Assembly (NCBI GenBank): GCA_013416795.1
Contig: RQSC01000028.1
Coordinates: 845,759 to 877,161, forward strand
Direction of reading: 5' to 3'
Length of the DNA stretch: 31,403 bases
From: Prasinococcaceae sp. CCMP 1430
Taxonomy: Eukaryota; Plantae; Prasinodermophyta
Below are positions 1 to 31,403 of this stretch, piece after piece; within the stretch, counting starts at the first letter, position 1; each line of letters starts with the position of its first letter. The notes below the pieces were generated by a model. That model was not told the origin of the DNA, did not search any database, and was given only the letters and a program-made list of their open reading frames with translations. Both the position numbers and the translations under genes were made by a program.

Positions 1-3
1 CGC

Positions 4-34
<31 letters not shown>

Positions 35-1792
35 GTGCCACCCCCTGGCCGCGCCGTTTGCCGCGGAGCCCCCGGCGCCGCCCTCGTCCTCGGCCTCCGT
101 CTCGGCGTCGGCCAGCTTGGCGAGCTTCTCAGTGCTGGTGACGCTCGCTTTGAAGACGCCCACGTTGAGCTCGCGCAGCGCCGCTGTGACGTCCCACATG
201 ATGCGCGGCCTCCCGCGGCCGTCCTCGTCGACCTGCGAGGTGACCAGCAGGCGCGCGTAGTCGGCCTCGGAGGGCAGCACCATCTCGATGCGCACGGGCT
301 CCTCCATCGCGCGGCTGAAGCGCCGCCGCAGCTCGCGCTGCAGCTGGTCGTCGGTGAGCCGCGTGCCGTCGGGGCACTGCACGAACAGGTCGGTGTAGCA
401 CATGTCGTCCCGCGTGATGATCTTGCCGAACGACACCTGCAAGTTGCACGACTTGATGGTGCGCAGCTGGTCGTACAGCAGGCCCTTGCGGTCCTTGGTG
501 ATGACCTGGACCATGGTGTGCGCGCGCGACGTCGTGTTGTCGAAGCTCACGCGCAGGCCGATGTCGGGGCGCTGCGCGTGGCTCGCGCGCGTGCGCACGA
601 CGGTGCGCTCCTTGGCGCCATCGATGGCGCCGGCGCCCACGAGGTTGGTCGTGCTGCCGTAGGAGCTCCAGCCGGTGAGGCTGTCGGAGCTCGACTGCCG
701 GCGGTGGTGCGCGCCGCGGGCGGCGTACAGCTGCGCCTTCTCCTCGAACGAGCTCGACAGCGCCTCGCGCTGCTGCGCGTCCGACGCGCCCGCGGCGGCG
801 CCCGGCACGTCGACGCCCGCCGCCACCGACGCCTGCCGCCCGGCCGCGGCCGGCGACATCATGAACGAGCCCAGCAGGCCGCCCGCCTGCACCTCGGCGA
901 TGCGCCGCAGCCGCTGCACCTCCTCGGCGACCAGCCAGCCGGGCGCCTCCGACACGGCCACCTGCACGCGCGAGTCGCCCAGCGCCTCCACGATGCGCGC
1001 GCTCACCTCGTGGACGCGCGCCGCGTCGGGCATCTCGTCGCGGATGTCGCTGATCATGAAGAAGTCCACCGCGTGGTTGGAGGGCGAGGTGGTCACGTGC
1101 GTCGAGTGGATGTTGAGCTCGCTCTCCCACAGCGCGTGCGTCGTGTCGTGCAGCATGCCCACGCGGTCGGGCGCGCACACCTGCAGCATGAAGAACTGGC
1201 GGTCCTCCGGCCCGCCGCCGCCGCCAGCGCGCGCCCCGTCGGCGCCGGTCGCCCCCGGCCCGCCGTCGGCGCCGACGTCGCCCTCCTCGGGCAGCAGCTG
1301 CGGCGTGCTCTGGGGGCACTCCTCCTCGATGCGCTTCTTGAGCGTCGTCCAGAAGGGCGACGCCTCGTCGTGGCGCTCCTTCTCCAGGGTCACGTGGAAC
1401 ACGACGAAGCACCAGCTGCCGTCCGTCGAGAAGTCGCCCTTGATGACGTTGAGCCCGTAGCTGAACATGATGCGCGAGAGCGCGAAGCCCAGCCCGCGGC
1501 GGTCGGGGCAGCTCACCTCCACCTCCGTGGTGTCCTTGCCGGGCTTCACCTTGACCACGTCGCTGGACACGCCCACGCTGTAGCCGTACGCCTCGTCCTC
1601 GGCGATCGGCTGGTTGGCGTACGCGCCGCCGTACGCGCCGCCGTACGCGCCGTACGCGCCCCCGCCGCCGCCGTACGGCGAGCCGCCCATCATGCCGCCC
1701 CCCATCCCCGGCACCACCTCCGAGTGCCGGCGCATGAGCGCCTTGGCCTCGCGCGCGAGCCCCTCGCGCCGCCGCTGCTCGGCGTGCTGCTG
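1..1792 (-). CDS. ACT-domain repeat protein (plant ACR9/ACR10 type); runs off the window at its 3' end, 5' end uncertain (possible ATG at 1705 or 1735; N at 1793)
   Basis: Own translation of a minus frame missing from the ORF track (no stop inside the window). It gives ACT-like blocks EVEVSCPDRAGLG..RIMFSYGLNVIKGDFSTDGSWCFVVF, QVCAPDRVGMLHDTTHALWESELNIH, VSFDNTTSRAHTMVQVITKDRKGLLYDQLRTIKSCNLQVSFGKI and GRGRPRIMWDVTAALRELNVGVF, the pattern of group-II ACR proteins. Confidence 0.88.
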
Positions 1793-1813
1793 NCAGGCGC
1801 GCGCGCCGCCGCC

Positions 1814-2662
1814 ATGCTGGAGCGCGACTTGGCCTGCCTGCCCGAGGTCGCGGAGTGGAGTGGCGCCCCGGTGCCCGCCTTCGATGGCAACGGCAATGCC
1901 GGTGCCCATGCCGACGCCGGGGTGGACGCACCCGCCTTTGACCTTGAGGTCGACGTCGACGTCGACGGCTACGCAAATGACGACGCTAAGCGCGCGCGCG
2001 AGCTCGTGGCAGGCGCTGCCGTCGCCACTGCCGTCGCCACAGCCGCTCAGCCGTCACTGAACGGAGGAGGGGGGGCGTCTCCAGCCAACGAAGACTGTGC
2101 GCCCGATCAAACGCTGGAGCGGCAAAGGCGCACGTCATCACGTGTTCCACCGTCCGCTGCGGCCGCGCCACCAGCGCAAAAGGAGGAAGGCACGGGTCCG
2201 CGAGGCGATGATGGCGGCCCGAAGAAGAGAAGGCGCGAGTGCACGCTCGCCGAGGGCATTCGTCGTCTGTTTGGCCCGCGCGGGGAGCCCACCCCAGAGG
2301 CGACGGCTCGCCTCAAGCCGCATCGCGCGTTTGCCAACCTCAGGAACAAACGCGCGCGCGCGCCCGTGCCGAGCGCGCTGAGCGAGGGTTGCAGCGGGCC
2401 CCGCTGGCGCGCGCTGGCCGCCCGCGGTATGGCGGCGCGCATCGACGACGCCGATGTGCCATGCATCGACCCGTGCACCGACGGCGCCGCCGAGGTGGCC
2501 GCCGAGCGAATGGCCATCGCCCTGTGCAAGCAGGAGCACAGGGCGTCGCGCGTCAAGGTGTGCGCGGCGGTCTCTGCGGGCGCCGATGAGCTCAAGCGCG
2601 CCATCCGGCAGCTCCGTGGTGAGGTCGAGCCGCCCGAGCGGCGCCCGCGCGCCGCTGCGTGA
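1814..2662 (+). CDS. hypothetical protein with a basic NLS-like patch (PKKRRR)
   Basis: GCCGCCGCCATG start context just after the N at 1793; open to TGA at 2660-2662. The C-terminal half has normal globular composition. No family recognised. Confidence 0.55.
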   Translation: MLERDLACLPEVAEWSGAPVPAFDGNGNAGAHADAGVDAPAFDLEVDVDVDGYANDDAKRARELVAGAAVATAVATAAQPSLNGGGGASPANEDCAPDQTLERQRRTSSRVPPSAAAAPPAQKEEGTGPRGDDGGPKKRRRECTLAEGIRRLFGPRGEPTPEATARLKPHRAFANLRNKRARAPVPSALSEGCSGPRWRALAARGMAARIDDADVPCIDPCTDGAAEVAAERMAIALCKQEHRASRVKVCAAVSAGADELKRAIRQLRGEVEPPERRPRAAA

Positions 2663-2821
2663 TTGGGCGCGAGTAATATGGCCACAAAACAGCGCCCCCC
2701 CCCGCCCTCCGCGCCGACGCAAGCGCTACGCGCCGTCGCAGGGCCCTGTCCGGTCGAATTTCGTTTGTTACACATGGAGAGGCGACGGATGCTCTCGTCG
2801 TCTTCTTCCGATGGCCACCAC

Positions 2822-5800
2822 TCAGTCCTCGTTTAGCTTTCCGGCGATGGGCGCCTCCTCGCCCGCCTTCTTCGCCGCCTTGTTGAGCACCTTGCCAACG
2901 GAGCGCGAGATGTACTTGAGCTCGTGCTTGCCCTGGCGCAGCGTGCCCATGACGCCCGGCTGTGCGGACTGCTCCTCGGGGGTCTTGGCCATGAGCGGCG
3001 CACCCTCCCTGTACACCATGAGCTCCACGTCGCCGTCATCATCGCCGTCGATGATGCGGAAGGCTTGCTCGCTGAGCGCCTCACCGCGATAGCCGCCGCC
3101 TGAGCCGCCGGGCCCATCCACAGGGCCCGCGCTGGCGAATGCCGCGTCGCGCGTCCTCATCAGCCGCCGCGCGCGACTGGTTTGAATGCACGCCGCGCAG
3201 CCCGCCAGGCTCTGCAGTACGCTCATGGCCACCAGGATGAAGCACGCGGCACCCAGCTTGTTGAGGTTGTCCTCGGTGATGGCAACCACGTTCTCCATCG
3301 ACATGGCGCCGTACCGCTCCCGCACGTCATCCCAGCTCTTGCGCACGTACGACGCCGCCTGATCGCCTCGCGCAAAGCACACGATGCCAATGAAGAAGAG
3401 GATCACCGTGAAGAGAGTTACCAGCGCCGTGTGCACCACCAACAGGCCCATGGAATGGCGTCGCACGCCAAGCAGCCCCAGTGCGCTCGTGGTGGTCACA
3501 GCCACCGAGAAGAAAGCCGCGGCGACCACCACGCCCTCGTTGCCGCCGAGGCCTCCGGCGGCAGTGCCCACAGCCAGCAGGAAGAGGCCGGCGCCCCACA
3601 CGAAGCCCGCGTAGCACGACGTTGTGAGCGTCTTTGTGACAGTCATCACGTGGCCCATGATTGAGCGCGCGGCCAGCAGGCTTGCCACGCTCGACAGCGC
3701 GGCGAAGATGCACAGGACGCCGCCAGCGGTCACGCGCTGGTGGATGGTCGCGATCATCTTCGCGGCCTGCTTGTGCTGCGCGGCAGTGTCGGCACTGGCA
3801 TCTACCGAGCTGAGTTGGTAGTAGTAGCCGTAGACGGCCTCCTCGGCCGAGTCGCGGTACAGCAGGCACAGCGTTGCCCCCCACATGAAGACGGCCGCGC
3901 CAACGTACTGCATCGTGAAATACGCGAAGAGCAGGTTGGAACCCACGCTCACCTTTGCGCAGCATACGCCTATCAGGCCGGTGCCGCTCGTGATCACGAC
4001 CGCCACGCCCACGATCATCATGAAAGAGTATGGATCGTTGAAGAGCGACACGCCCCAAGGTTCGGCGTTGACGTCGTAGTTCGGGTACGACAGCGCGTGC
4101 GTGCCCAAGCGCGATCCGACGGGGTGCACGTCGCTGTTGGCGCACTTGCACATGGGATACACGCCCGCACGCAGCGCGTCGCACGCCGCGGCACACACCG
4201 TGTCCGCGCCCACGCGCTCGAGGTAGTCCGGGTGCTCCTTGAGCGGTGGCGACGCAGCCACTGCCGCCGCGCACGCCTCGCCTGCCGGGAAGCTCGAGAT
4301 CCAACCTTTGAGATTTCCCGCCGCGCCATCGCCCCCGTCGCTGGCGTCAGCGAGCAGCGCGCGCGCGGCGGCGCCCACCTCGCCGCCTCCGCGCGATGCA
4401 AAGCTCGCCGCGCCGTCGATGGCCCAACGCGCGACAGGCGCGACCTCCGCACGGGCGGGGCGCGAGCGCACGGTGAGGGAAAGCGCGCGGCGCGTGGGCT
4501 TGATCCCCGCTTCCGCGTCGCCCTCGCCTTCCTCCGCTCCGGGCTCGCACAGGCCGCAGGTGAGCGGGCACACCTGCAGCGCGTTGTCGTCGCTGCAGTA
4601 CTTGTGGTTGGAGTTGCCGCCGGCCACCTTGGCGTAGCTCGAGCAGTTGCCAAAGGCCGAGCGGAACTGTGCGTCGTCCTTGCACGTGACCTGTGCGCCA
4701 GCCGGGCCGTAGCCCGGCTCGCACAGCCCACACGCCACAGGGCACCACTCGGTCGCGCCGTCGGCATCACACTTGCCGTCGCGACTGCCGCCGCTCGCGT
4801 ACTCCTCGCACATGTGCCCGTCGTCGTGACGCCAGTTGTCGTTGTCGCGGCAGCACACGCCGCACGCCACCGGGCAGTGCTGCGAGGCGCCGTGCGCCGC
4901 GCAGTTGTCCTCGTTCGCCCCGCCCAGGCGGTAGCTCGTGCAGCCGCCGTGACCCCCGTCCCACGTGGGATCGTCCTTGCAGCACATCCCACACGCCACG
5001 GGGCAGTGCTCTTCGACGCCGTCGAAGTGGCAGTAGCCGAAGTTGGCCCCGCCAGGCAGGTAGGTTGAGCAGTTGCCCTGCGCGCTCTCATAGGTCGGGT
5101 CGTCGGCGCAGCAACGGCCGCACGCCACCGGGCACTTGTCCCACGCGCCGTCCTCCACGCACGACCCGCTCAGCGTGTGCGCGATCAACGGGTAGTAATC
5201 GCTGCATCGGGCGTTGAAGGTGGATACGAAGGTGGGGTCGTCGCTGCACAGCGCGCCGTCGGCGCGCTCGGACAGGGGACCCGCAGCGGGCGTGCCCACG
5301 GGCGGCGGTGGGCTGGGCGGCGGGCTGGGCGGCGGCGGCGGCGGCGGCGGGCTCGGCGGCGGGCTCGGCGGTGCCGGAGGCGGTGCGCCCTCGCCATCCG
5401 GACCGCCCTTCAGGTACGAGCCCGCGGGCGCCCCCAGGTACACCGTGTAGCACAGCCGCTCCGACCAGTCCTCCACACTCTCGCCGTCCACTTGGTGGCG
5501 CAGGAGGCTGCTCGACCACACGAACTGCGTCAGGTTCGCGAGGCACGCGAAGTTCACCAGCCTTTGCGCCGGGAGCGCGAGCGCGGGTGTCAGCGCGAGC
5601 GCGCGCTCTCGCTCTGTCGCGCGCACCAGCCTGCGGCACGCACCGACATCCCCGCCGTACGCCCACCAGTGCAGCGGCGTCACCCGCAGCGTGTCGCCGG
5701 CGTGCGCGCGCGCGTTCGGGTCCGCCCCCGCACCGAGCAGGAGGCGCACGACGTCCACGCTGCCACCGATGGCCGCGGTGTGAAGCGCGGTCTCGCCGTG

Positions 5801-6013
5801 CTCGTTCGTGGCTCGCGGGTCGGCCCCACCTTCCAACAGCTCGCGCACGCGCTCCGCATCCCCCTCGCCGGCCGCGAACAGCAGCGGCACGCCCTCGCCC
5901 GCATCAGCCTCGGCGCCCGCGCCCTCGCGGAGCGCGTTCACGATGCACGCCAGCGCAAGCACCGCCGACAGCGTGCCGCGCGGCGCGCTCCGGGCTCGCC
6001 GCGCGCCCCGCAT
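2822..6013 (-). CDS. multidomain membrane protein: signal peptide + ankyrin repeats + Pro-rich linker + 5 ShKT-like Cys repeats + two tandem tetraspanin-like modules (the ankyrin part may be a separate or chimeric piece)
   Basis: ORF 2822..6157, likely ATG at 6013 (MRGARR...LSAVLALACIVNA). Ankyrin motifs GETALHTAAIGGSVDVVRLLLGAGADPN and VTPLHW; SPPP linker; five C..DD..C..Y..C..CPVACGxC units; at least 7 hydrophobic helices in the C-terminal third; TGTAA signal at 2768-2772 (minus). Confidence 0.75.
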   Translation of the reverse strand: MRGARRARSAPRGTLSAVLALACIVNALREGAGAEADAGEGVPLLFAAGEGDAERVRELLEGGADPRATNEHGETALHTAAIGGSVDVVRLLLGAGADPNARAHAGDTLRVTPLHWWAYGGDVGACRRLVRATERERALALTPALALPAQRLVNFACLANLTQFVWSSSLLRHQVDGESVEDWSERLCYTVYLGAPAGSYLKGGPDGEGAPPPAPPSPPPSPPPPPPPPSPPPSPPPPVGTPAAGPLSERADGALCSDDPTFVSTFNARCSDYYPLIAHTLSGSCVEDGAWDKCPVACGRCCADDPTYESAQGNCSTYLPGGANFGYCHFDGVEEHCPVACGMCCKDDPTWDGGHGGCTSYRLGGANEDNCAAHGASQHCPVACGVCCRDNDNWRHDDGHMCEEYASGGSRDGKCDADGATEWCPVACGLCEPGYGPAGAQVTCKDDAQFRSAFGNCSSYAKVAGGNSNHKYCSDDNALQVCPLTCGLCEPGAEEGEGDAEAGIKPTRRALSLTVRSRPARAEVAPVARWAIDGAASFASRGGGEVGAAARALLADASDGGDGAAGNLKGWISSFPAGEACAAAVAASPPLKEHPDYLERVGADTVCAAACDALRAGVYPMCKCANSDVHPVGSRLGTHALSYPNYDVNAEPWGVSLFNDPYSFMMIVGVAVVITSGTGLIGVCCAKVSVGSNLLFAYFTMQYVGAAVFMWGATLCLLYRDSAEEAVYGYYYQLSSVDASADTAAQHKQAAKMIATIHQRVTAGGVLCIFAALSSVASLLAARSIMGHVMTVTKTLTTSCYAGFVWGAGLFLLAVGTAAGGLGGNEGVVVAAAFFSVAVTTTSALGLLGVRRHSMGLLVVHTALVTLFTVILFFIGIVCFARGDQAASYVRKSWDDVRERYGAMSMENVVAITEDNLNKLGAACFILVAMSVLQSLAGCAACIQTSRARRLMRTRDAAFASAGPVDGPGGSGGGYRGEALSEQAFRIIDGDDDGDVELMVYREGAPLMAKTPEEQSAQPGVMGTLRQGKHELKYISRSVGKVLNKAAKKAGEEAPIAGKLNED
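4547..5248 (-). repeat. five tandem 6-Cys ShKT-like protein repeats
   Basis: Five units of about 43-46 aa, each with six Cys and ending CPVACGxC (four) or CPLTCGLC (one); the C-x3-C-x2-C ending is the ShK-toxin-domain hallmark. Confidence 0.8.
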
Positions 6014-6527
6014 GCCGCAACCGGAGCTGCGAGCGCCGGAGCAGACGGCGAGCGCGGCCGGGGACGAGGACGTAAGCTCGCGCGCACGCACGCACACGCG
6101 CACAAACGGGGCGCAGGCGCACGCGCACGCGGGGGCGCGCCAGTGTCCTCTTCCCACACGCCCCGGCTCGGGAGCGGGCGGCTACCGCCCCAACCCCACC
6201 CCACCCTGCCGAGCGCGTGCGCTGTGGCGGCGGCGCGCTCGCGGCCGAGCCGCTGGTACATAAACCCTAATTCCTTTCAACACAAAACCCAAAACCCAAA
6301 AGCGCGGGCGCCGCCGTGCGCTCGGGGAACCGCGCGCGAGCCTGTGCGCGCGCGTGTGCGCGCGCGCGCGCGCGCATGGCGCGTGTGTGTGTGCGTGCGT
6401 GTGTGTTGTCTATGCGCGTGAGTGGTGTGTGTGCGCGCGCGCGTGTGTGTGTGTGTGCATGTGCGTCACAGCGCGCGCGGGGAACCCCCCCCTTCCCTTT
6501 CTCCGGCGGTCCAACCCGGCGGCAGCC

Positions 6528-7350
6528 ATGGGCAAGCGGAAGTCGTCCAAGCCGCCGCCGAAGAAGAAACAGCTCAAGGTGCGTGGCTGCTGCGCCCTCG
6601 TGCGACAGGCGCCCGCTCCTGCGGGCGCGCAAGCGCGCGCAAGCGCATCGCACGCGCGCGATCGCCATCGCTCCATCGCGTCCCGAGCTAACACGCGCAC
6701 ACGCGCGCGCCGGCACGTCCGCGCCCGCCCACGCCCACGCCCACGCCTCACGCGCACACGCCTGCATGCGCGCACACGCGACACGCGCACGCACACGCGC
6801 GCGCGCGTGCACGCGCGCAGGTGGACAAGGTCTTCGACTGCCCCTTTTGCAACAACGCCCAGAGCGTCGAGTGCAAGCTCGACCGCATCAACGACGTCGG
6901 CACCGTCAGCTGCCGCATCGTACGTCGGCTTAGGGGGCGAGGGCGCCGTGCCGCCCGCGCTTGCGCTCGCGCACGAGCTCAGCCGCGAGAGAGAGAGAGC
7001 CCGTTCACCCGCGAGCACGCCCAAGTGCCTGCCTGTGCTGACATTGACACGCACACGCGCAAACGCACGCGCTCACACTCACACGCCGGCCCCTCACACA
7101 CACACACACACACACGAACACACACACACACACACACACACCACCCACCCACCTCACCCACCTCTCTCCGCCCCTTTCCCAGTGTGGTGCGAGCTACTCG
7201 ACGTCCATCAACAACCTCACCGAGGCCATCGACATCTTCTCCGAATGGATTGACGAGAGCGTCGCGGTCAACAAGGGCGACGGCGGTGGGGGGGAGGGTG
7301 GCGCGGCGGAGGCGGTCAAAGCGGGGCGCGCCGGCGCCGACAGCGAGTGA
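6528..7350 (+). CDS. ELF1: transcription elongation factor ELF1/ELOF1 (exons 6528-6578, 6821-6919, 7183-7350)
   Basis: Spliced translation MGKRKSSKPPPKKKQLK|VDKVFDCPFCNNAQSVECKLDRINDVGTVSCRI|CGASYSTSINNLTEAIDIFSEWIDE...*. Shows the CPFC...CxxC zinc ribbon and the WIDE motif; both introns are GT-AG, phase 0. Confidence 0.95.
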
Positions 7351-7759
7351 GCAGGTAATACGCACGCCGATTGTGCGCACGCAGAGAGAGAGAGAGAGAG
7401 GGGGGGAGAAGGGGGGGGGAGGGGGGCAGCGCAGGCGCACCGCTACGCGTGCACGTGCGCGCGTGCGCGCGACCCCGAGTGCGCGCGTCCTTGCGTGCAC
7501 ATGCGTAGGCCTGCACGAGCGTGCAGGTGCGTGCGTGCGTGCGAGTGCGTGTGTGCGCGCGTGTGCGCGCGTACCGCTGGTAGGTGCGAGGGGCGCGGCG
7601 TGAGCGCACGTCGCGGGAGCCCACAGCGCGCCCCTCCGAGCGCAGCCTAGCGCACCACGGCATGCAGGTACGTATACATTACATCCTCGCGCGCCCACAC
7701 CAAGACGCCCGCACGCACGCGCCCGCGCCCACGTGCGCGCGCGCGCGGGCGACACGCGC

Positions 7760-9102
7760 GCGTCGCCCCTGCCGCCGCCGAGGGCGCCGGGCGCCGCCGG
7801 CGCGGCGAGCAGCGCGAGCAGCAGCAGCGCGTGGCACGCGGCGAGCAGCGCCGAGCTCCCCGGGGTGGAGCTCTCGCCCTCCCACGGATTCCAGCAGGCC
7901 TCGATGGCCGCCCAAAGCAGCAGCTTGGCGGCGGCGGGCAGGCGCGTCGCCCACAGCAGCGCAGGCAGGCCGTGCGCGTACCACGCGTAGAACTGGAAGT
8001 GCAGCGAGCGCGCGAGCGCGATGCCCGCGAAGTTGCACTCCAGGAGCACGCGCGCGGTGGCGCCCGCGCGCGCGTGGCCTCCCTCGGGGAACGGCAGCGT
8101 GCGCAGGCGCAGGTTGGCGGACACGATGTGCCGCAGGCGGCCGTGCGGCGCCCACCGCCGCGCCGCGAACACCCCCAGCAGCAGGAGGTGCGCGCCGAGC
8201 AGCCCGGCGGCGAACCCCTTGGACGAAAAGGTCGCCTCCGGCACCCACTTGAAGTTGACGCTCCAGTAGTGGACGAACTGGCGCCCGAAGTTGAAGGCGC
8301 ACGCCACGTACTCCCGCGGGTGCTGCAGCAAGAAGGGCGCGCCGACGCAGAGCTGCAGCGCGGCCGCCAGCGCTAGGCTCTGGGCGACGATGCCGAGCGA
8401 CTGCGACTGCGCGAGCAGCAGCGCGAACGCGGGCGCGTACAGCAGCGCGCTCATCTTCACGGAGACCGCGGCGCTGTGCGCCACGAGCGCCGCGCACGGG
8501 CGCTGGCGCATCATCAGCAGGACGGCCAGCATGCTCAGCGTCGCCACGACGCCGTCGTTGAAGAGGCGCAGGAGGAAGATCGAGTGCAGGCGCTTGGAGA
8601 GCACCAGCAGCGGCAGCGCCCACGGGGGCACCAGCCGCCCCTCGACGTACACGGCGAGCCCCAGCGCGAGGTTGACGAGGTACAGCGCGCCGAACGCGCG
8701 CTGCGCCAGCTGGATGTCCCCTCCCCCCGTGATCGCCTGCAGCGTGCGGAAGACGTACACGTGGCCCGCCGGGTACACCAGCGGCCCCGTGCCGCCATGG
8801 ATCGCGCTGTAGTCGCGCTCGCCGGCCGCGAAGGTGTCCACCTGCTCCATGTACGCGGTCCAGTCGACCTCGGTGTACGGCACGCGCTTGACGATGGCGA
8901 AGCACAGGCAGGCGTCCATGACGAAGCACAGCAGCGCCACGAGGCGCATCGCGCGCGTGTCGTCCGGGTTGTTGAGCCGCGCGAGCGCGGCGCCCACGCG
9001 ATCGGCGAGCCGCCCGCGCTGTCTGAAGCGCTGCTGCTCGAACTGCCGCTGCCAGTCCGCGGAGAGCTGCCGCCGGTGCAGGCGGCGCTCGTTCTCGTCC
9101 AT
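7760..9102 (-). CDS. ALG3: Dol-P-Man:Man5GlcNAc2-PP-Dol alpha-1,3-mannosyltransferase; exact 3' end unresolved
   Basis: Motifs VPYTEVDWTAYMEQV, GGTGPLVYPAGHVYVF, SKRLHSIFLLRLFND, SVKMSALLYAP, FNFGRQFVHYWSVNFKWV and ARSLHFQFYAWY; multi-TM. ATG at 9102. No in-frame stop is seen before the TGTAA at 7679-7683. Confidence 0.93.
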
Positions 9103-9250
9103 CGCCCCGCTCGACGAGATCCGCCTGTGGCGCCGCCCGTCCGCGCGCGCGTGCCCTTGCTGCCCCTCCTCGCCCCCGTGCCGCTCCTGCTGCTCCTGCG
9201 GGGTCGCACCGGCCCCGCCGCCCTCGAGCGGCGCCGCCCGCCTGCCCCGN

Positions 9251-10110
9251 AGCGCGCCATCGTTCACATAGATGTCGACTGCATGTGCGTTGTTGCTCGC
9301 GGCGTGGCCGCGCCGCCCTGCTCCTGGCTTGCCGCGCGCTCACGCGCGCCAGCGCTGGCTGCGTTTCCTCGCGCTCGCAGGTACGCGCAGGTGGAGGCGG
9401 TGAACAACCCCGCGCTGCGGGGCCGCCCTCTGGGAGTCGTCCAAAAGTACCTCGTCGTCACGGCGAACTACGAAGCGCGCGCGCTGGGCGTCGGCAAGCT
9501 CATGGCCGTAGATGAGGCGCGTCGTCTGTGCGGGGGCGCGCTCGCGTTGGTCGACGGGAGCGACCTCACTCCGTACAGGGAGGCGGCGGACCGCGTGCGT
9601 GCGGCAGTTGGTGGATTCGGGACGTACTCGAGCGTGGGCCTGGACGAGGTCACCGTCGACGTAACGAGTCTGGCGACTGAGCGGCTCAGGGAGTGGGAGG
9701 GCGCGGTCAGAGGCGGCGGCGGCGGCGCGGGCGGCGGCGGCGCGGAATGCGCGGACGCGCATGAGGGGCGCGACGAGCCTCGCTTCGCACTATCCGGCTT
9801 CCTGCACCTCGCGTCCGAGGGCACGGCCGCCGAGAATCGCCACCGCGTGATGGACCTGCGTGCGAGTGACAGCGCGCCGTGCGGCGTGCAATATGACTCG
9901 CGCCAGTGGGCCGCGCTGCCGTACCCGCACAGGCTGCTATGCGCGGCCAGCGCGGTGGCGCGCGAGGTGCGTGCGGCGGTACGGGAGCAAACGGGGCTGA
10001 CGGTGGCGGCGGGCATCGCCCACAACCCCTTGCTGGCAAAGCTCTCAGCGGGGCTGCACAAACCTGACGCCCAGACCACGCTGATGGCCTCCGAGGCCTC
10101 GGCATTCGGC
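9251..10110 (+). CDS. POLI: Y-family DNA polymerase iota, N-terminal catalytic fragment (intron 9285-9380); truncated at both ends
   Basis: After removing a 96-nt GTGCGT...CGCAG intron: RAIVHIDVDCMYAQVE, RPLGVVQKYLVVTANYEARALGV, DGSDLTPYREAA, GLDEVTVDVT, AAGIAHNPLLAKLSAGLHKPDAQTTL. The QKYLVVT-NYEAR and GxDLTxYRE motifs are iota-type. Confidence 0.85.
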
Positions 10111-11111
10111 GCGCCCCCGCCCCGCCCGGCGCTGGCCCCCAGGACGACGGCGAGGGCGTGGAGACCGAGGCCGACCGCCGGTTCATCGACCGGACGGACG
10201 AGCCCGACGACGACAGCGATGAGGAGGAGGACGACCTCGAGGACGCGCCGCAGGCCGAGGAGGCCGAGGAGGGCGAGGAGGATGACATCGACCAGGCCTT
10301 CAAGTCCAAGTCGACCCACAGGAGGGCAGCCGACCCGCAAATCCTGATGGCGCACGCCGAGAACCTGATCAACAAGATGAAGAGCGCCTACAACTCGGAC
10401 CTGGAGCAGCTCAACCTGAGGAAGGCGCAGAAGAACAAGCTGAAGATGCTGCCGGAGGTCGTGGAGGGCTTCCAGGACCGCGAGCTGAGCGAGTACCTCA
10501 TGGAGCTGGGCGGCATGGACGTGCTGCGCATGTGGCTCGAGCCCAGCCCCGGCAGCATGGTGCTCCCGAACTCGCGGATCAGGACGGAGATCTTCCGCGT
10601 GCTGCGCGACATAAACATCGAGGCCGAGCGCGAGGACGTCAAGGAGCGCCTGCGCAAGAGCAAGCTGGGCAAGCTCGTCATGTTCTACAGCAAGGTGCCC
10701 GACGAGCTCGTCGACAACCGGCGCATCTGCCAGCGCCTGATCAACACGTGGTCGGAGGCCATCTTCGGCAAGATGACCAAGCACACGGCCGCCGCCGAGG
10801 CCGAGGAGAGCGAGCGCGCCGCCGCGCGCGGCAGGCTGCGCGTCAAGTCGCTGGCGGAGCAGAAGGCGGCGATGGGCGGCGCCGACCAGAAGCGCATCCA
10901 CGCCTTCGTGCCTCAGGCCGCCCCCATGGACTTCGTGCACAGGCCCACCGGCGGCCTCAAGAAGGACCACATGCCCAAGTCTGAGCTCCACCGCGAGAAG
11001 ACCAAGAGGCTCCAGAAGAAGCTCGGAGAGATCACCGCCCGGCAGAAGAAGGGCGGCGGGCGCGCAGAGAACGTCAGCGTCGAGGGCCGCGGCCTCAATG
11101 TAAACTTGTAG
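10111..11111 (+). CDS. IWS1: IWS1/SPN1 transcription elongation factor (TFIIS N-terminal domain); 5' end missing
   Basis: EGVETEADRRFID acidic region, KLKMLPEV, LRMWLEPSPGSMVLPNSRIRTEI, KSKLGKLVMFY, LINTWSEAIF and C-terminal SVEGRG, all matching plant-type IWS1; TAG at 11109-11111. Confidence 0.92.
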
Positions 11112-11195
11112 GGGTGGAGCTTTTTTTTGGTGGCGTGCTGCGAGATCGAAGGTTTGGGCGGGGAGCTGAGGTTTACAGGGGCCCGCGTGCGCCGC

Positions 11196-11669
11196 TCAGT
11201 CGTCCTCCTTGACGACGCCGATGTCGACCTGCGCCGCGGACGCTCGCGTCAGCGCGGCGCGGACCGCCGCATCGGCGCCCGGACGAGCGCATGTGCGTTG
11301 TGGGTGCGCGTGGGTGCGCGCGGCACACGATCACACAGGAACAGACACGTGCGCGCGCGTGCACACAGACACGTGCGCGCGCGTGCACACAGACACGCAC
11401 ACACGCGCGCAGGCGCGCCCCCCCTCCTCACGCACACACACGCACCAGCTTCTTGTATGTGAGCGAGTTCTTGATGTTGGTCTGGTAGCCGAGCCACTTG
11501 ACGAACCCGGTGCGCTCCGGCGGTGGCTTGGGCAGCTTGGCCGTCGCCGCCTTCCAGCGCTCGGCGTCGCCCTCCCGCAGCGCGCGTAGGGCCTCGGAGC
11601 CGGTGATTACGGCCGCGCTGGCCCCAGCTGCGGGCGCCGCCTCCACCGCGCACTGGACTGCGTCGAACG
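11196..11669 (-). CDS. hypothetical protein, last two exons (11446-11669, 11196-11228); 5' exon not located
   Basis: GTGCGT donor at 11445 and GCTGAC...GCAG acceptor at 11229 join ...KWLGYQTNIKNSLTYKKL to VDIGVVKEDD*; TGTAA at 11173-11177 (minus). Confidence 0.55.
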
Positions 11670-12407
11670 CTGGCGTGGGTGCCGTGGTGATCGAAGTCAG
11701 CGCGCAGCGCGCCTTAGTGTGTGCGCAGATGTGGGCACGTGTGCGAGGGCGCGTGCGCGTGTGCGTGCATGTTTGTGCGTGCGCCGGGGCAGCAGCTTGC
11801 GCTGAGGGTCCGATCGGGCGACGAGAGCAGGCGACCGTGGGATGCTGGGGTCGGGTGGGGTGGGGTGGGGTGGGGGTGTCGCCGCCGGCGCCGCCTGGGC
11901 CGCTGCCGCTGCTGCGAGCGCGCGCGAATTTCCCCATCAAAATGAGAGCAGTCTAACCGAACCGCAAAGATTCCGTTTCGCTGTACAGTCCTGTAGTTAA
12001 GGTTACACATTAGGGTAACAATTCGGATAGAGGGTTCTTTCATGATCACATCGCACTCGCGCGCGCGGCGCCCCCGCAGGTCGAATCGCATGCGTCGCCG
12101 CACGGCGCTCCGGCCCGCGCTCCTCGATGGCGCTCGCGCTGACGTGGCGGGCGCGCGCGCGCTGCTNNNNNNNNNNNNNNNNNNNNNNNNNNNNNNNNNN
12201 NNNNNNNNNNNNNNNNNNNNNNNNNNNNNNNNNNNNNNNNNNNNNNNNNNNNNNNNNNNNNNNNNNNNNNNNNNNNNNNNNNNNNNNNNNNNNNNNNNNN
12301 NNNNNNNNNNNNNNNNNNNNNNNNNNNNNNNNNNNNNNNNNNNNNNNNNNNNNNNNNNNNNNNNNNNNNNNNNNNNNNNNNNNNNNNNGCGGGCGCGCGC
12401 GAGCGCG

Positions 12408-12539
12408 ATGGCGTCCGGCGGGGCGCCGCACATCGAGCTGCTCGGCGTCGCGTCGCTCGCCGAGCAGCTCGACCGCAAGCTGCTCGTGCAGACGCGAGAC
12501 GGTCGGACCGTCGTGGGGAGGCTGCGGTCGTTCGACCAG
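12408..12539 (+). CDS. LSM1: Sm-like protein LSM1, first exon only (rest lost at the gap 12660-12759)
   Basis: MASGGAPHIELLGVASLAEQLDRKLLVQTRDGRTVVGRLRSFDQ matches the Sm1 motif of LSM1 (SL.E.LD+KLLV..RDGR...G.LRSFDQ); followed by a GT donor at 12540. Confidence 0.85.
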
Positions 12540-13115
12540 GTGGGCCCGCGCGAGCTCCTCGCCGGCGCGCGCGCGCGCGCGCGCACACCGACACACCTCG
12601 CGTGGCTTTGCGCCCCGAGCGCCTCCGCGCGTGTGCGCGCTCGGCGCTCGGCGGGCGCGNNNNNNNNNNNNNNNNNNNNNNNNNNNNNNNNNNNNNNNNN
12701 NNNNNNNNNNNNNNNNNNNNNNNNNNNNNNNNNNNNNNNNNNNNNNNNNNNNNNNNNNNGCGCGGCTGCCGCCACCCCGTGCCTCGCCGCCACCGCCGCC
12801 GCCGCCATCTCCTGCGAGGGAGGACGGGAAAGGGGCCGCGCGCGCGCCCGCCGCCACGCCGCGCGCGTGTGGCGCTACCACGGGCACCGCTGCACCCCCC
12901 GCGCGCTCATGCTCGAGGTATCGGTTACGTATTTAGGGTGATGTCCCGCCTCACACAATTCAAAAACATATGAACATGCTCAGCCCTCGGCCGAAAATAT
13001 TGCCTTTTGATTAGGATTCAAAGACGGTAGGGTCTTTGAATGTTGCGGAAGGCGTACAACCACGAGGGCGCGCCACACAGCGCGCGCGGCGGTGGCGCGG
13101 CCAAGGTGGGCTAAG

Positions 13116-13331
13116 GGGGGGGGGGGAGGCACGGGGTCCTCGGGCCCGCTCGATCGGAAGGTAGGGAGGCTGGTGCGGTCGGTCACCGCGGAGCCTTCGA
13201 GGAGGGCTAGGAGGAGGCGAACAGCCGCGCGCGGGCGGGGCGCGCGCGTAGGGGTGCCATGGGCGCGCTGGCAGGGTCACTGGCGGGTTCGCAGCGTGCG
13301 CGGCGCATGACGCCGGTGGCGGCGGAGGGGG
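13116..13331 (+). repeat. 216-bp exact direct repeat, copy 1 (copy 2 at 17716-17931)
   Basis: Base-by-base identity from the poly-G run through ...GGCGGAGGGGG, at an offset of 4600 bp. Confidence 0.95.
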
Positions 13332-14090
13332 CGCTCGCGGTGGCCGCCGGGGGCGACGACTGCGACGCCGGCGCGTTCCGGCTGTACGAGGTCGGCGCGA
13401 AGACGGGGCTCGTGAGCGTGCGCGTCGCGCTCATCAGGATCGGGGGCAAGAAGCGAAGGGTGCGCGCGCGCGAGTCGCGCGTGCCGTCCGCCGCGCGGGG
13501 GCACGCCGTTGCGCTCGCGACTACTGCACGTGCAGACGCCCCCGCTGACGCCGCCGCTCCCGCGCGCACACGCGCGCGCGCGCGGCGTTGGCGCGCTCGC
13601 CGCATACCCATCCCCATTTCCACCCGCCCACCGCCCGCAGGGCGCGGGCGGCAAGCGCACGAAGGTGTTCTGGGTGTGCGAGACCGATCCGAGCGGCCGC
13701 GCGCAGACGCGCGTCGCTCGCTTCAACGCGCTCGGCACTGCGGACGAGTCGGGCACCGCGCGCGGCGCGCTCGTGCACACCGACGAGTACGGCCGCGCCA
13801 CGCGCGTGGCGCTCGCCTTCGGCGTCAGCGCGAGCGCGCTGCGGGGCGGCAGAGGGAGCGCGGCAAAGCCCATCAAGCCCGTCGCGGGGCTCGCGGGAGA
13901 GGCCGGCCGCGGCGCGAGCGTGCTCCTGCTCGTCCCGAGGGTCCCGCAGGAGAACCGCGAGCCGCCTCCCATCAGGCACAGCTCGAGCGCGCCAGCGTCG
14001 TTGCTCGCGGGCGGCCTGGCGGACGGTCCCCCCAGCCCGTACGCGAGCGCGAGCCCGAGCTGGTCGCACGGGCGCGCGCGCGGCGGCGGC
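13259..14090 (+). CDS. hypothetical protein fragment (intron 13460-13640) whose N-terminus lies in the duplicated 216-bp segment; 3' end unclear
   Basis: Phase-0 GTGCGC...CGCAG intron joins FRLYEVGAKTGLVSVRVALIRIGGKKRR to GAGGKRTKVFWVCETDPSGRAQTRVARFNALG; the frame degrades into (GC)/(CA) repeats after about 14090. Confidence 0.45.
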
Positions 14091-15142
14091 GACCCGCGCG
14101 AGCGCGCGCACGCGCGCGCACGCACATGCGCGGCCGAGCGCTGCGGCACCGCACGAGCGCATCGACGCACGGGCGGGCGATCCCAGGTGGCGTCGCACCG
14201 GTGTTGCACGACCCTCCCACCCCCTCCCCCCCCACACACACACCTACCGCCACCTATCCCTCTGGCACGCAAGGGCAGCCGGCGGCGGCGCCTGCGCGCG
14301 CAGTGGCCGCCCGGGCGCGCGTGCGCCCAAGCGCATGCAGCACTGGATTAGGGTTCATGTATCTCTTATATGTTGATATAAAATTTCCCTTGGTCGTTGC
14401 ACCTCACCTCAAACTGGATGTGTGTTCGAGCCACAGTTCGATGTGGACCCAAACCGCGATCGGCGCGTTCGGTGGAGCAGACGCGCCAAGCGCGGTCGGC
14501 GTGACGCGCGGGAGGGGTGGCGTGTCACACTGCGGGCGCAGCGAGGCGAGCCACGCCGCCCCAACACGTTCAAGGCGAGGGCGGAGGGCGATCCCATGTG
14601 ACGACCGAGGATGGGCAACATCGCCACGCTGCCTCACTCTTCGCCTCTCTCCGTTTTTGGGCCCCGCCCACCGACCCCATGACTCGCGCTGGCGCTGCCC
14701 GTGGGTCTACTCCGCCACTTTCTCGGCGAAGAAGGCGTGGCGGACGCATCCTTCGGCCGCGCCTGCAGTCTCGCGCAGGCATTTGACAGGCACTTTGAGG
14801 AGGCCTCCAATGTCAACGTGGCCCATGCGCCCGAGCCAGCCTCGCTTGAGCGACGGCCGGTCCAGCTTACCGAGGCGGCGCCGCCTGGAGAGTCATAGGG
14901 CAATCCGGGCTTGCAGGCCCAGATGGACGAGGCCGTGCCGCTGTGTGACGGGCGCAGGCGCGGGCGCGGGCTCGGGCGACAGGCGAAGATTCAGGACAAA
15001 ACCTTCACAATGGCATAGTACTGTGTGTGTGTAATGATGACAAATCTATGCAGCGCAGGATGGCCTCACTGTTGGCTGGGCACACGCGAGAGTTGGAGTC
15101 GCAGAGATAAGGTGCCGAGCGTGCCTCCATCCGTGCGGGCGC

Positions 15143-15650
15143 TTACGACACGAACTGCAGCGAGATGCCGATGAGCGTGGCGAAGGTCACCACGAACGCG
15201 ATGCCCACAACCTTGTCCGAGTCGCCCTGCGGCTCCATGTCAGCGACGTTCTCGCCACGCTCGGCGAACTGCTTCACGCCGCGCTCGCCACCGCACCAGC
15301 CACCGGCCGCGGCGCCCTCGTCCTTGCCGGGGTACAGCGACGCGCCACCCTTGTACAGCTTCTGGTCCGGGCCCCAGTAGCCCTGCAGACGCACGCGCGC
15401 AAGTTGGACGTCGTCAGCGCGTGCAACGCGGTGTTGTCATGCGGCGCAGGGCGAGATCGAGCGAGCGCGCGTCGCCTCGCGCAGGTGCGTAGCAAGCTGC
15501 GACCTGTGTGGCGCACGCGCGAGCGCGCCGGCGCCTTCACTGTGTGCGCACCAGCACGGCGCAGGCGCCGGGCGAGCGGCGGAAAAGGCGCAAGCGTGGT
15601 GGCTCGCGCACTCGCGCGGGCGGCCCGCGCGCTCCGCGCGGCGCTCTCCC
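15143..15650 (-). CDS. small single-pass membrane protein with a probable plastid transit peptide (exons ~15520-15650 and 15143-15382); start lost in the gap
   Basis: Arg/Ala-rich exon ...RRLRRAGAHTVKAPARSR, GTGCGC donor, CTGCAG acceptor, then GYWGPDQKLYKGGASLYP...AGGWCGGERGVKQF...VVGIAFVVTFATLIGISLQFVS* (one C-terminal TM). Confidence 0.6.
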
Positions 15651-16939
15651 CCGACTNNNNNNNNNNNNNNNNNNNNNNNNNNNNNNNNNNNNNNNNNNNN
15701 NNNNNNNNNNNNNNNNNNNNNNNNNNNNNNNNNNNNNNNNNNNNNNNNNNNNNNNNNNNNNNNNNNNNNNNNNNNNNNNNNNNNNNNNNNNNNNNNNNNN
15801 NNNNNNNNNNNNNNNNNNNNNNNNNNNNNNNNNNNNNNNNNNNNNNNNNNNNNNNNNNNNNNNNNNNNNNNNNNNNNNNNNNNNNNNNNNNNNNNNNNNN
15901 NNNNNNNNNNNNNNNNNNNNNNNNNNNNNNNNNNNNNNNNNNNNNNNNNNNNNNNNNNNNNNNNNNNNNNNNNNNNNNNNNNNNNNNNNNNNNNNNNNNN
16001 NNNNNNNNNNNNNNNNNNNNNNNNNNNNNNNNNNNNNNNNNNNNNNNNNNNNNNNNNNNNNNNNNNNNNNNNNNNNNNNNGCCCCGTTGGCGCGGCGCGC
16101 CGCCGGCGCCAAACGCGAAATCTGCGCGGCCCGGCGCGATCCGGGCCACACGCGCGCGGGGGGGCGCGCGCGGCGGAAAGAGGGTCTGAGAAAATACGAA
16201 TCAAAATGTAATTATATATATGTGGAAAAGGAAGAGAGGTTGGGGTGGGAGAGAATACCGTAAAGGCGGTGCGGTGCGGTGCGCGCCGCGCGCGAGCGCG
16301 CGAGCGCGGGCCGGAGCGGAAGTGCGCCGGGCACGAGGCCGGAACTCGGAAGAAGAAGCCGCCGTCGGCCGGCCGGTGCGGAGGACGGGTAGGCCACAGA
16401 CAGACGGACAGCGGCAGCAAGTGAGGCGCGTGCGTCGCGCGACACACGCCTCCGCCTCGTGGCTCGTGCCGCGCGTGGGCGTGCTCCCGTCCTCTACAAC
16501 AACCTTGGTATAGCCAAAATGCCCAACCCCGGGTACAGTAACCATCTGAAGGTACGATCGAAGGCTCGAAGCTCTTCTCGTTTCAAGTTGATTGGAAACT
16601 TGACGTGGGGGAGAGTTAGGGTAGACCCTGGTGTCGCGGGCGGCGGGCGGCCCGGCCCGACCGGGCGGCTCTCGCCGCAGGAGGCGGGCGTCGGAGGCGC
16701 GAGGAGGAGGGCGGCCGCGCTCGGCGAGGCGGGAAGCTCGGGCGGCGCCGCAATCGGACGGTGGGAAGCACGGGACGGCGAGCCTCGGGAAGAGCGTGCG
16801 AGCGCAGCGTCCTGCGCGCTCGCTGCGCAGCCGCGGCAGTACAGTCGAACTTACAAAAGCGCTGGCGTCGCCGCGCCGGCGCGCCTCCGCAGCGCCATCC
16901 CCTCCCTTGCCTCCCGTGCGAAGATGCGCTCACGGGTTG

Positions 16940-16990
16940 CTCGGCGCCGCGCCGCGGACTGATTCGTCCCTTTCGGCGGCGGCGCGTCAT
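16940..16990 (-). promoter_or_regulatory. eukaryotic SECIS element (type II-like) in the 3' UTR of the selenoprotein gene
   Basis: Minus strand reads AUGA-C-gcgccgccgc-cg-AAA-gggac-gaauca-gucc-gcggcgcggcgc-C-GA-G: UGA/GA quartet, about 10-bp GC helix II, unpaired AAA 13 nt after AUGA, and an apical ggac/gucc ministem. It lies between the TAG (17048) and TGTAA (16851-16855). Helix I is not clearly resolved. Confidence 0.8.
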
Positions 16991-17047
16991 GTGGGCCTCG
17001 GGAGGGGGGCGCGACGGCGGCGACGGACCCAGAAGCGCCGTGCGCTC

Positions 17048-17648
17048 CTACTTGCCCGCAGCAGCTACGGCGACGTCCTCCAGCGACGCGTGCGCGCCGG
17101 TGGCCTCATCGAAGTGCCGCAGGAGCTCTTCCTCGCCGCAGAAGACGAGCGTGCCGCCCTGCTGAAGACCCTGCGATTGGCGCGGCGGCAGCCACGGCTT
17201 CCACTTCGGCAGCACGTCCGCGAGGTCGGCGGCGCCGTCCGAGGTGAGGCGGTCGAGGATGGACAGCGGCGTCTCCGCGCGGAGGAAGGTGCGCTCGACG
17301 CCGCGGTAGAGCCCAAGCGCGTCGTACGCGGCGTTCTCCGGGTCGGCGTACAGGTTCTCCGCGGGAAAGCCCGTGTGTTCGCTGAACTCGACGGCGCGCT
17401 CCCGCGTGCCGATGGAGCAGAAAAGCAGCTTGACGCCGGCCTCGTCGAGGCGCGGCTTGAGGTCCCTCGCAAGCTGCTTGGCCTGCTCCTGGCAGAAGAA
17501 TCAGCCAAAGGAGCGGCCGAACACCAGCACGGCCGTCTCGTCGGCGCCCCACTCGGCGCGCAGCTCGCGGTGCTCGCCGCTCGCGGCGTGGTAGACGCGA
17601 ATGCCGGCGAGCGCGCCGTACGCGCCGCCGGCGGGCGCAGGCGCGGGC
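17048..17648 (-). CDS. SELENOU: selenoprotein U-like AhpC/TSA (PRXL2-type) thioredoxin-fold protein with in-frame UGA = Sec at 17501-17503; 5' end lost in the gap
   Basis: Own translation: ...ETAVLVFGRSFG*FFCQEQAKQL...GVKLLFCSIGTRERAVEFSEHTGFP...LYADPENAAYDALGL...QSQGLQQGGTLVF...HFDEATGAHA...*. The TGA sits exactly at the first Cys of the family's CxxC motif, and the frame continues about 150 codons in family-like sequence. Confidence 0.85.
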
Positions 17649-17715
17649 NNNNNNNNNNNNNNNNNNNNNNNNNNNNNNNNNNNNNNNNNNNNNNNNNNNN
17701 NNNNNNNNNNNNNNN

Positions 17716-17931
17716 GGGGGGGGGGGAGGCACGGGGTCCTCGGGCCCGCTCGATCGGAAGGTAGGGAGGCTGGTGCGGTCGGTCACCGCGGAGCCTTCGA
17801 GGAGGGCTAGGAGGAGGCGAACAGCCGCGCGCGGGCGGGGCGCGCGCGTAGGGGTGCCATGGGCGCGCTGGCAGGGTCACTGGCGGGTTCGCAGCGTGCG
17901 CGGCGCATGACGCCGGTGGCGGCGGAGGGGG
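17716..17931 (+). repeat. 216-bp exact direct repeat, copy 2
   Basis: Identical to 13116-13331; begins immediately after the N-run 17649-17715. Confidence 0.95.
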
Positions 17932-18455
17932 GGGCTGTGGCGAGGCCGCGCGCGCGGTCTCGCGCGGCGCGACACCGTGGCGCGCGCTGCGTGCGCTCGA
18001 GCGCCGCGGCCGCGCCGGGTGAGGGGGGAGGAGGCGCCGAGGACAGCGCCGGCAGCGGCGGCAAAGGCAGCGGGGAGCAGCAGCAGCGACGGAAGAAGAA
18101 GAACGCCTTCACGCACTTCGAGGTGGAGACGGCCGTGCCACCCACGAAGCGGCTCGGCCTCCACCCGTTTTTGCGCAACACGCAGTGCGGCGACAACATC
18201 ACCGTCGACGAGCGCGACTACATCGTGAACAAGGTGAGCAGGCGCCGCACAGGCCGCTGCGAGCGCCCGTCTGGCCGCCCACCGCGCTTCCTGCGGACGC
18301 CGCGTTTCCTGACGCTGCCTCCTGCGCCACAGGTGACGTACGTGTACAAGCTCACGCGCGGGAGGTACGTCAAGGACAATCGCAAGCTCTCCGTCACGCC
18401 AGTCGGGCGGCACGTGACCAACATGTTCCTCTCCTCGCTGTATGAGGACAGTTGA
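17859..18455 (+). CDS. conserved green-lineage plastid-type protein of unknown function (intron 18234-18332)
   Basis: Arg/Ser/Ala-rich N-terminus. An in-frame GTGAGC...CACAG intron gives DYIVNK|VTYVYKLTRGRYVKDNRKLSVTPVGRHVTNMFLSSLYEDS*, resembling a plant/algal family with Y.L..G.Y...L.V...GR...N.L..L..S; the family name was not verified. Confidence 0.7.
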   Translation: MGALAGSLAGSQRARRMTPVAAEGGAVARPRARSRAARHRGARCVRSSAAAAPGEGGGGAEDSAGSGGKGSGEQQQRRKKKNAFTHFEVETAVPPTKRLGLHPFLRNTQCGDNITVDERDYIVNKVSRRRTGRCERPSGRPPRFLRTPRFLTLPPAPQVTYVYKLTRGRYVKDNRKLSVTPVGRHVTNMFLSSLYEDS

Positions 18456-18508
18456 GAGATGCGCGAGATTACAGGGCGCGCGCGCGCGCGTGGCGCGCGC
18501 GACTGTGA

Positions 18509-19770
18509 TCACATGAATCGCCACAGCGCCTCGCGGTGTATGTGATCAGGCGCGCTGTGGAGCGTGTAGGCGTCCACGTAACTCACGACCTCCTGGCCGC
18601 GCCGGTATCGCGGGCGCAGGACGTGCTGCTCTGCGATGGGCGGCGGGCTGCGCGAGCGCGTGCGTCGCACCGCGCGAGCAGGGGCGGCAGCTGTCAGAGA
18701 GCCCCTAGCGTGCGGCAGCGCGCGGCATAGATAGGCGAGAGCGGTGGTGGCGTGCACGTGCAACCGCGCAACCGCGCGCGCGCGTCAATGCGCCTCACCT
18801 GCTGCCGTTCCCGTCCGCATCGAACCTCTCCCACTCGACGATCGCTCCCCGCGAGCGCCCGGGGTTGGGCGACAGCTCGTTCGAGAGCTTCACGACGTGC
18901 GTGAAGACTCCGGCGCCGTCGTAGGCATCTTCGATAGGAAAGCCGAGCAACACCGTTCGCTGGCGAAGTCCAGAATCTTGGTGCCAGCTGTGCGGCGCTT
19001 TCTTCCGCGCGAGCGCGATGGAGCTGATGTCTGATATCCGCGTCGCGGCAGCGCCGGGGTCAGCACGCCTGCGCACATCCGCGGTGTATGTTGCGCGCGC
19101 GCGCACGCCAGCGCGAGCATTCAAGCAGTCCGTTGGAGCACAGCCACGAACTCACCGATCAGCGTGCCAGACGTGACTTCACCGCCGCACATCGCGCCCA
19201 GTGTGTGCATGAAGTCCCCGCCGCTCACGCCAGCAATTCCGTGGCGCGCGAGCGCGGCGCCGAGGTGTTCGTACTCCTCGGCGGCAGCGTCCCATCGCAG
19301 CATGAGGCTCGAAGACAGCGCGCGCATGGCGGCCTCGGCGGCGGGCGACAGGGGCTCCGCAGATGTGCCTGCGAGCGCCAGTGGGCTCGCGCACGTCAGC
19401 GCACGTTGTGGCCAGCGATTTCCTCTGCGCGCTTGGCTCCGCCGCGCGCACCTTGCCGCTCCCTCTGCGCCGCCAGGTCCTCGCGTAGCGCTCGCCTGCA
19501 GTCGCGCCGCAGCGCTGCGCACGTATCCCACGCGTCGCCAAGACCCGCGCGTGGGAAGAGCTCGTCGAGAGAGTGATAGCGCACGTGGCCACTGTCGATC
19601 ACGTCCTGCGGCACGTCGGCGTCGTCGCGCGCGCGCGCGTAGGCCGCGGGGCTAAAGACCTCGACCGACTCATTCGGAGGCGGCATCGGCGGGACCTGCA
19701 CCTCCCCGCCGCCGCTGCCGCCGCCGCTGCCGCCGAAGACTCTCGTCCGATCGAAGTGCCGGGTACACTC
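18509..19770 (-). CDS. putative Fe(II)/2-oxoglutarate-type oxygenase, 5'-partial (exons 19452-19770, 19156-19368, 18799-19030, 18509-18647)
   Basis: Three GT-AG introns with CTGAC branch points join in consistent phase (1,1,2) into one frame containing WHQDSG...TVLLGFP...FTH...LHSAPD...LWRFM* (HxD...H facial-triad spacing); TGTAA at 18469-18473 (minus). Confidence 0.65.
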
Positions 19771-20456
19771 CTGCTTCAGTCAGTCAGCAAACNCGCAGCG
19801 GAAGGCCCGGGCGGCGCATCGCGCGAGAAGGGGGGTCGGGGGGGGATTAGTTCCGGGTGGATTAGGATTCGTTCCAGTTCCTACCGCCCCGGCCATCAAA
19901 AACGCTTGGGGCGGGCGCCCTCGACGTATTTTAGCAGCAGCGAATGCGCACACGCGCACGCTGCACCATCTCGCGGCGAGTGCGGGGATGCTTTGGCAAA
20001 CATTGCGACGCACACCGCATGCCATCATGATGGTGCGCGCGGCCTCGGGGGGCGCGCACCAACCAAAACGTTGCGCGGACGCGTGCTCAGCACGTGTGTC
20101 GATCAGCTCTGCGCGCAGCGTCGGGATGTCACGCGGGCGTGTGTCTGACGTGCGCGCCCGCCGCGGCGAAATATCTCGTTAAACTGTCGGACACACGTGG
20201 CAGATACTGACTGCCGCGCTCGATCGAGCGCGCACCGCGGCGGCGTGCGTACCGCGCCGCCTCGGGCGGCGCCGCGTGTGCCCGCTGCGTGCCGCCGTGT
20301 GCGAGCGCATTGAGCACTGCGGCGTCCCCGACTCCCCGCACAGACGGGTGCCGCGGGCTCAGATGGAGTGCACGCGTGCCACTCTGCGTGCACACAGCAC
20401 CACAGGCCGACGTCTGCTCCCCTCTACGTAGCACTGAAGTACTCCCGGCTGCCATC

Positions 20457-21916
20457 ATGAAGAAAGCCGCCGTGCTCATCAGCGTCGCGGCGGCCCTTGC
20501 GCTGGCGTCGCCCCCCGCCTCCTTCGTCTCCGGCCTGTCTGCCTCACCTATGCCGTCCCCTGGACAAGGTGAGTTCCAGAGACTCGCCGCCCCCGCACGT
20601 GCTCAAGGAGCAACGAAGCGCGCATTGTTGACGAATGATTTTACTCCCACCCACGCATCCGATCCGTAGACACGACCGCCGGCTGCTACGACATCGAAGT
20701 CCATCAGGTACGCGAGCTTGCAGGTGACGCGAAGCGCGCCCTTGGCGTGTTCCGTTTGGCGAGACCTTTGTCGCTTTTCGATGCGGCGTAGCCGCGTAGC
20801 CGGCCTACATTGCCCGAGCATTGACTAATTCAACGCGCCCCTGGCCACTATGGCTGGCCACGGTGTGTTGTCCGCATTCGCGCGTGTGACGGCATGTCCT
20901 TTTAGTGCTCGTGCACGACGACAGAGGCGGCGTGCCTCGCGGGAAACGACCCGAACAGTGCAACGCCCAGGTACTACTGGACCGACGCTTGCAACTGCAA
21001 CGCCGACGGCTCTTCCGCAGGCTGCTCATCATGGAGATGCACAAGTGCAACTGCACGGCTCAGAGCACCAAGGAGGAGTGCGAGGCCGATGGCAACAACA
21101 TCTGGACCGACGCCTGCGGCTGGGGCTACGGCCAGCCCTGCGGGCCGAACCCTCCGCCGGCGGAAGACGGCGGCGGCTGCTTCGTCCTTCCCGGTAACGG
21201 CGCTGGCACGGCTGGCTGCAACTGTGACCCCACCGTGACTGTCTCTGATTGCTTTGATCAGGGGGGCGTCTGGGCCGCGTACTGCGCCTTCGATGGTACT
21301 GGGAAGTGCTCCATCTTTGGCACAGCCGGCTGCTACAGCGGCGCGCCTGAACACACCTGCGATTGCAACATCGACGAGGAATCATGCGCAACTGCAGACA
21401 ACGCATTCGGCAAGGTTGGCATCTGGACTGACGTACGTATCACCCAGATTTTTCGCACCCGCCCGCCGGACCACCGCACGCAAGCATGCCCTGCCATCCT
21501 GCTGGCGGGAGACCGCTGACGCGCGCGCCTCCATTGCCTGCTTCTCCCCTCTTGCCTCTGCGATGAAACATACACAGGGTTGCAGCTGCGGCGGCGCGGG
21601 CGACACCGACCCGAACGGCGGCTGCTACGAGCTCTCCAGCCACCAGTGCAACTGCGACTCCTCGCGCGACGCGTGCGAAGCACAGAACCCCGACGGCGCA
21701 GACCCACAGTACTTCTGGACGGGCGCCTGCTCCTGCGACGGCACTCCAAGCGCAGGTTGCTTCCTGCGCGACACCTTCGAATGCCTCTGCAGCGAGACGG
21801 CGCTCCTCTTTGAGGACTGCTTCGCTCAGAATGGCGTCTGGACCGACATGTGCGCGTGGACCGGCGATGGCGGATGCGCCATCCCCCCGACCTTCGCCGT
21901 GGAGGCCAACGCGTGA
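20457..21916 (+). CDS. secreted Cys-rich repeat protein (introns 20569-20669, 20708-20905, 21433-21577) with an apparent 1-nt frameshift near 21027
   Basis: Signal peptide MKKAAVLISVAAALALA; six repeats of GC[YF]-x5-12-CxC-x5-9-C-x-WT-x2-C; all three introns are GT-AG and phase-consistent. Confidence 0.75.
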
Positions 21917-22018
21917 CTTTGAAGCGACGATCTTCGCTACCACGCGAGCGGCTCGCGCTTCGACCATATATGTAGGTACTTTACACTTTGTACAGCTCGG
22001 GCCACTCGCGTCGCGCGG

Positions 22019-23212
22019 TCAGTGTTGTCGATGAAGCTCGACGTCCGCGCCCTCGTCGAGGTCGTCCACGCGCACGCCCCCACCGCCGAAGATGGCCGCG
22101 CTCTTCTGGGCCACGCGCCGCGCGTCGAAGTCCGCCCACCCGGGGAGCTCGCGCAGCTGCTCTGCTGTCACGCTGCAACCGTGGAGAGTGAGCGAGTGCA
22201 GGCTGGTCGCGTGCGACAGGAGCTCGCGCGGCACGCCAGCGGGCCCGAGAGCGGCGTTGCCATCGGCGGAGAGCACGCGCAGCCGCGCGCACCTCCCGAG
22301 CGACGCCGGCAGGGCGCACAACCTGTTGTGCGCCGCGCGCAGCTCCTCGAGCGCGACGCAGGATCCGAGCTCCTCGGGCAGCTCTGCGAGCGCATTGCTG
22401 TCGACGCGCAGCACCGCCAGGGCGGCCATTGCGCCGATGGAACCCGGCAGGGCCTCGAGCGCGTTGCCGCTCAAGTCGAGCACGCGCAGTGCGCCCGCGC
22501 GCTGTGCGCAGAAGAAGCTGGCAGGCAGCACGCCGGCGAGCCTGTTGTGCGCGAGCTGAACGTTGGCCAGGGTGTCTGCCAGCGCATCCCAGGGCACGCC
22601 GGCAGTTGTGAGCGCGCACTCGCTCAGTCGCAGCGTGCGGAGCTTCGACAGCGAGCCCCAGTCGTAGGCCATGAGGCACTCGATGCCCGCGTTGCCGCCG
22701 GCGTCCAGGATGCGCGCGCTGGCGCCGACGCCGAACGCTTCGGCGGGCAGGGCGTCGAGCGCCTCGTCGCGCAGCGACACGATGCCCGTCTTCGCCCACG
22801 ACTTGGCTCGCTCTGCGATTGGCAAGGCGCGCGCAGCTGGCCGCGCTGCGGCGGCAGATGGCACGGTCTTGCGCAGCTTTGTCGGCGGGCGGGCAGGTTT
22901 GGACGCGCCGCCCGCCACTGCCCGCAACGGTGGAGCCCCCGTGGTCGCGAGAAGCATGAGCTTCGCGCCGGGCTTGAGCACTCCGCCGAGCTCGGCAGCG
23001 TCGTCGTCGAGAGACTTCCCCTTGGCAATGAGCCGCATCGCGCGCGCGGGCGCGCCGCCGCCGGCCCCGCGCGCTGCGAGCAGCGCCTTCAGCGCGCCCA
23101 CGGTGTCGCGCGGCGAGACGCCAAGCTGCAGCGGCGCGTCCCTGCCGTGCTTCACCGTCACGCTCATCAGCGCGGCCGCACCTCCCTCTCCGTCGCCGGC
23201 GGCCGTCGCCAT
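22019..23212 (-). CDS. ubiquitin-like domain + leucine-rich repeat protein
   Basis: ATG at 23212. UBL: MSVTVKHG...TVGALKALL...MRLIAKGKSLDD...LKPGAKLMLL. Several LxxLxLxxNxL repeats (LRVLDLSGNALEALP, LAVLRVDSNALAELP, LEELRAAHNRL); TGTAA at 21981-21985 (minus). Confidence 0.88.
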   Translation of the reverse strand: MATAAGDGEGGAAALMSVTVKHGRDAPLQLGVSPRDTVGALKALLAARGAGGGAPARAMRLIAKGKSLDDDAAELGGVLKPGAKLMLLATTGAPPLRAVAGGASKPARPPTKLRKTVPSAAAARPAARALPIAERAKSWAKTGIVSLRDEALDALPAEAFGVGASARILDAGGNAGIECLMAYDWGSLSKLRTLRLSECALTTAGVPWDALADTLANVQLAHNRLAGVLPASFFCAQRAGALRVLDLSGNALEALPGSIGAMAALAVLRVDSNALAELPEELGSCVALEELRAAHNRLCALPASLGRCARLRVLSADGNAALGPAGVPRELLSHATSLHSLTLHGCSVTAEQLRELPGWADFDARRVAQKSAAIFGGGGVRVDDLDEGADVELHRQH

Positions 23213-23553
23213 CGCCCGCGGCGGCCAGGCGGCACGCAGTGGGCCGCGCCATCGGCGTTTTTTTTTTTTTTTTTTAACGCTCGTCGGCCTGCGCGCGCCG
23301 GATTGGGAGCGCGGGCGGGACTGCCGGGGCCGGGCGAAGGGGTGGGGGTGGGGGCGGGGAGGTGGGGGTGAGCGGGCGTCGGAGGCGCGCCGGGCCGCGC
23401 GCGAGCGCATGCGCGCGTGTGCGGGTGCGCGAGCCTTTCTCGCTCCCCCTAGTTCCGTACGCCCACCCACCGACCTCGGAGGGCTCCACAGCGCGCGCGC
23501 GCTGCGCCAGCGGCGCGCGCCGCCCCGCATCCCGCGCCACTCGCCCACACGCG

Positions 23554-26500
23554 ATGGCCGACGCTGCGGAGGCTGCCGAGGCCGACGCCGCGCCTGACGC
23601 GCGCACGTTCGCCGTGTCGTGGCACGCACGCGCAGCAGTCGCGTGTGCGCCGGCGTCAGTCGCAGAGGCGGCCGCCGAGGCCGCGACGGCCGTCGCGGAC
23701 GCGCTCGGCGCTGGAACCTTTACCGTGACGGCGGGCGAGCTGCTCGGCGCTGCGCTGGGGGGTTCCGTAGGCGGCGCGCTCGCCGCGCGCATCGCCTCCG
23801 ATGAGGAGGCCGCTGCAGCTGCTGAGCAGGAGCGCCGCGCAGCCACACTCGAAGAGTGCGAGGCGTCAGCCACCGAGGCGCGGGCCGCGGCGGAGGAGGC
23901 TCGCGCGGCAGCCGAGGCCGACAGGGTGGATGACCCTGCCGCTGCCGCCGCCGCCGCCGCTGAAGCAGCTGCCAAGGCCGCCGTCGCGGACGCCGCCGTC
24001 GCCGACGCACGCGACGCGCTTGGTGCGCCATTTGCGGGCGGCGCGACATACATCGTCCTCGCGCCGGCTGTCGCCGCCGGGACAGACGATGCCGAAACTG
24101 AGGCGCCGCCGCCGCCGCTGCAGGACGCTGCCGCAATCGCCGCCGCCCTGGAAGACTGCCCCCAACTCTGCGGCGTCATCAGCCTGTACGACGAAACCTC
24201 GGCGCCCGTGCCCGCCGACGGCGCCAGTACCGAGGGGGCCGACGGCGCCGACGTGCCTACCGTGGTCGAGCCCGAGCGCGCTCCGCTCGCGACATTCCTC
24301 GCAGCCGCGCCCGTGCGCGCCGTTGCGCTCATCGACGCGCCGTTCGATCCAGCGGCGGAGCCCGCAGCCGTGCCAGCCCCTGCGAGTGAAGACGGCACGC
24401 CCGTGCCCCTCGGACCCGCTGCGACCTCGCTCCGCGCCGCGCTGGTGCGGCTGATCGAGCTCAGCGACGCGTACGACGCGTGGCGCAGCACCGCCGAGGT
24501 GCACGAGGTCCCAGACTTTTTGGACGCGCCGCTGCCCGCGCACTACACGCAGCTGATGGATGCTGTGCCCGCGGCGCGCTGCAGCGTGGCGGTCACGCTC
24601 GACTGCATGGTCGAGCAGATCGCTCGAGACGCTGCGCTTGGCGCGAGCCACGAGGATGAGGCCCGCGCTGTGGCTGACGAGGACCGCGTGGGCGAGGTTA
24701 CCTCGCTGCTTGACGCAGCGTTCGCCGCCATCAACCTCGGCGACGTCGGCGGCGCCGGCCCCACTCCATCCCGCGACGCGCCGACACCCGCCGGGCCCGT
24801 GCTCGTGTACGAGTCGGACGCGATCGCACGCGGCGCGGCGACGCTTGCCGCGGGAGCCGGCGAGCGCGGGATGGTCGACGTTGACGTCGAGGCTATCGAG
24901 GCGCGCATGCTGGAGCTGCTGGCGCCGCCCGGTGGCGAGGCGCGTCGCGGCATGCCCGAATCGCCCGAGCTCTCACCCGAGGCGCGAGGCGCGCGCAGGA
25001 CGGCGCTCGCGGCGCTCTGCGCAGAGCGCGGCGTCGCGCTCGAGCCAACCGAGCGCCTCGCGCTGCTGCGCGCGGCGACAGACGCGCTGCCAGTGGAGGC
25101 GCTTGGCGGGAAGGATTCAGACGCCGCCATGGCCATCGCCGCAGACATCTCGTCGCGCACCGTGGTGGAGACCATGCCCGCCACAACGCTCGCCCAAGTG
25201 TACTTCTCATCTCGCCTGCTGAGGGAGGCCGTCGAGACCTACTACGCGCCCGATGATGCCGTGCTGGCCGTCGTGTATGACAGCGTGCGAGCGGGAGGTC
25301 ACGGGTCGCTCGAGGCGAATGCCGACGCGGCCGCGGCGGACGCTGCGCCGAATGCGGTGGCCGCAGCACCCTCATTCGGCGAGTTTGTCCGCAGCGGGGT
25401 CGACGCGACGGCGCTGCCGCATGTCGCTTACGATGTCGGCGCGGCATCGCTCGAACTGGGTACTGACCACGGCAGCGTGACATTCTGCTCGGGCGGCGGC
25501 ATCGTCGTCGAGTCGGCGACTCTTGGCGGGCCCACGCTGGAGGCGCCCGGAAGGCGCACGACTGTCGGCCTCCGGGCGGGCGACGATGGCGAGGCGCTCG
25601 TCGTGGCGACCACTGCGGAGGGCACGGCGGTGACCGCGTCGGTGACTGGCACGGTCGGTGTCGCCGACGCGCTCGCCGCACAGGCGTCTGCCGCCGAGGC
25701 TCGCGCCGCGGCCAAGGCGGCGGCGGCCGCCGCCGCCGACGTCGGCGAGAGCGAGGGCGAACAGCAGGACCCACCCGCAGAGGTGCCCCCCGCTGAGACA
25801 GCCGAGCGCGACGAGGCCGCCGCGGAGGCTGACGCAAAGGACGTCCACGCCGACGCAGCGACAGCGGCTGCCGCGCCCGTGGAAGAGGCAGCGGCCAAGC
25901 CGGAGGCGGTCGAGGCTGAGGCAGAGGCAGAGGAGGGCGCGGCGGAGGCGGCAGCGGTGGCTTCCGCGGAGGCCGCGCTGCGCGCATCGCTGTGCGCGAG
26001 CCTACCCTCTGGTCTTATCGTGCGGCTGGCGGCCGATGGCACCGTTACGCAGCGCGGGGCGTCAGGCAGCGAGGAGCGCGTCGTGCTGCCCTCCGGCGCT
26101 GTGATCGTGCGCGGAGGTGCCGATGCCGCGGCTACCACGCTGTTGCTCACGGATGGCTCGGTCGCGGTGTCGGCGGAGGTGCGCGGCACGCCCGGCTGGG
26201 AGTGCACCAACGCCACAGGCGTGCGCTGGGCGACGGACGCGGGCGCGTGGGTGTTCGGCGGCGTGGAGTACGTCGACGAGGCGCCCGCGGCAGCCGCGCG
26301 CGATGCGGCGCTCGCATCGGCGACGCTAGCTGTGGAGGAGGCCAAGGCCGCCGTGGCGGAGGCGGAGGCTGGCGCCGAGGGCGAGGCCGCCGAGGCCGCC
26401 CCGGCCGAGGCAGCTCCCGAAGGCGGAGATGAGGAGGGCGCGGCGCTTCCTCCCACGCCCGCGCAGCTCTTGGCCGAGGCCGAGGAGCGCCTGGCGGCGA

Positions 26501-27100
26501 TCGGAGATGTCGAGTGCGCCGCCCCACGCATGTCGGCGCTGCCTGCTGTAGCCGCGGCGGAGGTGACCGACCCCGACAGCGGCGCGCGCGTCGTGACGCG
26601 TGCCGACCTCGCGCTGGTGGTGACGTACGCGTCGGGCCACACACTCGCGCAGCACGCGGACGGCACCGCGAGCTTGGTCGCGCCGAAGGCCGGCGGCGGC
26701 GCCGTCGGAGGCTGGCGCGTGGAGCGCGCTGGCTACGCGCCGGTGTGCTGCGCGCCGGGCGACGGCGGCGTCGTGGTGACAGTCTCGCTGCCGGGCGGCG
26801 TGACCCTCGAAGCGCGCCCGGGCGACGGCGCGCTCGCGGCGACGCTGCCTGGGGAGGGCGCGCTTGCCCTGCGCCAGGGCGCCCGCGAGGTGTCGTACTC
26901 GCCCGAGGCGGAGGAGACGCAGGCGTTCGCTTTCGACGCCGTCACGCGCAGCGTCTCGCATCTGGGCGGCGAGCAGGACGGCGGCGTGCGGGCCGACGCG
27001 GCCGCGCCGGGCGCGACGCCCCGCGTGTTTGTCTTCGCCGCGGGCGACGGTGGCGGCGCCGAGCTTCTCCGGGCATCGGAGGCTCGCGCGGCCGTCGCGC
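23554..27100 (+). CDS. PF6: PF6/SPAG17-like flagellar central-pair (C1a) protein, N-terminal and middle part
   Basis: Long Ala/Glu-rich ORF with beta-rich blocks VLPSGAVIVRG...LLLTDGSV...WECTNATGVRW and TDPDSGARVVTRADLALVVTYASGHTLAQHADGT...WRVERAGYAPV, recalling the SPAG17 TDP...TRxD...HADGT region. Confidence 0.7.
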
Positions 27101-27675
27101 GCGCTGCGCAAGCGCGGCCTGACAGCCCCGACGCTCGTCCAGGCGCGAGTGGTGCCGCTGGCGCTACAGGGGCGCGACGTGGTGTGCCGCGCGCGCACGG
27201 GCTCGGGCAAGACCCTGGCCTACCTGCTGCCCATGATGCACAAGATCCTGCAGGCGGGCGGCGCCGACGGTGGCACGCAGGGCCTCGTGCTCGTGCCGTC
27301 GCGAGACCTGACCGCCCAGGTCAAGACGGAGGCGAACGCGCTCGCTGAGCACTGCGGTGGGTCCATCAGCGTCGCGGCGCTGACTGCGGGGCTTTCCGCG
27401 GCGGCGGTGCGCTCGCTGCTCGCGGCGCGCCCCGCGCTGCTCGTGGCGACGCCCGGCCGCCTGGCGGCGGCCGTGCGCGAGGGCAGCGTGCCGCGCGCGG
27501 CGCTGGCGGCGCTGAAGACCCTGGTGCTGGATGAGGCGGACCTACTGCTGAGCTACGGCTACGAGGAGGACATCACGCTGCTAGCCGATGCCGTGTCGCG
27601 CTCGTGCCAGTGCCTGCTCGTGAGTGCGACAACCTCGCCGGACGTGGACCGTCTCAAGAAACTCGTGCTGCACTC
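27095..27675 (+). CDS. DBP9: DEAD-box helicase DBP9/DDX56/RH16, N-terminal RecA domain fragment only
   Basis: PTLVQ (Q motif), ARTGSGKTLAY (I), LVLVPSRDL (Ia), VATPGRL (Ib), LVLDEADLLLSYGYEEDI (II, DDX56/RH16-type), LLVSAT (III); stops at the N at 27676. Confidence 0.88.
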
Positions 27676-27676
27676 N

Positions 27677-28459
27677 AGCACGCCGCCGCAGCCAAGCGCG
27701 CCGACGCCCGAGCCCGAGCCCGCGCCCGAGCCCGAGGCCGAGCCCGCCTCTGCCCAGCCGCCGCTGCACCTGCCGCCGCTCGAGCTGCCCGGCGATTTGG
27801 CCGGCGGGTGGGACAGCGACGACGGGGGGCCCGCCAGCGGGGCGTCGGGGCCGTCGATGCCGCTGTCCCCGCGCTCGTCCAAATTCGACATCTACGGCTC
27901 GCCGCGCGCGGCGCCGGCGTTGAAGCGCCGCCCCTCGACGCTCGCCCGGTCGGCCTCCAACGAGCGCTTCGAGTCCGTCGAGTCGCCCGTGCGCCGCACG
28001 ACGCGCAACTCGCCCTCGACGCTCTACCGCGCGAGCGCCGCCGGCGCGGCCGCCCCGCAGTTCGCGCTGAGCCCCGCCCACCTGCGCTTCGGCCCGGTGC
28101 GCGTCGGCGCGTCGCGCACGCTCGCCGCGCGGCTCGCCAACGTCAGCCCGGAGCTGGGGAGGTACGCCGTCCGCCCGACGAGCGCGCCCTTTTCGGCCAA
28201 GTACGCCGCCGGGAGCATGGCGGCGGGCATGTCGGCCAAGGTCGAGGTGAGCTTCGCGCCGACCGCCGAGGGGCCCTTCGAGGGCGAGGTGACGGTGGCG
28301 TCAGAGTACACCATTTTGAGGATGAGGGTGAGCGGCACCGGCGCGGGGAGCGGATCGGCGGGTGGCGGGGGCGGCGACGTCGGAAGGGCCGCGCCCGCGC
28401 CGGTGGTGCTCGACGAGACCAAGACGCTGGAGGAGATGAGGGCGGAGAGGGGTGGCTGA
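27677..28459 (+). CDS. PF6: PF6/SPAG17 C-terminal part with a PapD-like/ASH Ig-fold domain
   Basis: FALSPAHLRFGPVRVG...LANVSPELGRYAV...YAAGSMAAGMSAKVEVSF...GEVTVASEYTILRMRVSG matches the ASH/PapD-like pattern known at the SPAG17 C-terminus; TGA at 28457-28459. Confidence 0.7.
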   Translation, partial: STPPQPSAPTPEPEPAPEPEAEPASAQPPLHLPPLELPGDLAGGWDSDDGGPASGASGPSMPLSPRSSKFDIYGSPRAAPALKRRPSTLARSASNERFESVESPVRRTTRNSPSTLYRASAAGAAAPQFALSPAHLRFGPVRVGASRTLAARLANVSPELGRYAVRPTSAPFSAKYAAGSMAAGMSAKVEVSFAPTAEGPFEGEVTVASEYTILRMRVSGTGAGSGSAGGGGGDVGRAAPAPVVLDETKTLEEMRAERGG

Positions 28460-28506
28460 CGCGGGGACCTGGCGGTGAGCCGCCGCGTCGGTCGCGTCTC
28501 TCATTT

Positions 28507-30690
28507 TCACACGCGGCTGCGGCGACCCCACGCCCCAGCAGCGACCCCGCGCGCCAGCAGCGAAGGCGCGTTCCCGAGCGACCCGCGGTTGCCGCGCGCG
28601 AGCGCGTAAGAGACGACGACGCGAGCGGCCTGCGTGCTCGCTCGCGAGCGCACATTTATTATACTGCGTGAGTGCTGGCCGGCGTGTGGCTGGCCTGTGG
28701 CCGGGCGAGCGCTGCTCAGCGCTTCGACTTCCGTCGGCCGCGGCCGCCGCCGCGGCCGCGGCCGCCGCCCGCCCCGACTGCCGCCCGCCCCGCGCCTGCC
28801 GCCCGCCGCGCGCCGCGCCTCGTCGCGCGCCGCCAGCTCAGCGAGCTCCATGTCCTCATCGCGCTCCGCCTCGGCGAAGGCGTCGAGCGTCTCGCGCTGC
28901 CGCGCCCCTCGGGACACTCGCCGGTGCTTCTTGCTGTCGAGGCGCACCTCTGCGGCCAGCACGCCGCCCGCGCGGCTCTTGTACTTGAGCGCCGCGTCCG
29001 CGCGCGCGGTGCGCGCGCGCTTGCGCTCGACGGCTTCGAGCTCCTCGCGTATGGACACGTAGAGCGGGTAGCGCTCCCACCCGTGGGACGCGTCCGAGGC
29101 CTGCGCGTCGCCCTCGTCAGCCACGCCCCCCTCGTGCCCCGTGAGTTCGCGCACGGTGTCCGCGTCGAAGAGCGCGCCTCCCGCCTCCCCCTCGCCGGCG
29201 CCCGAAGGGCGCACGACGCACCCGGGCTCGTGCACGTGCGTGCAGTTGCTGAACGCGCAGGGCCCGCGCTCGGCGTGGCATCGCGCGATCTCGGGGAAGA
29301 GCGCGCCGAGCTCGTCCGGCGACACGCTGCCGAGCCCCGGCTGGATGAAGCCCGGCGTGTCGGCCAGCAGCCCGCCGCCCGGCAGGTGGATGAGGCTGAC
29401 GTTGCGCGTGGTGTGGCGCCCCTTGCCGCTGCGCTCGCTCACGCCGCCGGTGGCCTGCAGGCCCGCCCGGCTGGCCGCGGCGAAGCTCACGTTGCCGGCG
29501 TCGTCGGCCACCTCGAGCACCGACAGCGAGGGCACGTATTTGTATTTGTTCTCCCTCGCCGAGAGCTGCGGCGCGTCAAGGGAGGACGGCGGCGGCGGCG
29601 GCTGGCGGCTGGCGCTGCTGCCGCCGGCGGCGGCGGCGCGGTCGTCTTCGTCGGCGTCTTCGTCTTCGTCGGCGTCGGCGGATCCCCCTCGCGCGGAGTC
29701 CTGCGCCTGCATGTGCCTCAGCCAGAGCGTGTTGATCATGGTGCTCTTGCCCACCCCCGAGGGGCCCGCCACGACTGTCGTGCGGCCCGTGAGGCGCTCC
29801 GCCAGCGCGTCGAGGCCCTCCCCCCCGCCCTCGCCCGCCGCCATCGAACAGGTGGTCGCGGAGTAGCCCCAGGCGGCGATGCGCTCCTGCGCGGCGCGCG
29901 CCTCGTCCTCGCCGCAGAGGTCGGCCTTGGAGAGCGCGAGCGACACGTCGAGGCCGGTGGCCTCGGCGGCGACGAGGAAGCGGCTGACCTGCGCGAAGTC
30001 GAGCTCGGGCCGGACCAGCGCGAAGACGAGCAGCATGTGGTCGGCGTTGGCGACCGGCGGATCGGAGCTCTCGGTCGTGCGCGGCGCGACGGCGGCGACC
30101 ACGCCCCGCATGTGCGCCCAGTCGATGGAGCTCACCTCCACGCGGTCGCCCACGAGCACCGACTGGCCCATCTTCTTCAGCAGCGAGCGCTTGGTGCACA
30201 GCAGCTCGGGGGCGTCCGACGACACGCGCGAGGCCAAGGGCAGCAGCGAGGCGGCGTCGGAGGCGGCAAGGCCCGGCCGTTCCGAGGCGGCGGCGCCCGC
30301 GCTGACTGCGTCCGAGTCGAGCCGCACGTGCACGAAGTTCGCTCGGCCGGCGACGACGACGCCCTGCGTGGTGCCGGGTGTGGTTTGCGAGAGCGAGCGA
30401 GCGAGCGCGCGCGAGCGAGCGAGCGAGAGAGCGAGAGAGCATCACGTCGGGTGGGCATGGGGGAGGGATCTGTCAGACGCGAGACTGAGCGCTGCGAGCG
30501 GTGGTGTGGGTGGGGCAGGGTCGGGGACGCATGCCGCGGCGCGAGAGCGCACCCGCCCGCGCCAGCGCGCCGCACGCACCGTGCGCGTCGCGTCGGCGCC
30601 GGCCTGCGCGACCGCATCGATCGCCTCAGCCGCCTCAGCCGCCTCACCCGCATCACCCGCGAGCGCGAACGCCCCGCCGCCTGCGCGCCG
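28507..30690 (-). CDS. rsgA: RsgA/EngC circularly permuted ribosome-assembly GTPase, organellar type (intron 30364-30579); both termini uncertain
   Basis: GVVVAGRANFVHVRL and LVGDRVEV (OB fold), PPVANADH, LSKADL (G4), GPSGVGKST (G1), GRHTTR (G2), DTPG (G3), Zn site CAFSNCTHVHEPGC; G4-G1-G2-G3 order. Confidence 0.92.
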
Positions 30691-30977
30691 CGCGCCTGTG
30701 CGCCACGCCGCAGAGACGCGAGCGCCTTCTGCGCGCACTGTGCGAGCACCGTCGCGCCTCCCGCGTGCGCGCGGCAAAGAGCGTTGTACGCGCGCTCGGC
30801 GCCTCGCGCGTCAATCGCCCACTGCACCGCAGCCTCGCGTTCAGCCGGTGTACCCCGCGTCGGATCGGCGCTACCGCCGCGGAACGAGCCATTGAATATC
30901 TCGAGTTTGCCAAGCGAACCTTCGAGGCGCCGAAGGAGAGGTACGACGTCACCGCTCGCCTGCGCCACGTCGATCGC
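30690..30977 (-). other. unrelated coding-like fragment abutting the N at 30978 in place of the RsgA 5' end
   Basis: Reads AIDVAQASGDVVPLLRRLEGSLGKLEIFNGSFRGG...AVQWAIDARGAERAYNALC in a different frame from the RsgA upstream exon. Confidence 0.45.
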
Positions 30978-31151
30978 NGCGCGCTGTGGCGCCGCCGCGG
31001 CGCGCGGGCGCGAGTGCGCGCGCACGGCGACAAATATTTAGGTATTTCGATAGGGTTCGTGTCATGCGCCGCACGCTTTCTGACGTATTGCAAGGGCACC
31101 GTTATGAACCCAACAGTCTCGCTAACCCAAACCTCGTTTGTTTCCTTGCAA

Positions 31152-31290
31152 GGGCGCGTGGCGCAGTGGATTAGCGCATCAGACTTCGGAGGCAGGAAGG
31201 GCCCATCTCTCTTCCGCCAAAGCTATCTGAGGGTAAACGGCTGCACTGCAACGCCTTTCCTCATCGCGGGTTCGAACCCCGCCGTGCTCG
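31152..31290 (+). tRNA. trnR-UCG: tRNA-Arg(UCG) with two introns: 31190-31224 (35 nt, position 37/38) and 31235-31264 (30 nt, variable loop 47/48)
   Basis: Removing both inserts gives a full cloverleaf: acceptor GGGCGCG/CGTGCTC+G73, D arm GCGC/GCGC with the GG loop, anticodon stem TCAGA/TCTGA with loop CT-TCG-GA, variable loop GGGTC, T arm GCGGG-TTCGAAC-CCCGC. A poly-T run follows 7 nt downstream. Confidence 0.93.
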
Positions 31291-31296
31291 TAGAAC

Positions 31297-31307
31297 TTTT
31301 TTTTTTT
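31297..31307 (+). terminator. RNA polymerase III poly-T terminator of the tRNA-Arg gene
   Basis: T11 run immediately after the discriminator base. Confidence 0.85.
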
Positions 31308-31403
31308 GGCGCCGGCCGCAGTCGAGGCGTCCTTCGCGCGCGCGCACGCGGCGCGCCACACCTCCCCCCCCCCTCCTCGCCCCCGCCCACGCGCTCCCGT
31401 CCC

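What the first reader, a model, noticed from the sequence alone, without database searches (positions are those of the whole stretch)
16851..17648. Hidden selenoprotein: UGA recoded as Sec in a UxxC redox motif, with a matching SECIS
Seen: the frame reads GRSFG-TGA-FFCQE and continues in AhpC/TSA-like sequence to TAG 17048. 58 nt later comes an AUGA...AAA...GA stem-loop with an apical ministem, then TGTAA. The ORF track misses this protein. Established: PRXL2/SELENOU proteins use (C/U)xxC, eukaryotic Sec insertion needs a 3' UTR SECIS, and green algae have selenoproteomes while land plants do not. Inference: a functional, possibly plastid-targeted, selenoprotein U that standard annotation would truncate or call a pseudogene.
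Basis: partly seen in the sequence, partly recalled or inferred. Interest (0 to 1): 0.75.

Follow-up and report, generated by a model that had tools for sequence, protein, structure and literature searches.

The report
Mis-annotated SelU-type selenoprotein gene
The internal "stop" codon in this gene of the marine green picoalga Prasinoderma coloniale almost certainly encodes selenocysteine in the active site of a SelU/peroxiredoxin-like redox enzyme; this enzyme type is already well known in marine algae, so the news is that the public gene model cuts the active site out.

Summary
The minus-strand frame 17647-17048 has one in-frame TGA (17503-17501) in G-R-S-F-G-U-F-F-C-Q-E. The part after it matches Pfam AhpC-TSA_2 (1.1e-19). 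A type II SECIS-shaped hairpin (16998-16933) starts 57 nt after the stop, followed by TGTAA.

All 94 related algal loci that cover this column carry TGA there; land-plant relatives ("AAED1, chloroplastic") carry Cys. An independent contig of a 98.7% identical strain keeps the TGA and has no change in the SECIS. The 15 codons before the TGA differ from a sister species mostly by synonymous changes.

Rfam finds no SECIS here, but it also misses the hairpins of 11 orthologues. My own covariance models give only modest scores.

The published model PRCOL_00004664 removes 36 nt (17524-17489), including the Sec codon, as a false intron. Its start codon lies at 12808, displaced by what looks like an assembly error.

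Sec-containing SelU is among the commonest algal selenoproteins, and this scan has already reported similar genes in this genome, including another SelU-like one. The result is sound but ordinary. Plastid targeting is plausible but unproven.

The parts
17504..17647 (-). Coding sequence before the Sec codon (48 codons, open at its 5' end where the assembly gap begins). It encodes the N-terminal beta-hairpin and the strand leading to the active site.
   Evidence: Translation. It is 62% identical to exon 1 of the sister-species orthologue. The 15 codons before the TGA compare with L001 as 7 identical, 7 synonymous and 1 non-synonymous.
17501..17503 (-). TGA read as selenocysteine, first residue of the U-F-F-C redox motif.
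   Evidence: The same codon is at the same column in 74 + 20 related loci. Cys occupies this column in land-plant homologues. The TGA is kept in an independent strain contig, L097.
17051..17500 (-). Coding sequence after the Sec codon (150 codons), AhpC-TSA_2 domain.
   Evidence: Pfam PF13911 at 1.1e-19, 71.3 bits against a cut-off of 27. 138 homologues found.
17048..17050 (-). True stop codon TAG.
16933..16998 (-). Type II SECIS element: AUGA 16990-16987, helix II of 11 bp with one bulged C, AAA 16973-16971, 4-bp ministem, 6-nt loop, GA 16942-16941.
   Evidence: Fold. It is the only pattern hit in the window, against 0.15 expected. It is the top hit of model R1, 17.9 bits, E 0.007. It is invariant in L007 and L097 while the spacer before it varies. 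Orthologues have the same architecture with covarying stems.
16851..16855 (-). TGTAA, the probable green-algal polyadenylation signal, 87 nt after the SECIS.
   Evidence: 10 sites in the window, 4.9 expected. L001 has TGTAA about 140 nt after its SECIS. Its role as a poly(A) signal rests on knowledge from Chlamydomonas and was not tested here.
17489..17524 (-). 36 nt (GT...AG) that the published gene model removes as an intron. They encode V-F-G-R-S-F-G-U-F-F-C-Q.
   Evidence: P0121 (PRCOL_00004664-RA) aligned to the window by tblastn. The corresponding stretch is present in the MMETSP transcript ORF of the orthologue P0001, which starts at M-F-C-Q.
17649..17715 (.). Run of 67 N that hides the 5' end of the gene.
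12760..12808 (-). Probable displaced first coding exon (M-A-A-A-A-V-A-A-R-H-G-V-A-A-A-A, open into a 100-N gap). It is the only place in the window that encodes the start of the published model.
   Evidence: The orthologue starts with a comparable Ala/Arg-rich presequence.
17716..17931 (.). 216 nt exactly identical to 13116-13331, bounded by poly-G runs. This ties the 12760-13115 piece to the gap in front of the gene.

Best explanation
This is a functional nuclear gene of Prasinoderma coloniale for a SelU/PRXL2-family (AhpC-TSA_2) thiol-selenol oxidoreductase. It is the algal counterpart of the land-plant 'AAED1, chloroplastic' proteins. During translation the UGA at 17503-17501 is read as selenocysteine, directed by the type II SECIS hairpin in the 3' UTR (16998-16933) through the usual eukaryotic route (SBP2, eEFSec, tRNA-Sec). 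Sec sits at the junction between a beta-strand and the following helix of a thioredoxin/peroxiredoxin fold. It is the attacking residue of a U-x-x-C pair, and the Cys three residues on resolves the selenenylsulfide. Shown here: the codon, its conservation, the fold family and the hairpin. Inferred: actual Sec insertion, the substrate (peroxide or disulfide), and organelle targeting by an Ala/Arg-rich presequence whose coding exon is displaced by an assembly error.
For: Family: Pfam AhpC-TSA_2 at 1.1e-19. Column: plant homologues read G-C-x-C-C-W-E where the alga reads G-U-F-F-C-Q-E. Conservation: 74 loci have RS[FY]G-TGA-xxC-[QW]E and 20 more have RSFG-TGA-FFASE; none has a Cys codon. About 50 database proteins start right after the TGA, and some loci show two abutting gene calls split at it. 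Not an error: L097, an independent assembly 98.7% identical with 14 substitutions, keeps the TGA and the frame. Selection: the 15 codons before the TGA compare with L001 as 7 identical, 7 synonymous, 1 non-synonymous. SECIS: the only consensus-pattern site in 62.8 kb, against 0.15 expected. It has 0 changes in 66 nt, against 4 in the 49-nt spacer, between strains. Orthologue SECIS alignment: 93% paired, 8 of 11 pairs with double changes, 0 of 500 shuffles as good. AUGA-to-AAA spacing is 12-14 nt in the orthologue sequences and 13 in the window. The top hit of a model built without the window or its closest relative is this site. Structure: in the AF2 model of the Cys homologue P0071 (pLDDT 83.8), the Cys lies between strand 53-61 and helix 65-83. 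The best PDB match is human prostamide/prostaglandin F synthase (PRXL2B), whose C44S/C47S mutant marks the same CxxC pair. Organism and context: P0121 is EukProt Prasinoderma_coloniale PRCOL_00004664-RA. The genome paper reports many selenoproteins in this alga (PMC7455551). SELENOU is among the four most widespread algal selenoproteins (PMC7539508).
Against: Rfam's SECIS models give no hit at gathering score, nor at E <= 10 on 301 nt. The control shows they also miss 11 orthologous elements. My second covariance model ranks the site third (15.5 bits, E 0.037), behind two plain GC hairpins. The fold energy is no better than shuffles in this 70% GC sequence (z = -0.58). I found no transcript of this species covering the TGA. 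The start codon is not contiguous with the gene in this assembly. Sec machinery genes were not checked by me; only unverified earlier notes mention SPS and SBP2. No selenium incorporation data exist.
Confidence: 0.93

Rival explanations
1. The published gene model is right: 17524-17489 is a real 36-nt GT-AG intron, the TGA never reaches the mRNA, and the protein has neither Sec nor Cys at the active site.
For: The stretch begins with GT and ends with AG, and the model PRCOL_00004664-RA uses it.
Against: The 36 nt encode the most conserved motif of the family, present in all 94 loci and aligned to the plant G-C-x-C-C-W motif. GT and AG are simply the Val and Gln codons. The MMETSP transcript ORF of the orthologue starts inside the equivalent stretch, at M-F-C-Q, and transcript-length contigs L010 and L011 keep the TGA. 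A redox enzyme without its redox motif, yet followed by a conserved SECIS, makes no sense.
Confidence: 0.03
2. This is a pseudogene or a base-calling error: the ancestral Cys codon (TGC/TGT) was hit by a mutation or misread.
For: A single base separates TGA from TGC or TGT. The assembly around the gene is poor, with gaps and a duplicated piece.
Against: The same TGA is in an independent assembly of a slightly different strain and in every orthologue. The frame is under purifying selection on both sides. The gene has no other stop or frameshift.
Confidence: 0.02
3. UGA terminates translation here. Only a short N-terminal peptide is made, and the downstream domain is untranslated or made from an internal start.
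For: UGA is a standard stop in this nuclear code. Gene finders call the downstream part as a separate ORF in relatives.
Against: The window's downstream piece has no Met codon at all. The fold needs both halves: the strand before and the helix after the Sec column. A SECIS-shaped element is conserved downstream in many lineages.
Confidence: 0.02

Closest known systems
Selenoprotein U (SELENOU/SelU) of marine algae, e.g. Ostreococcus tauri, O. lucimarinus, Thalassiosira pseudonana, Chlamydomonas (PMC2375036, PMC3473315, PMC7539508)
   Same: AhpC-TSA_2/Prx-like2 domain, Sec at the first position of a (U/C)xxC motif, and a 3' UTR SECIS. It is present as Sec in aquatic algae and as Cys in land organisms.
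   Different: Nothing in kind. This is the copy in Prasinoderma coloniale (Prasinodermophyta). I did not align it to the named Ostreococcus entries, so orthology to those particular genes is inferred from the shared RSFG-U-FFC-[QW]E motif in metagenomic picoalgal loci.
Land-plant 'thioredoxin-like protein AAED1, chloroplastic' (PRXL2C-like; e.g. P0053, P0071)
   Same: The closest named homologues (36-45% identity over the domain). They have the same domain, with Cys exactly at the Sec column and an N-terminal extension annotated as a chloroplast transit peptide.
   Different: They have Cys instead of Sec and no SECIS. The motif is C-x-C-C rather than U-x-x-C. The W-K-P-W-L-P-P insertion of the algal proteins is absent.
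Human prostamide/prostaglandin F synthase, PRXL2B (PDB 9US9, 9USA)
   Same: Best structural match of the modelled Cys homologue (Foldseek E 5e-10, TM 0.74 on the target). Same family, with a CxxC pair (C44/C47) at the strand-helix junction.
   Different: Only 22-24% identity. It is a Cys enzyme. Its prostamide substrate is not expected in an alga. The comparison was made with a plant-like homologue, not with the algal protein itself.
BCP/PrxQ-type peroxiredoxins (e.g. Sulfolobus Bcp4 3HJP, Xanthomonas PrxQ 5IIZ)
   Same: Next-best structural matches. The reactive residue sits at the same position and the resolving Cys is close by in the same helix.
   Different: 10-16% identity. They lack the family's C-terminal Q-Q-G-G and T-G-x-H motifs. 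They are not selenoproteins in those organisms.

Membership tests
SelU / PRXL2 (Pfam AhpC-TSA_2, PF13911) | Domain match above the curated threshold | tested here: met
   71.3 bits against a cut-off of 27, E 1.1e-19, for the piece after the TGA.
SelU / PRXL2 (Pfam AhpC-TSA_2, PF13911) | (U/C)xxC redox motif aligned with the Cys of Cys-containing members | tested here: met
   G-U-F-F-C-Q-E aligns with G-C-I-C-C-W-E of plant AAED1 proteins.
SelU / PRXL2 (Pfam AhpC-TSA_2, PF13911) | Thioredoxin/peroxiredoxin fold with the reactive residue at the strand-to-helix junction | tested here: met
   AF2 model of the natural Cys homologue P0071, pLDDT 83.8, with Cys64 between strand 53-61 and helix 65-83. 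The top PDB match is PRXL2B. This is indirect, because the algal protein itself was not folded: it cannot be passed through the stop.
Eukaryotic selenoprotein gene | In-frame UGA at a column that is Sec or Cys in homologues, with coding conservation on both sides | tested here: met
   94 of 94 informative loci have TGA. Plants have Cys. Substitutions before the TGA are 7 synonymous to 1 non-synonymous.
Eukaryotic selenoprotein gene | SECIS element in the 3' UTR: AUGA/GA quartet, helix II, unpaired AA at the right distance | tested here: met
   All consensus features are present. It is the unique pattern hit in the window, against 0.15 expected. It is invariant between strains. It has the same architecture as the covarying orthologue elements.
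Eukaryotic selenoprotein gene | Recognition by curated or trained SECIS covariance models | tested here: inconclusive
   Rfam gives no hit but also none for 11 orthologue elements. My own models give 17.9 bits, E 0.007, rank 1 and 15.5 bits, E 0.037, rank 3. SECISearch3 was not available.
Eukaryotic selenoprotein gene | Sec machinery (tRNA-Sec, eEFSec, SBP2, PSTK, SepSecS, SPS2) in the genome | not testable with these tools
   Only this window is readable. The genome paper reports many selenoproteins (PMC7455551). Earlier unverified notes list SPS and SBP2 genes.
Eukaryotic selenoprotein gene | Selenium actually incorporated | not testable with these tools
   Needs 75Se labelling or mass spectrometry.

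The most novel reading that the evidence does not exclude
This is the selenocysteine form of the protein that land plants keep as chloroplast AAED1, which would make it a selenoprotein imported into the green plastid. Marine algae appear to hold it strictly as Sec (94 of 94 loci, none Cys). That set includes a branch that has lost the resolving Cys (U-F-F-A), which would point to a one-selenol, peroxidase-like mechanism rather than a dithiol-type oxidoreductase.
Probability: 0.35. Interest if true: 0.35.

Novelty: new member of a known kind. Interest (0 to 1): 0.22.

Why it matters
The result corrects a public gene model (PRCOL_00004664) that lacks the N-terminal hairpin and the whole active site. 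It adds one correctly read gene to the selenoproteome of a deep-branching green lineage. It also gives a clean Sec (alga) to Cys (land plant) pair for a chloroplast-annotated redox protein whose function is unknown even in plants. It reveals no new biology: Sec-containing SelU has been known in green algae since the 2000s and is one of the most widespread algal selenoproteins.

Tried and rejected
- **Rfam SECIS families.** No hit in the window at gathering score, nor at E <= 10 on 301 nt. I rejected this as evidence against a SECIS, because the same search misses all 11 orthologue elements.
- **Thermodynamic stability.** The hairpin is no better than shuffles, which is uninformative at 70% GC.
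- **MAFFT alignment of SECIS hairpins.** Loops and 3' strands were misaligned, so I used a four-sequence seed and model-guided alignment instead.
- **Second covariance model.** It did not separate the site from plain GC hairpins.
- **Protein search with the 48-residue N-terminal piece**, to find a contig bridging the gap: no candidate.
- **PDB sequence search with the family profile:** nothing at E <= 0.01.
- **Supplementary Table 22 of the genome paper** (the selenoprotein list) is not held as text, so I cannot say whether this gene was already counted there.
- **Bacterial promoter/terminator scan** of the 3' region: nothing, as expected for a eukaryote.
- The pieces on either side of the TGA were searched separately by reference. 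The joined read-through protein was neither searched nor folded; a natural Cys homologue was folded instead.

Full report
**What is there**

On the minus strand, the frame starting at 17647 runs for 200 codons:
- 48 codons, then TGA at 17503-17501 in the context G-R-S-F-G-TGA-F-F-C-Q-E
- 150 further codons
- TAG at 17050-17048

The frame is cut at its 5' end by a run of 67 N (17649-17715). The mechanical ORF list shows only a 55-residue GTG-started fragment in this frame.

The 150-residue piece after the TGA matches Pfam AhpC-TSA_2 (PF13911), the PRXL2/SelU domain, at 1.1e-19 (71.3 bits; cut-off 27). The joined read-through protein was neither searched nor folded.

**Organism and published model**

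The 90%-identity cluster that holds the closest database fragment includes EukProt entry Prasinoderma_coloniale PRCOL_00004664-RA (P0121, 173 aa). It is identical to the window over 162 residues. This confirms what earlier notes of this scan say about the genome.

The model reads ...G-A-D-E-T-A-V-L|E-Q-A-K-Q-L.... It removes 17524-17489 (36 nt, GT...AG) as an intron. Those 36 nt encode V-F-G-R-S-F-G-U-F-F-C-Q, the whole active site. A second supposed intron removes the conserved N-terminal hairpin (Y-G-A-L-A-G-I-R-V-Y-H-A-A-S-G-E).

**Is the TGA a Sec codon?**

- The best ~50 homologues are marine metagenome or MMETSP proteins of about 150 residues that begin M-F-C-Q-E, directly after the TGA.
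- In several loci the gene finder calls two abutting genes split at the TGA.
- I fetched 96 related loci. 74 have RS[FY]G-TGA-x-x-C-[QW]E in frame and 20 more have RSFG-TGA-F-F-A-S-E. None has a Cys codon there. Of the other two, L007 does not reach the column and L016 starts 16 codons before its TGA, too few for the script's pattern.
- Land-plant homologues ('thioredoxin-like protein AAED1, chloroplastic') have Cys at exactly this column: G-C-x-C-C-W-E.
- L097 is an independent Logan assembly of a strain 98.7% identical over 1112 nt, with 14 substitutions. It keeps the TGA and the frame, so a sequencing error is excluded.
- Against the sister-species orthologue L001 (74% protein identity), the 15 codons before the TGA are 7 identical, 7 synonymous and 1 non-synonymous. 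The frame is therefore translated up to and across the TGA.
- The MMETSP transcript ORF of that orthologue starts inside the stretch that the published model treats as an intron. Transcript-length contigs of another orthologue carry the TGA.

**The SECIS**

The hairpin at 16998-16933 has these features:

| Feature | Position |
|---|---|
| AUGA core | 16990-16987 |
| Helix II | 11 bp with one bulged C |
| AAA | 16973-16971 |
| Ministem | 4 bp |
| Apical loop | 6 nt |
| GA | 16942-16941 |

This is a type II SECIS.

Support:
- A pattern scan built on the standard consensus finds this site and no other on both strands of the window. Sixty dinucleotide shuffles give 0.15 sites per window. The filter was written after I had seen the site.
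- Between the window and L097 there are 4 substitutions in the 49-nt spacer after the stop, 0 in the 66-nt SECIS and 7 further downstream. L007, a TARA scaffold, is also identical over the SECIS.
- Orthologues have hairpins of the same architecture but different sequence, 38-170 nt after their stops. In an 11-sequence model-guided alignment, 93% of cells pair and 8 of 11 pairs show double changes. The covariation score is 0.60 against 0.20 in shuffles (0 of 500), and it collapses when the partner column is slid. That alignment was fitted to the structure.
- The AUGA-to-AAA spacing is 12-14 nt in the orthologue sequences and 13 in the window.

Weaker points:
- Rfam gives no SECIS hit. It also misses all 11 orthologue elements, so this blank says nothing.
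- A model built from four orthologues, without the window or L001, ranks the site first in the window (17.9 bits, E 0.007).
- The 11-sequence model ranks it third (15.5 bits, E 0.037), behind two GC hairpins that lack AUGA and GA.
- The fold energy is not better than shuffles.

TGTAA at 16855-16851 fits the green-algal poly(A) signal; that role is from my own knowledge, not tested here.

**Fold and mechanism**

I folded a natural Cys homologue (P0071) with a 29-sequence alignment (pLDDT 83.8). The Cys at the Sec column lies between strand 53-61 and helix 65-83, the classical reactive position of thioredoxin-fold enzymes.

The best solved match is human prostamide/prostaglandin F synthase (PRXL2B, 9USA/9US9). 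Its C44S/C47S mutant names the equivalent CxxC pair. BCP/PrxQ peroxiredoxins come next.

The likely chemistry is attack by the selenolate on a peroxide or disulfide, followed by resolution by the Cys three residues later. This is inferred.

**The 5' end and the assembly**

- The published model starts M-A-A-A-A-V-A-A-R-H-G. In the window this is encoded only at 12808-12776 on the minus strand, next to a 100-N gap. That position is downstream of the gene body, which is impossible for one transcript as the window stands.
- The 216 nt just beyond the gene's gap (17716-17931) are exactly identical to 13116-13331. Both ends of the repeat lie in poly-G runs.
- The simplest reading (about 0.7) is that the piece 12760-13331 belongs in the 17649-17715 gap. 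The frame would then run from the ATG at 12808 straight into 17647.
- The orthologue supports this. Its first exon is a single open frame with a 35-residue Ala/Arg-rich, acid-free presequence, followed by the same conserved hairpin.
- Such a presequence, and the 'chloroplastic' label of the plant homologues, make organelle targeting plausible but unproven.
- A search for a bridging contig with the N-terminal piece found nothing.

**What is known**

- Sec-containing SelU is reported in O. tauri, O. lucimarinus and T. pseudonana (PMC2375036) and in Chlamydomonas (PMC3473315).
- SELENOU is one of the four selenoproteins found as Sec in more than half of 36 algal genomes (PMC7539508).
- The P. coloniale genome paper states that the alga has many selenoproteins (PMC7455551). 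Its table could not be read.
- Earlier follow-ups of this scan have already reported about a dozen mis-modelled selenoprotein genes in this genome, including another SelU/PRXL2-like one on other DNA.

**Verdict**

The gene is a further member of a well-known kind. Its value is a corrected gene model and a flagged assembly error. Interest is low.

Noticed in passing
window 13116-13331 and 17716-17931; gaps 12660-12759 and 17649-17715: An exact 216-nt duplicate 4600 nt apart, bounded by poly-G runs, one copy abutting an N gap. The start of the published SelU model (12808-12776, minus) lies beside the other copy. This looks like a misplaced contig that really fills the 17649-17715 gap.
   Followed up: partly
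loci L031, L035, L038, L043, L044, L057, L062, L065, L070 and their duplicates (20 loci): A branch of the same algal family has RSFG-TGA-F-F-A-S-E. Sec is kept but the resolving Cys is replaced by Ala, which suggests a one-selenol mechanism in that branch.
   Followed up: no
window 31152-31290 (+): Rfam tRNA hit (41.5 bits) stretched to 139 nt by two inserts; ARAGORN does not report it.
   Followed up: no
window 2382-2479 (+): ARAGORN calls a 98-nt tRNA-Ala(GGC), which Rfam does not list at gathering score. The stretch is a strong GC hairpin that also scored with my SECIS model. It is probably not a tRNA gene.
   Followed up: no
window 17859-18455 (+) and 13259 onward (+): A plus-strand ORF starts inside the duplicated 216 nt (M-G-A-L-A-G-S-L-A-G-S-Q-R-A-R-R-M-T-P-V-A-A-E-G) and continues differently in the two copies. 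Only the 17859 copy runs into non-repetitive, protein-like sequence. It would be the divergent neighbour of the SelU gene, about 450 nt from its start codon.
   Followed up: partly
window 12408-12545 (+): By eye, an ATG-started frame reading M-A-S-G-G-A-P-H-I-E-L-L-G-V-A-S-L-A-E-Q-L-D-R-K-L-L-V-Q-T-R-D-G-R-T-V-V-G-R-L-R-S-F-D-Q looks like the first exon of an Sm/LSm-type protein, between two assembly gaps.
   Followed up: no
L053 178-251 and L058 268-341: A tRNA gene (60.4 bits) lies about 650 nt upstream of the SelU orthologue in two related metagenomic picoalgal contigs.
   Followed up: no

Follow-up and report, generated by a model that had tools for sequence, protein, structure and literature searches.

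A candidate twice-spliced nuclear tRNA-Arg(UCG) gene of Prasinoderma coloniale with a predicted intron in the variable loop

Introduction

Does a tRNA-Arg(UCG) sequence that is interrupted twice in the nuclear DNA of a green alga, once at the usual position in the anticodon loop and once in the variable loop, represent a working gene whose transcript would have to be spliced twice, or is it the remnant of one? Atypical tRNA introns were described as almost nil in green algae in a 2014 review (PMC3978253), and in the same year Yoshihisa cautioned that when one out of many synonymous tRNA genes of a eukaryote contains inserts, that gene is usually a pseudogene (PMC4090602). The sequence in question lies within a 31.4-kb stretch of DNA, the whole of which was analyzed and is referred to here as the window. 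An original prediction for this locus proposed a eukaryotic nuclear tRNA-Arg(UCG) with two inserts, a canonical one at 37/38 and another in the variable loop at 47/48, and argued that the two must be removed in a fixed order. Here we consider the origin of the window, the anatomy of the gene, the structure of each intron and the folding of the precursor, and we then weigh the ways in which the locus could be read.

Results

Origin of the window

The ALG3 open reading frame in the window is identical (466/466) to Prasinoderma coloniale PRCOL_00006487 in EukProt EP00793 and falls in the same 90% cluster, while the next best named relatives are land plants and green algae at 42 to 50% identity. 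The GC content of the window (69.7%) also agrees with that of the published P. coloniale genome (69.8%; PMC7455551). Because of the complete ALG3 identity and the matching GC content, sequence comparison identifies the window as nuclear DNA of Prasinoderma coloniale, a member of the phylum Prasinodermophyta, which branched off before the split between chlorophytes and streptophytes.

The assembly is scaffolded and unfinished, and the window holds 818 N, most of them in a block at about 15.6 to 16.2 kb (15274-16447), with a single N at 30978. Two other features of the window were recorded. A GC-poor island (11714-12808 and about 12000-12600; GC 0.46 versus 0.70) contains a 364-aa ORF on the minus strand that begins with ATG and has no Pfam match, and which may have a foreign or mobile origin or may just be an unusual gene. 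GT/GC-rich simple repeats at 6434-6479, 6761-6820, and 11352-11410 give sub-threshold Rfam matches to the snoRNA ZL1 (20-28 bits, where the gathering score is 64) and are low-complexity artefacts.

A tRNA-Arg(UCG) gene in three exons

The Rfam tRNA family RF00005 matches the plus strand end to end at 31152-31290 (41.5 bits, E 1.1e-5, model positions 1-71/71, gathering score 29), and this is the sole Rfam family above threshold in the window. The alignment accommodates two large insertions, one of 38 nt in the anticodon loop and one of about 31 nt in the variable region, which separates the anticodon stem from the T stem. Excision of the two introns delimited in Table 1 leaves a 74-nt product for which ARAGORN returns tRNA-Arg(tcg) with a cloverleaf. 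Every stem pair in this product is standard (21/21: acceptor 7, including two G.U, D 4, anticodon 5, and T 5), and the conserved positions are in place, namely U8, A14 and the U8:A14 pair, G15:C48, G18 G19, U33, G53, T54 T55 C56, and A58. The UCG anticodon is flanked by U33 and by a purine at 37 (G37), and in the restored variable loop, GGGUC, C48 pairs with G15 and G46 lies above C13-G22. Sliding either junction by one base leaves the product unchanged (37/38 or 38/39 for intron 1, 46/47 or 47/48 for intron 2), and the choice of 37/38 and 47/48 is therefore made by the geometry of the bulge-helix-bulge (BHB) motifs alone. The Rfam alignment, the ARAGORN call on the spliced product and the motifs at the junctions thus bear out the gene and the two inserts that had been proposed.

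Table 1. Features of the tRNA-Arg(UCG) locus, in coordinates of the window
Feature	Coordinates	Strand	Description	Basis
GC-poor 5' flank	31020-31151	+	132 nt; GC 0.50 versus 0.74 further upstream and 0.70 in the window	
Exon 1	31152-31189	+	tRNA positions 1-37: acceptor 5' strand, D arm, anticodon stem 5' strand, C32 U33 U34-C35-G36 G37	Rfam alignment and ARAGORN cloverleaf
A box	31159-31169	+	TGGCGCAGTGG; uninterrupted	
Intron 1	31190-31224	+	35 nt; canonical 37/38; BHB-like motif	Motif scoring, shuffles, local dG
Exon 2	31225-31234	+	10 nt; positions 38-47: A38, anticodon stem 3' strand UCUGA, G44 G45 G46 U47	ARAGORN and direct reading
Intron 2	31235-31264	+	30 nt; variable loop 47/48; HBh' motif	Motif scoring, shuffles, local dG
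Exon 3	31265-31290	+	Positions 48-73: C48, T arm, acceptor 3' strand, discriminator G73	Rfam and ARAGORN
B box	31269-31279	+	GGTTCGAACCC; uninterrupted; sole B-box pattern match in the window	
T11 run	31297-31307	+	6 nt downstream of the discriminator base; probable RNA polymerase III terminator	

In its default mode, ARAGORN overlooks this gene and calls a 98-nt tRNA-Ala(GGC) at 2382-2479 (+) instead. That call falls inside a GC-rich coding ORF (35-2662) where no Rfam tRNA appears even at E<=1, and is probably one of the false positives to which DNA of 70% GC is prone. When introns were allowed, the program forced a tRNA-Pro(CGG) with one 52-nt intron across the locus, a reading that we ruled out given that its anticodon is shifted and it conflicts with the Rfam alignment. 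No further tRNA genes were found in the window by Rfam, by the B-box pattern or by inspection upstream of the other two T runs.

Signals and flanking sequence

With A and B boxes that are both intact and a T run downstream, the gene appears to carry the signals of a nuclear gene transcribed by RNA polymerase III (Pol III). The T11 run is one of three runs of at least eight T (or A) in 31.4 kb of 70% GC DNA; the other two, T18 at 23258-23275 and T8 at 11121-11128, have no tRNA-like sequence upstream. Within the GC-poor 5' flank, 31033-31048 is an AT-rich patch, AAATATTTAGGTATTT, and the three bases immediately before +1 are CAA. To judge from the tRNA genes of plants and algae (PMC3978253), this flank could possibly serve as an upstream promoter or initiation region. 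The nearest gene encodes an RsgA-type GTPase (28507-30363, minus strand) and diverges from the tRNA gene.

Structure of the two introns

The motif was scored, at junctions fixed by the tRNA alignment, as a 4-bp helix with a 3-nt bulge adjoining the 3' end of each strand, the cut falling after the second bulge base (definition per PMC4090602). In intron 1, the outer helix is the 5-bp anticodon stem, and the 3' bulge, CU/A38 (C31223 and U31224 before the cut, A38 after it), sits above that stem. The central helix has three of four pairs (C32-G(-3), U33-A, and U34-A) and a C35.A mismatch, and the inner stem has 3+5 bp (GGC-A-GGAAG/CTTCC-GCC). The anticodon-intron pair joins C32 (31184) to G31222 at intron position -3. 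Intron 1 accordingly shows what is expected of a canonical eukaryotic intron, with its position at 37/38, the pair between nucleotide 32 and intron position -3, and a 3-nt bulge that holds the 3' splice site. As a motif it belongs to the relaxed class and falls short of strict hBHBh', with h (5 bp) and h' (3+5 bp) both there and the central helix imperfect.

Intron 2 is built differently. Its central helix pairs G42 A43 G44 G45 (31229-31232) with CCUC (31259-31262) and is Watson-Crick at all four positions, and the bulges (5' G46 U47/A and 3' AU/C48) are in register with the junction set by the tRNA alignment. The inner stem, AACGGC/GCCUUU, forms five of six pairs, and the outer helix is essentially absent, consisting of scattered G.U pairs only. 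For want of a usable outer helix, intron 2 is of the relaxed HBh' type and not strict hBHBh'.

These structures agree closely with the original prediction. The pairing check recovered intron 1 at 37/38 together with both the internal stem and the C32:G(-3) pair that had been described for it. For intron 2, the GAGG:CCTC helix and its GT/A and AT/C bulges proved to be as claimed, with predicted cuts that restore GGGUC exactly, and the exon-side flanking helix that had been called weak contains nothing beyond G.U pairs. The stem said to close intron 2 is present as well, although one of its six positions is a C.U mismatch.

The chance of finding such motifs was assessed by holding the exons fixed, shuffling each intron 200,000 times and counting the trials in which the motif at the fixed junction was at least as good. 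This occurred in 0.047% of trials for intron 2 and in 0.20% for intron 1, and the geometry of the motifs is in this sense non-random. Looser BHB-like matches are common, with 17 within the 139 nt of the gene; the support therefore comes from the coincidence of the motifs with independently defined junctions and not from the existence of a motif alone. No second copy of either intron is present in the window.

Folding of the precursor and order of intron removal

The two motifs overlap only at G42 and A43, which the intron-2 helix uses and which in the anticodon stem pair with C28 and U27. Free minimum free energy (MFE) folding of the precursor reproduced neither the cloverleaf nor the bulges, and explicit structures were evaluated in its place. 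A structure that sets the intron-1 motif on a 3-bp anticodon stem and retains the full intron-2 motif within a cloverleaf has an energy of -40.7 kcal/mol, and one that keeps the 5-bp anticodon stem with 2 bp of the intron-2 central helix has -40.2 kcal/mol. Taken locally, the intron-1 motif has -12.2 kcal/mol with the anticodon stem and -7.8 without it, and the intron-2 motif has -7.0. It had been claimed that the two introns need mutually exclusive folds and must leave in an obligatory order. The sharing of G42/A43 on which that claim was built is real, but the folds are near-isoenergetic and so are not exclusive, and a 2-nt overlap between near-isoenergetic alternatives does not support an obligatory order.

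An order may exist nonetheless. In Cyanidioschyzon merolae, ectopic introns are removed before the 37/38 intron even though each motif can fold independently, and the authors of that study could not tell whether the order of removal follows a rule of free energy or one of position (PMC3728597). Order in P. coloniale may therefore be present without being forced by structure. If C. merolae is a guide, the ectopic intron 2 would leave first, although the local free energies do not favor this; in tRNA-Arg(UCG) the free-energy rule and the position rule predict opposite orders. The variable-loop insert would project at the site of the class II long arm, and presumably could do so without upsetting the L-shape on which ruler-type recognition of 37/38 depends.

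Comparison with related sequences

When JGI metagenome contigs were searched for the sequence pattern of the gene's D arm and anticodon loop, four loci were returned, all from unrelated GC-poor eukaryotes. One of them (L003) is a tRNA-Arg(UCG) without any interruption, with an Rfam score of 68.4 bits, and the other three (L002, L004, and L005) are copies of one tRNA-Arg(UCG) gene with a 13-nt intron at 37/38. The P. coloniale product aligns to L003 and L002 without gaps over 74 columns, with 59/74 and 56/74 positions identical; five and seven stem pairs, respectively, have changed on both sides, and every pair is standard. The variable loop reads AGGTC in both comparators and GGGTC in the P. 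coloniale product, giving RGGTC in 3/3. Because the alignment is gapless, the proposed cuts yield a product whose length and register are exactly as expected. The comparators inform the mature sequence in this way and say nothing on intron 2.

The 13-nt intron of the GC-poor eukaryote (L002:1900-2010 (-), L004:6655-6745 (+), and L005:700-785 (-)) ends in GAAGCT, and intron 1 of P. coloniale ends in AAAGCT. A T5 run lies downstream of the three copies, as do tandem repeats of roughly 60 nt, and Rfam at the gathering threshold lists none of the copies.

An orthologue with the intron-2 insert was not found among the four JGI loci, the contigs recovered by RsgA synteny or near-identical marine contigs. 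The synteny search led to Tara Oceans contigs (L006-L011, in ENA and Logan) whose RsgA is 60% identical but lies in a different neighborhood with no tRNA. These contigs are gene-dense, have about 68% GC and place BCCIP, ESF2, PhyH/SAP, and homoserine dehydrogenase next to RsgA; their source is a GC-rich picoeukaryote related at a distance. The near-identical contigs are L001 (ENA ERZ17098505), with 99.0% DNA identity to window positions 7757-9221, and L012 (ENA ERZ907794, Tara Oceans PRJEB4352), with 97.8% identity to 29967-30649, both of which end before the tRNA. Such near-identity means that marine metagenomes contain a close relative of P. coloniale. Beyond 7757, L001 no longer follows the window, a pattern that would be expected of a spliced transcript or of a structural difference.

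Discussion

A functional, twice-spliced gene as the probable reading

Taken together, these results make it probable that the locus is a functional nuclear tRNA-Arg(UCG) gene of P. coloniale whose transcript is spliced twice. RNA polymerase III would transcribe it from the intact A and B boxes, possibly aided by the GC-poor upstream flank, and would stop at T11. The tRNA splicing endonuclease (TSEN) and tRNA ligase would then take the two introns out of a precursor body of about 139 nt. The 35-nt intron 1 would be recognized at 37/38 by its usual anticodon-intron pair and the 3' bulge atop the anticodon stem, and the 30-nt intron 2 by a local, relaxed bulge-helix-bulge (a 4-bp helix, two 3-nt bulges, and an inner stem) read independently of its position. 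After cleavage at the predicted bonds and ligation, the outcome would be a 74-nt body with the variable loop GGGUC, to which CCA would be added and which could then be used in translation. We favor this reading because of the full-model Rfam match despite two inserts, the sound cloverleaf, the comparators, the motif geometry, the T11 run, the GC-poor flank, and the precedents from C. merolae, Chondrus crispus and TSEN. Set against it are the missing outer helix of intron 2, a central helix that borrows G42/A43, and an MFE fold that lacks the cloverleaf.

Alternative readings

The strongest competitor is a pseudogene, in which the 30-nt insertion would stay in the variable loop and decoding would fall to an intact UCG paralogue or to tRNA-Arg(ICG). 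An inosine-bearing tRNA-Arg(ICG) could in principle decode CGA, and a tRNA-Arg(UCG) gene therefore need not be essential. The intron-2 motif that has no outer helix fits such a loss of function, as does the general warning that eukaryotic tRNA genes with non-canonical inserts are for the most part pseudogenes (PMC4090602). The exons, however, are undecayed, with all stem pairs standard and all invariant positions present, and the terminator is intact. The insertion itself carries, in the exact register of the junction, a helix with 4/4 Watson-Crick pairs that is flanked by two 3-nt bulges and accompanied by an inner stem, a combination matched by 0.047% of shuffles. On this evidence we regard a pseudogene as unlikely.

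Considerably less likely still is a product of about 104 nt from which only intron 1 is spliced, the 30-nt insert being kept as an oversized variable arm of a class-II-like tRNA-Arg. The insert does sit at the class II long-arm site and folds into a hairpin, and readings with a single intron are what ARAGORN forces when introns are allowed; those readings, however, turn the anticodon into CGG/Pro and are not cloverleaf-consistent with Rfam. The base of the hairpin consists of BHB bulges in splice register, not of a continuous stem. In addition, tRNA-Arg is class I, and both comparison tRNA-Arg(UCG) genes have 5-nt loops. To our knowledge, the 35-nt variable region that would result is longer than any known class II arm. 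An insert that is absent from the DNA of the organism, introduced by assembly or sequencing error, is barely credible: the sequence is unfinished, with 818 N in the window and isolated N calls such as that at 30978, but the insert is unique in the window, a structured, register-exact motif would not arise by assembly error, and nearby coding sequence is 100% identical to the published P. coloniale protein set.

Implications of a probable twice-spliced gene

If the gene is functional and spliced twice, as we think probable, the best reading is that the layout of a canonical plus an ectopic intron, known from C. merolae and Chondrus crispus, now extends to the green lineage, where it is undescribed in the searchable literature. 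Searches of full texts that paired Prasinoderma or Prasinodermophyta with tRNA introns or BHB returned nothing relevant. The P. coloniale genome paper did not analyze nuclear tRNAs (PMC7455551), and a 2026 survey of tRNA repertoires in photosynthetic organisms gives the same picture and leaves Prasinoderma unmentioned (PMC13578239). We lean slightly toward the broader view that the nuclear tRNA set of P. coloniale is as disrupted by position-independent BHB introns as that of C. merolae, in which case the capacity would be ancestral to Archaeplastida or have been gained repeatedly. Arg(UCG) would then be one instance among others, with a rare variable-loop site and a motif that competes with the anticodon stem. 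Standard eukaryote-mode tRNA annotation would, if this is true, under-count the tRNA genes of the P. coloniale genome.

The original prediction also implied a TSEN of broad specificity, whose genes lie outside the window, and further disrupted tRNAs in the genome, of which the window contains no other example. Eukaryal TSEN has been reported to cut BHB as well as BHL substrates (PMC13728533), and the plant TSEN is probably (alpha-beta)2, like the archaeal enzymes of broad specificity (PMC10485636, PMC13728533). Whether a plant-lineage endonuclease acts on BHB outside 37/38 is the question that both of these recent papers name (PMC10485636, PMC13728533). A culturable green alga with tRNA genes that require such cutting would make that question directly testable.

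Comparison with known systems

Non-canonical tRNA genes occur broadly where the original prediction had placed them (PMC3728597, PMC3978253), and the closest parallel is with C. merolae, in which 27/43 nuclear tRNA genes contain 42 introns of 11-69 nt, with one to three per gene (PMC3728597). These interrupt the D stem, D loop, variable arm (one case), T stem, and T loop; their motifs include hBHBh', hBH, HBh' and helix-less forms, the genes have a T-stretch terminator, and the spliced forms were demonstrated by RT-PCR (PMC3728597). The P. coloniale gene shares with them the combination of canonical and ectopic introns, a relaxed BHB of a type (HBh') that occurs there, the variable-arm site, and the T-stretch terminator. 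C. merolae is a red alga in which splicing has been shown, whereas P. coloniale belongs to the Prasinodermophyta, among the green plants, and its splicing is predicted. The C. merolae motifs also fold independently, while the intron-2 helix of P. coloniale overlaps the anticodon stem by 2 nt. Another comparison is offered by Chondrus crispus, whose nuclear tRNA genes have validated introns at 20/21 in the D-loop and 58/59 in the T-loop (PlantRNA 2.0). Some of those genes likewise have a second intron beside the canonical one with a predicted BHB-like structure, experimentally validated in that species, but the ectopic sites there are fixed at 20/21 and 58/59 and differ from the 47/48 variable-loop site of the green alga.

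Among archaea, the motif consists of a 4-bp helix between two 3-nt bulges, with relaxed hBH and HBh' forms, multiple introns and position-independent recognition (PMC4090602). The non-canonical introns of Crenarchaeota and Thermoproteales, which are cut by (alpha-beta)2 or epsilon2 EndA, share this motif definition with P. coloniale, whose gene differs in being eukaryotic and nuclear with Pol III signals, so that the enzyme would be a eukaryal TSEN. Short ectopic tRNA introns are also known from the Guillardia nucleomorph (PMC4090602). Within the green lineage, the picoalgae Ostreococcus and Micromonas have circularly permuted tRNA genes with junctions at 37/38 (Maruyama et al. 2010, reviewed in PMC3978253). 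They resemble P. coloniale in having tRNA genes that require BHB-type processing, but their genes are permuted, whereas that of P. coloniale is colinear and carries an ectopic intron.
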